From the NCBI GenBank assembly GCA_937625935.1, contig OW569371.1, forward strand, positions 372,001 through 436,000: a DNA stretch of 64,000 bases. The letters are read 5' to 3'. Below the pieces are notes generated by a model. That model was given only the letters and a program-made list of their open reading frames with translations, had not been told where the DNA came from and did no database searches. The stretch is from Tetramitus jugosus (lineage: Eukaryota > Protista > Heterolobosea). A program made the position numbers and the translations under genes. Shown here one piece after another: positions 1 through 64,000 of the stretch; position 1 is the stretch's first letter, and each line of letters opens with the position of its first letter.

Positions 1-2
1 AG

Positions 3-692
3 AGTAAGTTGTTCGTAGATGACTACAGCAACTACCACTTACGGGACAAAGGCACTATTCTTTCTCCAAGCGGTCATTTTTGGTTTACATTTGATCTTGA
101 TGAATTTGTGTTAATGTCAAAGGATCACAAACCAACAAGCCTTCCTATACTTCATTCAAGAATACTGAAAGAAAAATTAGATAACAGCAGTAAGCCTGAC
201 TTCAGAAAGCTTCTCAAGCATAGACAAGAACTATTCTCCCGTGAGATTTTCGAGTTGGATACGATGTTTTATAACTCTAAAAAACCTCCGGTTGATCCTG
301 AAATTTTGAGACATATTCTGGGCACTGGTGGTGGAGAAGATCACGACGTAGCCATAGAAACAGTATTCCAGAAGGGAGAGAATGACTCTGTTGGAGTGTA
401 CTATTCAAAGAACATTAATACTTTGATCAGAGATGCCAGGATTGAGGAGAGTGACAATGAACAAGACAATACTCTCGCACGCAGAAATGCATATCACAGA
501 GCTCAATTCTCGATAGAAATGTGCTCTGTGTGTCACCAATACTGCCAATTAAGCAACTATAATGTCATGATTCCAACGACATGTGATCTCATGCAGTGCT
601 ACTTGTCAACAATTGAAACAGCATTCAAAAATTCGGTCATGTTTCGCCCCAAACAGAAAACGTGCTACAAGTGCAAAACACAGCAGCGATGA
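3..692 (+). CDS. Hypothetical protein, probably 5'-truncated by the window edge; C-terminal Cys pairs (CSVC...CYKC), possible zinc finger
   Basis: Frame is open from the window start to TGA at 690-692; CxxC motifs near the C-terminus; no recognisable family. Confidence 0.55.
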   Translation, partial: SKLFVDDYSNYHLRDKGTILSPSGHFWFTFDLDEFVLMSKDHKPTSLPILHSRILKEKLDNSSKPDFRKLLKHRQELFSREIFELDTMFYNSKKPPVDPEILRHILGTGGGEDHDVAIETVFQKGENDSVGVYYSKNINTLIRDARIEESDNEQDNTLARRNAYHRAQFSIEMCSVCHQYCQLSNYNVMIPTTCDLMQCYLSTIETAFKNSVMFRPKQKTCYKCKTQQR

Positions 693-716
693 ACTGGACT
701 TAAGTCTGACAGACCT

Positions 717-724
717 TTTCCCGC
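717..724 (+). promoter_or_regulatory. Candidate E2F-binding site TTTCCCGC upstream of CDC6
   Basis: Exact match to the E2F consensus TTTSSCGC, 50 bp before the CDC6 ATG; CDC6 is a classic E2F target in animals and plants. Confidence 0.5.
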
Positions 725-773
725 GTTTCTTCGGGCGTTGTTGTTTTGCAAAACAAAAAAGTTCAAAAGAAAA

Positions 774-2474
774 ATGGAACCAGACAACGCAGTCAACAGC
801 AGCAGTTATCCTGTCATCTCCAGGAAAAATCGCAAAAGAAAGATTGCAGCGGTAGTGACGTCTGATGGATCATCGTCACAACCAACTGATTGTGATGCAC
901 CTCCTCCTCCTCCCATGGAAGAAGCACAAGACAATCATGGCGGTGAAGATATCACCATTGTCACAAGGGTCATCTCGCGCAAAAATCGAATCAAGCGAAG
1001 AAAAACAACAGTCACTGAAGCAACTGTGGTTGCACAAGAACAACAACAAGAAGAATCAAGACCACTTGATCAAGACAAACCCACCAGTGCTGCAATCTCA
1101 ACAACAGAAGCGACTGTTGTTGTGGAAGCAACACAAGCACAGCAACAACAACAACAAGAACAACGGACAAAGGAACCACTTTTGCTCTCTCAAGTGCTTC
1201 AACAGTTTGAATTGGCTAGAAGATCCGTATCGAGAAGTCACACCATCACCCAACTCTCTCAGAGAGACAAGGAAGAACAGTTTTTGAGACAAATGATTGA
1301 AAATTGTGTGGAGGAACATGTGGGGGCAGGAATTATTCTTGCTGGTCAACCAGGCACAGGCAAAACGGCAAGTGTTGACATTTTGTTGGACTCGTATGGT
1401 GGTGCTGGAGGCAATCGAACAATGAAAATTCTCAAATTGAACTGCATGGGTCATGCAAAGGGTGATTTTGTTCGAATTATTGGCAATTTTTTATTGTCGG
1501 ACTCTGTCTCAGGCAGTAGCAATAGTGATCTTGTGGTCGCGGAGGATCTGTCTGGTAGTGGTAGTATCAATGAGAAGAGAGCTTACATTACGAATCAATA
1601 CATGAAGCGTGTGGCTGCCGCTTCGAACATTGAAGGTGGAATCGGAGCCAAAACTGGTTTCAATAAGTTAAAATTAATAGTGTTGGATGAGATTGAGTCC
1701 GTTCCTGATAAGATGTTACTGCAAGACATGTTGAAATGGACCAAGAATCGACCATTGGTTATCATTGGCATAACAAACGATGCCAACAATGTCTCTATTT
1801 GGAAACAAGACTTTGAGCATCAATTAAGCTTCTCGCCCTATTCCAAGGCACAGATGAAAAATATTTTGTCTGATCGTTTGAAGGGATATGAACAATTGCT
1901 CTCGAAACCTGCTCTTGAGTTCATATCGGCCAAGACTTTTGATAGTGGTAGTGCCCGTACTTGTCTCGATATAGCGGAAGCTGCAATGGGCTCCGTAATT
2001 CATGAAATAACGCACATTATTCGAACAAAGGGCGATATGGAAATTACAGAGCAAGACAATACGTACAAGGTACAGCTAAAGCATGTTCAACCGCACATTA
2101 AGAGCAGTTTAACAATATCAAGTAAGATTGAAACAATTGTTGGACTCCCTTCAGCGCAAAAGATGCTTCTTTGTTCATGCTTTAAGCTCTTGAAATTGGA
2201 AAAGAAAGAGTTTACAATTGACGCTCTGTCTAGTTTCTATTCAAAGTTTAGGCAACACCCTGAATTGAAGGATATGGTGACCCGTCTAACCTCCCAACAA
2301 ATCATAGATTTCTGCAAACGATTGCAAGACAATGGTTTGATTAGTATTGCTCTGCCTCGTGGTTCCAAGGTTGTATCTCCCAAATGTAAGGTTTCTCTCG
2401 ACTTGTCTGAAAATGATATGGTGACAGCTCTAGGCAAATTCACATGGTACACCAAAATCATGGAAATGAAATAA
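774..2474 (+). CDS. CDC6: Cell division control protein 6 (CDC6/ORC1-family AAA+ ATPase with C-terminal winged helix)
   Basis: Walker A GQPGTGKT, LNCM motif, Walker B LIVLDEIE, sensor IGITND, FSPYSKAQM, GSARTCLDI, LPSAQKMLLC; first ATG at 774. Confidence 0.85.
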   Translation: MEPDNAVNSSSYPVISRKNRKRKIAAVVTSDGSSSQPTDCDAPPPPPMEEAQDNHGGEDITIVTRVISRKNRIKRRKTTVTEATVVAQEQQQEESRPLDQDKPTSAAISTTEATVVVEATQAQQQQQQEQRTKEPLLLSQVLQQFELARRSVSRSHTITQLSQRDKEEQFLRQMIENCVEEHVGAGIILAGQPGTGKTASVDILLDSYGGAGGNRTMKILKLNCMGHAKGDFVRIIGNFLLSDSVSGSSNSDLVVAEDLSGSGSINEKRAYITNQYMKRVAAASNIEGGIGAKTGFNKLKLIVLDEIESVPDKMLLQDMLKWTKNRPLVIIGITNDANNVSIWKQDFEHQLSFSPYSKAQMKNILSDRLKGYEQLLSKPALEFISAKTFDSGSARTCLDIAEAAMGSVIHEITHIIRTKGDMEITEQDNTYKVQLKHVQPHIKSSLTISSKIETIVGLPSAQKMLLCSCFKLLKLEKKEFTIDALSSFYSKFRQHPELKDMVTRLTSQQIIDFCKRLQDNGLISIALPRGSKVVSPKCKVSLDLSENDMVTALGKFTWYTKIMEMK

Positions 2475-2553
2475 AGGTTGTATCGTGCATAGGTCTCCAC
2501 CCAATTCCATCCTTCTCGCCGCGTAACAACACGGAACAGTAGTTCGAACGAAC

Positions 2554-2561
2554 GCGCCAAA
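2554..2561 (-). promoter_or_regulatory. Candidate E2F-binding site (TTTGGCGC on the minus strand)
   Basis: GCGCCAAA at 2554-2561, about 90 bp upstream of the ATG at 2652. Confidence 0.4.
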
Positions 2562-2651
2562 ACCTATCGAAGAACCGTTACTCATCGACCTACAAAATTG
2601 AGAATTGTTGTGCCTTGACAACCAACAATTAAAAGAATCAAACAAAAGATC

Positions 2652-5162
2652 ATGGATTCAAGGAGAGCTCTATCAGATATCACTAATATTTCGGTATGTA
2701 CTTGGTACTCAAGAATATGGACATTATTGTTACTCGAGCAACAAACTCACATTCCTTCTTAATCATAGTCGATACATACTCCCAGGATAAAGGGTACGAT
2801 CATGAAACCAACAACAATCAAAACTCCAGCCACCTTTGTCTATGAAGATCCAATTATCGATCCCGATCGAGAGATGACTCAACTATTTGAAGAACTGGGA
2901 GAACTCCATAATCAGAATGAAAAGATGATAAAGAAGTATAACATTCAGAAAATGAATGTGCATAAACTACAGGAACACATTGAGTCTCAAAACTCTCAAA
3001 TCGAAGAATTTGAAACTATCATCAAAGAACTCAGAAACCAACTCACCGATATGGACCATAAGTTACGGTCTGAAAAGTCTGCTATCAGCTCTGAGAACGA
3101 GGAAAAGATACGGTTGTTATCTGAGAAAGTGATTCAGTTGAATGAAAAACTAAAGCAAGAGGAAGAATCAAAGAGTAAGTTGGAGTCTCTTGTAAGAACT
3201 AAGGACACAAAACTGAGGGATCAAAGTGAAAAACTGCAGAAACTATCTACTGCGGACGAAAGATCGACTAAGAAAACTCAGGAGTCTCTGAAACAGAGGG
3301 AATTATCACTTCAAAAACTAACAAAGGACTTGGAGAAAGAAAAGAAGCTTCGACTTGATACTGAGAAAAAGTATTCCCTTTTGGAAGACCAGGTGGAAAC
3401 TCTTCAAACGAAGTTATCATCGTCAGTGGAGGATAATGACTCTACCACTAAGCTGCTAGATCTTATGGAAGCTAAATTAAAGAGAGCTGTAGAAACTAAG
3501 GAAAGTTTCCAAGAAAAACTGAAGATCGAAGAGAGCAAAAGAGAAGAAGAAGGAAAGGAACTTTGCTCTCTTCGTGAAGAAATGACAAAAATCTGTGAAA
3601 CTGCCCTCGCAGAAAAGCAGCATTCCGAGGAACTAGAGACAGAATTAGAGGAACTCAGAATGGAACATCAAAAAGCTATCCGAGAACTCCAAGACCTCCG
3701 TTCTTCTGAAAAGATCGCTAAGCTCGAGACAGATAAGATCAGTGAGGTTAAGAGACACCTGGAACTGTTGTTGTCACAAAAGGTAGAGGAATATGATTCA
3801 TCAGTTGCTGAATTAGCAGAAAAAATTCAATCCTTGGAGAAAGAGTGTCAATCTTTCAAGCAAACAGTCTCAGAGAAAGATTTGGAAGTTGTAGAGGCCA
3901 AGAGAAGAGAAGATGAACTCCGATTAAAACTCAACACCTATGCCCAAAAGTTGCAGAAAGAATTAGATAGCAAGAAATCACTTGCAGAATCTCTTGAGAA
4001 GAAGGATGTGGAACTTAATTTAGTTCAAGAGCGAAGAATTGCCCTTCAGAAACGAATTGACAAAGATTCAAGGATAGCCAAGAAAGCGATCGAGGAAAAG
4101 GAAAAGTTTGAAGGAGCGTTTACGAAGATGAAAACTCAACTTCATGACTTGGAAAACAAGTTTTCAAAGAAGGAAAAGGAACATGAAAAACTGCTTCAAA
4201 AACATGCACTTCTTCAAGAAGAGTTCGATAAAGAAAAGGTGAAAGGTGAAAGAACGTGGTCCGAACTGGAAGAAAGTATGAAACTATTGAAGCAAGTCCA
4301 AAATGAAAAGGGAGCGATAGAAAAGGCTGCTAAGCATGCTCATGAAGTCCTCGAAATGAAAATGAACAATAAGCTCACGATGCTGGAAAAGAAGTGTGAG
4401 TATTTGAAGAGAATGAATGACTTTGCTTGTAGAGATTCTAATCAGGAGGGCTTACCCGAAGAATACATGAAAGAACAACAAGAACGTATTCTCCAATTAA
4501 TGACAGATCATGAAGAGTTGAGTGAGGCTCTTGGTAATGTTGAAACACATCTAATTGCTAAAGAAAGAGAACTCGATCTATCGAATGAGAAGATTAGACA
4601 ACTTGAAGATTTACTAAATACTCAGCACAGGAAAAAAACGAGTGAGTTGAAAGGGGTAAAGAATGATCTACCAAAGAAAATTTTAATTCTCGAAAAGTCT
4701 CTTGACGAAGTACTATTGGAAGTTGGAGCAGAAGGAATACAGCCAAGTAAAATGAATCCTAGAGAGAAAGCATTAGTAATTGTGGGTAAATTGCAAGAGA
4801 ATAAGAAAGAACTAACTCGTTTGTTGGTCGATAGGAATATTCTTAATGAGGAGATATCAAAGTTGAAGCAGGACCTAGAGGACCAATTCTCCAAAGCCCA
4901 AGAGAATCTCGAGCCCACAATTGTGGAGAAGATTGTGGAAGTTAACAACAATACCCAGTATGATGAGTTACAAACAAAATACAACCAACTCTATGAGCAA
5001 TGTCAAAAGTACAAGTCATGGGTTCTGAAATTCACATCAAACCTGAAGGGAAGAAGAATGGAAGGTAGCCAGAATGACTCTGATTCTTCAGACGATGAAT
5101 CTTCAGTATCACAACAACGGTCCCCAGAACAAGCGCTTCACGTCCCAATGACAGGTCAGTGA
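2652..5162 (+). CDS. Long coiled-coil protein with N-terminal destruction box; exons 2652-2693 and 2769-5162
   Basis: Exon 1 (MDSRRALSDITNIS) joins in frame to the 786-aa ORF through intron 2694-2768 (GTATGT...CATAG); heptad E/K/L-rich body. Confidence 0.8.
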
Positions 5163-5801
5163 ACTGATCTTGTTCGCTGAAAGAAGATGATACGAAAGAT
5201 GACCGAAGAATGTAAGAATTCTTTGTAAAATATTGTAAAAGATTCATTTCAATTTCTTGTTTGCCGAGTGTGGAGTGTGGACACCCCCGCAAGAGTTTAA
5301 TGGAACACTGGAGGTTTCGAGAAGGAAACCAATACCCGAGATATCCCCGAACCCCGAGCACTTATTCACATGGATAAAATGAAGTCTCAAACAGAAAGTA
5401 CACTTTGCACTAGAAAGAGTTCGCGGACCGTTTGGGTCATTGAGATGAACTCAAAAAGAGAAACAAAAAAGTGGGAAATTCTTGATGAGCTGTTGTAATC
5501 AGCAGATGCGATTTCCCGGCTGTCGAATATCACGCGTGCAAGTCAAAACCCAACGGAACCCGTCTTGCGTCAATTCTCCGTGCACACCCCAATTCCCTTT
5601 CACACGACACACAAACTTTCTTTGCTTGTGCTCGAACCAAGTTTCAGTCGAACAACAACAACCACACAACTACCACCTAAAAGCTCTACCTTTCCCAGCA
5701 CACCTACAAACCACTTACACACACACAAGATCGCTGTCACAAACATCATCATCATCAGGACCTAGGTAACCACACTAAAATTCAACAACAACAACAACAA
5801 T

Positions 5802-7600
5802 ATGAAGACTAGTTTTACGCATGATAACAAGCCAATGAGAATCTTGGACATTCTCATCCCTACTTGTGCCGCCTGGATTGTATACTACACCAGAAACATT
5901 TGGGTTCACACTTATCATACACTTGGCTATGGTGGATGCTCTGTGTTGGCCATTGTTTTTGCAGTCGTTTACTATTACTTGCAAAAGTGGATCAATCACA
6001 TTACACAACCAGCTAGAAGTCATGTCACTGTGGACTCTAACGGAAAGATTTCTTGTTCCAACTGGGGAATGAATCAGAGCTTCAACCCTGCAGAGTTGGT
6101 TGTTCCTCGCACATTGGACGGTATGTGTTTATTTCTTGTTGTCTTGTGGTGTGTGTGGTGTGCGTGCGTGTTTTTTTTTTGATCACACACCACCACCATT
6201 ACGACCAATTTTTTTTTGTTGTTGTTGGTCTGACAATCATGTGGGTCATCAACAATCATGTGAAGGTCATTGACTAATCAACATCATTTGGATCTAAAAA
6301 AATATATACAGAATTAAAGGATGCCATTGTCAATAGAAAACACAAGCACATTAAGCCATTTGGTGCATTGCACTCTTGGTCTGCTTGCTTCAAGACGGAT
6401 GGACTTGCCATTGATATGAAACAATTGAACAAGGTGTTGCACATTGATGATGAAAAGAAGACTATCAAGGCAGAGGGTGGTATCATGCTCAAGGACATGT
6501 TTGAGGCACTCAAGCCACACAAGCTTGCCATTGCCACCATGCCAAATGTCAATATGATTTCATTGGCTGGTGCAGTGAGCAATGGAACACACGGCACCAA
6601 CATTACTCATGGAACATTTGCTGATTTGGTCGAAGAGATTGAATTGATTGACTATAGAGGAAAGATGTGGACATTGAGAAGAGATGCTACGGACGAGACT
6701 GAAAAAAAGTACTTTGATGCTGCTGTTGTCTCATTTGGATCACTCGGTATCATTTACAGCATCACCATGAGATGCATTCCAGAGTACAATATGATTATTT
6801 ATAGAGAGACTGCCTCATTGAAGCACTTTATCAAGAATGTGGTAGACATTTCTCATTCCTACATGGGTTGCATGACTGTTATTTTGCCATCATTGGGCGA
6901 AGTCATGATCAAGACTCAATCCAGAATTAAGCCACTCGGTGCCGATGCAGTCACCATGAAGACTGGTCACAGTTTCTCTCGTTTTGAAGTGTTGGGTGCC
7001 ATGCTCGTTCACATTGGCCTCGACTTTTTGCCATCTGCTGTCGTTCGATTGATCAAAATGTATCCAATGATGAAGTGGAAGTGGAGTGGAATCACTGTTG
7101 TGCCATGGGATCAAGCAGAACAATTGCCTCACACCAAGAGATTTATCAACATGGAATACGCTATTGCAGAGGAAAACATTTCAAAGGCTGTCCAATTTGT
7201 CAGTGACTTGGTTGCACGATACGAAAAGGATGGAAACTACTATAGACAGATGGCTTGGTGCGTGAGACCTGTCGGTGCTGATTCAAGAGGATTCTTGTCC
7301 AGCACGAGAAACACCTCTGGCAAACCAACCTACTATGTCGATGTTCCATATCAGAACAACTTGTCTGGTAGTGAAGTCAGCTTCTACAAGGAGTTGGAAC
7401 AGGGATTGTTGGGATTGGGAGGACGTGTCAGCTTCTCTCGTCTCTTCTGGGACCACTCTCCACACGTCTTGAGAAACTTCCCTGACAGAGACAGATTTGT
7501 TGAAGTCAAGAAGGAGCTTGACCCTGAGAACGTGTTCACCAACAGACTGACCGACGCTGTGTTGTTTGGTGGTGCCAACGCCAGTGAATACGCTTGCTAA
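5802..7600 (+). CDS. FAD-linked oxidoreductase (aldonolactone oxidase/VAO fold) with N-terminal hydrophobic segments; exons 5802-6120 and 6312-7600
   Basis: SNWG...P, GALHSWS, SLAGAVSNGTHG, SFGSLGII and C-terminal LDPENVFTN; intron GTATGT...GACTAAT...TACAG restores the frame (RTLD/ELKDAI). Confidence 0.85.
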
Positions 7601-7832
7601 ACACCCGAGCATCCCAGTTCACACAAAACAAAAAAGCACACACTGGTAATGCTGAGTCAAGTTTCGAACGAATGACCTCACTCAACCAACCATTATTATT
7701 ATTTTAAACTAAATCGAATAAATCAAAACAATCATCAAAACCAACTTGATTTTGTTTGGAATTGTTTCGGGTCAGTGTTTTCTTCAGGTTGAAAAAAGGG
7801 AGAACTAACCACCCGAACGAACGACTGAAAAC

Positions 7833-9050
7833 ATGAAGAAACGTGACAATACCGAGTCGAGCCGTCGTGCATCGGTTCTGGATAAAAACAAGAATGTACC
7901 TAAACGAATAAGAAGAAATGATGATGATTACATGGCAATGTACGATTATAATGACATGATTGGAGGTGACTACGACGCAATCATGAATATGTCCAATAGT
8001 TGGCGGATCGACAGACCCCACAAAAACATGGACCAAAACCTATCCGACTACTCATTGACAATATTTGACTGTGGCACTACATTTCAAATTGGTTCTGTTC
8101 TGTGTAGGGACGTTTGGTCGAAAATTATTGAGTTTTGTGACACTCGAGAATGGTTGCAATTGAGTTACACTTGCAGGGGAATTCATCAATTCAAATTCGA
8201 TCCATTGTTCATGTTCAACAAGAAGAGAACATTAAAGGACATGTTGGATCAAGATATTCGATTTTGGTTTCAATTGGGAAAAGGAAGACTGTTCAATGTT
8301 GACTTGAACAAGAGTAAGAATATGAGGGATGAACATGTTCAAATGTTAGAAGGTATTCACACACTCGATATCAATGGTTGTACCGAAATCACTGACAAAG
8401 CGTTTGTTCATTTAACAGGTATTCATACCCTCAACATGAGTCGTTGCCAACAAATTCTAGGCAGTGCATTCGCTCATTTGACTGGTATTCATACCATCGA
8501 TATGAGCTATTGTGACCAAATCACAGATCAAACGTTATCTCTGCTAGCGGGAATTCACACACTCGATATCAGCGGTTGCAGACAAATCACAGACCAAGGG
8601 CTTATTCATTTGGCTGGCATTCACACACTAAATGTTGCTTCTTGCCTCATTACCGATCAAGCTTTCTCTCATTTGACTGGCATTCACACACTCAATGTTA
8701 GTTTTTGCACCAATATTACAGATCAAGCCTTTTCTCATTTGGCTGGTGTTCACACGCTCAAGATGCATTATTGCACTCGTATCACGGATCAAGCCTTGGT
8801 GCATTTGGCTGGCATCCACACACTCGAGATGAATGGTTGCAAACAAATCACAGACAATGCATTCTCTCATTTGACTAGTATTCGCATTCTCGCGATGGAT
8901 TATCACAGCTCGAGGACGGAGAAGGCATTAGTCTATTTGAAGGGCCTTCGCACACTTGAGTTAACTTTTTGTAAACGAGATGAATATGCCAGGCGATCTG
9001 TGGCGAAAATGGAAAATTGTACAGTCCGTACTTTTTTCAAGGGCTTGTAA
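7833..9050 (+). CDS. F-box-like / leucine-rich repeat protein with about 8 tandem 25-aa LRRs
   Basis: F-box-like LCRDVWSKIIEFC...LSYTCR, then repeats of consensus LxGIHTLxxSxCxxITDQAFxH. Confidence 0.85.
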   Translation: MKKRDNTESSRRASVLDKNKNVPKRIRRNDDDYMAMYDYNDMIGGDYDAIMNMSNSWRIDRPHKNMDQNLSDYSLTIFDCGTTFQIGSVLCRDVWSKIIEFCDTREWLQLSYTCRGIHQFKFDPLFMFNKKRTLKDMLDQDIRFWFQLGKGRLFNVDLNKSKNMRDEHVQMLEGIHTLDINGCTEITDKAFVHLTGIHTLNMSRCQQILGSAFAHLTGIHTIDMSYCDQITDQTLSLLAGIHTLDISGCRQITDQGLIHLAGIHTLNVASCLITDQAFSHLTGIHTLNVSFCTNITDQAFSHLAGVHTLKMHYCTRITDQALVHLAGIHTLEMNGCKQITDNAFSHLTSIRILAMDYHSSRTEKALVYLKGLRTLELTFCKRDEYARRSVAKMENCTVRTFFKGL

Positions 9051-9222
9051 AAACCATTCTTACCTTTTACACTCATTAAACAACTACTTGAATGACTGAC
9101 TATAACTTACATCTTCCTTCATTCTCTCTTTTGTCTGCTTCTAAGGCTTCCGCCAGATTAAGAAGGAAAAGGAAACCTAGCGAACAAAAAAAAACAGATC
9201 AAAGCAATCAAGAGCGTGATCA

Positions 9223-10023
9223 ATGATGTCTGCATCCAGAAGATTGTTGTTTCCCAACAAGGCTGCCCTCACGTATACATCTTGCTATTGTGAGGAGAAT
9301 GTGTGGAAATTGTGTGAAGTGCTGCACAACCAAGTCGACTCTCATAGGAGCAACAACAACAACACCAAAGAAGACATGTCAACGAGCAGCGACAACAAGA
9401 ATGAACGTTCCTATGCACTGTTTATTAGTTCACCCACAGAGAGAACTCCCTTTTGGTTTCAAAAATCAAGACCGAACGGGCTGGTCATCTGGGATTATCA
9501 TGTAATTCTTGTGCACAGCAAGTCAAGTGATTCCGTCAAGTCGACGTCGTCTGTTGTGTATGATTTGGACACGGTGTTGCCTTTTCCTTGTCCCCTGGAT
9601 GAGTATGTGGATCGATCCATGATGACAACATTGGGCATTCGTCAAATGATTGACAGTGATAGTGAAGATGAAGACGGTAGTGAGAAAGAAGAGAATATCA
9701 AGCAGTACATGGATATGTTTGATGCGATTCGGTTCCGTTTGGTGACGAGTGAACAGTTCTTTCACAACTTTTCAAGTGACAGAAGTCATATGATCAATAA
9801 GGAAACAGAAGAATGGATGGCAACTCCTCCGACTTATCCATGCATAAAGCAACACGCATCAGATACGATGAACCTGATGAAATACAGAGATATGACTGTC
9901 AATTCTGAAACAGAGACCTCTGTGGATATTGAGACAGCTCCATTTGGAAAGGTAATGAATATGAGAGAGCTTCTACAATACTTTGGTTACAATTATGACA
10001 ATATTGCAAAGAAATACAAGTAA
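9223..10023 (+). CDS. NTAQ1: Protein N-terminal glutamine amidohydrolase
   Basis: YTSCYCEENVW, VIWDYHVI, VYDLDTVLPFP, FSSDRSHM, PPTYPCI motifs with the Cys-His-Asp triad. Confidence 0.92.
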   Translation: MMSASRRLLFPNKAALTYTSCYCEENVWKLCEVLHNQVDSHRSNNNNTKEDMSTSSDNKNERSYALFISSPTERTPFWFQKSRPNGLVIWDYHVILVHSKSSDSVKSTSSVVYDLDTVLPFPCPLDEYVDRSMMTTLGIRQMIDSDSEDEDGSEKEENIKQYMDMFDAIRFRLVTSEQFFHNFSSDRSHMINKETEEWMATPPTYPCIKQHASDTMNLMKYRDMTVNSETETSVDIETAPFGKVMNMRELLQYFGYNYDNIAKKYK

Positions 10024-10105
10024 GCAAATCAGTTGAGCTTATATTCTGTCATAATTCAGCGAGCATGAGGTGAAAGAAACAGATGTACATTTTACTGATC
10101 TATGA

Positions 10106-11046
10106 TTAGAAACCGTACTCATCATATTCATCATTGTATATGTACACATTCTTCTTGCTGAGTCTCTCGATATCTCTCTCAATTTCATCCATTTGAACCT
10201 CCAGTATTTCTCGCTTGTGTGCTTGTAGTTTATCTGCCTTCATTGAGAAGGAGAATGCTTGATATCGTTGATGAATGTCTGTCCATTTGTCTTTCAACGA
10301 ATCGATTAATCTAGCTTGTTCATCTTCTGTCAACAAACGGAGCTCTTGTCCTCCATTAGATTGTTGCATTGTCTGTAACTCCGCAATATAAGCCTTCTCG
10401 GCTTCAATCTCTTGTTTAATCTTGTCCAAGTACTCTGGAACTTTTCCATACTCTGGTTTCTGAGTGTATCTTAATTGATTTTCTCGCTGCCTCTGGGGTT
10501 GAGACAAAATTACTTCGACAGCATTGGACACTATAAAGTTCTTTTGAGTGGTCAGTCCCATGATTGGCTTTTCCTCTTTCTTGGGAACAGTGGGTTTTCT
10601 GTTCACCTGATCGGGATACCTAAATTTCTTTGCTAAATGAAAAAAGATTGATAATTAACAATCTTTAAGCTTGATCATAAAACGCAACAAAATAGCTACA
10701 TACGTCTGAGCAATGTCTTATCACTCTTCTTTAAGAAAGTGGTGGGAGAAATTTCTGTCTTCATTACCTTTCCAAACGTTGAGCGGTCCTTCCGAATCAA
10801 ATGCATGCCACCAGTATTATCAGAGTGAACATAATCTCCTGCCATGTTAGCCACTCCCGGCTTACTAGAGTTCTTCAATCCAAATGTTGATGCAGTTGGC
10901 ATCGTGTCTTTTGGATAGAGAGATCTGTACATTTTGCCCTTTTTCTGAACTGTCACAGGTTGCTCAATCAGATTGTAGACACTCTCTTCCGAGTCATGTG
11001 CGCTGTTACCTGGCAAGTAAAAGTATGTATTGGATTGATTATTCAT
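10106..11046 (-). CDS. ENKUR: Enkurin (flagellar/axonemal protein); exons 11046-10704 and 10632-10106
   Basis: ESVYNLI, KNFIVSNAVEVI, YGKVPEYL, LKDKW, LEVQMDEIERDIERLSK; 71-bp intron GTATGT...TTTAG joins the two ORFs in frame. Confidence 0.82.
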
Positions 11047-11149
11047 TCGATTGTTCTTGGTGTGAGTTGATTTTTGTGTGATCCGTTAATTTGTAGATTT
11101 GGCGCGTGGCGCGAAACAAATGAGGTCGAAGGATAGTGATTTATATACT

Positions 11150-12673
11150 TTAGAATTGATAGTCCTTGGCAAGGACAGCAGATGGCACCAATGATTCAAT
11201 ACCACACTCATCTTCACCACGAACAATCTTGAAGTATCCGTCAATACCCCAAGCAGTTCCCCAACTGTTCTTAACGAGCCAGTACTTAGTTCCATTCTCA
11301 ACACCCCAACCGACAACCAAAACAACGTGGTTAGTAACAACAAAGTGTGGCTCTGGAGCCATCATTTCAGTTTGTTCAACATGCTTGTAGATACCGCCAT
11401 GATAGTTCATGAAATCTCTGTGGACTTCGAATGACACAGAAATTGGTCCATACTTCAAAATGTTCTTCATCATACCTTCTTCGGTAGTGGATCCATAGTA
11501 TCCCTTCTCACCATCTTGATTGACATAGTAGTAATCTTCGACGTGGTATCTGGCATAACTTCCGAAACGGTCAACTGGGCAGGTACCGTCAGATCCATTG
11601 TAGACGGCATAGACCTCAGGTAGAATACCAAAGTCTTGAGCATACTTGGAGATCAAATATGGGAAACCACCTTCGCATCCTTGAGAGTAAGCTGAACAAG
11701 AGACAATTTCTTGAGGACTCAAAATTGTTTTGTCAGTCAACTGGGATTGAACGAGCAAACGTGCCTCGAACATGGCAGTAGCAGCAAATGCATAGCAACT
11801 TCCGCAGCTTTGTTGATTACGAACAGGAGAGACATAGTTCTTTCCGTCAACATTTCTCCAGTCAAACTGTTGAGGCAAATCTTTGCTGACGTCAACAGAG
11901 AACTTGTTCTTGTTGAACTCTCTCATCATTTTCATGTGCTTTGCTCTGGCATCACGTCTAAACTTTGGCAAAGCGATAGCACCAGACATCTTTCTCACTT
12001 GATCGACAGTAGCTCCTGACTTAATGTGACGAGCTGGACCAGCAGTCCACAATTTTTGAGCCTTGTTCACAACTTCAATCAATTCTTGATCGTGCTTGAA
12101 TGGAATGGATTTTTGAGCGGCAAACACTTGACTATTCTTCTTGTAGGTGAATTGCTTGTTCACTCTGGCGTCACCATTGGTTTGAACAGCACGGAAGCAA
12201 CCGAAACGAGGTGCCAACAGACCCTTCTTGTGATACCAACCAGTAAATGTCTTATAGCAATTGGAAACGACAGTGTCTCCATTTTGAGTATAGTTAAAGA
12301 AGGCAAAAAACTTGTAGTCACCCAACTCAACTTCAAATCCCTGATCATAAATCAATGTCCAAGTTCCTGTGCTCTCCTTATTGTTCAAATCTTGAACAAA
12401 GTTTGGATCAGTGCTGCCTGGAGCAAGAGCAAGGTCCATTGTAGTAGCGATTGGCACCTTGTCTGATGGCAATGGAGAGTCGTGTTGACACAAGCTATGG
12501 ACCACATCTTTGCCATACTTGAAATCACTGAGATAGAAGCGCCAGTCTCCCTTGATTTGAGGGTATTCACAATGAACTGGGAAATCAGCCTTTGAGAAGC
12601 TACAGAGAGCAATCAACACAGCAGTCGTCGTCAACAACAACAGCAATGCCGATGAAATTTTGGAGTAAATCAT
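11150..12673 (-). CDS. CTSC: Cathepsin C (dipeptidyl peptidase I)
   Basis: Signal peptide, exclusion domain (DFPVHC, WTLIYDQGFEV, KFFAFF), QQSCGSCYAF, GCEGGFPYL, NHVVLVVGWG, KNSWG. Confidence 0.93.
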   Translation of the reverse strand: MIYSKISSALLLLLTTTAVLIALCSFSKADFPVHCEYPQIKGDWRFYLSDFKYGKDVVHSLCQHDSPLPSDKVPIATTMDLALAPGSTDPNFVQDLNNKESTGTWTLIYDQGFEVELGDYKFFAFFNYTQNGDTVVSNCYKTFTGWYHKKGLLAPRFGCFRAVQTNGDARVNKQFTYKKNSQVFAAQKSIPFKHDQELIEVVNKAQKLWTAGPARHIKSGATVDQVRKMSGAIALPKFRRDARAKHMKMMREFNKNKFSVDVSKDLPQQFDWRNVDGKNYVSPVRNQQSCGSCYAFAATAMFEARLLVQSQLTDKTILSPQEIVSCSAYSQGCEGGFPYLISKYAQDFGILPEVYAVYNGSDGTCPVDRFGSYARYHVEDYYYVNQDGEKGYYGSTTEEGMMKNILKYGPISVSFEVHRDFMNYHGGIYKHVEQTEMMAPEPHFVVTNHVVLVVGWGVENGTKYWLVKNSWGTAWGIDGYFKIVRGEDECGIESLVPSAVLAKDYQF

Positions 12674-12784
12674 TTTTTGTTTGTTTCTGTGAACGTGTTT
12701 TTTTTTTGCACCATCATCCAAGGTGGAGGAGTTCGGTTTTTATTTCATTGTTGAAGAACTCCGCTTCTCCGGGAACTCCATGTT

Positions 12785-13639
12785 TCATTCCTTAAGAGAC
12801 GTGATAGATGATACATCATCAGTTGTTTTCGTAGTAGGATGATAGGAATACTTTTGACAAAAGTGGACAGCATTTTGATAAATGTTGACCTGACTGGGAA
12901 ACTTTGCATTCTGTTCAATGGTGCCCCAGGTGACCCAACCACACTGATTACACATGGCAAACACATCATTCTCTTCAAACACATTTTCATGCACCTTCCC
13001 ACGCACAGCATTCTTATCCTCTACAGGTGTATTCACACCATTGCACTTGCTGCATCTCGTAAACATTCGATCCTGAATGAACACAATCCTCAATGCATTT
13101 ACAATCTCTGACAATTGCTTCTTTCTTCCAATGACATTGACCCAATAATAATCATACTCGTATTCCTCACTAATCTCACTCTGCACCATGTCCAATTGAT
13201 CTTCCAAGTGCTCCAACGTATCTTCATCCCACTCCTCTTCACTATGACTGCTCTTGTACTCGTTCAGTTGTGCATTGAATTTTTGCCACTTTTTCCTTCG
13301 ATTCGTAGATCGTTGAAACTCAATTTGAATTCGATTCACAAGCTTCTTACTCCGAGTGATCACAATGCGGTCCTCCAGCCTTGCCAAGTGCAACAAATAA
13401 GCATCTGTATAGCTATCTTCATATGCGCAGTCAATTCCTAATAAACGAAGGTGTTTGGCCACTCCAGGGAGAGAAGGATCAACAATGTACTTTAAATCAT
13501 TGCCATTGATAGATTCCAATGTTTTCTTTGGAATGTGACCATCACCACAACTACTACCACTACTACTGCCATTACTGCTATTTTCATTGTCATTTTCATC
13601 ATCTACACCATTCAGCGACGATATCGTATCTGGCTCCAT
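12785..13639 (-). CDS. Mut7-C RNase domain protein (PIN-like domain plus zinc ribbon)
   Basis: YIVDPSLPGVAKHLRLLGIDC, ARLEDRIVITR, FTRCSKCNG, CNQCGWVTWG. Confidence 0.8.
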   Translation of the reverse strand: MEPDTISSLNGVDDENDNENSSNGSSSGSSCGDGHIPKKTLESINGNDLKYIVDPSLPGVAKHLRLLGIDCAYEDSYTDAYLLHLARLEDRIVITRSKKLVNRIQIEFQRSTNRRKKWQKFNAQLNEYKSSHSEEEWDEDTLEHLEDQLDMVQSEISEEYEYDYYWVNVIGRKKQLSEIVNALRIVFIQDRMFTRCSKCNGVNTPVEDKNAVRGKVHENVFEENDVFAMCNQCGWVTWGTIEQNAKFPSQVNIYQNAVHFCQKYSYHPTTKTTDDVSSITSLKE

Positions 13640-13803
13640 TTATATGCTGCTCTGTCTGTCTGCCTTGTTCTAGTTTTTGTTTCTTGAGGTCGGTGTTATT
13701 TGGAATTCGCACTTCAATGAATGCAGAGAACCGAATCCAAATATAAAACCAGGTAGAATCGAAGTGTCAAATATCAAACGATCACCCAACAAAAAAACCA
13801 AAA

Positions 13804-15543
13804 ATGAAACAAAGACAGCAACAATTGCAATCTCTGTTGCAACAGGCATACACCAAATATCCATTCTCTCTTCCAAGCAACAAGATTCCTATTCAATATG
13901 GAACAGCAGGATTCCGTACCGATGCCTCCTATCTTTCTTCCGTCATGTTTACTGTCGGAGTTTTAGCTTCCATCCGTAGTTTGTCCATGGAGGGAAAAGG
14001 TGTCGGTGTGATGATTACGGCGAGTCATAATGAAGCTCAGGACAATGGAGTGAAGCTTATTGATCCATCTGGTGAGATGATGAGTCAAGAGTGGGAACCA
14101 TTGGCCGTTCAATTGGCAAATGCAAAGAATGAGCACGAGCTATGGGATCAACTGGTATCCGTTGTCAAAAACACACTCTCCATTGATCTCGCTCGCGCAG
14201 AAGAACAAGAAGACAATAATAGAGGGTACTGTGTGATGGTTGGAAGAGATACGAGACCAAGCAGCTTGGAATTCTTTGAGGCTGTAAGGAGTGGTGCTCA
14301 TTTGTTGGGTGATGTCATGGGTTGGAGAGTCAATGTGATTGATTATGGATTGGTTACTACTCCACAACTGCACTACATGGTCCATTTCAATAATCTGAAC
14401 AAGAAAGATGAAGAAAATGTGATTCAGAAGGAACCTATTGAGACGTACTACAGGAATATCGCGAACGCATACAAGGCAATGATTAGAGAAAAACAAGATG
14501 ATTCCTCCTCTTTGAAAAGAAGAGTGTTTGTTGATTGCGCGTATGGTGTAGGGGCTGTTGGATTGAAGGGATTCGCTTCTGAACTTGAAAATGAGTTTGA
14601 ATTGGTCGCTGTCAATGATTTTAATCCAGATCAAGACGGTATTCATTTGAAGTTGAACAAGAATTGTGGAGCCGAGTATGTCCAGAAGCAAAAGAAGGCT
14701 CCATTGAACTATGATTCGAGTGTGACGAGATATATGGCTAGTGTCGACGGAGATGCTGATCGTATCGTGTATTTTTATGTAAATCAGAATGGAGAATTTT
14801 GTTTGATTGATGGGGATAAGATTGCCACCTTGCTAGCCAGATTTATTGATGAGCATTTGAGTGCTTCTGGTTTGGATCTGGAGTTGGGAGTAGTGCAAAC
14901 TGCGTATGCTAATGGTGCATCAAGACAGTACTTGAAACAAAGCGTGAAGAAGCCTGCAAATGTTTGTTGTGTTGCCACAGGAGTGAAGCATTTGCATCAT
15001 AAGGCAAAGGAGTTTGATATTGGTGTATATTTTGAGGCTAATGGACATGGAACCGTTTTATTCAGTGAAAGAGCAAAATCTCTCATCGAGCAAACTTATA
15101 GTACTGGTATTAGTGACGCAAACGGGCAGAGATCGATCAATATTCTTCGAGCAATGCTAGATATTATCAACCCTGCAATTGGTGATGCATTCAGTGATTT
15201 ATTAGTTTGCGAAGCAATTTTGTACATTTACAACTGGAGTTACGAACAATGGGATCAAACACTATACACCGATTATCCAAGCGTACAATCAAAGAAGTAC
15301 ATCAAAGATCATACATTTAGAAGTAAAATGCGCACTACACCTGACGAAACAAGACTTGAAGAACCAAAGGAAATGCAAGACGCTCTTGATGTGCTTGTAA
15401 GGAAGTCCAGTGGACGACGTACTTTTGTGCGTGCATCAGGAACGGAAGATGTTATTCGAGTATATGCGGAAGCTCCCTCTCAATCTGATGCTGAAGATCT
15501 TGCATCTTCCGTTGAAGACGTAATTTCCCAATTCTTCAAGTAA
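13804..15543 (+). CDS. PGM3: Phosphoacetylglucosamine mutase
   Basis: YGTAGFR, MITASHN, DGDADR, VQTAYANG, YFEANGHGT, FVRASGTEDVIRVYAEA. Confidence 0.95.
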   Translation: MKQRQQQLQSLLQQAYTKYPFSLPSNKIPIQYGTAGFRTDASYLSSVMFTVGVLASIRSLSMEGKGVGVMITASHNEAQDNGVKLIDPSGEMMSQEWEPLAVQLANAKNEHELWDQLVSVVKNTLSIDLARAEEQEDNNRGYCVMVGRDTRPSSLEFFEAVRSGAHLLGDVMGWRVNVIDYGLVTTPQLHYMVHFNNLNKKDEENVIQKEPIETYYRNIANAYKAMIREKQDDSSSLKRRVFVDCAYGVGAVGLKGFASELENEFELVAVNDFNPDQDGIHLKLNKNCGAEYVQKQKKAPLNYDSSVTRYMASVDGDADRIVYFYVNQNGEFCLIDGDKIATLLARFIDEHLSASGLDLELGVVQTAYANGASRQYLKQSVKKPANVCCVATGVKHLHHKAKEFDIGVYFEANGHGTVLFSERAKSLIEQTYSTGISDANGQRSINILRAMLDIINPAIGDAFSDLLVCEAILYIYNWSYEQWDQTLYTDYPSVQSKKYIKDHTFRSKMRTTPDETRLEEPKEMQDALDVLVRKSSGRRTFVRASGTEDVIRVYAEAPSQSDAEDLASSVEDVISQFFK

Positions 15544-15639
15544 AGGAAGAAGAAACCATTGACACCATTTATTTTGCAAGTCTGAATACAATTGAGATTA
15601 CTCTCGATCTAATTGTTTGTGATAAATCATTCACGACAT

Positions 15640-17307
15640 TTACAAATCTCTTGAATACAATTGACGTTGTTCTGGCTTGAGAACAAAATTTGTAGCTTCT
15701 TGATAACTATGTGCGGCCCTTAACACCAACGCTTCAGACCACAGTGGTCCAACAATCTGCAATCCAACAGGGAATGAGTTCATCTCATTGGCCACAGGTT
15801 CCTTGCGATCAATCCAACCACAAGGTACAGATGCTGCAGGTTGTTTTGTAAGATTGAATGGATAAGTGTAAGGTGTCCAAGACCACCATCTATCCTTGTC
15901 CTCCGCCTTGTTGATTGACTCTGGTGAATTGTCTTTCACATCTTTCCATTTTGTGCAATGATTCTCAGATACCTCTTGGTTGACTGGGAATGGAGGAATT
16001 GGCAAAGTTGGAGTTATGAGTAGATCATACTTTGCGTGAAAATCGTTCATTGCTCTTCCCAGTGAAGCTCTTGTGAACTCTGCTCCCATTACATCAACGG
16101 ATGTCATTTTCAAACCATTGTCCGCAACTTGTTTAAGACCAGGATCCAGGTATGACATGATCTCCTCCTTGTTGTCGTACTTTGAAAACTTCTTGTCCAT
16201 TAAGTTGGCTGCTCCACATGACCAAAGAGTCTTAAAAGCCTTGTAAGTATCAAATTGACTGATTGGAGGATCAGTATACTCCACAATTGCTCCTAAACTC
16301 TCAAACACTTTAGCAGCCTCCTTCACGCAATCTATAATCTCTGGGTCGCAATAGGGTACATATCCACCGAGGTACAAACTGACTGCGATTCTCAATCCCT
16401 TTACACCATTCTTCAGACTATCACTGTACGGATGTTCACCCAAAGATAAGGATGACTCAGGAAGAACACTGTATGGATCTTTTGGATGTGGCTTTCCGAT
16501 TGCATCCATCATCAGTGCTGCATCTTCAACAGTCAGAGTCATAGGACCTACATGGGACAGTGTACCAAATGCAGATGGAGGCGCATGAGCTACTCTAGCA
16601 AATGTTGCCTTGAGAGTTGATGTACCGGACCAACAAGCAGGTATACGCACACTTCCACCAGCATCTGTGCCGAGAGACATGGGTCCCATGCCCAAAGCTA
16701 CAGCAGTTCCTGATCCTCCACTACTACCGCCAGCAGAGAATCGATGATCAAAAGGATTTCCCGTATCACCAGTCAACGGACTTCTCGTCACACCCTCTAT
16801 TCACAATAATCAATTATTTTCACAATCATCATCGAAAAAAAAACATTACAAAGAGAGATTACAAAATCACTTACGCCAACCAAATTCCGGAGAAGTTACC
16901 TTTCCAACCAAAATGGCCCCTGCTTCCTTCAATCTCTGTACACTTGGTGAATCCTCTGTGTCAATAGGCACCTCACCATTAGGACTTCCTGTTTGAGCCA
17001 TACACCAAGCTCTACTGCCATAGTACGTTCTCCAACCAATGACCATGAGAATGTCCTTGACAGATACAGGAATACCTTCTAGTAATCGATTTGTTCCATT
17101 TTGGTACCTCTTGAGTGCTTCTTCACACTGACTCAACAAAATCTGTTCATCTTCCACAAAGTTGTAAGCTTTGACCTTGTGGTTGACTTGTTGAATGCGG
17201 AGAAGCACGTCTTGAATCACTTGACTTGGAGTGAACGTTTTGTCCTTGTACCCTTGAATGAGTTGAGAAGCTGTGAGAAAACACAAGCGATCAGAATGAG
17301 ATATCAT
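15640..17307 (-). CDS. Amidase signature family enzyme; exons 17307-16875 and 16796-15640
   Basis: GIPVSVKD, GGSSGGS, LGTDAGGSVRIPA, PVGLQIVG; 78-bp intron GTAAGT...ATAG restores the frame (EFGW/QGVT). Confidence 0.9.
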
Positions 17308-17402
17308 GTTGTTTGCGGAGGAAAGGCCTTCAAAAACTTGATCTGATTTTTGTGTTGGCCAAGAATTTTTTCTGTGCAAAAGAAAAGGCGAAAAACCTTG
17401 GA

Positions 17403-17829
17403 CAAAATTATCCAAATATCGATTTTGCAAAAATCAAAGAAAAAAAAGAATACAACAAAAGGAGCATGTATTGCGGAGGACGTCAGTATTGCTATATGAA
17501 CTCTTCTGATCTACATCATAAGTTCATCCTGATCTTCAATGTTGTCCTCAGTGCCTTCATTGTCATCCTCCATCGGATCTCCCTCTTGTTGTTCATCAAC
17601 AACTTGAGAGTTGTTGTTGCTTTCAGAGATCTCTGCCAAGGATTGAGTTGCTTGATGATTCCAGTGAGTAACAACCTGGTTGGCTGAACTGGACAACATG
17701 TTGCTGGATCCTGGTAATATTACAGCCAATCCCAATCTTGGTTGGTTGTTGTCGATGCTTTGCTGCAATGTGACACTGAAGGGTGGGTTGTTGTTGTTCA
17801 TCTGGATAACAACCTGGATGCTCCCAGGG
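17403..17829. repeat. Copy A of a roughly 420-bp direct segmental duplication (partner at 22358-22777)
   Basis: Near-identical sequence by eye from CAAAATTATCCAAA to CTCCCAGGG, then abrupt divergence. Confidence 0.9.
17511..17801 (-). CDS. 5'-truncated paralog of the small acidic protein at 22459-22812 (possibly a pseudogene)
   Basis: 96 aa nearly identical to residues 22-117 of the 22459-22812 ORF; the duplication breakpoint removes the original ATG. Confidence 0.5.
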   Translation of the reverse strand: MNNNNPPFSVTLQQSIDNNQPRLGLAVILPGSSNMLSSSANQVVTHWNHQATQSLAEISESNNNSQVVDEQQEGDPMEDDNEGTEDNIEDQDELMM

Positions 17830-17858
17830 CTCCAGTGTTAAATTAACATCGAATCAAG

Positions 17859-18326
17859 ATGCATCAAGCGACGATGATGACGAAGGGGATGAAGAGAGTG
17901 GAGGATGCAGTAGTTGAAACAACAAAAGACAGTAAGAGAAATCAGTTGACTCGTCAAAGGAGTAAAAACGATGTGAGCCAGAAGGATCAATTTCAAACCA
18001 AAAATATAGACTCTACATCAGGTGTGAGTGGGATTGTGAGGATTCACCGTCTTTTAAACCAACTCTTGTTCGTTGCAGAAGAGATCAAGTTGTTAGGAAC
18101 AATTCAGATCACTCTCTTCTTTGAATCCATGTTGCAGAAGCATTCTGGTATGATACCTAGTGAATCTTCGATAGAGCTGCTTATCTCTCAATGTCAAGAC
18201 AGTTTCACGATTCAAGAGTTTATGTACTTATTCGATTCGTTCGTTCAGGCGACCCTAGAATCTGAACTCGTATGGCCTTATCCTGCACCTCTCTATCTAG
18301 ATGTTAGTGAAATCTGGGGCCCGTAA
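17859..18326 (+). CDS. Hypothetical protein, possibly a gene fragment abutting the duplication breakpoint
   Basis: 155-aa ORF followed by AATAAA; no recognisable family. Confidence 0.35.
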   Translation: MHQATMMTKGMKRVEDAVVETTKDSKRNQLTRQRSKNDVSQKDQFQTKNIDSTSGVSGIVRIHRLLNQLLFVAEEIKLLGTIQITLFFESMLQKHSGMIPSESSIELLISQCQDSFTIQEFMYLFDSFVQATLESELVWPYPAPLYLDVSEIWGP

Positions 18327-18664
18327 AATAAATTCAACAATCCTGTTGTTTTTCTTTCATTCAACTGTCCTTGATTAGCCACTATTAGAGCTCTAGATCT
18401 AGAGTAGGACACCACACTTGCTCACAATACATACACTTGTTGTTTGTTCGGTGCCAGTATGAGTAGATGAAGCATTCTCCATCTTTCTGACAAATCATCT
18501 GACATCAGATCAGGAAGAACAACATGAACCATAGTACTGGAAGTAAGCGAATAACTCTCATTTTATTATTTACAAGAGAGTGTCTCAAACAGTATGTCCA
18601 CATACATTGCATGAGGCTTTGAATTCACTTCTACAATAAGTGCATACTCTTTTGCGGATGTCCC

Positions 18665-19048
18665 TCAACAGTCTTCCTTCGAAAAACTTTCTTTTTTCCA
18701 GGAGTTGAAATCTTCTTGCATCTTCATCAATCGGCTATGCATGAGGTTCAGCTTTTCATCTTTTTCTTTGTTGTGACGCTGAGCAAGTTCCAATGATTTC
18801 TTCAGTTCATTGAAACTTTTGTTGGCCTTCTCTAGGGTAGCACGCAATTCTTCTGCTTCAGTATTTGTTTCTGCTCTTGATTCTTTAATGAATTGGTGGA
18901 ATTCTTCAAAGCTCTGGAGCAAAGAACTAGGGGGGTATATATCGTTCTCCAGTTCATAAAAAACTGAAGGGCGGTCCTGCTGAAGGAATGCAACGGACTT
19001 GAAGTCAGTTATTGTATCTGAGATTCTACCTGTGGCCTGGAAGATCAT
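18665..19048 (-). CDS. Small hypothetical coiled-coil protein
   Basis: ATG at 19048 after an AAC-rich leader typical of genes here; C-terminal heptad region. Confidence 0.55.
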   Translation of the reverse strand: MIFQATGRISDTITDFKSVAFLQQDRPSVFYELENDIYPPSSLLQSFEEFHQFIKESRAETNTEAEELRATLEKANKSFNELKKSLELAQRHNKEKDEKLNLMHSRLMKMQEDFNSWKKESFSKEDC

Positions 19049-19140
19049 TATTTGATTATTGTTGTTTTTTTGTTCAAAGAAAGTTCTTGTGGAAGAACAG
19101 GATCTTCTCGTTTTTATAGACAGCTGTAGATAGAATCTAG

Positions 19141-19200
19141 GCGCGAGTTTTTCTCTGACGCGGGAGTTTTTCAGCTGTTCTAAACCAGCGGGAGTTTTTC
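19141..19200. promoter_or_regulatory. Three copies of GCG(C/G)GAGTTTTTC in a divergent intergenic region
   Basis: 13-mers at 19141, 19160 and 19188. Confidence 0.5.
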
Positions 19201-19258
19201 GGAGGGTGTTGAAAAAACATCCACTCAAACCAAAAACCACCCACCAATAAGCCATATC

Positions 19259-20090
19259 ATGAGTCAATCCTCCACTTCCTCGTCCTCCCCCTCCTCAGCA
19301 TCGTCACTTCCTCAGCACCATCACCACCACCACCAGATGAATCATCATCACTTCAAAAACGCATTGAAATGATTGATAGACGAGAAGCCAGTTTCGACCA
19401 TCATCATCATCATCAACTGATGAAAATCATTCAACAACAAATCATAACAAGAATAATAATAATAATGAGAAGAATCATGAAAATGTGGAGAATAGTGATG
19501 ATGATGATGATGATGATAATGATGAATACTTGGAATGGAGATCATTTCTGTTGCAACAAAAGAGAAAAACAGGATTCATGCACAAGGTTCAACTCTCTCC
19601 TCAGGAATGGTTGCATTTGATGGAGATGCGCACATTGAGACGAAAGAATGCTGCTTTGAATTCAAGTAACAATGGTGTTAGTGGTGTGATTGATGATAAT
19701 GATGATGGGATACTCATATGAACCCAATTCTGCAGAGAGAGAGATGATTTGAGTAGTGGTGGTGGTGGTGGTTCGATTAGTTCCATCTCGACAACAGCGA
19801 GTCGATCGAATTGGACCAATGCATCATCACAAAAATGGAAGAATAATCGTGGTCCTAGTGTTGATCTGCAAAATCCCACAAATCAATCAGCGATTTTCCT
19901 TCCAGAAACCAAGGCTCGAAAAAAATTTTGGTGTCGGCTGAGAGCACATCGCCGCTCGTCATGCTTGCGAAGATCATCGCCGCCTCCAGGCCAAAAAAAT
20001 AGGCAGCGACGCATCGAAAGTCCATTTTCGTCGCACGTTGAGCAGAACGCCCCAACCTTGAAAGTTCTCCCTCCTCAAATGAAAGGATGA
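19259..20090 (+). pseudogene. Frameshifted low-complexity coding remnant (or local assembly indels)
   Basis: Protein-like S/P/N/D-rich text passes through three frames (MSQSSTSS / PPPPDESSSLQKRIEMIDRRE / ...EYLEWRSFLLQQKRK...) with a TGA at 19719. Confidence 0.45.
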
Positions 20091-20272
20091 TGTGTTGTGT
20101 GGACAACCAGTCAACGGTTCCCGATTGAAGGAACCAAAGGAGAACAGCAAGAACAAAACAATATCACACACAACAACGATTCTTTCCATGCATGAAGAAT
20201 GACACCAACACAACTTCTTCTCACAAATAATTAATAATTTACACAATTTTGTTTGTTCTCCACCAGAGAACC

Positions 20273-20297
20273 AGAGAGAGAGAGAGAGAGAGAGAGA
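20273..20297. repeat. (AG)12 microsatellite
   Basis: Direct reading. Confidence 0.9.
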
Positions 20298-20504
20298 CAA
20301 GCAGAGAGACGCCACATCAACAACATCCTTAGTCATTCATACATTCATTCCATGTGGACACCAATGATCCTTGTTGTTGAGGAAGGTCCTCTGTCTCTTT
20401 CATCATCATCATCATCACCACCACTAATAGAAGCTCCACTATACACAGTCACTCCAATCATCATACTCTCCAAATCCCAAGCAACAACAAGGTTATTTTT
20501 TAAG

Positions 20505-20789
20505 TTACTCATCACATGAAGTATCCATTGGATCATCATATGGTCCTTGTTGAGGAGGTATTGGCAAGAGTGGATGTCCACCAACTGTTGCACCATTGCC
20601 ACCATTGGAATTGGCAAATGTGGAATGATGGATGGTGATGGTAGTAGTAACCTTGGTCGGAGAGTATGGATTCTGGGGATCATTGAGTACTTCTTGATGA
20701 TGGTGTACCGTCTGTTGGGAGTACGACATTTGGTTAGATCTTGACTGCAACTCTTGTTGCTGGAATAGAAATCGATTGAAGTTGTCCAT
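20505..20789 (-). CDS. Small Q/H-rich hypothetical protein
   Basis: 94-aa ATG ORF preceded by an AAAC-rich leader; ends DDPMDTSCDE. Confidence 0.45.
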   Translation of the reverse strand: MDNFNRFLFQQQELQSRSNQMSYSQQTVHHHQEVLNDPQNPYSPTKVTTTITIHHSTFANSNGGNGATVGGHPLLPIPPQQGPYDDPMDTSCDE

Positions 20790-21529
20790 GGCGATGAGGA
20801 TTCACGAGACTTTGTTTTTGGCTTGGGTATGTAGTTTGTTTGTTGTTTGTTGTTTGTTGGTGTTGTTGATCTAAAAGACTCACTCAAAAAACATTTTTTA
20901 TGGCAGTTCGTGCTTCAACTATTGGATTTTGTAATTTCATAACGCGAAAGGTGGAACTACAAATTTTGGCGCGACAACCAAATACGCGCATTTGAACACA
21001 CTTTTTTCATTCGCGGTCGCTATGGAACCAAACCAACATTGATTCATCCACCGACATGATATCTCTCATCGATCATATATGGCCTTGCTTGGATGGAATG
21101 AACATTTCATGTGATTCATCCAACAGTGATCGTTTGTCACAAAGGAGGGAAATTTTTTTGGCCTCCTCTTGGCAGTGGAAATGTTTTTGCTCGATCGAGA
21201 AACTACAATCGTTCATGTGGAGTCGAGAATGATTTTTTTTCTGTGTGTCTAGGCACCTATCATCATCATCAGCCGCTCAACGGATCTAGTTGACATGAGA
21301 GACGCACAACAACCAACTGCAATTCATTATGACCAAACCCATGGCACAAAAGCAGAACAAAAAATAAAGCATTGCTATTCATTTTTCTATCGAATCTTGC
21401 TTGGATCAACAAAATTTCGTTAACATACCACTACATCACAACGTTCTTCTTTATTCTATAATACAGTAGTCGTGCCTTCATCAATCATCATTCATTGGAT
21501 CACCCACTATTGCCAAGAAGTCTTCTGAT

Positions 21530-22066
21530 CTACATCATAAGTTCATCCTGATCTTCCATGTTGTCCTCAGTGCCGTCAATGTCATCCTCCATCGGATCTC
21601 CCTCATCAACAATTTGAGAGTTGTTGCGCCCAGAGATCTCTGCCAAGGATTGAGTTGCTTGATGGTTCCAGTGAGTAACAACCTGGTTGGCTGGAGCATT
21701 ACCAACAACAACAACAACAATCGGGCCCTCCTTCGTGCCATGTCCCTGGTGCACACTTTCCATTAATTCATCATCATCTTCAACATCGTACTCACATCCA
21801 TGAGGTTCATCCTTAAGAGAGGGCTCCGGAATCTTAGCCTTACTTGATTCTTTCTGTTGCTGGTCAGACTGGGAGCTATTGTCGGCACCAGCAGTCAACT
21901 CTGTTGGATGAGGATATTGATCTTGGTCACCATCATTGGATTGAGTTGCCTGAGTGATGGTAGTTGTTCTTGTGGAAGGTGCTCCTGTTTGGATGGTGAG
22001 TGTCACAGTTATAGTAGAGGATGGATTGGCTTCCTCATGATGTCCTACGGGCTTCTTATCTGACAT
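21530..22066 (-). CDS. Small acidic disordered protein sharing a C-terminal module of about 55 aa with 22459-22812 and 17511-17801
   Basis: Ends ANQVVTHWNHQATQSLAEIS...GDPMEDD...EDQDELMM; nucleotide similarity limited to 21521-21693. Confidence 0.6.
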   Translation of the reverse strand: MSDKKPVGHHEEANPSSTITVTLTIQTGAPSTRTTTITQATQSNDGDQDQYPHPTELTAGADNSSQSDQQQKESSKAKIPEPSLKDEPHGCEYDVEDDDELMESVHQGHGTKEGPIVVVVVGNAPANQVVTHWNHQATQSLAEISGRNNSQIVDEGDPMEDDIDGTEDNMEDQDELMM

Positions 22067-22357
22067 TTAACACTTTGGCTTGATTTGGTTGTATTTGGTT
22101 AGCAGTTGTATTTGGTTGTTATGTTGTTGGAATTGGATGTCACATTTCGACAAGGTAATTTTTGGCTTAAAAGGCATTTCGGAAACATTTTTGTGTTTTC
22201 TTTTTTGTTTTTTCGCCGGAGCAGAATTGCCGAGAGGCAGACAAGACGGCAGCCCATGAGCCTGTCGGCTTGCTGCAGGTCAGTCCAGAATTTTTCAAGC
22301 TGACAGACAGAAGAGCTGCGCAAGGATAGGGCAGACCGAAGGTCACAACAAACATTC

Positions 22358-22777
22358 CAAAAATTATCCAAAAATCGATCGCAAAAAATCAATGAAAGAC
22401 AAGACAACAAAGGAGCATGTATTGAGGACGTCATTATTGCTATATGAACTCTTCTGATCTACATCATAAGTTCATCCTGATCTTCCATGTTGTCCTCAGT
22501 GCCTTCATTGTCATCCTCCATCGGATCCCCCTCTTGTTGTTCATCAACAACTTGAGAGTTGTTGTTGCTTTCAGAGATCTCTGCCAAGGATTGAGTTGCT
22601 TGATGATTCCAGTGAGTAACAACCTGGTTGGCTGAACTGGACAACATGTTGCTGGATCCTGGTAATATTACAGCCAATCCCAATCTTGGTTGGTTGTTGT
22701 CGATGCCTTGCTGCAATGTGACACTGAAGGGTGGGTTGTTGTTGTCCATCTGGATAACAACCTGGATGCTCCCAGGG
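22358..22777. repeat. Copy B of the roughly 420-bp segmental duplication
   Basis: Matches 17403-17829. Confidence 0.9.
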
Positions 22778-22812
22778 ATCTGTGAGGTGTTTTGCATGGA
22801 TGAGAATGGCAT
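22459..22812 (-). CDS. Small acidic disordered protein (117 aa), apparent source copy of the local family
   Basis: Intact ATG-to-TAG ORF with paralogous segments nearby. Confidence 0.6.
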   Translation of the reverse strand: MPFSSMQNTSQIPGSIQVVIQMDNNNPPFSVTLQQGIDNNQPRLGLAVILPGSSNMLSSSANQVVTHWNHQATQSLAEISESNNNSQVVDEQQEGDPMEDDNEGTEDNMEDQDELMM

Positions 22813-23458
22813 TTCAATTGGTTAATAGCTCTATGGATGGGTAGTGTAGGTAGACAGTAGTACAGTGGGCGCTGAGTCGTATTTGAGCTCACGCCGCGAC
22901 ATTTCCTGTGTACATTTTTTTTCTTAATTTTTTGTCCAGGTGTTCATGTGCAAAAAGAAGCATGAGGCTGGTGAATTTTTTCTGTTGCTCGATCGAAAAA
23001 TTTTTTCTCGCTCAGACGAACTCTGGTGCTTTCAGAGTTTCTTTCGAAAACTTTTTCTTGCGCTCCTGCGTCGCACCATGAAATCGAAAAATCCCAACAG
23101 CAATCAAAAGGAATGCCCTGTTGAATCGCCAAACATGTGTTGCAAAAAAGTCGCAAAGACCAGCAGTTGGCAAAACAAAAGAAAAACGATCGCGTGCCCC
23201 ATCAAAAGGAAATGATGAAGAATCGACAAAACGAAACACATTACACCAATGGCGTACGCCATCATTGGAACAAAAAATCCCTGCTTCAGATCTGAGTCAT
23301 CAGTCGCTCAACACGGCCACATTGAGCACTCGATCAGTTTGACCAAATTTTCTTGGTCATATTTCACAAGTGCACAACCATTGATTGGCAATCAATCATA
23401 TCAGAGCTAGACCAACGTGTATGTCTGACGACTGACAAGTTTATTGATACAATGATGA

Positions 23459-24670
23459 TCACATTTGAGTAACGATATCAACATTGGTCAATACCATTTT
23501 GGTGGTGTATCCGAACAGCCGAGGGAATGCCCTGACAACGGTCACAGCACTACAGTGACTGGCAGTGTAGAACGTAATACGATTGGCCACACATGAACTT
23601 TTCATGTGCTCGACCATGTTGGGTCTACAATGCTTGAATCTTCTCTCAAGGAACGTGTCCGATACTCTTTTGAGCTCGTTTGTCATCCAACCAGTGGTGT
23701 ATGGAACATCTGGACTATATTCAACAGATTCATTGCTGTATACACCATTGTTTGTGTGCACAATCACTCTTGCCTCAGCTGAGGACACATGAGTTACAAT
23801 AGTCATGGGTAATCGATGTTTCATATCCAGTTCAATGAGGAACGGAACGTTGTTGTATTGATTACCGGACAAATTAGGAAATCCACAGATCAATACTCTT
23901 TGACTCTCTGTGACAAAGATGGAGTGATTGAAGGCGCATTGTGCAATCATCACTTTTTCCTTAATCGTGTCCAATGGAATCAAATCCCTGTCTGTTTCGC
24001 CTGTACCGAGCTTGTTAGAGTCGGATTGTTCACCACAGACATACACTTTCCCGTCCTCATCTAGCATATTGGCATGGAAGTAAGCACCACTCATACTCAC
24101 AATCTTCTTGTTCGATTTGTATGTCAGTGGTAAGTAGTCATCTGATTCACCGAGGAACCAACTTGTTTGACCCATGACAAACACACGATTCTTGCTCGTG
24201 TAAACCAGAGAGCTACTGAAACAAACAGCAGCCAACAATGGATATTCACCTTCATCCAGAAACGTAACAATACGTGTCAGTGAATTCATTTGTGTTGGTG
24301 AAGTCTGACCCGTCAGTGAATAACTATTCTCGCCAATGGCAAACAACTCGTTCTCTGTAGAGAACAAGAGCAGAATATTGTTTCCACCTACAATGTCCGT
24401 AAAGAGCTTGTCTTCCAGTCCACCAGAGTCAAACAGCAACAACTGAGAGTGAGACGGTGATCCCTTTGAAAATTGAGTCAACGGCACACTACCTAAAGAA
24501 CCAATGCCATACACTCTGCCACTCCAGCTGAGAATAAATGTGCCTCCACTCGTCGAACAAACTTTCTTGATACCGTCTCGGATTGTGTGATGCACAAAGT
24601 CTGCTCTCTCTTCAAATGTAAAAAATTCGTCTGGTCTTGTCACACAGATTGAAGATTGTTGTTGTGACAT
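23459..24670 (-). CDS. RCC1/BLIP-II-like beta-propeller protein
   Basis: Repeated RCC1-like units (GRVYGIG, ELFAIGENSYSLTG, GAYFHANMLDEDGKVYVCGE..KLGTG, CAFNHSIFVT). Confidence 0.75.
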   Translation of the reverse strand: MSQQQSSICVTRPDEFFTFEERADFVHHTIRDGIKKVCSTSGGTFILSWSGRVYGIGSLGSVPLTQFSKGSPSHSQLLLFDSGGLEDKLFTDIVGGNNILLLFSTENELFAIGENSYSLTGQTSPTQMNSLTRIVTFLDEGEYPLLAAVCFSSSLVYTSKNRVFVMGQTSWFLGESDDYLPLTYKSNKKIVSMSGAYFHANMLDEDGKVYVCGEQSDSNKLGTGETDRDLIPLDTIKEKVMIAQCAFNHSIFVTESQRVLICGFPNLSGNQYNNVPFLIELDMKHRLPMTIVTHVSSAEARVIVHTNNGVYSNESVEYSPDVPYTTGWMTNELKRVSDTFLERRFKHCRPNMVEHMKSSCVANRITFYTASHCSAVTVVRAFPRLFGYTTKMVLTNVDIVTQM

Positions 24671-25440
24671 GTGTGTTCCTTCTTGCTCTTGGTTTTGTGG
24701 TCGTTTCCCAAAAAACCAAAGTTCGTTCCTCTGAACACAAGTTCAAAACCAACAAAAGATTGGGGGAAGACAACACAGAGAATTTGCAAAGGATTGGAAA
24801 CTTCTATTGATTTTGAAATAAGAAACCCGTCAGTATGACCAGGAAGCCCCCAAGCAAGCAGCCGAAGCCACCAGTTTGTAGCGATCATCAACATACGAGG
24901 ATGAAGAAGCACAAGGCTAGCATAGCATCCAGTACAAAATTCACGCTCAGGCCAACGGTCTATACATCCTCATCCGGGAGATCACGTTCCGTGATTTTAT
25001 AGGGTGTTTAAGTACGACTTCAGAAATAATCCTGACGAAGTACAGTCATGTTTCAAATCAATGATGTTGCTCAAATTATTTGCAATTTATGGTAGTACTT
25101 CGGGTAGCGGAAACCAAACTCACATGTGGTACGGGTATGCACAAAAATGTGGAAGATGAACCGACATCTACAAATATATTGATCCCCACTCATGAACACG
25201 ACAAATTGTTCAGGAAGTGACCTAAACAATACATACATGGCCACAGACTCGAAGTTTCGTTGTCTGATGTTGATTTTCATGAATACTTATGAGAGTAGCT
25301 CTTCTACGTTGGAATGGGGTGTATGTACCAACTGGCACTTGTGGAAACTTACTTCTTTCGTTGGCGCGGATTTGAAAATGTGACACTTCCGAATAGCTGT
25401 TTGTCCAGCACAACATCCTCCTCAACAAAAGAGATCTTAT

Positions 25441-25513
25441 TAGCAATTCCAGGTATCGATCCTGGGACCTACGGGTTATGAGCCCGTCGCGCTAACCGCT
25501 GCGCCAAATTGCT
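25441..25513 (-). tRNA. Initiator tRNA-Met (CAT)
   Basis: 73-nt cloverleaf AGCAATT...AATTGCTA with an A1:U72 pair, three G:C pairs in the anticodon stem, T-loop ATCGATA (A54/A60) and TTTT shortly downstream. Confidence 0.97.
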
Positions 25514-25542
25514 TGGTGATAGTTTCTTGATAAGGACCTTTG

Positions 25543-25557
25543 GTCACTCTCGAAATT
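25543..25557 (+). repeat. Left target-site duplication GTCACTCTCGAAATT
   Basis: Identical 15-mer at 26877-26891. Confidence 0.93.
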
Positions 25558-26876
25558 TAAAAAAAAACGCAGAAAAAACGGAATCACATGTCTGGTGATT
25601 CAACAAATTTGGTGAAGGAATACGGCAACAGCCGTTATGCAGTGTGGACCACTGCACGGAAAGGCACGAGGCCAAGTGACAGAGAGGTCGTCATTACTGG
25701 CAACGGTAATGGCGTCTCTCAGTCATCTTTGGCAAGAAAGATTGGAGAGGAGTTTGGTGACTGGCTCAACCGAGTCCAAGTCATCAAGAGGAAAGGCCAG
25801 CAACGCTTTGTTGCATGGGTGACGGTCAAGGGTGACCGCATCTATGACTTTGTTGATTTGTTCAACAAGCAAAGGAGGATTGGCAATAGCACTGCTGCAC
25901 CCAAGCGCAGTGTTGATTGCACAAGAAAGGTGGTCGTCCATGGCATGAAGAACATGTCAGTGGACGACATCAAGAAGCTACTGGGACCTGAAAAGGTCGC
26001 CAGTGTGCTCAAGAAGCGTGACACTGCTTTCGTGGTCATGGGTGATGAAACCTATGCACAAGCAGTGCTCACCGGAGAGAACAAGGTAAAGGCCACGGTC
26101 ACTCGATACGTCGAGAGACCACATGATCCTCTCAAGGCCGTCAACAAGAGGTTGACAAAGATGTACGAGGAGCTGCTGACGGTGGTTGACGCACTGCGTC
26201 GACAGGTCACAGAACTCACCAAGGAATTGGCAAAGACAAAGTGCCAAGAGGGCAACAAACCGGTTCCGATACCGGAACAAGAAGTTGCACAAAGAACTGC
26301 TCCTGGTTTGATGGAGACAGAAGAACAAAGGAGTGCAACACCACTGCCAACAGTGCCTGTTGCACAGCTCAGCGCTGAAAATCAGCAAATCCTGGAGCAA
26401 GTGAATGCCACTTCTCCAGTGTTTGCTAGAGCGAAGAAGGAAATTGCTGCATTGGCACTAGCCAGTGCACGCAAAAGGTATGGTTTGACTGAGGACGAAC
26501 CAGTCATTGTGGATGTGGACGACGACTCCGAAAAGGAGATTCAAAGTCCACAACTCAACGACAACAAGAAGAGGAGTGCTAGGATCACACTGGGTGATCT
26601 GAGGAGCAACAAGGCCCAAAACAAGAAAACAACAACAGATGGCTCTGTGTCCATCGGCGGTCCTACTACAAGGTTACGCTCTTTGATGAAGGGCATCAAT
26701 CAAAACACTCACCTGAGTGATTCTTCCAACCTGTAGGTGCACCGTCGGGGACAACAAGAGAAGAAGAGTGAGCGACGCCCTACGGGTCGTCACTCACAAA
26801 ACAAGTCAATAAATGAGCAATCGTGTGCTTGCGCACACTTGGTTGTATGGAACAAAAAAAAAAAACAAAAAAAAAA
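25558..26876 (+). mobile_element. Non-autonomous, poly(A)-tailed, ORF1-only retroelement inserted 44 bp upstream of tRNA-iMet
   Basis: 15-bp TSD, A12-C-A10 tail at 26854-26876, AATAAA at 26808, single intronless ORF; the empty site is preserved in the flank of the paralogous tRNA at 27309. Confidence 0.88.
25588..26736 (+). CDS. LINE ORF1-like protein: two RRM-like domains, coiled coil, disordered basic tail
   Basis: REVVITG...RFVAWVTV and RKVVVHGM...SVDDIKKLL...DTAFVVM..ETYAQAVL fit the RNP2/RNP1 pattern; heptads LTKMYEELLTVVDALRRQVTELTKELAK. Confidence 0.7.
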   Translation: MSGDSTNLVKEYGNSRYAVWTTARKGTRPSDREVVITGNGNGVSQSSLARKIGEEFGDWLNRVQVIKRKGQQRFVAWVTVKGDRIYDFVDLFNKQRRIGNSTAAPKRSVDCTRKVVVHGMKNMSVDDIKKLLGPEKVASVLKKRDTAFVVMGDETYAQAVLTGENKVKATVTRYVERPHDPLKAVNKRLTKMYEELLTVVDALRRQVTELTKELAKTKCQEGNKPVPIPEQEVAQRTAPGLMETEEQRSATPLPTVPVAQLSAENQQILEQVNATSPVFARAKKEIAALALASARKRYGLTEDEPVIVDVDDDSEKEIQSPQLNDNKKRSARITLGDLRSNKAQNKKTTTDGSVSIGGPTTRLRSLMKGINQNTHLSDSSNL

Positions 26877-26891
26877 GTCACTCTCGAAATT
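26877..26891 (+). repeat. Right target-site duplication GTCACTCTCGAAATT
   Basis: Immediately follows the poly(A) tail. Confidence 0.93.
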
Positions 26892-27308
26892 GAACAAATT
26901 TTTTGTATTTCGTAGTGTCGGAGTTGTTCTTCTTTACTCCAAGACTACAGCAACAAACAAGTGAAAGGACCCAATGTATGGTTAAGATTTATTTGATCGA
27001 ATAATAAGCATTAATGGGCTGGTTTCGATCAACAAGTAGAATTGATTGACTTGAACGATAACACAATTGTGGGACGAACTCTTCCAATTTTTGGAAGAAG
27101 TGCACGTGAATGCCTCGAACTAAGATTTCGAAAGAGGATACACCAAGGTTAACAGGTAACGCCTTTCTTTTGGGAGACAATCAAGGAGATAAGGCTATCC
27201 AAGAATTGAGTTACGGGTGTTTCATCTCATAACTCCGATTCTTCGCAATACAAAAAATTTGTTCAATTTCGAGAGTGACCAAAGGTCCTTATCAAGGAAC
27301 TATCACCA

Positions 27309-27381
27309 AGCAATTTGGCGCAGCGGTTAGCGCGACGGGCTCATAACCCGTAGGTCCCAGGATCGATACCTGGAATTGCTA
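27309..27381 (+). tRNA. Initiator tRNA-Met (CAT), identical inverted copy
   Basis: Exact reverse complement of 25441-25513; TTTT about 12 nt downstream. Confidence 0.97.
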
Positions 27382-27642
27382 ATAGGACGTCCTTTTGAAC
27401 CTGTCTAGACTTGGAGGTTGTCAGGGAGTGCTCTCCATCGGCTGCAGTCCTTCAATGTCAGCTCTTTTTCCGACGTAGTGAGAATGTTAACCAACAAAAA
27501 CTGTTCAGAGTGGTCTCCGTTGTTAAATGACTCAAGAACATTGAGGTATCATCGAATTGATGGAGCCTGGCAGGTTTCCGCCCGAGCGGCACCGACTAAG
27601 TATTTATTCTTTAAAAATTGGAAAGCAAAAGAATTGGATTTA

Positions 27643-28725
27643 TTACTGTACTTTCTTTTTAGATGCAGAGGAGCCAGGTGTTAGCAAAAGACGGAAAAAG
27701 GTCTTTGGTCTCGTACAACACAATGCCACACCATACCTGTACACTGCTAGTACCTGAATTGCATCATCGTGCCAATGTTGTGCATTTGTATACATTAAAA
27801 ACTTTTTGTAAAAAGTCCACACCAAGTTGCCATTCTCTATGATTTGTATCTCATTGGCAAGTGCTTTCTTTTGCACAGAATTCCAAATCTTTGAGCTCTG
27901 AACACAATTGTACAGTGACTGTTTGGCAATAAACGAGCTCTCAACGTTCCACTCCTTGTACAGCAACTGAACTAGACACTGATTACGAAAATCGTGTAAA
28001 TCGTGCAATAGTGTCATCTCATAATAGTTCTTGACCAGGTAGTGGAATCTCTTGTTGATGAGCTTCACGTGACTCAATAGCTCCACATGACTCAGATAGG
28101 GGAAGATTTGATATTGGATCACATCTGTGGGTACTTGATAATTGAGCATGATGGCTGCTGTTTTCACATCTCCCAGTAGATCAGCCTCACTCAAATTTTC
28201 AAAAATCATGGAGCCATCCTGGTGATTTTGAGAGTCGTCGCCATACACTTTCCTGTTGTAAAGTGGTGAGTCAACCGGCGATACTTTCCCCGATTGTGTA
28301 GCAGGAGAAACAGTCAGAACATCCTTTCTGGCCATCCATTCTTCCTCCTTGTTGTGCAAATGAGAAAATAGAGCAAATAGCAACAGCAAGCTCAATGCAC
28401 TGGTGATTCATTTACAATTGGACTGTACAGTTAGAAATCATCACACAACAAACAAAACAGCCAACATAATAAACACAAGCCAAACGTCACGCACGGCAAA
28501 AAATACAAAAAAAACCACTTACACAGCGATAAAAACAGTAGCTAAAACGATCACAACAGGCAATGCAATCAGAATAATCAATGACGTCACAATAAACAGC
28601 GTAATGTGCGTAGCAACTGAAAAACATGTCTTTAGAAATCGATGTAATATCATTTGTATGATCAAGCTCACTTGTTGATCCAACTGATGTTGTTGTTGAT
28701 TTGCTGGTGTTGTAGCTGCTTGCAT
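27643..28725 (-). CDS. F-box protein with N-terminal transmembrane region; exons 28725-28523 and 28399-27643
   Basis: F-box VPTDVIQYQIFPYLSHVELLSHVKLINKRFHYLV; intron GTAAGT...CTAAC...CCAG (28522-28400) joins two hydrophobic stretches in frame. Confidence 0.65.
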
Positions 28726-29102
28726 GATCTATCTGATGATGAGGTGAGTCTCGATGCGATATATACAAGAAGTGTGATGTCAAATTAGAGAGAGTCTTTT
28801 CTATCGTCGTAACAAGTTGTCTGTTAATTGATCGCTTTTCATCCAGACAGTCGTATCTGTTGACTTTCAAAACTTGTGTTCTTTGGTCGTGGGGCTCTCG
28901 GCTTATTTTTTGTGATCTGTGATCTTTATCGGCGAATTGATGGAGAAACAGAAAAATTCCGAGAGTTTTCACGCGTTGTAAAAATCCCAAAAGATTCACC
29001 TTCAAATGTTACAGTGTTGGATTATTGTTTTATTTTGTGTTATTAATTTCGTTATTACTTCGCTTTTGGGTTCAATTCGCGAAATTTCATGTCACTAAAG
29101 AC

Positions 29103-30653
29103 TTAGTTGCCGCGAGGAATGGCCTTGTGTTCCAACAGCATGTGGTTGTCTGCTGGCACACCTATCAGGGCCTTCAAAATATTGTGAATGCAGTTCAATT
29201 GCTTGAACAAGGCATTGACAACAGGGGTCTGCTCAGGGACCATTGGTGCCTTGAGCAAATAGCTCAAAATGCTCAAAACAACATCAAACTTTTGATATTC
29301 TGTTCCTTCAGTCTTCCATTGGACACGTTGCATCAATTCAGTCAAAATGACCAAATCCAAAATCAATGGAGTAGCCAACAAGGAGTCTTCACAAGTGTTG
29401 TGCAAGACGATAGTGTTTGAACCACCCATAAAGATACGTGACATGTACTCGTCCATGGCTCTCTTGCTATCAGCGACACGAGGCACATACTTGATGACAA
29501 CAACATGATCAGGATAAGACTCCTTATTTGGATAGAGAATCTTGTTGCTTTCGACCATGTCGTCCACAACGTTTGACTTTGAAATCTCCTTGCTTCTGAA
29601 TTGAGCAGGTGCACTCAAATTCTTACCGTCATTGTTACCCAAATGATTGTAGGAAACAATGCTCTCTGGCTTAATACCAGCACCAACGAGGAAATCAACC
29701 AAGACAGACTTAATCTTTGTTTGACCAGACTTAAAGTCATCACCAGCAATAAACACGTCGTGTCTCTTGGCCAACTCGACCAAACCAGGAACAAAAGTGT
29801 TTTGAGGGCTGCCGTTAATGTAGGAAACACCTTCCAAAATGGAAGCTACACAGTAGAGACTCGATGGAGAAATTTCGTGCTCATTCTTTTCAATGGCGGC
29901 CAACAAGTGATCCGCAGTGTCGTTCAATCCAGGTACAATATCAACAAATCTCTCAGTGTTGGCAGTCCACAACACAATGACATTGTCAACCTTTTGCTTC
30001 ATTTCTTGAATGTCACGACGAATGGCCTCAATTTGCTCCTTCTTGCTCAAAGTAGCCTCATAGACATTGTCAGCTCTAGTGCTCTGATTGGCAGCAATGA
30101 AATCATTGTCAAACAATGATCTTCTTGGCTTCATGTTCTCCATGTGAACCTTTAATTGTTGTTGCAAGTCATAGGGAAGGACCTCTGCTCTTTGCATCGA
30201 CTCGTACAAATTGGCGCCAGAAATATCCCAACCGTCAATCTCCAAATCATTTGGATGAACCATTGGCAACAATTGATTCAATGGAACGTAGACATTTTGG
30301 CCCAAGTGAACAGTGCTGGCTTGAGTGATACTACCGAGCCAATCAGACTTTTGAACACCTTCCTTTGTGTTCCATGTGAGACCTAGCTTGTTGGCAATGA
30401 CTCCAGCAGTAAATGTGCTTCCATTGTTTCCTCCCCAACCAACGAGCATGACACCGAGCTTTGGTAGCTTTGTTTCAGTCTTGAATGTGTACTTTGTGGT
30501 GGTGGGTGTGACAGTGATGGATCCGTTGACTGGGTCTTGAGACACTGTGGTGTTCTGGTAGTCGTATTGAGTGATGATGGAGTCTTCAGTGTAGTTCACA
30601 TGGGGTGAGTTGACCTTGATGGTGTTGTTGTTGTTGTTGTTGGATGATGACAT
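29103..30653 (-). CDS. INO1: Myo-inositol-1-phosphate synthase
   Basis: [58 protein letters not shown]. Confidence 0.97.
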
Positions 30654-31036
30654 GGTTGTTGTTGGGAGTACCAGGAGCAAAAAAAATTGGGTTTGTTGTT
30701 GTTTGTGGTGATGATGATGTGTGTGTTTTAACACTTTTTATTTTCGAGGGCTTGGGTGTGTATGCGTGGCTGCGGTGTGTGGAGTGTCCTTTGGATTCCC
30801 GTTTTTTTTAGCGCTCACGTCTAAATTTTTCCTTGGACGCCACATGGTTTCCAAGCCATGAGGAACAAACTTTGTGCAGCTGGGAGATCATGCATGCGCT
30901 CTCGCACAAAGGATTTCAATGATAGGGAAAATTCATATGTTGTGGGAAGGACAAGTTTATCACTCGCGGAAAATTTTCGATAATGACATCACGCAAGGCA
31001 ATCAAAATCAATTTGGTGACGTCCTAATTTTCCGGA

Positions 31037-34000
31037 TTAGTGCGTTAGCAATTCACCGATATCTACGGATTCGACGTCGATGATTAATGTATCATCCAGG
31101 TCAGCCGTGTCGAGAGGTTTTGGAGGAGCTTTGATAGGAGAACGACTGGAAGGTCTTTCCTTAGAAACTTCTGATTTTTGTTTTGGGGCATCATTGGTGC
31201 GAGCAGAGAGTCTTCCTGTTGCTCGTAAGACATTACTGGCACTGGCTTCTCTCTTGACAACAGGTTTAGAGACAGGGACTCGAGGTTTTGTCACATTTGA
31301 TACCTTTGCTCCTTTGGATTCATCTACCGCGGAGGGACGAGTGGTTCTTGTTGTTGAAAGAGTAGATTTGTCTACCACTCTTTTCGGGGTGGACAGTGGT
31401 ACAGAAGGCTTTCTTGTCACAGATGAGGTTAAGTTGCTTCTTGGGGTACTGGCACTAGATAGACCATAAATCGGAGTTGACAGATTTGACTCCATCGATT
31501 CGAGTAGGCTAGTTGTCTTGTCCTTGATCCTGTCTCTATCAGAAATCTTTGATTCCAATAACCCCATATTGTATTCGAGCTGTCTGTATCCAGAGTACAG
31601 AGTTTTATACTTTTCTTCAGCTTCCTTTTGTTTGGCAACCGCTAAATCTCTTTCATTTTCAAGTCTTTGAACTACCTTAGATTGATCTGAAGTTGTTCTC
31701 TCCAAATCCTTCTTCTTGGTTGATTCCAATTGTAAGTTTCTAAGTTGCCTTCGGAGATCATTCTTTTCTTCAAGCGCTGTTTGATACTTTAAAGATAGTT
31801 CGCTGTTCTTTTTTTCCAGCTCATGTATTAGCTGATCATACCTATTATCTTTTTCTGCTGTCATATTGAGAGATCTCTCTCGAACATTTCGAACAATTGA
31901 AGTTTTAGATTTTTCTAATTTCATTGTTCTTTGTTTTTCAATATTGAGGGCTGTTCTCATTTCTTCCAACTCCTTGATTCTCACATTTGCCTTGGATTTA
32001 ATCACATTCGCTTCTCGATCTGTCTTTGCCATTTCTTCTCTAATCTGTTGATTCCTTTCCACAAGCGCTGAAATATCTTGATTCTTTGAGGTAATGACAT
32101 ACTCCAAATCGATTATTACCTTATTGAGTCGTGTTATTTCGTCTTCATTCTTTTTGTTTGTACTATCAAACATCGATTTACATTCAATTAAAGAACATTC
32201 AAGCTCGAGGACTTTTTGTTCCTTCTCCTCTATTCGTCCTAGAAGTTTTTTGATCTCTTCTTTGTTATCGTTATCTCTCTTTGTCAAAGCTTGAACTGAT
32301 AGACAAGATTCCTTAAGTTCAGATCGACAAGTTTCGAGCTCATCTTCAAGTGTTTGATGCTTTCCGATCCATTCTTTGATGGTTTGCTCTTGTGACAATC
32401 GGTCCTGTTCGGAATTTTCCTCCAAGACCTTGTATTTATGGTTTAGATCTACAACTAAATCATCATGATTTTGTATGAGTTGTCTTAATTCTGCATCTCT
32501 ATGAGCTATTGTTTGGTCAAATTGGAGTTGCATTTTTTCTTTCTCTGCTTTGTTTTCAGTCTCTTGCTCTTCCTTTTCGGTCTGATGGCATTCTATCAGC
32601 TGAGTTCTTTCCTCTTCGTATTTTCGTTGTTTCTGTTCAAAATCTTCCTTCATGCTCTGGATTTCTGCCTCAGAAGCCGCTTGAAGACTACCAATCTCTT
32701 CTTTATGTTGTTCTAGGGTATCTGACATAGTGATTTCGTGTTGGGTGACCAGCTCTGCAATTTGGTCTTTGATAATTTGGATATTAGCTTCAAAAGAGGA
32801 GGTGATATTCTGGATCTCATTTCTATTCTGTTCTTGAGTCTCAGATAAAGCAACTTGGTGATTTTCAATTAGTTCAGCGGTATGAGTCTTCAAACGTTGT
32901 ATCTCTGTTTCAAAGGAGTTGGTAAGATTTTGAATCTCGATTGCCTGTTGGTGTTGTACTTCGGATAGAGTGGTATTGTGTTGCTCGATGAGGTTAGAGG
33001 TAGTCTTTTTCACTGATTCCATTTCGATTTCATGAGCTATTGTAATGTTCTGAATCTCAATCTGGTTCTTTTCTTGAATCTCAGATACCGTGGCATTGTG
33101 TTGGTCAATCAATTCAGAAGTTTGAGTTTTCATAACCTCTCTCTCAGTTTCAAAGGATGTGGTCAAATCTGCAATCTCAGTTCGATGTCTATCCTGTATT
33201 TCAGACAATGTCGAGTTGTGGTGCTCTACTAGTTCAAAAGAAAGTTGTTGCATCCTCTCCACTTCACTTTCATGAGCAGCTCTCATATTTTGAATCTCAA
33301 CTCTGCTATTCTCTTGAATTTGGTTTATATTGGCTTCATATTGTACAGTAAGCTCTTCTAAGCGATTTTTCATCAGTTCTTCTGTTTGTTCCGCCTTCTC
33401 CTTCAGTTTTTCCATCTCGTTTCTATGGCTTATCTGAATCGATTCTATCTCATTTCGATGATCTTCTGATAATTCTATGAGCTTATTGTTATGTTCTTCA
33501 AGAAGTTTCTCTATTTGTTGCTTTAGTTCGACTTGGATCTGTGAGGCCAGAGTTTTTTCTTTCTCAATTTCCAGTTCGAATTGAAGCTTCATTTTGTCAG
33601 ACTCTTCAATGTGGTCATTCATTGCCTTTTCTATAATCCTATTGTGTTCTTCTATCATTCTTTGGATATCGTTTTCCATTGTTCTTTTTTGTTCATTGTA
33701 GTCCTCTCGCAGTTTTTGTACTTCGGAAAGATGGTTCTGAGTAATTTCTTCCATAGAGTTGTTGTGATCTTCGATTAATAGAGCAATTTTCCTCTCATTT
33801 CTTTCTTGTATGTCTACAAACTCTTGTTTGATGTTTACGAGTACTTGTTGAATCGAGTTTGATTGGTTGGTTACATCTTCCATTTGTTTTGTGAAGTCAT
33901 CTCGCATTTGATTCTTTTCTTGCTTGTGAGTGTTCATCATGGTGGAGATCTCTTCTCTATGATCCATTACTAGCCTAGCCTCATTTTCCCTGAAGTACTG

Positions 34001-36145
34001 CTCTTTTTCTTCAGTTTTCTTATCATATTCAGACTGTATAGCCTCTAGGGAGAATCGGTGGATCTCATTTACTCCATTCAACTCTCTCTCATGTTTCAAT
34101 ATCAAGTCATTAAGTTGGTCCTTAAGGTCTCTTTGGATTCGATCGGCTTCTTGAGATGAATCTTCTAATTCTTTCTGCAGTTTGAAGCGTATCTCTTTTT
34201 CAGAAAGATTGTGTATGATTTTGAGCAGCTCTCCTCTAATGCAATGCCTGGCAGTTAATTCTTCCATTTCACTTTGGAATTTCATTTGTTCTTCTTCAGT
34301 TTTTCGCTGGAGAGCATGGAGCTCATTTCCGAAGGTACATGTTAAATGACTAATCTCTTGTTTCAATGAAAGAATTTCTTTTTCACGATCATCAATTTCC
34401 TTCTGTAAATCGTTCTCTAACTGCATCGTTGACACATTGTATATGATGTTGTTCAACTCTATTTGAACTTCATATCTTTCTGTAGACTCAATCATTCTCT
34501 TTTCATTTTCTTCCGCTCTTTCCTTTGCTTTCTTCTGAAGAACCTCTAAGTTCTGTTGGTAGACAGTGCTCAAGGTTTGAATTTCTTTTTGGTAAGAGAG
34601 GGATTCTAGAGTGACTCTTTCAATTTCTGCTTGCTTGTCTAACTCTAGTTGGGACAAGGTAACTCTGTGAACCATGTCCAACACTTCCATCTTGATACTT
34701 TCTCTCTCAAGTAAGTTTGATAAATCCTCTTTGAGTTGATGTTCTCTATCGCCAAAAGCTGTTTTGAGTTCTTCAATTTCCTGTCTATGAATCCAGGTCT
34801 GGTGCTCCTTTTCGGTTTTATGTTTTTCTATTTCCAAGATCAACTCGTTTTTGAGGGAAAGCTCCATCTCCTTGTTTTCCTTGTTCAACTTCTCAAGTTG
34901 TCCATTACACCGCCTTTGTAAATCTTCCATTTCTGCTAAGTGTGATGCACTTTGCTCTTCAATTCGATCAGTAAATTCATTTGTTAGCATCTGGTGTTTT
35001 TGCTGAAGCAAATCAATCTTCATTTGAACTAACGCTCTCTCTTCTTCAAACCTTAATTCTCTATCTGACATGGCTTTCTCATGCTCATCTCTAATATTTT
35101 CCTTTTCTTCACTATGGATCAGCTTTGTTCGGTTCAGCTCCTCTTTGTAGTCTTCCATCAACTGTGCCACCTTTCTGTTATGATCCTCTTGAATATCTTG
35201 GAACTCTTGTCGAATGGCAATTAATGCTTGTTGAATAGCAAAAGATTGGTTATTGACATCCTCCATCTGTTTGCTGAATTCCAAGTTCATTCTTTCCTTC
35301 TCAAGCTTGTGAGAGTCAACAATTTCATTCAACTCTTTCTCATGCTTTGATGAGAGTTCTTCTATTTTTTTGCGAGATGCCGACTGAAATTCGAGAGCTT
35401 CCAGCTTTACTTTCTCAACTTGTTCAGCACAACTTGACCTTAATGTTTCCAATTCCTCGGAATGGTTCAGAGAAATTTCTTCAATGGAGCGATCGTGCTT
35501 CTCTATGAGCTCTCTCAATCGATTTTGATAATCATTTTCAGTCACCTTTAGTTGATTCATCAAGACTTCTTCTTGGCGTTCAAACTCCTTTCTCATTCTC
35601 TCCATCAACTCTTTGTGCTCTTCATTTTGTTGCTCATTTTCTTCCCTGTGAGTTTGTTCGAGATGTTTCAACTGTTGTTCATACTTGTGAATTAGCCCTT
35701 GCCTTTGTATCTCCACCTCTCCTTCTACTTCAGCTAGTTTCGTTTTCAGATCCTCGACTTCCTCCTCTCTTTGTTTATCAAGAGAGTTCTTTTCTTCTAG
35801 ATGAAGATTTGTCAATTCATTTATTCTTTCCTTTTGGGTTTGTTGTAACAGATTTAATTGTTCATTGAGTTCGTTGGATCTTCTCTCTGATTCCTTCCTT
35901 TGGACATCCAACTGTCTTTGGAATTCAGCTCGAAGTGACTTTTCAAGCTCCCTTGCTTCTTCAACGAGTTGATTCTCCTTTTCCTGAAATGAATTCACTT
36001 CATTTTCTCTCAAAGCTCTGAGAAGAGAGATTTGACTTTCGAGCTCCTGTTCTCTCATTTTGGCCATGTGATAGAGCTCATAATCTATCGAGCCCTTCTG
36101 CTCTCCACTCTCGTGGATAGAGACATATTCATCGTTTTTAATCAT
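31037..36145 (-). CDS. Giant coiled-coil protein (1702 aa) with internal 40-aa tandem repeats and a basic S/T/P-rich tail
   Basis: Uninterrupted 5.1-kb ORF, E/Q/K/L-rich. Confidence 0.85.
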   Translation of the reverse strand: MIKNDEYVSIHESGEQKGSIDYELYHMAKMREQELESQISLLRALRENEVNSFQEKENQLVEEARELEKSLRAEFQRQLDVQRKESERRSNELNEQLNLLQQTQKERINELTNLHLEEKNSLDKQREEEVEDLKTKLAEVEGEVEIQRQGLIHKYEQQLKHLEQTHREENEQQNEEHKELMERMRKEFERQEEVLMNQLKVTENDYQNRLRELIEKHDRSIEEISLNHSEELETLRSSCAEQVEKVKLEALEFQSASRKKIEELSSKHEKELNEIVDSHKLEKERMNLEFSKQMEDVNNQSFAIQQALIAIRQEFQDIQEDHNRKVAQLMEDYKEELNRTKLIHSEEKENIRDEHEKAMSDRELRFEEERALVQMKIDLLQQKHQMLTNEFTDRIEEQSASHLAEMEDLQRRCNGQLEKLNKENKEMELSLKNELILEIEKHKTEKEHQTWIHRQEIEELKTAFGDREHQLKEDLSNLLERESIKMEVLDMVHRVTLSQLELDKQAEIERVTLESLSYQKEIQTLSTVYQQNLEVLQKKAKERAEENEKRMIESTERYEVQIELNNIIYNVSTMQLENDLQKEIDDREKEILSLKQEISHLTCTFGNELHALQRKTEEEQMKFQSEMEELTARHCIRGELLKIIHNLSEKEIRFKLQKELEDSSQEADRIQRDLKDQLNDLILKHERELNGVNEIHRFSLEAIQSEYDKKTEEKEQYFRENEARLVMDHREEISTMMNTHKQEKNQMRDDFTKQMEDVTNQSNSIQQVLVNIKQEFVDIQERNERKIALLIEDHNNSMEEITQNHLSEVQKLREDYNEQKRTMENDIQRMIEEHNRIIEKAMNDHIEESDKMKLQFELEIEKEKTLASQIQVELKQQIEKLLEEHNNKLIELSEDHRNEIESIQISHRNEMEKLKEKAEQTEELMKNRLEELTVQYEANINQIQENSRVEIQNMRAAHESEVERMQQLSFELVEHHNSTLSEIQDRHRTEIADLTTSFETEREVMKTQTSELIDQHNATVSEIQEKNQIEIQNITIAHEIEMESVKKTTSNLIEQHNTTLSEVQHQQAIEIQNLTNSFETEIQRLKTHTAELIENHQVALSETQEQNRNEIQNITSSFEANIQIIKDQIAELVTQHEITMSDTLEQHKEEIGSLQAASEAEIQSMKEDFEQKQRKYEEERTQLIECHQTEKEEQETENKAEKEKMQLQFDQTIAHRDAELRQLIQNHDDLVVDLNHKYKVLEENSEQDRLSQEQTIKEWIGKHQTLEDELETCRSELKESCLSVQALTKRDNDNKEEIKKLLGRIEEKEQKVLELECSLIECKSMFDSTNKKNEDEITRLNKVIIDLEYVITSKNQDISALVERNQQIREEMAKTDREANVIKSKANVRIKELEEMRTALNIEKQRTMKLEKSKTSIVRNVRERSLNMTAEKDNRYDQLIHELEKKNSELSLKYQTALEEKNDLRRQLRNLQLESTKKKDLERTTSDQSKVVQRLENERDLAVAKQKEAEEKYKTLYSGYRQLEYNMGLLESKISDRDRIKDKTTSLLESMESNLSTPIYGLSSASTPRSNLTSSVTRKPSVPLSTPKRVVDKSTLSTTRTTRPSAVDESKGAKVSNVTKPRVPVSKPVVKREASASNVLRATGRLSARTNDAPKQKSEVSKERPSSRSPIKAPPKPLDTADLDDTLIIDVESVDIGELLTH

Positions 36146-37045
36146 GGCACTGTTCTTTTATTATTGTTGTCAAGAGTGAAAAGACAACAAGATGGAAAGT
36201 TGTTTGTCGGTAACCGTACGGCAAAAACCCGCCAACTGAATTCGGAGATGTCGAACCGTTGAGCTCGTTGAACCGAATCCTCCCTTGTGGTGTTCACAAC
36301 CTCCGTGACCAGTTATTTTCATGCCAAGGACGATCTTGAAAGAATACAAGCAAAGGCGAGATTCCTCTTTGAATGGCCCTTGATTCAATGGATATCAAAA
36401 TCTTGGTCAACTCAACGTGTAGGACACCAGTTCTTTTCATTTCTCTTTTTATATGAAGTGATTCAAAATGGCCACCAAAACAAGAGCACTACATTACTTG
36501 AATCATTCCAATCTTCTGACCACAGTGTGGGTGCTTGAGAAAGCCGAAGTCTGCACTGTAGTTGGCAGCCTTTTGAATCCATGAAAGTTCACTCTTCTCT
36601 ACACTGTGGTTTCCTCTCCTGATCAACCAGGGCTGCAGATGCCCCTTTTTCTCAGCTCAGGTTGTCCTTGTACAGAGCAGGTTCATCCTTATTGGAGTTT
36701 TGTGGGACATTGACAGGTCCTCATCTGGGCTATCAAAATGTTCAGTATTTGGTGAGATTTTGAACCAATCTTACACTTTGGAAATAGCTGCTTGAATTCT
36801 TTGAAACAAAGAGGTCGTTCGTCCACAAGCAGTTGATTACGGCCGTAAATCACAGATGGATTGGATGTACCTTGCCAATCTACACTCACCACACTGCTTA
36901 ACCATATTGACAGTCAATATGCAAGGGTTTCCATGGGAGTGCAATATCAGCAGATATTTGATGGCCCAGTCAGACACGGGATATTGAGGAGAAAACATGT
37001 GCGCAAAAATCGCACAAATACAACTATTTTTTCTTGTTTTATATA

Positions 37046-37118
37046 TCCCATATAGTCTAGTTGGTTAGGATACATGGCTCTCACCCATGAGACCCGGGTT
37101 CGAGTCCCGGTATGGGAG
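37046..37118 (+). tRNA. tRNA-Glu (CTC)
   Basis: Acceptor stem TCCCATA/TATGGGA, anticodon arm CATGG-CTCTCAC-CCATG, GTTCGAGTC T-loop, TTTT terminator immediately after. Confidence 0.96.
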
Positions 37119-37220
37119 TTTTGTATGCGGTCGCGAAAAACACCTTTTCGTCTCCGTTAGAAAATATGCAAGGGCCTAACTTCGGGAAACGAAGTTAACT
37201 TCCTTTTATTGAACACTCCT

Positions 37221-38504
37221 TCATTCTTGATGCGTGACATCTTCGAAATTAGGTCTCCAGATTGACTCATAAAATTCTTCACCAGTGTTTGTGAACCACA
37301 CCTTCCTTCCAAGTCGTTCATCTTCTCTCTGCATTCTCTCCCATTCCTCAACCATGTCATATGGTTTGGCATCTGAATACAGACCTTCTTGCTCACTGTC
37401 AAACATTTGAGACATGGTCTTCTTTGTGTTCCTGTCACTCTTGCTCTTCTCGAATGATATCTTTTTGTCAATGTATGACTTTAGTGTTTTTGAGCGATCA
37501 TTAATGTAACCCAATAAGATTGACTTGTCCATAAAATCTCTTGCCCTCTCATAATCCATCTTACAATAGAGTATTTTAGCTCTAAGATAGAATAGTTCTG
37601 GAATTGATGGTTCATGAGTCTGAAGTGGATGATAATTGCAATAAACGAGTGCTTTTTCTAGTTCCTTTGACGCGTCCTTGATATTATTGGCTTCCTTTAG
37701 TTGCTCAAACAGTGCTAGACATGTCTTTATCATGTTCAAATGCACCTTGATCTGCTCCTCTAACAAGCGAGGATACTCTGAGCTTGGCACATTTTTTGCC
37801 GAATCCAACAACATTTTTGCTCGTCCGTAGCACGAAGCAGCTTCCTTGTACTTTTGTTGCTTGTAATGATTGTTGCCCAATATCCGATCATCCTGAGCGT
37901 ATTGAATACGTTCATCCAGGTGAGTCGGCTCAGGTCTCTTCCTCTCCAAGCTAACCATCTCAAAATAGTACAGTAAACTGACTTGATAGTCCTCTGGTAG
38001 CTCTTGAAGGTGTTCATTGGGTAGTGCCATGAGAGAAGATCGATCAATCAAGCAACAGTCAGCACCGATACGGAACCATGATTTTTCACCTTGTCTCATT
38101 GAAAACAAGCACTTTTCAAAAAAGGGCAACTTGTTTCGCTTGAATAATCGAACTTGTTGCAGAGAGTAACCATCGTCGTACAGTACGGGTGGCACCTTGC
38201 ATTCATCTTGATCATCACTCGGTATGACATAACCAGCGTAGAGATACTTGATTTTGGAGCCAATGGTGGGCAGTAATCCTTGACCTTGTTCCGTGACTTG
38301 TTTTCGAATACCTCCTCCTTTCGTGGCATTGGTTGTAGGCTGTTGGAGAATCTCGGAAAAGGAAAGCTCTTTCCAATCAGGCACAACTAAAAACTTTCTT
38401 TCAAATTTCTTGTCTTCTTTGAGTGAGTCTTGTTGTGTTGGTTCTTCTTCTTCTGAAACGTGGTTGTTCACCGTCGTGACAGTGTGATCATTGTTGTCTT
38501 GCAT
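37221..38504 (-). CDS. FKBP-type PPIase-like domain plus TPR repeats (FKBP51/52-like co-chaperone)
   Basis: GGIRKQVTEQGQG..PTIGSKIKYLYAG, CLFSMRQGEKSWFRI; TPR GNNHYKQQKYKEAASCYGRA; PPIase site looks degenerate. Confidence 0.8.
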   Translation of the reverse strand: MQDNNDHTVTTVNNHVSEEEEPTQQDSLKEDKKFERKFLVVPDWKELSFSEILQQPTTNATKGGGIRKQVTEQGQGLLPTIGSKIKYLYAGYVIPSDDQDECKVPPVLYDDGYSLQQVRLFKRNKLPFFEKCLFSMRQGEKSWFRIGADCCLIDRSSLMALPNEHLQELPEDYQVSLLYYFEMVSLERKRPEPTHLDERIQYAQDDRILGNNHYKQQKYKEAASCYGRAKMLLDSAKNVPSSEYPRLLEEQIKVHLNMIKTCLALFEQLKEANNIKDASKELEKALVYCNYHPLQTHEPSIPELFYLRAKILYCKMDYERARDFMDKSILLGYINDRSKTLKSYIDKKISFEKSKSDRNTKKTMSQMFDSEQEGLYSDAKPYDMVEEWERMQREDERLGRKVWFTNTGEEFYESIWRPNFEDVTHQE

Positions 38505-38811
38505 TTTCTTTTTGTGGTTTTTTTATTCTTTGGATTGTGTGAACTTTGACATCTTTTTTTGTAACCACTTCGCACTGGATCCAGTGATGAACCCTCCTTC
38601 AAAACCAAGCCGTACCGAAAATAGGCGGTTGACCTCTAATGGAAGAGAGAAAACTGACTTCCGACAAGCAACCAGATTTTGAGATGTTCATCTGTTGTGG
38701 TTGGACATCGGCCGAGGTGACATTGAACTGGGCATGGCACGTGAAAACATTTGCACTTTCTGCAGAAAAACAAAAAACACACTGCCCTTGACGTCAGTTT
38801 CTTTAAAGAAC

Positions 38812-40182
38812 ATGGATCCTCAGTTGTACCCTGACTTTAGTCAACAGCAAGAGCAACAACAGTCACCTCAACCTCAACAGCCTCAGCAGCCTCAACAACA
38901 GCCGCCATCTCCACAACAATATCAACAACAACAACAACAGCAACCTCAACAATGGCAGCAGTTTCAACCCAACAACACGAATTACTATGTTGCTACAAAT
39001 GCTTCACAACAACAACAACAGCAACAACAGCAACCACAGCCATTCATAGCTTACAACAATGGTCCTCTACATCATGTGCCACATCCTCAATATCATCACC
39101 ATCATCACCAGCAGCAGCACCAGCGGCAAGCTCCTCCACCTCCTCCACTCTATCGAGAGGATAGCTCCTCCGCCAGTCGTGTGGGAAAATTTTCGTTCAA
39201 AGACTTGTTTCTCACTGTTTCTGGTTCTCATCTCTTCTTGGGTGTTTGCTTTCGAAAAAAGTCACACAAGAAGCATTACACAACACTGAGAAGAATCATT
39301 TTCTTGCTTTATTGCATGTTGTGTTCACTGTTCTTTGTGTTGTTTATGCAACAAATCAAGTATTACTCTGCTGTGGTTTGTCAGGGCTCCACACCCATTT
39401 ACAATGACTGTCTCGGAGATTTTGGAAGAGATTATGCCCATTGTCCGAGCGTGCGTTCGTATATTACTCCAGAGAGCGGGAAAGCCATCAGAAGGAGCGT
39501 TTACAGTTTTGTGTATGAGTATGACGACGCATACAATTCTACCATTTCAAAATGGTCGGACAGCAAGTTTTGTGTGCCGTATTGTATTCCTAATATCATT
39601 TACATGGATACAAGGCCACCGTGCTACAATGTGACACAAGAGATGCAAAAGAGTCTCATTTGTACGCATCCTTCCTACTATTGTAACACTTCTAGCTCTC
39701 CACTGGTGGGTGCCATTGCCTCTGGTATTTTAGCAGTCATCTTCTTTTATCCATCCAAGCTGCTGCTGTCGTGTGCTCTCAAGGTGACTGGTCCAGGCAA
39801 ATTGTGCAACAACATTTTGGGTAAGATTTGGTTGTGTGTTGTGGCAATGATGCTCGCTGTTGTCATCCTGTTCTGGGTGAGCTATGATATGGCATTGCTT
39901 CGAGAGAATCGATTGTTGTTCAAATCGGCGGCACAAGAGATTTTTGTCTATGGTCTCGTGCCTTTTGCCATTTCAATCTTGACTGGATTTTCAATCGATT
40001 TAGTCGTGAGTACAATCATGTACTTTGTGTTGCGCAAGTGGAGACACAACAAGGGTGACGAGGAGGATGAGGAGAGAGTGTCATTGTTGGCACCACCTCC
40101 AGTTGCCACGCCTACGCCCATCACAATGATTCCAAATCCTAATCCAATGATGATCCCTCCACAACAATATCATCAACAATAA
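38812..40182 (+). CDS. Multi-pass membrane protein with Q-rich N-terminus and Cys-rich extracellular loop
   Basis: About four hydrophobic segments flank a Cys-rich loop; no family recognised. Confidence 0.7.
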   Translation: MDPQLYPDFSQQQEQQQSPQPQQPQQPQQQPPSPQQYQQQQQQQPQQWQQFQPNNTNYYVATNASQQQQQQQQQPQPFIAYNNGPLHHVPHPQYHHHHHQQQHQRQAPPPPPLYREDSSSASRVGKFSFKDLFLTVSGSHLFLGVCFRKKSHKKHYTTLRRIIFLLYCMLCSLFFVLFMQQIKYYSAVVCQGSTPIYNDCLGDFGRDYAHCPSVRSYITPESGKAIRRSVYSFVYEYDDAYNSTISKWSDSKFCVPYCIPNIIYMDTRPPCYNVTQEMQKSLICTHPSYYCNTSSSPLVGAIASGILAVIFFYPSKLLLSCALKVTGPGKLCNNILGKIWLCVVAMMLAVVILFWVSYDMALLRENRLLFKSAAQEIFVYGLVPFAISILTGFSIDLVVSTIMYFVLRKWRHNKGDEEDEERVSLLAPPPVATPTPITMIPNPNPMMIPPQQYHQQ

Positions 40183-40253
40183 ATGAATTCAATGTTGCGG
40201 TTTCTCTTACTTTATTCTTCTTCGAAACTTTTGTGTGATATCCTCCTTCTTTC

Positions 40254-41285
40254 TTATAGCTTTTGAGTCATTTCAGGCACAATGTTAAACAAATCACCAA
40301 CCAAACCATAGTCGGCAACTTGATAGATTGGAGCCTCAGCGTCCTTGTTAATAGCCACAATAGTCTTACTGTCCTTCATACCAGCCAAGTGCTGAATGGC
40401 ACCAGAGATACCAACTGCAATGTACAACTCTGGAGCCACAACCTTACCAGTTTGACCCACTTGCAAATCATTTGGCACATAACCTTCATCGACAGCAGCT
40501 CTCGTTGCACCGACAGCACCACCCAACTTGTCTGCCAAATCGTACAAAATCTTAAAGTTCTCTCCATTCTTCAATCCTCTGCCACCAGAGACAACAACTC
40601 TAGCAGAGGCCAACTCTGGACGATCACTCTTTGAAATTTCTTCCGAGATCCATTGTGGTGCATTCTTGACAGAGTCAACATTGGCCTCTTCACTCACAAT
40701 CTCTGCTGCACTCTTGTCAGCAGCAGCAGCAGCCTTATCAAAAGCAGTGGTTCTCACAGTCATAACCTTGGTAGTATCCATGGATTCGACTGTACACAAT
40801 GCATTTCCAGCATAGATGGGTCTCATGAACTTGCTTTCACCATCAATTTGCATCACATCCATCACTGGACTCACATCCAATGAAGCTGCCAATCGAGGCA
40901 ACAAATTCTTACCAAAAACAGTGTGAGGAGCCAAAATGTGACTGAATTGGTTCTTGGATTGAACTTGTTGCAATGCTTCTTGCAAGTACTCTGCAATGTT
41001 GTGCTCAAATTGAGAATTGTTGAGAATGAGCACCTTTTCGACACCAGAGAGCTTTGATACCTGTTCAGCAACAGACTTGTCTCCATTGTGAGTAAAGACG
41101 AGAGCTGTGATTGGACCAGTGAGCTTTTGAGCAGCAGTGATGGTTGGGAGAGTGCTGGCAGAGAGTTGATTGTTGGAGTGTTCGACTAGCACGAGAGATT
41201 TGGCATAGTGACGGAATTGTTGTTGTTGTTTTTGTTGTTGAAAGAGTGTTCTTCTTGTGTGGTTGGTAGTTGCTCTGAGAAACAT
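40254..41285 (-). CDS. ETFA: Electron transfer flavoprotein subunit alpha (mitochondrial)
   Basis: RPIYAGNA, VVSGGRGLK, VGATRAAVD, QVGQTGK, YIAVGISGAIQHLAGMKDSK; Arg-rich presequence. Confidence 0.97.
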   Translation of the reverse strand: MFLRATTNHTRRTLFQQQKQQQQFRHYAKSLVLVEHSNNQLSASTLPTITAAQKLTGPITALVFTHNGDKSVAEQVSKLSGVEKVLILNNSQFEHNIAEYLQEALQQVQSKNQFSHILAPHTVFGKNLLPRLAASLDVSPVMDVMQIDGESKFMRPIYAGNALCTVESMDTTKVMTVRTTAFDKAAAAADKSAAEIVSEEANVDSVKNAPQWISEEISKSDRPELASARVVVSGGRGLKNGENFKILYDLADKLGGAVGATRAAVDEGYVPNDLQVGQTGKVVAPELYIAVGISGAIQHLAGMKDSKTIVAINKDAEAPIYQVADYGLVGDLFNIVPEMTQKL

Positions 41286-41542
41286 GTTTGGATGAGTGAG
41301 TTGTTGATCGCAAGCAAGATTGAGTTGAGTTTTTTTGGGAGACGAGAAAAGCTTTTTCTCTTGCGAGTTATCGCGACAGTGGGTTTTTGCCGGTTTCGGA
41401 GATATGCAGCGGGAGTCGATTTTCGTTCTGGTCCTCCTTTTTGATGAAAAATCAAAAAACTGTTGTTTGATTTTATTTATTCGAGCACAAAAAACCAGCA
41501 AGTTCATCACAGGACCATCATCATCATTGTCGCATCCAAAAC

Positions 41543-42025
41543 ATGCAATCTCCATACTCACCATACGATTCACCCATCTCTCCAGTTCAGCACACATCAC
41601 CAGTGATGTCACCATCTGTGCAACCATACTCTCCCAATCCAAGCTATAGTCCAGCACCATCTCAACAACCACCACAACAACAAATGTCTAGTGGTGGCGG
41701 TGGTGGTGGTGGACAAGTGAATAGACCTGCACTTGTAGCTTACTTGTGTGCCCATTGTGGATATGAGAATTTGTTGTCTCCTGAGACGTTGCCAAAGTGT
41801 TCTCGGTGTCCTCATCGTGTCATGTTTAAGAAGAGAACGAATAGAAGTATGTTTTTTTGTGTAAGCTTTTTTGAAAGCTTTTGTGTGAAGCTCTTTGTTG
41901 TAATGTTGTTGATTTGTCAAAATTTGGCGCGATTTTTGTATTCCGGTGTGATTTTGAGTTGCTTACGAAATCTTTTTTTCTCGTGTGATCACTCTCGAAC
42001 AGAGGAACAATATGAAGCAAGATAA
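41543..42025 (+). CDS. RPB12: RNA polymerases I/II/III shared subunit RPB12 (RPABC4); exons 41543-41846 and 42003-42025
   Basis: YLCAHCG...CSRCPHRVMFKKRTNR/KEQYEAR; removing the 156-bp GTATGT...ACAG intron gives the canonical C-terminus. Confidence 0.9.
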   Translation: MQSPYSPYDSPISPVQHTSPVMSPSVQPYSPNPSYSPAPSQQPPQQQMSSGGGGGGGQVNRPALVAYLCAHCGYENLLSPETLPKCSRCPHRVMFKKRTNRSMFFCVSFFESFCVKLFVVMLLICQNLARFLYSGVILSCLRNLFFSCDHSRTEEQYEAR

Positions 42026-42233
42026 AAGTTTTGTGGAAAAGAGAGCTCTCATGTGGCATCATCATTTTAACTGTATGACTCCTATGCAACTAAACTTGGT
42101 TGCTTGTATGTTTTTGCATCTTTCAGTTAAGTTAACATTTTATTCAGGTGCACGTAAACGTTCATGAATTGCAAAAATTCTTGTAGATTATTTTCTTCTT
42201 CTCATTTGATTGTATTCCAGCTCTTATTTTTTA

Positions 42234-44099
42234 TTAGAATTCACTCCTTGTCCTTCGATGAAACATTCGTCGTAGTTTTCCTCCGGATTCTTCTTGCATG
42301 TTAGTCGGTGTTGTTGGCGTTTGTGCAAATTGTTGCTGAGAGTAGGCTTGATCCTTGCGTAACCAGTGTCCATGATGCGTTTGGATGCGGTTTCCACCTG
42401 CTCTTTCTGAGGGTGATGGAATAGAGATAAACATGTCTTGAGTTTTGTGAATCGGTGAAGTCATATCTCCCGATGGGACAGAAGCTGATGGTGGCGTCAC
42501 TTGAAGCATGGGTGTCTGCTGTAATTGGGGTTGATTCAGTAATTGCTGTTGCTGTGGTTGTTGTTGATATGACGGAATTTGTAAGCTATTACCATACATT
42601 GTATCTGTTGTTCGTTGATAGGGCGAAGCTCTAATGGTGTATCCATTGTATGCATAATTTGGTTGGTTCGATTGATTGAAATGATACTCTGGTGTAGGAG
42701 AAGTGGCTGGTGTCATGTTGTCCAATCCAATAGGTGTAACGGCTCGACTCTCCATACTGGATCCATCATTTCGTATCTCATCAGCCGTTGGCAACTGTTC
42801 ATCCACCTTCTCATGCAGATGACTCATGGATTGAGGATCATTAGCATCGGCAGCAAACACATCCGGAACCTTTTCGGACAGTTGTTCCATTTTAAATACA
42901 GAGTCAATGTCATTGATTAACCCACCGTAGCCTCTCCAATGACGTAACTGCTGTGAATGTTCATCCTTTGCTGGCGTAACCACAATACCTTTCTTATTGA
43001 TTAGCCAAATACGCTCCGGTTGAATACCGACACCCAAGTAAGCCACCTTGTCTGTGTCTCGGTTACCCCAACCAGCAATGAACGGATTTCCTACGGATTC
43101 ACAAGGGAACAGAGCCTTGATTGTTGAGAGCGTACTAATCTTAAACTCTGATGGCATTTTCCATCTCATGATTGAATGACCTGACACTGGAGGCGTAATC
43201 ACTGGACCCAGAGGCAAGGAAGACTCCCCTTGTCTCAACTTGTGAATGTAATCAATGGTTGAAGTTTCTTGATTGATGGATCGAACAGTCAGATACAATA
43301 TCTTGTAACCCTTGCGTGTCATACCCTGAAACAAGTTGGCCACTCCGGGATGAGCATACTGTCGACCTAGCCAACGTGTCGCGATTTGACCCTTGATGTC
43401 GCTCTTTGTAATGGTTCCATCAATATCACTCACAACAATCTTGTCCGCGTGTGACCAGAGAAACAAGCGACCACGTACGACTTCCCTTGTAACAGAGTTT
43501 ACAAATTCGACCGTGTTCACCTCCTTGCTCCAATCAATTCTCTGAAGTAGCTCTTGTGGAGGAGTTGTAAATTCTGAACCAAGCTTCTTCTGCATCGTAT
43601 CAATATTTCTCTTCCAACGCTGCTTCACTCGTTGTTTGGTATGATTCGATACGTTTCTGTAGTAACGAGAGTAGCGATTGCCACTGTTCAGTGCCGCTTG
43701 ATCCTCATTTCCCATCATTGCAGAACATCCCAGTGAAATCTCTGACAACAAGGGTTTTGTTCGATGAGCTGCTGTTTTTACGGCTCGACCAAATCGATCG
43801 TGTAGTGCTCCGTGAGTTCTAGGTGAAGGAGCCGGAGAAATTGAGCCATCTGAAGAAAAGTCATTCGGAGTGACGACTTCAAGTACCTTCTTTTCAAACA
43901 ATGCAAAGTGTTCATTGGCATGAAGTACCAATCGAGTTTCATCTTCCTCTCTAAAATGAACGAGTTGACCGTTAATGTACACTTGGATGTAGTGCTTGTC
44001 TTCCTTGGAATCGGGCACATTCTCAAAGTACACAAAAAATGGAGAGCATCTGGGTTCACCATTCGGTTGCTTTACTACTATGATATCAATACAGGGCAT
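42234..44099 (-). CDS. Lipin/Pah1 phosphatidate phosphatase (N-LIP plus LNS2 HAD domain)
   Basis: IDIIVVKQPNG...SPFFVYF; catalytic SDIDGTITKSD; LPLGPV; AGWGNRDTD. Confidence 0.88.
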   Translation of the reverse strand: MPCIDIIVVKQPNGEPRCSPFFVYFENVPDSKEDKHYIQVYINGQLVHFREEDETRLVLHANEHFALFEKKVLEVVTPNDFSSDGSISPAPSPRTHGALHDRFGRAVKTAAHRTKPLLSEISLGCSAMMGNEDQAALNSGNRYSRYYRNVSNHTKQRVKQRWKRNIDTMQKKLGSEFTTPPQELLQRIDWSKEVNTVEFVNSVTREVVRGRLFLWSHADKIVVSDIDGTITKSDIKGQIATRWLGRQYAHPGVANLFQGMTRKGYKILYLTVRSINQETSTIDYIHKLRQGESSLPLGPVITPPVSGHSIMRWKMPSEFKISTLSTIKALFPCESVGNPFIAGWGNRDTDKVAYLGVGIQPERIWLINKKGIVVTPAKDEHSQQLRHWRGYGGLINDIDSVFKMEQLSEKVPDVFAADANDPQSMSHLHEKVDEQLPTADEIRNDGSSMESRAVTPIGLDNMTPATSPTPEYHFNQSNQPNYAYNGYTIRASPYQRTTDTMYGNSLQIPSYQQQPQQQQLLNQPQLQQTPMLQVTPPSASVPSGDMTSPIHKTQDMFISIPSPSERAGGNRIQTHHGHWLRKDQAYSQQQFAQTPTTPTNMQEESGGKLRRMFHRRTRSEF

Positions 44100-44555
44100 T
44101 TTCAATGTGTTGTTGATTTTTTGATTGTTGATTTTTGTTTCATACCAAAATACAACGACTTTTCGGCTGTTAAACCCTGCCAAACAAAATTGAGACATGA
44201 AGTTGACTGGATTAAAAAAAGAAAGAAAAATATTTTGGATGTGCGACGGACTTACGTAAATCACACGATCTTTTCGTCAGCTTTGGAAACTCGTAAACTC
44301 GAAGGAGCTTTTGGTTTCTTCTGACTCCGACCTCTTCTCATTAGGTCAAGGAGCTCTTCCCATTGACAATACGTTGAAGTTTCGAAACTCAGTTGTTTTA
44401 TGTTTATTCCAAATTTTCACTTGACCTGTTCGTTAACAGAAGTTTACTGTTAATTCATGTGTCCAACAAAAATCTTGTCTTCACTCACTCATTGGTCTGA
44501 ATAACATAACACACAACTTCAATTTCAAAAAAATCAACAACACTTGACGGCAAAG

Positions 44556-45338
44556 ATGTACTACATCGATGTGTCGTTCAATGACCAAAAGTTTTGTCTT
44601 CAAGATGATGGCAATTCTTCTCTTGTTTCCATTCAAAGAAACATCGCCTCGAAGTTTTTCATGCTTGACATTTTAGGTTCATGGAAAACTTACAAGGATG
44701 AACCAGTTGATGCGGGACAACTCCTGATACGTACTTTGAAGGATTTAGGATTAACTTCACTAAAGTTTGAAGACTCAAAAAACAAGTTCACCATGTTTTT
44801 GGATCTTTATGACGATTTTGTCAAGCCTTTCTCGGCTGTAAAATTTGATGATTCAGAGGAGGATACTAGTCCTGAAGCTTTGAGAATCAAGTATGCGCAG
44901 GACATAGAAGGTAATCAATCAACATTCTGTAACAATATGAATGTGGCTGCAAGCAATTTCAGCAGTTACGTAGATAAGGGTAAACAAAGATATGGGCCGA
45001 GAAAAGCATTGTCTGACTTTGACAGATATTCACCAATAACGAAGAAATACTTGTTGAACAATGATGCACAGAGAAGAGATCCAAACTTGAAGGATAGATA
45101 TCTGAACAGTAATAGAGTTGCTGAATTATTTGAAAGAAGGTTGATTCAACTACAGCACTTGTTTCAAGAGATTACGGGATATGGAAAAAGCATTGGAAAA
45201 CTTTCTTGGGTTGATGTGTTTGTGAAAGTGTCAGATAGAATGAATGATATAGAGAACCATTTGTATCATGATATCCATAGTGGATACGTGAGAATTGTTA
45301 CCAGCAAGAGTGATGGAAAGCTTGCGAGTTGCCATTAG
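44556..45338 (+). CDS. Hypothetical protein
   Basis: 260-aa ORF with plausible composition; no motif recognised. Confidence 0.6.
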   Translation: MYYIDVSFNDQKFCLQDDGNSSLVSIQRNIASKFFMLDILGSWKTYKDEPVDAGQLLIRTLKDLGLTSLKFEDSKNKFTMFLDLYDDFVKPFSAVKFDDSEEDTSPEALRIKYAQDIEGNQSTFCNNMNVAASNFSSYVDKGKQRYGPRKALSDFDRYSPITKKYLLNNDAQRRDPNLKDRYLNSNRVAELFERRLIQLQHLFQEITGYGKSIGKLSWVDVFVKVSDRMNDIENHLYHDIHSGYVRIVTSKSDGKLASCH

Positions 45339-45742
45339 TTGCAAGTTTTGCGTGAGAACCAATGAGACATGCAAATTACTTCTACTATTGGTGGTGTTAT
45401 CAAGTTGGACAATACATACTATTGGCCTTCATGCGTCCATAGAGTACTTGAATTTGAGAAGGTTGACAAATACCTCGAACTAAGTTTGTTAAATTTGATG
45501 TTGGCATTTCATGCGAAGTCGTTGCATAAGTTGCATAAGAAGAGATCTCTTTATAGACTCAACATCCAAAGAAGTAGATGTGAGTGAAGCGAATTGTTCG
45601 GTGGTCGAACCATATTATTCACTTTGTTGAAACAAATCCAGAGAAGCCCTGACTTTTCAAAAACATTGTCACAGATTTATTCGTTTTTGAAGTTAGTTCC
45701 AATACAGATACTTTATTGTGACTTACTTTTGAATCACACGAA

Positions 45743-48700
45743 CTACTCTTCACTTTGGTTGCCGATAAACGAGAAGGCACTTTCTGGCTCTTCTTCTGTT
45801 TCTTCAACCTCCTCTGATTCCGAACTCTTCTTCATAAAGTCAAAAGAGGAGGATTCATCTGGCTCATTGTTATCTTGTACTTCTTCTGTCAAAGTATTTT
45901 CTTCTTCTCCTTCGTTATTGTCGTCATTCTTGATAAATGAGAAGGAAGAGGCTTCCTCTGGTTCTGAATGCTCATCTTCCTCCGATTGCTGTACATTCTC
46001 ATGACTCTCTTCTTGTGACTCTGCTTCATCAACCTCACTTTCATTCTGGATAAAGGAGAAACTTGATGGCTCATTTTCCAATACAGCGCCACTGTGTTGG
46101 GTTTCTTCTTCATTGCCATTATTCTCTTGTTCTTCTGCAGGCTCCTTTGTCAGTTCTTCACTATTGTTTGGGATAGAGGAGTAGTATTGCTCTCCTTCCT
46201 GCTCAGTTGGTGACGACTCTTCTCTCTCTTCTTCTAATTGTACATCTATTAAACTCTGAAGTTTGATTTGAACTTCGAGCAACTCCTTCTTTAGGGTCTG
46301 CGACTGTGTATCTAATATGTCACATTGATCATAATCAGCATTTTCAAGTGCTTCCTCCAAAGCAGCCTCCAATTTGCTAATTTGGACTGATAGTTCTTCC
46401 TGAAGTTGAATGAGATTCATCTTTGTGATCACAGGATCTTCCTCGTTAGTTTCCTGCTGTTCTTGTGGTTCTTCTTCTTTCTCTTCTTCTTTTTGTGGGA
46501 CACTTGTGTATTGTTGGTATTCGTCGTGATCATCTTCATTATCATCCTCTCTCAATTGGGTATCTGTTTCCTCTTGTGATAACTCCTCCTCAGCAACTTG
46601 TTCCTCTGTTTCTTCTTCCCCATCACTGTTATCCTCTGAGGCAAGTACTTTGTCAGTGAAACCCAGTCGAACCTTTGTACTGTTAATCAAGTCTTCATAC
46701 TGATCGTCGTCCCATTGCAGAATGTCTCTAGATTCTTGAATTTCAGCTTCACAAACTTGAGCAGCAGATGTTAAAATGTCTACGGCATCTCTAACAATAG
46801 CATCAGAGCTACTCATGACATCCTGAGAGAGTTCGGATATTACCTTAGACAACTCTAACCACTCTGGTACTAGAACATGCGATAAATATTCTTGAGCTCT
46901 GTCGTGTTGCATGTTTGTATACTTTTCGCGTAGAGAATCTAGCAGTGTTATGTTCTTCCTCAATGAGACATCCAGTAGAGACATCTTCTTCTCCAAATCT
47001 GCACTTTCAGGATCAATTTTCGCCAACTGTTCCTCCATCGTCTTGATACTCGATTGGAATTGAGCTGCATCTTTAAACTTTCTGTTCAATACTGCAGTTG
47101 CCTTCTTGCTATTCAAATCAGGCAATTGTTCGTTCTCAATCTTGAACTTTCTATCTCTCAACTCTTGCAGCTGGGCTTCACAAAGGTTCAACTCAGTTTG
47201 TAGATTTGATGTTTGCTTCTCGTGCTTTTGAAGCTCGAGGTGCATTTGCTGATTGTCAATCTCGGATTGCCCATGGCTCAAGTACTCAACTCGAACCTTT
47301 TGCAAACGAGCAATTAGCGACCTCCATGAAGTCACAGTCTCAATATCCCCAGTCAAGTTCTCAGCCAAATGTATCACTCTTTCCTTATCCTCCTGTTGCA
47401 TGTTCCATTTTTGAACCTCAACCTCCCATTTGGCGGCAGCTTGAGCGTGCTTCTTCTTCTCGCTTTCCAGAAGACTTTTTCTGTTCTCTGTTTCTTGCTG
47501 CTCTTTTTCTAATAGTACAAGTTCTTCGCTGAACTTCTTCTCGTGCTGATCCACGATACTCTTTGCAAGCTCAATGTTTTCGCTAACTGATTTGAATTGT
47601 CTCTTCTTTTCACGCAGCACTCGCTCCAACTCCTGTATCTCATTCTTCAACTCGATTGCTTGTTGCTCAAAATTGCTAATCTTTGTACGTTCTGATTGTG
47701 TAGCATTATCAATCTGAGTTCTCAATCTATCCTTTCGCTTATTCATATTTTCGCTGTCCAAATCCAAAGATTGCTCTTGTCTCTGAATTCTCTCTCGTTC
47801 GTTGTTGATTCTTTCATCAGTTAAAGACTTTTTCACGTTCCAATCAGATAGCAACAAACTAAAAGAGGAGTTGGTCTTCCGTATAAAATCGGTAATCAAT
47901 CGGTTGGTGTTGTCAGTATTCGTATTGAGACCGGTCGAATAGGAGGAAGCGCTTGATCGATCCAAATTTGACAATTGCTCAAAACACTTGTTAAACTTTT
48001 CAGTAGCGCTCGATAGTTCTGTCCTCAATCGTGTCATTTCACTTCGCATGCTGCCCAATTGCTTCTCATATTCATCAGCCAACTCAAATTGCTCCTTTAC
48101 GGTTGCTTCGTTCAATTTCTGCTCCAAATCTTGGGAAGATTGCTCCAAAGCAGACAATGATTTTCTCAAATTTCTCTGGGATTGCAACAGAGACTGCTGC
48201 GACTGTAAGTTTTGTTTGGCAGGTTTCACAAACTGTGTTTGAAGTGAATCAGTGACACTCTTTCTCAACACATCATAATTGTTTCGTATCCTGTTTCTCG
48301 CATCTTCCTCCTCCTTTTGCTTCAATCGTTTTTGTTCTTGCCTCTTCGCTTCTGCTTCCTCTTCCTTCTTCTTCTTTTGCAACCGCAATCGCTCCTCTTC
48401 TTCCTCCTGTTCTCTCTTCATCTTTTCTGCTTCATTTTCTCTCTGTTGAGCAGCAGGAGAGTGAATCACAAGTCCAGATAGTGAAATTCGATCATTTTCC
48501 TCTTCTTCATCATCCGATACTAATGATGACGATGACTCGTCGTTTCCATCTTCACTCGTGGCTTGGTCATCAACATGTCTCTTGTTCATCGTCATACTAC
48601 CCGTTGTCGCATCACTGCTTGCAACACCACTTGTCATACTCTTGTTACTGCTACTGCTACTGTTGTTGTTCCACGCAGAAAGATGACTCTTAGTGCTACT

Positions 48701-49471
48701 AGCAGTTGCAGTAATGCCACGTGAAGTATGAGAAGTGGACGAAGAAGAAGAAGAAGAAGCTGTATTGACATCTTCTGAATCCAAATCCGATATTGAACTC
48801 ATGTGACTCAACTTTGCACCAGTCATATGAGGAGAGTGACTCTGTTTTGATACTTGAGTTGGTGTTGTTGTGTCATTGCTATGATGAACACCAATTCCAA
48901 TGACATTTCTAGCACCACCCTTTCTTCTCTTCTTTTGTGTCGATGATGATGACAACGTCGACGAAGAAGAAGCAGAAGAATTGATCATTGATAAGCTTTC
49001 CTCACGAGAGCTGTTCATGACATTTGTCGGGACAGTAGGAGTTTTCGGAGAAATAATATTGGCGCCATATTGTTTTTGGAAAGAATCGAGCATGGAAGGT
49101 CCGCTATCGTCACCTCCGTCATCATCATTTTCAGCGACAACCGTATTTTTCTTCAAAACACTCCTTGTTGCTGTAGCAGCTGCTGTTGTTGACTTTTTAG
49201 CTTTGAGAGGTTTAATTTCCATGGAAGAAAACATGTCATTACTGTTATCACCAACCCCACCACCGCTCATCATGTTTTTATCACCATCTATTCCACTATC
49301 GCCCCATTGTGAACCTTCTGAAGAAGAAGCGGATTTGATGACTTGTGGTTGAGTGGTTGTTGGTGTGTTACTGTTGTTATTGTTGTTGTTGGTGGATGGA
49401 GAAGCAGAAGGCGATTCATATTTTTCTGGTGTGGTTGCAGCGGATGCCTTTTTGCCAAAGAGTGACCACAT
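45743..49471 (-). CDS. Large coiled-coil protein with UVR (UvrB/UvrC)-like motifs and acidic C-terminus
   Basis: LEQKLNEATVKEQFELADEY, KKATAVLNRKFKDAAQF, LEEALENADYDQCDIL; C-terminal SSFSF repeats. Confidence 0.75.
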   Translation of the reverse strand: MWSLFGKKASAATTPEKYESPSASPSTNNNNNNSNTPTTTQPQVIKSASSSEGSQWGDSGIDGDKNMMSGGGVGDNSNDMFSSMEIKPLKAKKSTTAAATATRSVLKKNTVVAENDDDGGDDSGPSMLDSFQKQYGANIISPKTPTVPTNVMNSSREESLSMINSSASSSSTLSSSSTQKKRRKGGARNVIGIGVHHSNDTTTPTQVSKQSHSPHMTGAKLSHMSSISDLDSEDVNTASSSSSSSTSHTSRGITATASSTKSHLSAWNNNSSSSSNKSMTSGVASSDATTGSMTMNKRHVDDQATSEDGNDESSSSLVSDDEEEENDRISLSGLVIHSPAAQQRENEAEKMKREQEEEEERLRLQKKKKEEEAEAKRQEQKRLKQKEEEDARNRIRNNYDVLRKSVTDSLQTQFVKPAKQNLQSQQSLLQSQRNLRKSLSALEQSSQDLEQKLNEATVKEQFELADEYEKQLGSMRSEMTRLRTELSSATEKFNKCFEQLSNLDRSSASSYSTGLNTNTDNTNRLITDFIRKTNSSFSLLLSDWNVKKSLTDERINNERERIQRQEQSLDLDSENMNKRKDRLRTQIDNATQSERTKISNFEQQAIELKNEIQELERVLREKKRQFKSVSENIELAKSIVDQHEKKFSEELVLLEKEQQETENRKSLLESEKKKHAQAAAKWEVEVQKWNMQQEDKERVIHLAENLTGDIETVTSWRSLIARLQKVRVEYLSHGQSEIDNQQMHLELQKHEKQTSNLQTELNLCEAQLQELRDRKFKIENEQLPDLNSKKATAVLNRKFKDAAQFQSSIKTMEEQLAKIDPESADLEKKMSLLDVSLRKNITLLDSLREKYTNMQHDRAQEYLSHVLVPEWLELSKVISELSQDVMSSSDAIVRDAVDILTSAAQVCEAEIQESRDILQWDDDQYEDLINSTKVRLGFTDKVLASEDNSDGEEETEEQVAEEELSQEETDTQLREDDNEDDHDEYQQYTSVPQKEEEKEEEPQEQQETNEEDPVITKMNLIQLQEELSVQISKLEAALEEALENADYDQCDILDTQSQTLKKELLEVQIKLQSLIDVQLEEEREESSPTEQEGEQYYSSIPNNSEELTKEPAEEQENNGNEEETQHSGAVLENEPSSFSFIQNESEVDEAESQEESHENVQQSEEDEHSEPEEASSFSFIKNDDNNEGEEENTLTEEVQDNNEPDESSSFDFMKKSSESEEVEETEEEPESAFSFIGNQSEE

Positions 49472-49760
49472 GATTTTCACCCGTTTGTTGTTGCTTGTTT
49501 GTTTGTTTGTTTGTTGTGTGAGCAGAAAACGTTTTGGATGTTGTTCAATGTTTTGGAAGGTGGAGAAATATTGGGATGTTCGCACTCTCGACAGAGCAAC
49601 GAGAATCTGATTTTATGCAGCCAAAAAGAAGAACCACACAACTATCGTGGGCAGCTAGCTCAACAACAAACAAGAATGAAGCGAACATAATGTAGTTAGT
49701 TCACAACAAAAGACAAGACAAAAAAAATATCCCATGGTTCGCTGTTTTTTAATATATAGT

Positions 49761-50343
49761 TTAAATCTTTGGGTTCACTGCAGGTGGGAATTCAATTCCA
49801 ATCTTTTCAGAAGCACAAGCCTCAAACATCATTCTCTGTTGATAACACTTTTTCCACATAAAGTTCTTTCCTCTCAAGCAAGTCACATATTGTGTGAACA
49901 AGGCGCTGCATCCATTCTTTTCATCAAGATACTCGTTCGCTCTATACGTTGTATTGTTTGTTCATGTCATTTCATCCATGCCGCAATTTTCGTATCAAAC
50001 ATTGTTCATCATCATTGAGCGTCGCCATCGTAGTCGTCATCACAAAAAATGTTGGCGCCACATCAAAACGCACGAAAAAAAAATCTTGTTAGCTTTCGCA
50101 GTTTTTTTCGACATGTGCACCACACACATATATAGAAAGAATGTTCAACATGACCATAAAAACATACAGTTTAAAGGCACACTTTCTGCTCTCAATAGCT
50201 TCCTTCAAGCATTTTTCAGGATCTTGGTTCTTTGCTTTGCATGACAAGTAATTTGCGTTTTCATTTTTACAGTAGGTGACCAATCCGCTGGCTAATCCTG
50301 CCACAACAGCACTGCTATCGATTGTGAATTTTTCTGGGTTCAT
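49761..50343 (-). CDS. NDUFA8: NADH:ubiquinone oxidoreductase subunit NDUFA8 (four CX9C motifs); exons 50343-50168 and 49941-49761
   Basis: Spliced product has CKNENANYLSC, DPEKCLKEAIESRKC, CSALFTQYVTC, CYQQRMMFEAC; intron GTATGT...ATAG. Confidence 0.8.
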
Positions 50344-50648
50344 TTTTGCTTGGGTGTCTGATGAAGATTTTGGGTTCTTGTTGTTGGGCGCAATGGAGAA
50401 AATTTTTTTATTGACTTTACAAAAGTGATAAGGGTGAAGTTTCAATCGGTGGTCTAATTCTCCTATATCACTGGTTCTTCTTGTAGCTCTCTTGGCCTGC
50501 TTGACTCACAAGCCATAAGATCCTTGACAGCAACCTCCTTCAGCGGGAGATATCCTCCAAAGATCCATCATGACTGATCTTTTAGGATTCAAACTGTGTA
50601 TTGGAGAACTATGATCATCACGGAGACAAAACGCAAAAAAACCAAAGC

Positions 50649-51192
50649 ATGAATCGCTCAGTTGTGCGCAGCCAAACAGGCACACCTGTTGTGCATAGCT
50701 CCTCAGCTCCAGAGATGCTCCCGAGTATGGAACCAACTCGGCCCAGGCCCGCCACCAAATTACTGTTTGTAGAGGATCCCTCTCCCACGAGCAATAATCT
50801 TGTTCAATCAAATGCAGCTCAACAGACAGTTTCTGATACTGTTGCTTTAACAGAACAACCGACAAAGACACTTCAATTTGTTCATCCTTCGCGATTCATC
50901 TGTGAGAAGTGTGGTTGTACAGGTAAAGTACTTTTCTCTCTCTCTGTGAAGTCATCTTTTTTTTTTTGAGTGAAACAAAAGGAATTGTAAAGTGTAAGTT
51001 TCTAACGACAACAATATTTTCTCAGAGTATCACACGGGAGAAATACGAAGTTCATCTGGCTTCCTTACAAAAATATTCAATGTAGATAGCAACAGATACT
51101 ATACTTTAACATGTTCTGGATGTGGGTTTACTCAAATGTTTCGGACTCAACAGTCCATGTTGGCCAACTTGATTGACATTGTCATTCGATAA
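50649..51192 (+). CDS. Zinc-ribbon protein (DUF2082/zinc_ribbon_13-like) with disordered N-terminus; exons 50649-50922 and 51026-51192
   Basis: Spliced: FICEKCGCTEYHTGEIRSSSGFLTKIFNVDSNRYYTLTCSGCGFTQMF...NLIDIV; intron GTAAAG...CTAAC...TCAG. Confidence 0.78.
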
Positions 51193-51256
51193 AATCATTT
51201 ACTACAACAGTACTACATTATAGTTTTGCACCACATTTATTGGTTTCATATCACAT

Positions 51257-51898
51257 TTATTTTACATTCTTTGTTGGCAACGTAGCATAGCGCCCATCTA
51301 GATTCCGATAGACGGCATGCTTCTGAACCTTGAACCAATGATCCATGAATTCCAAGGAAGACATGGAAAATAGGAGACCTGATCGTAACAAATAATACAA
51401 ATGAAGACTATCACTGCAACCTTGATTTCCACAAAATTGGGCTGCAAATTCTCTCTCTTGTCGTACAGTCTTTTGTCTCTGAACTTCAGCCGAATGAGTG
51501 GGTTCAATCCGCTCTGGCCAAAGAGAAGGCATGAATCGTTCTTGTGCTTCATAAAATCTTCTCTCCTGTTCATCTCTCAAATCACACATGCTGTCGCACA
51601 ATTCATCTTCAGTTTTCCGTACAAAAAAACACGAAGTTTGAGTCAACCAACCAAACGGATACAACTCCTTCTCAAAAACTTTGTTCATCACGTCTCTTGC
51701 CGTAATAATCTCATATTTTAGAATCTTATCCTTGTGTCCATGATATCCAAAGGGAACAATAGTGCAGTTGTCCAACAGAATCGATTGATAAGAGTGCAAG
51801 AAATCTCTAATTTGCTTGGATCTATGATCAGATGTTCTCCTTCTCGATTCAGGTTTCTTCTCTTCTGTGACTTCTTCCTCGTTGGCTTTCTCTGGCAT
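51257..51898 (-). CDS. Hypothetical protein
   Basis: 213-aa ORF; no family recognised. Confidence 0.6.
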   Translation of the reverse strand: MPEKANEEEVTEEKKPESRRRTSDHRSKQIRDFLHSYQSILLDNCTIVPFGYHGHKDKILKYEIITARDVMNKVFEKELYPFGWLTQTSCFFVRKTEDELCDSMCDLRDEQERRFYEAQERFMPSLWPERIEPTHSAEVQRQKTVRQEREFAAQFCGNQGCSDSLHLYYLLRSGLLFSMSSLEFMDHWFKVQKHAVYRNLDGRYATLPTKNVK

Positions 51899-51994
51899 TT
51901 TTTTGATCTCTTTTTGCCAGTGTTTGTTGCTTTTTTCTTGTTTGGACTGATGATGATCTGAGAGTGATGATCTATCAAAACTATGGTTTTTATT

Positions 51995-54900
51995 TTAGTT
52001 GGACTCTGTTCGATCCTTTGACATTTTTGTGGTAAATCTTCGAATGGCCGATATCAACCCATCGAGGGTGATTGGTTTGGTCAGGACATCGTTCATTCCG
52101 ATATTGAGACAATTCTCTCTCTCGTTTGTCCAAGCGTTTGCAGTGAGAGCTACGATTGGTGTTCTTCTCTTATCTTCGTCTGCCAGAGATCGGATTGCAG
52201 TTGTGGCTTGCTTTCCGTCCATGATTGGCATTTGAAGATCCATGAATATGCAATCATAAACACCCTTCTTCTTTTTGACGCACTGAATTGCCATCTCTCC
52301 ATTGACTGCTTCATCAATCTCAACATGTCCTAACTTTTGAAGCAATCTCGTAACAATCTTCCTGTTAAGTGCACTATCTTCGACAATGAGGATCTGAAGC
52401 GGTTCCATGTCCTTATGATTTTCTTTGATAGTGCCTTCGCGTAATGCACTGCCATTCTCTATGTGGAGTAGGAGATGTGGATTCAACTTGATGTCCCACA
52501 TGAGATTGGACATGCTGTTTTTTCGTTCACTTAGAGCTGCCATGAGTCTGGAGAACTTCATTGGTTTTCTCATGCTGGCATTCATCTTGGATTTTGGAAG
52601 GTCCGATGTATTGGAGTCGGGTTCATGACTGGCAGTGAATAGTGTAATGAGTTTAAGAGAATTGTTGTCTTCGGAGGCTATTCTGTAAATGACATTCTCG
52701 GGCAACAGACTTTCAAAACTACTTTCAATCATGATGCACAATCGAAGCATGGATTCCTCAACAGGAGATGGTTCCTCTTCATGGCGGTTCAAGTGTCGAT
52801 CAATGGATTCCTTTAGTTGTTGCTCACTGTAAACAACCTCGCAATTGGGCACATGTAAAACTTTCAAATACTCTAGAACTGTGTTTGTGAGAATCTCACT
52901 CGTTAGCATCACAATCACATTTCCAAATTTGCTGTAGTGGACATTCTCTGCGATGCTATGACATATGGTTGACTTTTTTGTATGTTCAGCGGTCAGTGTT
53001 TTCTCTTCTATGGGTCCAGCAATCAGAGTTGGTGGATTTAACGATTTAGGGAACTCTACTGTGAAACTGAAAACTGATCCCCCATATTTGTTTGCTGGGC
53101 TCTTCGCTGAAATACTACCTTTCATCAGCCTGACTAATCGCTCCGTGATGGCAAGTCCCAGACCCCATCCTTTGGTGGTTGCGTTGCTTGAAGAGTTGAG
53201 TTGAGAGAACGGTTTGAAGATTTGAGTGAGTTCTTCTTCTGGAATACCGATACCTGTGTCTTCACAACCCAGCATTATGGTTGCATGAGAATCAGTTTCC
53301 GACACTAATTTGGCATAGAGATAGACATAACCATGATGGGTAAACTTGATACTATTTGTGCATAGATTTGATAAAATTTGTCCTAATCTTGTCTTATCTC
53401 CAATCAACTCGACAGGTATATTGGGATCGATATATGTAATGACTTCAAGATTCTTCTCCAATGCATTCGTGTAGTACATATCAGCTGTGGTTTCAACCGT
53501 ATCCAAGATACTGAATGGTTCAAGTGATAAAGTTAATTTTCCTGCTTCAATCTTTGACATATCGAGAACATCCTGTATAATAGCAAGCAACAACTTTGCC
53601 GATTCATTTGCATCTTCAATGTACTCGGATTGGAGAGAAGATAGATTGGACGTTGAGCTCAAGAGTTGAAGAGCTCCCAGGACAGAGTTGAGAGGATTTC
53701 TAAGCTCATGAGACAACACTCTCAAAAAATCACTCTTTGATTTGTTGGCTACTCTTGCCTTTTCTGCAACCATTATACTTTCCTGTACTCGTCTCTTCTC
53801 GGTCACATCGGCACATATCAGTGTAACAGCAATGACTTCTCCATCTTTCAAAATAGGATTAAATTGAGCTGTGAAAAATAGATTCGTTTTCTTATCCTTA
53901 TCACTCCGATCAGGGGTTGACCATTCCCAATGTTGAGGTTTCTTGTCTTTTAACATCAAGCTGAATTGTCTCTCGGCTTCCTCCTTTAATTTTTGGCTCG
54001 TTTCAAAGAATTGAGTTACATTCCTTCCGGCAAATAAGCAAGGACTCTGGTCAAGGAACCTCAACTGTCGAGAATTGGTGAAAAGGATGACTCCCTTTTC
54101 GTCCGTCTTGACGATTAAATCCTGAATATTGTTGACTAGAGATCGGTAGTGCTCTTCACTTGTTCTAAGAGCATTCTCTGCCTTTACCAATCCCGTCACA
54201 TCGTTCGCAATACCAACCGCTCCGATGACTTCACCCTTTTCACTCTTCCATGGACTAATAGTGCAGTGCAGGGTTGATGATGATGTTTCCATCGGATAGG
54301 ACACTGTTTCCCCCTTGAGAGCAAGCTTATGATTTTGAATGGCGGTTGGTAGCAACGAAGAATCTACCACCAAGCTGGGATCTACACTTACAAATACTTC
54401 CTCGATTGTTTTTCCAATGAGAGTATCAGGATTGGAGATTCCGAACAGAGTGAGACCACGACCACGGGCAAAGCTAAAGCGCAGGTTTTTGTCAACACTC
54501 CACAGTATACTAGGTATATTGTTCATCAACATCTCCAACAACATTTGTTGCCTTTTGGTTTCTCTCTGTGCTCTGTACGAGTCCATCTTGACCAGAAAAC
54601 TGTGATAAATCTTCCAAAGAAAGAAGCCATAGATTGGTGTAAGTTCAATCAAACCCAGGGCAGCCTGTGTAGTGTTGATATTGTGGAACATGCCAAAGTA
54701 TTGCGAGATATCCGTTACCGAAGTTCCTACCCAATGTTCAACAACATGAGCAATGGATCCATTGTCGTTGTTTAACAACAATTGAACGAATTTCAACACC
54801 ATGTTCCGAAAACCGAGAACCAAGAAGAGAATATATCCCAGAAGACCCATGAAAATGTACATGATGTGCCAATAGTTACGACTACTTGACACGAGTGCTA

Positions 54901-56113
54901 AGAATGGAGTGATCACCAAGTAGGAAAATGGAATCTTGCCTTCACACAAAATGAACCGAAGGGTAAAGTTGGAGAGACTTGCCAGGATGAACATGGTGTC
55001 TGAATAGAGAAATAGCCAATTCATACACTTTGTTACAAAATCATTGCTCTTGATTAGTTCAGAGTTGAGCAACAGCCAATCATTCAAATCCTTCTTGGAT
55101 GACAATAAACGACTCTTCCTTGTCGAGCCATTTTTTGCTTCAGTTGATTGAAGCTTCCCATGATCTTCCTCGTCCGAAGAAAGCGATTCCATCGCTACAT
55201 GAAGAGGTCCTTTCTTGTTGGATTGTTGTTCAGACAAGAGCATCATCAGAGATGAAGAATAGTCACTCTCTGGTGTGGAAGAGGATGGACTTGGTCCATA
55301 AGGCGATCGAAACGAGAATTGTTCGTCTAAAGCTGAAGGTGCTACAGTTGGAGTCGTAACTCCACGGCTTGATTCTTCACTTGATACCGTTGGTTGGTTG
55401 GGCGATTTGGAGACTTCTTCTTGTCGCCTTGTTTCATGGTTTGTTTGTCCTCTTTGTTTGTCCTTTGAGCTTGGCTTATTCTCTTGTTTTGAGATTGATC
55501 GTGGTGTTGAGTTAATCATGCGATCTAAAACGAACTTTGATGACACATACTTGAGCAGTGTCGCGATGGTCATGATGGCCAAGTGGATGAGAAACCGATA
55601 ATCCTTGAGATAAATAATTGGAGAGGGTTCTTCTAACCGAGAGCTATTCGGTAGAAATCGTGATGGCTGTGCATAAGGCGATGGATTCACACTTGTCCCT
55701 TCGGGTTGCGGAGAAGGAATTGGTAGCATTGGGTTTTTTGTCGTTACTAAATGAAGCATGAACAACCAGAATTCAGTGTACAGTACACAGATGATGTAAC
55801 TAATGAGCACTGATAAATTCTGGTTCAGTGTCAAAATTCTAGTGTGGTTATACACGGAGCGCAAACTCAAGTTCCAATTCGAGGGCGAGCTCTTGGATTG
55901 TGTTCGGCTGTCATCTTGACGAGAAGGCATTGGAGATGTGCGATCAGTTGAATTGTTTTTATCTTGTGTCGAGATGCGATCGTGACCCTCACAGGGAGAC
56001 ATGGGAGAATTCCATGGAGATGATTGAATAATCTCTGTTCTATCAGGTTGTTTGGTCGCATCTGACGTAAATTTAATACTCTGATGAGAATTTGTGATTG
56101 TGGAAGTGGACAT
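51995..56113 (-). CDS. Membrane-bound hybrid sensor histidine kinase (TM-PAS-PAS-HisKA-HATPase-REC)
   Basis: H-box SHELRNPLN, N-box NLCTNSIKFT, DTGIGI, GWGLGLAI; receiver VEDS...FMDLQMPIMDG...LTAN...TKP. Confidence 0.95.
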   Translation of the reverse strand: MSTSTITNSHQSIKFTSDATKQPDRTEIIQSSPWNSPMSPCEGHDRISTQDKNNSTDRTSPMPSRQDDSRTQSKSSPSNWNLSLRSVYNHTRILTLNQNLSVLISYIICVLYTEFWLFMLHLVTTKNPMLPIPSPQPEGTSVNPSPYAQPSRFLPNSSRLEEPSPIIYLKDYRFLIHLAIMTIATLLKYVSSKFVLDRMINSTPRSISKQENKPSSKDKQRGQTNHETRRQEEVSKSPNQPTVSSEESSRGVTTPTVAPSALDEQFSFRSPYGPSPSSSTPESDYSSSLMMLLSEQQSNKKGPLHVAMESLSSDEEDHGKLQSTEAKNGSTRKSRLLSSKKDLNDWLLLNSELIKSNDFVTKCMNWLFLYSDTMFILASLSNFTLRFILCEGKIPFSYLVITPFLALVSSSRNYWHIMYIFMGLLGYILFLVLGFRNMVLKFVQLLLNNDNGSIAHVVEHWVGTSVTDISQYFGMFHNINTTQAALGLIELTPIYGFFLWKIYHSFLVKMDSYRAQRETKRQQMLLEMLMNNIPSILWSVDKNLRFSFARGRGLTLFGISNPDTLIGKTIEEVFVSVDPSLVVDSSLLPTAIQNHKLALKGETVSYPMETSSSTLHCTISPWKSEKGEVIGAVGIANDVTGLVKAENALRTSEEHYRSLVNNIQDLIVKTDEKGVILFTNSRQLRFLDQSPCLFAGRNVTQFFETSQKLKEEAERQFSLMLKDKKPQHWEWSTPDRSDKDKKTNLFFTAQFNPILKDGEVIAVTLICADVTEKRRVQESIMVAEKARVANKSKSDFLRVLSHELRNPLNSVLGALQLLSSTSNLSSLQSEYIEDANESAKLLLAIIQDVLDMSKIEAGKLTLSLEPFSILDTVETTADMYYTNALEKNLEVITYIDPNIPVELIGDKTRLGQILSNLCTNSIKFTHHGYVYLYAKLVSETDSHATIMLGCEDTGIGIPEEELTQIFKPFSQLNSSSNATTKGWGLGLAITERLVRLMKGSISAKSPANKYGGSVFSFTVEFPKSLNPPTLIAGPIEEKTLTAEHTKKSTICHSIAENVHYSKFGNVIVMLTSEILTNTVLEYLKVLHVPNCEVVYSEQQLKESIDRHLNRHEEEPSPVEESMLRLCIMIESSFESLLPENVIYRIASEDNNSLKLITLFTASHEPDSNTSDLPKSKMNASMRKPMKFSRLMAALSERKNSMSNLMWDIKLNPHLLLHIENGSALREGTIKENHKDMEPLQILIVEDSALNRKIVTRLLQKLGHVEIDEAVNGEMAIQCVKKKKGVYDCIFMDLQMPIMDGKQATTAIRSLADEDKRRTPIVALTANAWTNERENCLNIGMNDVLTKPITLDGLISAIRRFTTKMSKDRTESN

Positions 56114-56492
56114 GATAAGAACGTGAAGTTGGTTGTCCGAAAACCAGTGAAATGCGAATACAATTTGGAGCTAATGTTGTGTTACTAAAGAATGGGAATT
56201 CCCTTTGTTTGATTGTGGGTTATACAATGGTGAGCGTCTCTCTGATGAGCTCGTAAGAATAATGGGGTTTTTAGTTGATCTTTGATTTCTTTGTTTTATG
56301 GAAGAGTTCGGTTGAATTGGCCTCCTTTGGGACGGCATACAATGGACAATCTTCTTTTTTGGTTGAGTAGCCGAATACAATACGGAAATTCGGCGCGTTC
56401 TAAAAATATACAGTTCCTCCATATGTCCCGCCAATCTTCCAATTTGATTTTTTCTGTTCGATCGTGCGATTTTTCCAGAGGAAGGACAACAC

Positions 56493-58052
56493 ATGCGCAC
56501 TCTCGGTTATACCCTTATTGCTTCTCTGCTGCTCACGCTTGTTTTGCTGAGCTATTGTCTCTGCGTGGATGCAAGAGTCAACAATGCTGGGCTACAAGTC
56601 ATCCCTCAATTTCAAGTCAACCTGAACAAGCAAACTCCTTTTGAGCACTACTGGGAGAGATGTGTCGGATCAGGTCATGCTGCTCTTGGAAATCGTCAGG
56701 ACTGGAGAGAACATTTGAAGAGAGCCAACAAGGAACTAGGTTTCAAGATGGTTCGTTTCCATGCCTTGCTCGATCAGGACATGTCTGTCGTGTTGCAAGA
56801 CAGATACGGCAAACAGTTTTATTCGTTTTATAATGTGGATTACTTGTTTGATTTCTTGTTGAGTCTGGGTATGAAACCGATTGTTGAGTTGAGTTTTATG
56901 CCAGATTTGTTGGCTTCTGGTCCACAGACCTTGTTTCATTACAAGGCAAATGCAACGCCACCAAAGTCCCAACAAGCATGGTATGACTTGATTTCTCGTC
57001 TCGTGCAACACATGGTCGGAAGATACGGTATTGATGAAGTGGCTTCTTGGTACTTTGAAGTATGGAACGAACCAAACAATGGTGGTTTCTGGTATGGTAC
57101 ACAGAAGCAGTACTTTGAATTGTACAACACCACTGCGAGTGCTGTCAAGTCAGTGAGTCCAAAGTTGAGAGTTGGTGGTCCTGCAACGATGCAATCGATG
57201 TGGGTCGATGATTTTATCAACTATTGCAAGTACAATCATGTTCCATTTGATTTCGTGTCCACTCACGAGTATCCAACAGACTTCCAGCCATATACGAGAG
57301 ACAATTTGAGAATTGCAATGACAAAGACCAGAGCCCTAGTGAACAGCATGGTATCAAAGGGATTCCCACTCTTGTACACCGAGTATAACTCTGGATTGGA
57401 TGATATTGGTGGTGGTACACAATTTTATCAGGATTCTTCTTATGCAGCTGCATTTGTTGTGAAGAGTGTTGCAGATATGGACGGAGTTGTTGATGTTTTG
57501 AGTTATTGGACATTCTCTGATATTTTTGAAGAACAGGGTATGAGATCTCAACCATTCAGTGGTCAATTCGGTATGATGACTGTGAATGGTATTGCAAAGC
57601 CAGTGTGGAGAGCATTTGAGTTGTTACACAAGTCTGGAGATCGTAGAACACAAGTTCTCTATTCCACAAACTCCTCCACTGTTGATGTCTTGTCAGTAGT
57701 GCACACGCAAAACAAGGAGCTCATGTTGTTTGTGACCAATTATGACGTACTAGCCAACAGACCTCAGGCATACGATATTTTGATTACAGTCAACCTTGAT
57801 GGAACTTACAAACTTGTCCCTAATAGCGCACTTGTAGCAAGAGTTGATGAAAATTCATCCAACTCTTTCACACGTTGGCAACAGATGGGTGAACCAGAGT
57901 ATCCTACGGATGAGGAGATGCAGATGATGCATGAAGCTTCCAAGTTGAAACCTGAAGCCATTCAATTCACAATGAATGGTCAAAACCAAGCAATTTTCAA
58001 GCTCCATGTCTCAGAATATTCACTCTCTGTGATTACTGTTGCTTTACAATAA
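56493..58052 (+). CDS. Secreted glycoside hydrolase family 39 (beta-xylosidase-like)
   Basis: Signal peptide; CVGSGHA, VRFHALL, PIVELSFMP, FEVWNEPN (acid/base), YTEYN (nucleophile), SYWTFSDIFEE. Confidence 0.93.
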   Translation: MRTLGYTLIASLLLTLVLLSYCLCVDARVNNAGLQVIPQFQVNLNKQTPFEHYWERCVGSGHAALGNRQDWREHLKRANKELGFKMVRFHALLDQDMSVVLQDRYGKQFYSFYNVDYLFDFLLSLGMKPIVELSFMPDLLASGPQTLFHYKANATPPKSQQAWYDLISRLVQHMVGRYGIDEVASWYFEVWNEPNNGGFWYGTQKQYFELYNTTASAVKSVSPKLRVGGPATMQSMWVDDFINYCKYNHVPFDFVSTHEYPTDFQPYTRDNLRIAMTKTRALVNSMVSKGFPLLYTEYNSGLDDIGGGTQFYQDSSYAAAFVVKSVADMDGVVDVLSYWTFSDIFEEQGMRSQPFSGQFGMMTVNGIAKPVWRAFELLHKSGDRRTQVLYSTNSSTVDVLSVVHTQNKELMLFVTNYDVLANRPQAYDILITVNLDGTYKLVPNSALVARVDENSSNSFTRWQQMGEPEYPTDEEMQMMHEASKLKPEAIQFTMNGQNQAIFKLHVSEYSLSVITVALQ

Positions 58053-58217
58053 AGTTGTAATCTTGATCTCACCAGAAAAAATCGGGATAAGTGTTGGGGT
58101 TCGAAATCATCTTTCCCAAAAAAATGTATCGGATGTCACCTTCAAAATCTGATACAACAACTGAAAACTTCCAAGGTATTCAACACAAAAACAATCAAAA
58201 CACCAAAACACCAAAAC

Positions 58218-59768
58218 ATGAAACTCACAATTGCATTGCTGAGTGTTCTACTGCTGTCTCTTTGCTTTTTGAATGCAATTCATTCTCAATCTCTCGATTG
58301 GATCAATCAAATTCCAAAGGGTGGTGCCATGTTCGTAAGACCAACTTTCATTCGCTCTGATGCAGCGAATAATGTTTATGTTGCCAAGCTAGAAACGACA
58401 ACTTCTCCAGGTGGAACTTCTGCCTCTGCTCAGATCCTAAAGTTCAACTCTGCTGGTGCTCTACAATGGAACATTACTCTACCTGGTGCAAGCAATCCAC
58501 TTGGGTGGTTCGATACCGCTAGTGACGGTTCTGTTTTTGTCACAGGTAGTGGTTTGCCTTTTTCCGCAGGTGTGTTTGCTGGATTTGTTCAGAAGTATAA
58601 TACCAATGGTGTGTTCCAATGGCAAAAATTGTACCCAAATGCGAATGTTGGAAGAGCCATTCCTTTGTCGGGAGGTAGAGTGAGAGTTGAGGTCGCTGAA
58701 ACATCACTGGTTCCTAATCCTGCCCGTTTTGCTGAAACATTTGATGCCAATGGAGTTTCCTTGTCCGTTGAGCCATTGTTGAACGTCATTGTATCTACAT
58801 CTCCCTTCGATCCTGTTGCAGCCAGCAAATCGAACTCTGTTGGTGACTACTGCGGTGTCTTGCCCTCTCCTTTTCAATTTGTTCGCTTCAATTCAACCGG
58901 AGGTATCGTTTGGAGTCAACCTGTCATTGGTGTATTCTTCCCTTTCCTCGTATCTCAAATATTGATTGACGAGAGTGGAAATTGTGTTTTCACTGGTTTG
59001 GGTAACAATGTGACTGTTGGTCCTGTGAGTGTTCCCCCAGTAGAGTTGCGATCCGATTTTCTGACGTTCATCAATTCTGCTGGTGTGCCCCAGTTCATCA
59101 GAATTTATGATTTCCAGAGCCTTGATGGTTTGGACTGTGGTGCATTGCCAACTTCATTCCTTCGATGCTGGATGTCTGGAAGAGATTTAGATGGAAGACC
59201 AGCACTCGCTCGATTAGATCCAAACTTTAACATTGTGGATCTTTTTGTCGGAGAGGGCATTAATACTACTCTGACCTTTAAGATTGCCTTTACTCCTTCA
59301 AGAAAACTTGCAGGTGCTTTCAGTACAGGTATCGCCTCTGGTTCATGGTTCGGAGCTCCTATTGTCGTCCCTCCAGATCCAAGCAACTTCTTTACTGGAG
59401 CACTATTTGTTTTCCAATTGAACCTGGCCACGACAAACTGCGACAGAACGTTATCATGTGCTGCTGGAAACAACTGTTGCCTGTTGAGTAATGGCGACAC
59501 TGCTTGCTACAACCCATCTGTGTACAGCTGTTTCACACAATTGGGCAAACTATGTCCATTCAATACCTTACCTTGCGGTAACGCTTGCTACTCCCTATCA
59601 GCGTTCTCCTGTTCGAATGGATCGTTGTGCCCTGTGGGAACCTTGCAATGTGGCCCTGCCTGTTACAATCCGTTTGTTCACTCTTGCTTTGCGAATAATG
59701 TTCTCTGTCCAGTGGGAACCGTTCCATGCGGAAATGCTTGTGTACCAAGTGGCTCCACATGCCCTTAA
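58218..59768 (+). CDS. Secreted beta-propeller-like protein with C-terminal Cys-rich CBM52-like repeats
   Basis: Signal peptide; repeats K(F/Y)NxxGxxQW; tandem CGxACYxPxxxSCxxxxLCP units. Confidence 0.7.
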   Translation: MKLTIALLSVLLLSLCFLNAIHSQSLDWINQIPKGGAMFVRPTFIRSDAANNVYVAKLETTTSPGGTSASAQILKFNSAGALQWNITLPGASNPLGWFDTASDGSVFVTGSGLPFSAGVFAGFVQKYNTNGVFQWQKLYPNANVGRAIPLSGGRVRVEVAETSLVPNPARFAETFDANGVSLSVEPLLNVIVSTSPFDPVAASKSNSVGDYCGVLPSPFQFVRFNSTGGIVWSQPVIGVFFPFLVSQILIDESGNCVFTGLGNNVTVGPVSVPPVELRSDFLTFINSAGVPQFIRIYDFQSLDGLDCGALPTSFLRCWMSGRDLDGRPALARLDPNFNIVDLFVGEGINTTLTFKIAFTPSRKLAGAFSTGIASGSWFGAPIVVPPDPSNFFTGALFVFQLNLATTNCDRTLSCAAGNNCCLLSNGDTACYNPSVYSCFTQLGKLCPFNTLPCGNACYSLSAFSCSNGSLCPVGTLQCGPACYNPFVHSCFANNVLCPVGTVPCGNACVPSGSTCP

Positions 59769-59882
59769 ACTGAATCCCGTAAACCGGAGTTACTCTATCT
59801 CTTTCCCCGAGATATCGGAGATATTCAAATGATGAAAAAAGGAAAAGAGAACTCGTGTGTAATAAAAAGGAAGAACGAAGAG

Positions 59883-61424
59883 ATGAGATCCTCCACTCAC
59901 TTTTTTGCGCTGTTTGTTTTTTTGTGCTTGATTCACTTTGCTTATTCACTGATTCAAGTGAATCCGAGCACACAAATGTTTGTGGACGAACATAATCGTA
60001 CACGAATCTTCCATGGTGTCAATGCAGTTGAAAAAGTTTTTCCCTTCTATCCTGTTCTCGATCGATTTGACTCCAACCGTTCCCTGTGTCAACAAGACTT
60101 TACAAATCTCAAAACTTGGGGTTTCAATGTTGTGCGTCTCTATCTGGCATGGCCTGGGTTCGAACCACAGAGAGGGCAATACAATTTCACTTACTTGGAT
60201 CAGTTGAACAAGATTGTGGATATGGCAGCTCAGAATGACATGTATATCATCTTGGATATGCATCAAGATGTATTTAGCAGAAAGTTTTGTGGTGAAGGAT
60301 TCCCTGATTGGGCCACTCTGGGTGATGACATTGAAAGCTTTCCTTTCCCTGTGCCCATCTCTGTTCAAAAAGATAAGGATGGTATTCCAATTGTGGAATC
60401 GTGCTTGAAGCATTCATTCTTCATGTACTATTTCTCAAAGGGTGCATCTTCTTCGTTTCAAAAGTTTTATGAGAACCAAGATGGTATTCTGGACGCGTTC
60501 GCTTCCATGTGGCAACAAGTAGCCAAGTATTTTGCAAAGAGCAAGAATGTGTTGGCTTATGAGATTTTGAATGAACCCTGGCCAGGTGATTATTTGAAGC
60601 ATCCTGAACTTCTATTGCCTCTCGGAACATCTGACAAAAAGTACTTGATGCCACTGTATTCAAAGGTGAATGACTATATTAGAAAGGTGGACGATGATCA
60701 TATTATCATGTTTGAACCGATCGTGAGTGACTTTAGTATTGTTGGTTTGGAGCATGGACCCTCTGGATCTAAAGATTACCTGAACAGAGAAGCCTTTTCC
60801 TATCACATTTATTGTGTCGATGCTGATTCTCATGGAGATCCAAAGAGTAGAGCAATTTGCAAGCTCTTTGATGATGGAATGTTCCGATGGAGACACTCGA
60901 CAATTCAAAAGTTGGGATCCGGTGCTTTTCTGACTGAATTTGGAGCTGTTTCAAATGCTACAGCAGGCTCTCACGAACTTCGTTGGATGACAGAACAGGC
61001 AGACAAGGAACTGAGAAGCTGGGCGTACTGGCAATTTAAGTTCTATGATGATGTAACCACTCAATCTAGTCCACCAACAATCGAGAGTTTTTATGGCGTT
61101 GATGGTTCACTTCAATTCGACAAGGTGAAAACCCTGTCCAGAACATATGCTCATGCTGTGTGTGGTATTCCAACTTCGATGAATTTCGATGCTTCAACAT
61201 CCCTGTTCTCACTCGTGTATTCCTCTGTCAATTGCCAAAACCAACCAACAATTGTCTATCTGAATGAACAATGGTACTATCCCAGAGGTTTCTCAGTCTC
61301 AGTCCACACAAAATCTGGAGCTTCAGTGAGATTCGACAAAGTGGAACAAAACTATCTTCACTTCACCCACTCACCTCAAGTCAGAGAAGGTGATTGGATC
61401 GAAATTGTAATCACCGCTCAATAA
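59883..61424 (+). CDS. Secreted glycoside hydrolase family 5, endoglycoceramidase-like
   Basis: Signal peptide; RIFHGVN, GFNVVRL, LDMHQD, GEGFPDW, YEILNEP, FLTEFG, WAYWQFK, LSRTYA. Confidence 0.92.
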   Translation: MRSSTHFFALFVFLCLIHFAYSLIQVNPSTQMFVDEHNRTRIFHGVNAVEKVFPFYPVLDRFDSNRSLCQQDFTNLKTWGFNVVRLYLAWPGFEPQRGQYNFTYLDQLNKIVDMAAQNDMYIILDMHQDVFSRKFCGEGFPDWATLGDDIESFPFPVPISVQKDKDGIPIVESCLKHSFFMYYFSKGASSSFQKFYENQDGILDAFASMWQQVAKYFAKSKNVLAYEILNEPWPGDYLKHPELLLPLGTSDKKYLMPLYSKVNDYIRKVDDDHIIMFEPIVSDFSIVGLEHGPSGSKDYLNREAFSYHIYCVDADSHGDPKSRAICKLFDDGMFRWRHSTIQKLGSGAFLTEFGAVSNATAGSHELRWMTEQADKELRSWAYWQFKFYDDVTTQSSPPTIESFYGVDGSLQFDKVKTLSRTYAHAVCGIPTSMNFDASTSLFSLVYSSVNCQNQPTIVYLNEQWYYPRGFSVSVHTKSGASVRFDKVEQNYLHFTHSPQVREGDWIEIVITAQ

Positions 61425-61695
61425 ACATTCTAGGACGGGGTTGTTTAATTCCACCAGCCATCCAGATGCTGACTACTCCTATTTGGGACACGGATAATCC
61501 GGCTCCCAACGAGCTGACATGAATTTTGACAGGGGACTCTGATGCACGAACTAGAAAAAGGGGAAGCTGGGTGGCCCGTTTTTTTTCGACGATGCCGAAG
61601 AGAGATTCTGGGTCCAGTCACACAACGACACAACAAGTTTTCATTTGTAGATAGATTACCAATTTTATTGGTCATCAAAGATAGGAGAGAAGGAT

Positions 61696-64000
61696 ATGAA
61701 AGAACAAAAGCAAATGTTGAATCATTTGCCATCGTCAAACCAAAAACATTTCTTCCTGCTTGTCATTCTTGTGCTCACTGTGGTGTTATGTGGCTTCCAA
61801 ACTCCAAGTCAATCGGGACGACTCGTCTCTGGCGTCCTTCCCTCGTTGGGTGTCTCATGGATCGAAGCATTGAGTTTTGCGGATGCTATAACGATCTCTG
61901 CCATGACAACTGTTCCTTCCACAAATGACATTGTAATTGTTGGAATGTTGGACACTGGTCTTGCTGCCAATTCTTCGCTCATGCTCAAGATCAATAATCC
62001 GCAAGCTTTACCATCCAATCGAAGTTTGATAGGATATGTTTCGTTGATGGACACGAAGGGATTCATTTCGTGGACTTATGTAGTGTACTCTACCCCATCG
62101 ACTGTATCTGTTTCCAGTAATTTCATTTATGTGACGAGCTCACCGAATGGTGTAAATAGTTTTATGCATAAAATTACATTGACCGGGAACATCATATATT
62201 TCCCTTCCATCTCTGATCGACAGTACTATGCTAGTGCCATTGATCCAGTTACTCAGATCATGTATCTAGCTGGAATGAAGATGAGCGGAAGTAAAACGGC
62301 AATCCTTGTCGAATACTATCAGGATGGTTCCAAAGTAGATGAAATGTTGTCTACCGATCAGATAGGAACTAACACCGCAAAGTATATCAGTGTATACAAT
62401 GGAAGTGCTATTATTGGAGGTACAACCAGTGCCGGTGTAGACTTTGTCTCGCAGGCTATCAGTGGTCCTACTTCTTTTGCAATAGTGTTTGATACTATCA
62501 CGAAGCTTCCTCCCTCTACTGCCTACTATGCTGGCGATCTGGGAGCAAAGGCACCCTTGGTTGTCACAACACATGATGATCGACGATTCGCTGCTTTAGC
62601 TGATGGAACTCTGCTTTATTCAAGTATTATTCCCCCTGTCAGTTTTATTGCTGCTCAAGGTGGGTCCACAGTGGAGATTCACGGATTCGAAAGCCATGAC
62701 CCAACATCTGATGTTTTTGTAATTACAGGACAGATTACTGGCTCAGCAATTTTGTTCAGCGGACTCCTCACAATCTCGTCAAGGCAATCTGATGTTGCCA
62801 ATGGATTTGTGTGTGTATTCACATACCCTAGTAGTATATCTGTTGCTTGTTCTGTTTTTGGCGGATTGAGCGGAGCTGATTATGGAAAAGCGGTTACTGT
62901 GGATTCTAGTGGGCACATTATAGTGGCAAGTCCCACAAATTCGGTGAATAAGAAGTGGGGTCACATTAATCTCCCGGATGCGCATGAAAATCTGATTGCG
63001 AAACTTGGCGAATATTCCCTTGATCCAACAGTCATTCTTTCACTTGATATTATTGTTGATACACAACTTTATGCTGGTATCACTTACCTCATTACCAAAC
63101 CAATCACTGCAACAGCAGATATTACTGTCTCTCCTGGAGCTGTGATTGTGTTTAGTGGCAACTCAAGTCTGGCACTTGTGGGCTCTCAGATTGCAATGTT
63201 GGGCACTACTGCTTCGAACATTCAAATTCAATCTTTAGTTGATAACGCCCAAACTCTCATTATTTCTGACTCACAATCAACTGTGGTCATGGATCATGTT
63301 GTTGTCTCTGGACAGGGAGTGTCTCTATTGGGTGCATCCGGAGGATCAATTACCATCACCAACTCTCGGGTTGATGATGCTGCTAGCAAATGTATTCAAA
63401 TGAATGCTCCAGAGAATGTTCAGCTCGTAGGAAACACTATTACATCAAATAGTTCTTCAGTAGACCCAATTGTATCCATCACGAGATTCACTGGCCCCAC
63501 AGTACTTTCAGTCACTGGAAACGCATTTTATGCAAACAATAATCACATATCTCTGTTGGACATCGATGCCACAACTAGCACCAACAGATCAATTACCATT
63601 TACAATAATTCATTGAATGGAGGAGCGAAAGGAATCACAATAAGCGCACAATATCAGAGTTTAACTCTCTCATATAACGACTTCATTGGTATTGGGGCTC
63701 CATTAGACATGACACTAGTTAACAGTGCCGGATCAATAGCTTCAACTGCAACCATAGAGTCGAATGAATTTATCAAGTGTCGTTCACCAACTACGGTAAC
63801 TAAAATGAGTGATGGCAAGTTTTTGTTCCGAAACAACAGTTTCAGGAACAATTCTGGCGATTGTATTCTTTCGTTTACGAATTCCTATTTTTGTTCAGGC
63901 CCTATAACGTTCGATCGAAATACATTCTCTTACAATGAAATATCAAAGCAAGTAGTCTCCCTCCAAGTTCCAGACTACTGTTCGCTGGTTGATTTTTCAA
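61696..64000 (+). CDS. Large secreted protein with right-handed beta-helix (pectin-lyase-like) repeats; runs off the window and is absent from the ORF track
   Basis: Frame appears open from ATG 61696/61714 to the end; signal peptide FFLLVILVLTVVLCG; YLITKPITATADITVSPGAVIVF...GTTASNIQI and repeated xxNxF/NNS rungs. Confidence 0.8.
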   Translation, partial: MKEQKQMLNHLPSSNQKHFFLLVILVLTVVLCGFQTPSQSGRLVSGVLPSLGVSWIEALSFADAITISAMTTVPSTNDIVIVGMLDTGLAANSSLMLKINNPQALPSNRSLIGYVSLMDTKGFISWTYVVYSTPSTVSVSSNFIYVTSSPNGVNSFMHKITLTGNIIYFPSISDRQYYASAIDPVTQIMYLAGMKMSGSKTAILVEYYQDGSKVDEMLSTDQIGTNTAKYISVYNGSAIIGGTTSAGVDFVSQAISGPTSFAIVFDTITKLPPSTAYYAGDLGAKAPLVVTTHDDRRFAALADGTLLYSSIIPPVSFIAAQGGSTVEIHGFESHDPTSDVFVITGQITGSAILFSGLLTISSRQSDVANGFVCVFTYPSSISVACSVFGGLSGADYGKAVTVDSSGHIIVASPTNSVNKKWGHINLPDAHENLIAKLGEYSLDPTVILSLDIIVDTQLYAGITYLITKPITATADITVSPGAVIVFSGNSSLALVGSQIAMLGTTASNIQIQSLVDNAQTLIISDSQSTVVMDHVVVSGQGVSLLGASGGSITITNSRVDDAASKCIQMNAPENVQLVGNTITSNSSSVDPIVSITRFTGPTVLSVTGNAFYANNNHISLLDIDATTSTNRSITIYNNSLNGGAKGITISAQYQSLTLSYNDFIGIGAPLDMTLVNSAGSIASTATIESNEFIKCRSPTTVTKMSDGKFLFRNNSFRNNSGDCILSFTNSYFCSGPITFDRNTFSYNEISKQVVSLQVPDYCSLVDFS

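What the first reader, a model, noticed from the sequence alone, without database searches (positions are those of the whole stretch)
25543..26891. tRNA-gene-targeted, RT-less, ORF1-only retroelement (candidate new system)
Seen: a 1319-bp unit with a 30-nt leader, one intact intronless 382-aa ORF, a structured 3' UTR, AATAAA and an A12CA10 tail, bounded by a perfect 15-bp TSD at positions -30 to -44 of tRNA-iMet, with its 5' end facing the tRNA. The target (CTTTG/GTCAC) is not the L1 TT/AAAA consensus. Known: TSD plus poly(A) is the signature of target-primed reverse transcription; Dictyostelium TRE5-A inserts about 48 bp upstream of tRNA genes in this orientation through ORF1p-TFIIIB contact, and TRE5-A.2 and mammalian HAL1 keep ORF1 but lack a functional RT. 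Inference: a young non-autonomous element that supplies its own RNA-binding/targeting protein and borrows RT in trans, in a lineage that appears not to be dictyostelid. That would be another origin of tRNA safe-harbour targeting. One insertion cannot prove targeting.
Basis: partly seen in the sequence, partly recalled or inferred. Interest (0 to 1): 0.92.

Follow-up and report, generated by a model that had tools for sequence, protein, structure and literature searches.

The report
RT-less retroelement targeting tRNA genes
This is one young copy of an abundant jumping gene in an amoeba that lands a fixed ~30-45 bases in front of tRNA and 5S rRNA genes, carries only an RNA-binding protein gene, and must borrow its copying enzyme from larger relatives, closely mirroring, probably independently, the TRE5 elements of Dictyostelium.

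Summary
The unit is 1319 bp (25558-26876), with a 30-nt leader, an intact 382-aa ORF, AATAAA, an A12CA10 tail and a perfect 15-bp TSD at -30 to -44 of tRNA-iMet, head-to-head.

- **Real family.** There are at least 40 near-full-length DNA copies and at least 35 intact ORFs in the 26-Mb genome.
- **Targeting.** Of 30 copies examined, 19 abut a tRNA gene of many isotypes and 3 abut 5S rRNA genes, always in the same orientation. Seven are pushed outward by later insertions and one is unresolved.
- **Nick position.** The first-strand nick maps 27-31 bp upstream of mature tRNA 5' ends and 24-25 bp upstream of 5S +1.
- **No RT.** The element has none. Co-resident autonomous relatives (ORF1 + APE-RT-zinc-finger ORF2) occupy the same sites. 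They share its 5' A(n)CGC start and a terminal GCAAY...GUUGU hairpin, and their ORF1 is 30% identical.
- **The protein.** It models as tandem RRM-like domains plus a coiled coil, and dN/dS is about 0.27.
- **Second family.** A 1.39-kb ORF1-only family (414 aa, 50% identical) behaves the same way.

Verdict: a TRE5-like, Pol III-complex-guided non-LTR lineage with persistent ORF1-only parasites. I found no description of it in the literature I searched. Whether ORF1p does the targeting is unproven. First readers had noted two other copies in this genome without follow-up.

The parts
25441..25513 (-). Target gene: tRNA-Met(CAT), initiator-type, intact; its 5' end faces the element
   Evidence: ARAGORN. 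It is identical to the second copy at 27309-27381.
25543..25557 (.). Left copy of the target-site duplication (GTCACTCTCGAAATT), at positions -30 to -44 of the tRNA
25558..26876 (+). Whole ORF1-only non-autonomous non-LTR retroelement (family A), 1319 bp
   Evidence: At least 40 copies at 90-100% identity.
25558..25587 (+). 5' leader, starting with A-run + CGC. The same terminal motif occurs in family B and in the autonomous relatives.
25588..26736 (+). ORF1, 382 aa: two RRM-like alpha/beta domains (residues 10-95 and 102-161), a long helix (181-221), helices at 258-298 and a disordered basic tail
   Evidence: AF2 model (pLDDT >90 over residues 10-160). RRM matches at Z 8-9, and tandem-RRM matches. 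dN/dS 0.27.
26768..26797 (+). 3' UTR stem-loop 1. A hairpin sits at the same position, with a different sequence, in family B and in the autonomous relatives.
26808..26813 (+). AATAAA polyadenylation signal
   Evidence: Present in all 32 distinct 3' ends.
26817..26846 (+). Terminal hairpin GCAAUC-GUGUGC-UUGC-GCACAC-UU-GGUUGU. Its GCAAY/GUUGU base is shared by every family; candidate ORF2p recognition element.
26847..26876 (+). ATGGAAC followed by the A12-C-A10 tail
26877..26891 (.). Right copy of the target-site duplication
27231..27381 (+). Paralogous unoccupied site: the second tRNA-iMet (27309-27381) plus 78 bp upstream, holding a single copy of the 15-mer at 27265-27279

Best explanation
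This is a recent insertion of a non-autonomous non-LTR (LINE-type) retrotransposon family that I call family A.

- **What it encodes.** Its RNA is about 1.3 kb and polyadenylated. It encodes only an ORF1 protein, modelled as tandem RRM-like domains plus a coiled coil.
- **Proposed role of the protein (inferred).** The protein coats its own RNA.
- **Where the enzyme comes from (inferred).** The RNA is reverse-transcribed and integrated by ORF2p (APE endonuclease, RT, CCHC) supplied in trans by autonomous relatives in the same genome. ORF2p would recognise the shared 3' end: AAUAAA, a GCAAY...GUUGU hairpin, AU(GG/U) and poly(A).
- **How it integrates.** Integration is by target-primed reverse transcription, positioned by the Pol III pre-initiation complex rather than by DNA sequence. 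[quoted passage not shown] The second nick falls 12-17 bp further out. The element's 5' end therefore always faces the Pol III gene, and the gene is left intact.

**Shown:** family structure, TSDs, position and orientation at tRNA and 5S genes, absence of RT, existence of intact autonomous relatives with shared termini at the same sites, and purifying selection on ORF1.

**Inferred:** trans-mobilisation, hairpin recognition, tethering to TFIIIB, and which protein does the tethering.
For: **Copies and placement**
- At least 40 copies, and at least 35 intact 382-388-aa ORFs.
- 19 of 30 copies abut tRNA genes of at least 10 isotypes, with 35-48 bp between the element's 5' end and the tRNA 5' end. 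All are head-to-head, each with a distinct TSD of about 12-17 bp.
- 3 of 30 abut 5S rRNA genes at 37-43 bp.
- 7 of 30 sit directly behind the poly(A) tail of another element that lies between them and the Pol III gene. L046, L047, L048 and L021 were checked directly.
- The tRNA-proximal TSD edge lies at -27 to -31 in 16 of 17 tRNA cases and at -24 or -25 in 3 of 3 5S cases.
- TSD sequences share no motif.

**Autonomous relatives**
- The element in L046 has a 341-aa ORF1 that is 30% identical to the window ORF (E = 5e-28).
- Its 1284-aa ORF2 has APE hallmarks (SDH), YVDD and CCHC, a perfect 12-bp TSD and a poly(A) tail.
- It sits about 45 bp upstream of an intron-containing tRNA.
- 5'-truncated autonomous copies sit about 50 bp upstream of tRNA-Trp and tRNA-Leu.

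**Shared 3' end**
- All 32 distinct 3' ends from families A and B and at least 5 autonomous types share AATAAA, then GCAAY, a loop, GTTGT, AT and A(n). The sixth pair varies as C:G, A:T or T:A.
- The two-hairpin 3' UTR is kept although its sequence differs.

**Selection and spread**
- dN/dS is 0.27. It is 0.25 for variants shared between copies and 0.53 for singletons.
- Metagenome contigs from relatives show the same tRNA arrangement.
- Contigs from an oligo-dT metatranscriptome and from soil metatranscriptomes cover the element body only.
Against: - No retrotransposition, RNA binding or protein contact has been measured.
- The nearest autonomous ORF1 in the material I could read is only 30% identical, so the actual ORF2p donor family is not identified. 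The ATGG-tail pairing is only suggestive.
- The expression evidence comes from assembled contigs of RNA libraries, which can contain DNA.
The census covers 30 family-A loci plus coordinates only, not every copy or every tRNA gene.
- I did not independently verify the host's taxonomy.
Confidence: 0.85

Rival explanations
1. The element and its life cycle are as described, but targeting to Pol III genes is done entirely by the borrowed ORF2p or its endonuclease. On this reading the element's own ORF1p only packages or chaperones the RNA and has no role in choosing the site.
For: - Autonomous relatives whose ORF1 is only 30% identical land at the same position.
- Whatever is shared in trans is therefore sufficient to explain a common site.
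- The fold of ORF1p suggests RNA binding, not a known TFIIIB-binding module.
Against: - In the one studied analogue, TRE5-A, ORF1p is the protein that contacts TBP, Brf1 and Bdp1 (PMC5911963, PMC5633606).
- The N-terminal 200 residues of ORF1 are the part conserved between the ORF1-only and autonomous families.
- A distantly related LINE (the L049/L056 type) has a highly divergent ORF1 and is not at tRNA genes.
Confidence: 0.4
2. The 1.3-kb units are dead-on-arrival deletion products of an autonomous LINE. Their ORF is irrelevant and they spread, or merely accumulate, passively.
For: Deletion derivatives such as TRE5-A.2 exist in Dictyostelium (PMC5633606). 5'-truncated and internally deleted copies also occur here.
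Against: - At least 40 copies have uniform length and a uniform 5' end.
- 24 of 30 ORFs are intact even at 5-7% DNA divergence.
- dN/dS is 0.27.
- There are subfamilies with in-frame length variants of 382 versus 386-388 aa.
- A second ORF1-only family is 50% identical, and a 39% relative occurs in a metagenome.
- No autonomous element with a closely similar ORF1 was found.
Confidence: 0.07
3. The locus is a processed retrogene of an ordinary host gene that happened to land near a tRNA gene.
For: Poly(A) tail, TSD and an intronless ORF, seen at one locus.
Against: - Dozens of copies with independent TSDs.
- A conserved 5' terminus.
- No intron-bearing parent gene among the hits.
- Homologous ORF1 upstream of APE-RT ORF2 in autonomous elements.
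Confidence: 0.01
4. Insertion is random and the tRNA association reflects survival of harmless insertions only, that is, selection rather than targeting.
For: The genome is compact and gene-dense, so selection against most insertions is expected.
Against: - The window for the first nick is 5 bp wide.
- Orientation is strict.
- The same spacing from the transcription start holds at both tRNA and 5S genes.
- Very young copies (at least 99.2% identical, with identical proteins) are already all at Pol III genes.
Confidence: 0.02

Closest known systems
TRE5-A / TRE5 elements of Dictyostelium discoideum (non-LTR, APE-RT-ZF ORF2)
   Same: - Integration about 40-54 bp upstream of mature tRNA coding sequences, in the opposite transcriptional orientation, and 37-41 bp upstream of 5S rRNA genes (PMC5911963, Table 1 and text). 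Here the figures are 35-48 bp at tRNA genes and 37-43 bp at 5S genes, head-to-head.
- Two-ORF autonomous form with APE, RT and zinc finger.
- Oligo(A) tail and TSDs.
- Repeated hits at the same tRNA gene.
   Different: - The host appears to be a different eukaryotic supergroup. I did not verify this.
- The ORF1 proteins show no detectable similarity to anything outside this lineage.
- ORF1 and ORF2 overlap as ATGA stop/start, where TRE5-A uses a -1 frameshift.
- There are no A/B/C modules. Instead there is a short A(n)CGC leader and a terminal hairpin.
- RT relatedness to TRE5 was not tested.
TRE5-A.2 (non-autonomous TRE5-A lacking ORF2, mobilised in trans by TRE5-A.1 ORF2p)
   Same: It keeps ORF1 and the termini, lacks RT, and integrates at the authentic tRNA-upstream position using ORF2p from the autonomous form (PMC5633606).
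   Different: - TRE5-A.2 is a variant of TRE5-A that lacks the ORF2 sequence.
- Here the ORF1-only elements are old, diversified lineages: families A and B are 50% identical to each other and 30% or less identical to the autonomous ORF1s.
- They are under purifying selection.
- Among the genomic matches listed they outnumber the autonomous copies: at least 35 intact family-A and at least 20 intact family-B ORFs, against roughly 15 ORF2 reading frames of 1,100 aa or more.
HAL1 (half-L1) of mammals and HeT-A of Drosophila telomeres (statements on these two rest on my own knowledge)
   Same: Both are non-LTR elements that encode only the ORF1/Gag protein and depend on an RT supplied in trans. HeT-A is in addition site-specific, and its Gag contributes to finding the target.
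   Different: Different LINE clades, different hosts and different targets (dispersed sites or telomeres). Neither is aimed at Pol III genes.
NLTR-B of Polysphondylium pallidum; Ty3 and DGLT-A LTR elements
   Same: These are independent inventions of integration just upstream of tRNA genes. NLTR-B inserts at 39-64 bp. Ty3 uses TFIIIB (PMC5006619, PMC5911963).
   Different: NLTR-B has an RNase H domain and three ORFs. Ty3 and DGLT-A use integrase and land at 1-33 bp.

Membership tests
APE-type non-LTR (LINE-like) retrotransposon superfamily | Insertions end in poly(A) or a 3' tail and are flanked by variable target-site duplications; 5' truncation occurs | tested here: met
   TSDs of about 12-17 bp were found in 24 of 28 family-A copies, with A-rich tails. 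5'-truncated autonomous copies occur in L047 and L048.
APE-type non-LTR (LINE-like) retrotransposon superfamily | Autonomous members encode ORF2 with an APE endonuclease and a reverse transcriptase | tested here: met
   L046 ORF2 matches RVT_1 at 3e-25 and Exo_endo_phos_2 weakly, and carries SDH, YVDD and CCHC motifs. The window element itself has no such ORF.
TRE5 family (dictyostelid tRNA-gene-targeted retroelements) | Integration about 40-54 bp upstream of tRNA genes in opposite orientation; also upstream of 5S genes | tested here: met
   compared with PMC5911963.
TRE5 family (dictyostelid tRNA-gene-targeted retroelements) | RT domain groups phylogenetically with the TRE/L1-clade elements of dictyostelids | not tested
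By sequence, the best solved-structure matches of the RT are R2 enzymes (5e-20), and human L1 ORF2p was not matched. This is suggestive only.
TRE5 family (dictyostelid tRNA-gene-targeted retroelements) | ORF2 translated through a -1 frameshift; modular A/B/C untranslated regions | tested here: not met
   ORF1 and ORF2 overlap as ATGA in L046. The leader is 17-30 nt, and the 3' UTR is two hairpins.
TRE5 family (dictyostelid tRNA-gene-targeted retroelements) | ORF1p binds TFIIIB subunits (TBP, Brf1, Bdp1) | not testable with these tools
No binding claim is made.
ORF1-only non-autonomous LINE derivatives (HAL1 / TRE5-A.2 / HeT-A type) | Retains an intact, selected ORF1 and LINE termini; lacks EN/RT; multiplies | tested here: met
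SINE | Short, non-coding, with an internal Pol III promoter | tested here: not met
   The element is 1.3 kb, 87% of it coding, with AATAAA and a poly(A) tail.
Processed retrogene | One or few copies derived from a host parent gene | tested here: not met
   At least 40 copies with a common terminus, and no parent gene.
RRM-containing LINE ORF1 proteins | RRM fold in ORF1p | tested here: inconclusive
   - The AF2 model has pLDDT >90 over residues 10-160, from a 21-sequence alignment.
- Nearly all top structural matches are RRMs, at Z 7-9, and tandem RRMs appear in Foldseek at E about 1e-3.
- There is no Pfam hit, and Z under 8-9 is not decisive.

The most novel reading that the evidence does not exclude
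An amoeba lineage unrelated to Dictyostelium has independently evolved LINE integration measured from the Pol III initiation complex: first nick about 24 bp upstream of the transcription start, with the same orientation and spacing as TRE5. Within that lineage a protein-coding parasite of the parasite has persisted and diversified: ORF1-only families that keep their own selected RNA-binding protein, which may also serve as the targeting protein, steal ORF2p through a shared terminal hairpin, and outnumber their autonomous providers.
Probability: 0.45. Interest if true: 0.8.

Novelty: new variant of a known kind. Interest (0 to 1): 0.66.

Why it matters
The review I read (PMC5911963, Table 1) lists Pol III-gene targeting only for yeasts (LTR elements) and dictyostelids. 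My full-text searches for tRNA-targeted non-LTR elements in Naegleria, Acrasis or Heterolobosea found nothing.

- **A comparison for TRE5-A.** A second, apparently independent non-LTR system with nearly the same geometry offers one. It argues that the upstream edge of TFIIIB-bound DNA is a general solution for safe integration in compact genomes.
- **Mechanism becomes testable.** The tight nick position (5-bp spread, same distance from the start site at tRNA and 5S genes) makes it possible to test how target-primed reverse transcription is tethered.
- **Small parts.** The system is unusually compact: a 1.3-kb element, a 382-aa protein and a roughly 30-nt terminal hairpin. That suits reconstitution, and possibly the engineering of safe-harbour insertion.
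- **Evolutionary interest.** ORF1-only lineages are rare outside HAL1 and HeT-A. Ones that persist under selection are informative about cis-preference and about parasitism between transposons.

Tried and rejected
- **Pfam on the 382-aa ORF:** nothing significant.
- **PDB sequence search on the ORF:** nothing.
- **Protein atlas:** only weak leads for ORF1 (scores 0.75-0.77) and generic APE-RT clusters for ORF2.
- **Word-indexed homologue search with ORF2:** only 24-28% matches, so no clade assignment.
- **Search of 1.84 billion representatives with an ORF1 profile:** 35 hits, mostly metagenome fragments and none named.
- **Host identification through a neighbouring mitochondrial-carrier gene:** the best matches were unnamed, and neither dictyostelid nor Naegleria proteins appeared among the top 120. 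This was not informative.
- **Fetching autonomous elements, family-B copies and further family-A copies:** I did not try another route and used coordinates only.
- **Whole-genome tRNA list:** only 63 of about 1600 candidates were scored, so I could not compute the fraction of occupied tRNA genes.
- **An A-type ORF1 fused to an ORF2:** cross-checking the coordinates of RT and ORF1 hits shows only tandem pile-ups, and three were verified at sequence level.
- **Complex prediction:** none was sent, because no TFIIIB sequence was available and I make no binding claim.
Full report
**1. The observation**

- The 15-mer GTCACTCTCGAAATT occurs at 25543-25557 and at 26877-26891.
- It brackets a 1319-bp unit (25558-26876) that begins TAAAAAAAAACGCAG.
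- The unit has an ATG at 25588 and one uninterrupted 382-codon ORF ending at 26736.
- AATAAA lies at 26808-26813 and the A12-C-A10 tail at 26854-26876.

ARAGORN places tRNA-Met(CAT) at 25441-25513 on the minus strand. The duplication therefore covers -30 to -44 of the tRNA and the element's 5' end faces it.

A second, identical tRNA-iMet at 27309-27381 provides an internal control.
- Its 78 bp of upstream sequence is 94% identical to the site with the element and one TSD copy removed.
- It contains the 15-mer once, at 27265-27279.
- The duplication was therefore created by the insertion.

**2. It is a family, and it is targeted**

A DNA search of the window's own 26.35-Mb, 56-contig assembly found at least 40 near-full-length copies at 90-100% identity, plus fragments. 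A protein search found at least 35 intact ORFs of 382-388 aa.

I oriented the 30 best loci and looked at their flanks.
- 19 of 30 have a tRNA gene on the opposite strand, with 35-48 bp between the tRNA 5' end and the element's 5' end.
  - The isotypes are Met, Val, Lys, Asp, Gln, Arg, Gly, Asn, Thr and Ser.
  - The count includes L009, whose neighbour is only a partial tRNA match (33 bits) about 50 bp away.
  - It also includes L028, an internally deleted copy assigned by its TSD position.
- 3 of 30 (L004, L014, L027) have a 5S rRNA gene (93-100 bits in Rfam) in the same arrangement, at 37-43 bp.
- 7 of 30 lie directly behind the poly(A) tail of another element that sits between them and the Pol III gene.
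- 1 of 30 (L030) is 5'-truncated and unresolved.

TSDs of about 12-17 bp, all different, were found in 24 of 28 copies. They show no shared motif.

The tRNA-proximal edge of the TSD marks the first-strand nick.
- It lies at -27 to -31 (mode -29/-30) in 16 of 17 tRNA cases.
- It lies at -24 or -25 of 5S +1 in all three 5S cases.
- A pre-tRNA leader of about 5 nt would make these the same distance from the Pol III start site. That step is my inference.

The narrow window, the strict orientation and the inclusion of 5S genes point to recognition of the Pol III initiation complex. They do not fit recognition of a DNA sequence, and they do not fit post-insertion selection.

**3. No RT here, but partners exist**

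The window ORF has no Pfam match, and the element has no room for a second ORF.

The genome holds many RVT_1 hits with open frames of 1100-1330 aa. I read one full autonomous element in L046 (minus strand).
- Its 5' end is AAAAAAAACGCGAGCAC-ATG.
- ORF1 is 341 aa. ORF2 is 1284 aa and overlaps it as ATGA.
- ORF2 carries APE hallmarks (SDH at residue 224), YVDD at 713 and a CCHC-like motif at 1146.
- Its 3' end is AATAAAGAG-GCAACAATTGTTGT-ATGG-A(24).
- It has a perfect 12-bp TSD.
- It sits about 45 bp upstream of an intron-containing tRNA (Rfam), between that tRNA and an older family-A copy.
- Its ORF1 is 30% identical to the window ORF over 209 residues (E = 5e-28).

Other evidence that autonomous relatives use the same sites:
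- 5'-truncated autonomous copies lie about 50 bp upstream of tRNA-Trp (L047) and tRNA-Leu (L048).
- By coordinates, another autonomous family lies next to a tRNA on contig C18, and a family-B copy next to a tRNA on contig C9, both head-to-head.

No family-A-type ORF1 was found joined to an ORF2. Wherever RT and family-A hits are close together, the geometry fits tandem pile-ups (three verified by sequence).

**4. Shared ends**

I compared 32 distinct 3' ends found in my loci. They come from families A and B and at least five autonomous types.
- All read AATAAA, then 2-6 nt, GCAAY, a loop or extra stem, GTTGT, AT(GG/T) and A(n).
- The sixth pair of the stem is C:G in 20, G:T in 3, A:T in 3 and T:A in 1.
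- In the two ORF1-only families the hairpin is lengthened by a further 6-7 bp.
- A second hairpin upstream of AATAAA is present in family A, family B and two autonomous types, with unrelated sequences.
- All families start with an A-run followed by CGC.

Shared termini of this kind are what a non-autonomous element needs in order to be recognised by a partner's ORF2p. That recognition is inferred, not shown. Family A shares the ATGG tail variant with the L046 and L047 autonomous types, and family B shares the ATT variant with the L048 type. This is only a hint at who mobilises whom.

**5. The protein**

- **Structure.** An AF2 model built from a 21-sequence alignment is confident (pLDDT >90) for residues 10-160. 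It shows two alpha/beta domains (10-95 and 102-161), a 40-residue helix (181-221), two more helices (258-298) and a disordered basic C-terminus.
- **Fold.** Structure searches return almost only RRM domains, at Z 7-9 with 75-100 aligned residues. They also return tandem-RRM proteins (DND1, HuR, hnRNP A1) at Foldseek E about 1e-3. This fits an RNA-binding ORF1p, but the scores are moderate.
- **Selection.** Among 24 intact copies dN/dS is 0.27. Variants shared by several copies give 0.25 and singletons 0.53. The protein therefore mattered for propagation.
- **Distribution.** Sequence relatives are almost absent from public data: 5 proteins among 5.8 billion and 35 hits, mostly fragments, among 1.84 billion representatives. 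All come from metagenomes, including compost metagenome entries annotated only as hypothetical proteins.
- **Same arrangement elsewhere.** Two of those contigs show it too: tRNA-Asn 45 bp from a 96%-identical copy, and tRNA-Gln about 56 bp from a 39%-identical, 461-aa ORF1.

**6. A second ORF1-only family**

Family B has a 414-aa ORF that is about 50% identical to family A, with at least 20 intact copies.
- A complete copy in L021 is 1.39 kb.
- It has the A(n)CGC start, only this one ORF, two 3' hairpins, a poly(A) tail and a 13-bp TSD.
- It sits upstream of what looks, by eye, like the 5' part of a tRNA-Ser gene at the locus edge. No tool called that gene.

ORF1-only is therefore a lasting, diversified way of life in this lineage, not a one-off deletion.

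A more distant LINE (L049, and the metagenome contig L056) has a barely recognisable ORF1 homologue, no poly(A) tail and no hairpin, and is not next to a tRNA. It serves as an untargeted outgroup.

**7. Expression**

The element's words occur in an oligo-dT metatranscriptome and in several soil metatranscriptomes from independent studies.
- Their contigs, at 90-99% identity, tile 25573-26812 and none of the unique flanks.
- This is compatible with transcription. It is not proof, because contigs cannot show transcript ends and RNA libraries can carry DNA.
- One low-depth contig (run X7, record 25) joins the tRNA-proximal flank to the distal flank without the element. It may be an empty allele.

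**8. Comparison with what is known**

- **TRE5.** These elements insert 40-54 bp upstream of tRNA coding sequences in the opposite orientation, and 37-41 bp upstream of 5S genes. Their ORF1p binds TFIIIB subunits (PMC5911963).
- **TRE5-A.2.** It lacks ORF2 and is mobilised in trans (PMC5633606).
- **NLTR-B.** Spaller et al. describe it as an independent TRE5-like case within dictyostelids (PMC5006619).
- **Same here.** The integration geometry and the ORF1-only strategy.
- **Different here.** The ORF1 family, the ATGA ORF1/ORF2 junction, the short leader, the terminal hairpin, the age and abundance of the ORF1-only lineages, and apparently the host.
- **Host.** Earlier scan follow-ups call the organism a soil amoeba related to Naegleria and Acrasis. 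I could not confirm this. GC is about 42%, and no dictyostelid protein appeared among the matches of a housekeeping neighbour.
- **Membership in TRE5.** This would need an RT phylogeny, which I could not run. The RT's best solved-structure matches are R2 enzymes rather than L1 ORF2p, which is only a hint.
- **Literature.** Full-text searches found no report of tRNA-targeted non-LTR elements in Heterolobosea, Naegleria or Acrasis.

**9. Verdict**

- The reading of a tRNA-gene-targeted, RT-less, ORF1-only retroelement is supported, and widened to Pol III genes in general.
- The idea that ORF1p is the aiming device remains a hypothesis, at about 0.35-0.4. The rival is that the borrowed ORF2p does the aiming.
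- I class it as a new variant of a known kind.
- First readers flagged two other copies elsewhere in this genome (s1-550881, s1-547801), without follow-up.

**10. Limits**

The census therefore rests on 30 family-A loci, four 10-kb regions, metagenome contigs and coordinate tables.

Noticed in passing
L049:2740-8010 (minus strand) and metagenome contig L056: A different LINE family: ORF1 of 375 aa and ORF2 of 1324 aa (YADD), ending in AATAAAAGACTTTTTATA without a poly(A) tail, with a 17-bp TSD (TCCCCAAATTGCTGGAA), and not next to any tRNA. Its ORF1 is only about 13% identical to the window ORF.
   Followed up: partly
window 25441-25513 and 27309-27381: Two identical initiator tRNA-Met genes lie head-to-head 1.8 kb apart (about 480 bp before the insertion). 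About 78 bp of their upstream sequence is duplicated, but their downstream flanks are unrelated.
   Followed up: partly
G000 contigs C54 and C56: tRNA hits fall at identical coordinates on both contigs (941, 12773, 14364, 14438 and 44585). The two contigs look like duplicates of one sequence, possibly an organelle or an assembly redundancy.
   Followed up: no
G000:C16:366236, C28:223019, C15:386571, C30:32495 and others: A second class of RVT_1 hits matches only profile positions about 60-205, with open frames of 200-440 aa. These may be the DIRS-like tRNA-inserting elements noted by other readers of this genome.
   Followed up: no
L046:6826-6829 (minus strand): ORF1 stop and ORF2 start overlap as ATGA in the autonomous element, which suggests termination-reinitiation rather than frameshifting.
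   Followed up: partly
window 25493-25522 joined to 26884-26903, in run X7 (record 25): One low-depth contig from a soil RNA library appears to span the insertion site without the element, so it may be an empty allele in an environmental relative.
   Followed up: no
ORF1 residues about 313-335 (window 26524-26592): The motif EIQSPQLN-x2-KKRSARVT is conserved in the ORF1-only families A and B and in P0004 and P0005, but not in the autonomous ORF1 of L046. It lies in a region predicted to be disordered. It may be a nuclear localisation signal or a docking motif.
   Followed up: no
NCBI MND87640.1 / MND87641.1 (compost metagenome, 2920-bp contig): Family-A and family-B ORFs are adjacent on one public metagenome contig, annotated only as hypothetical proteins. 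This shows the same tandem pile-up outside this assembly.
   Followed up: no
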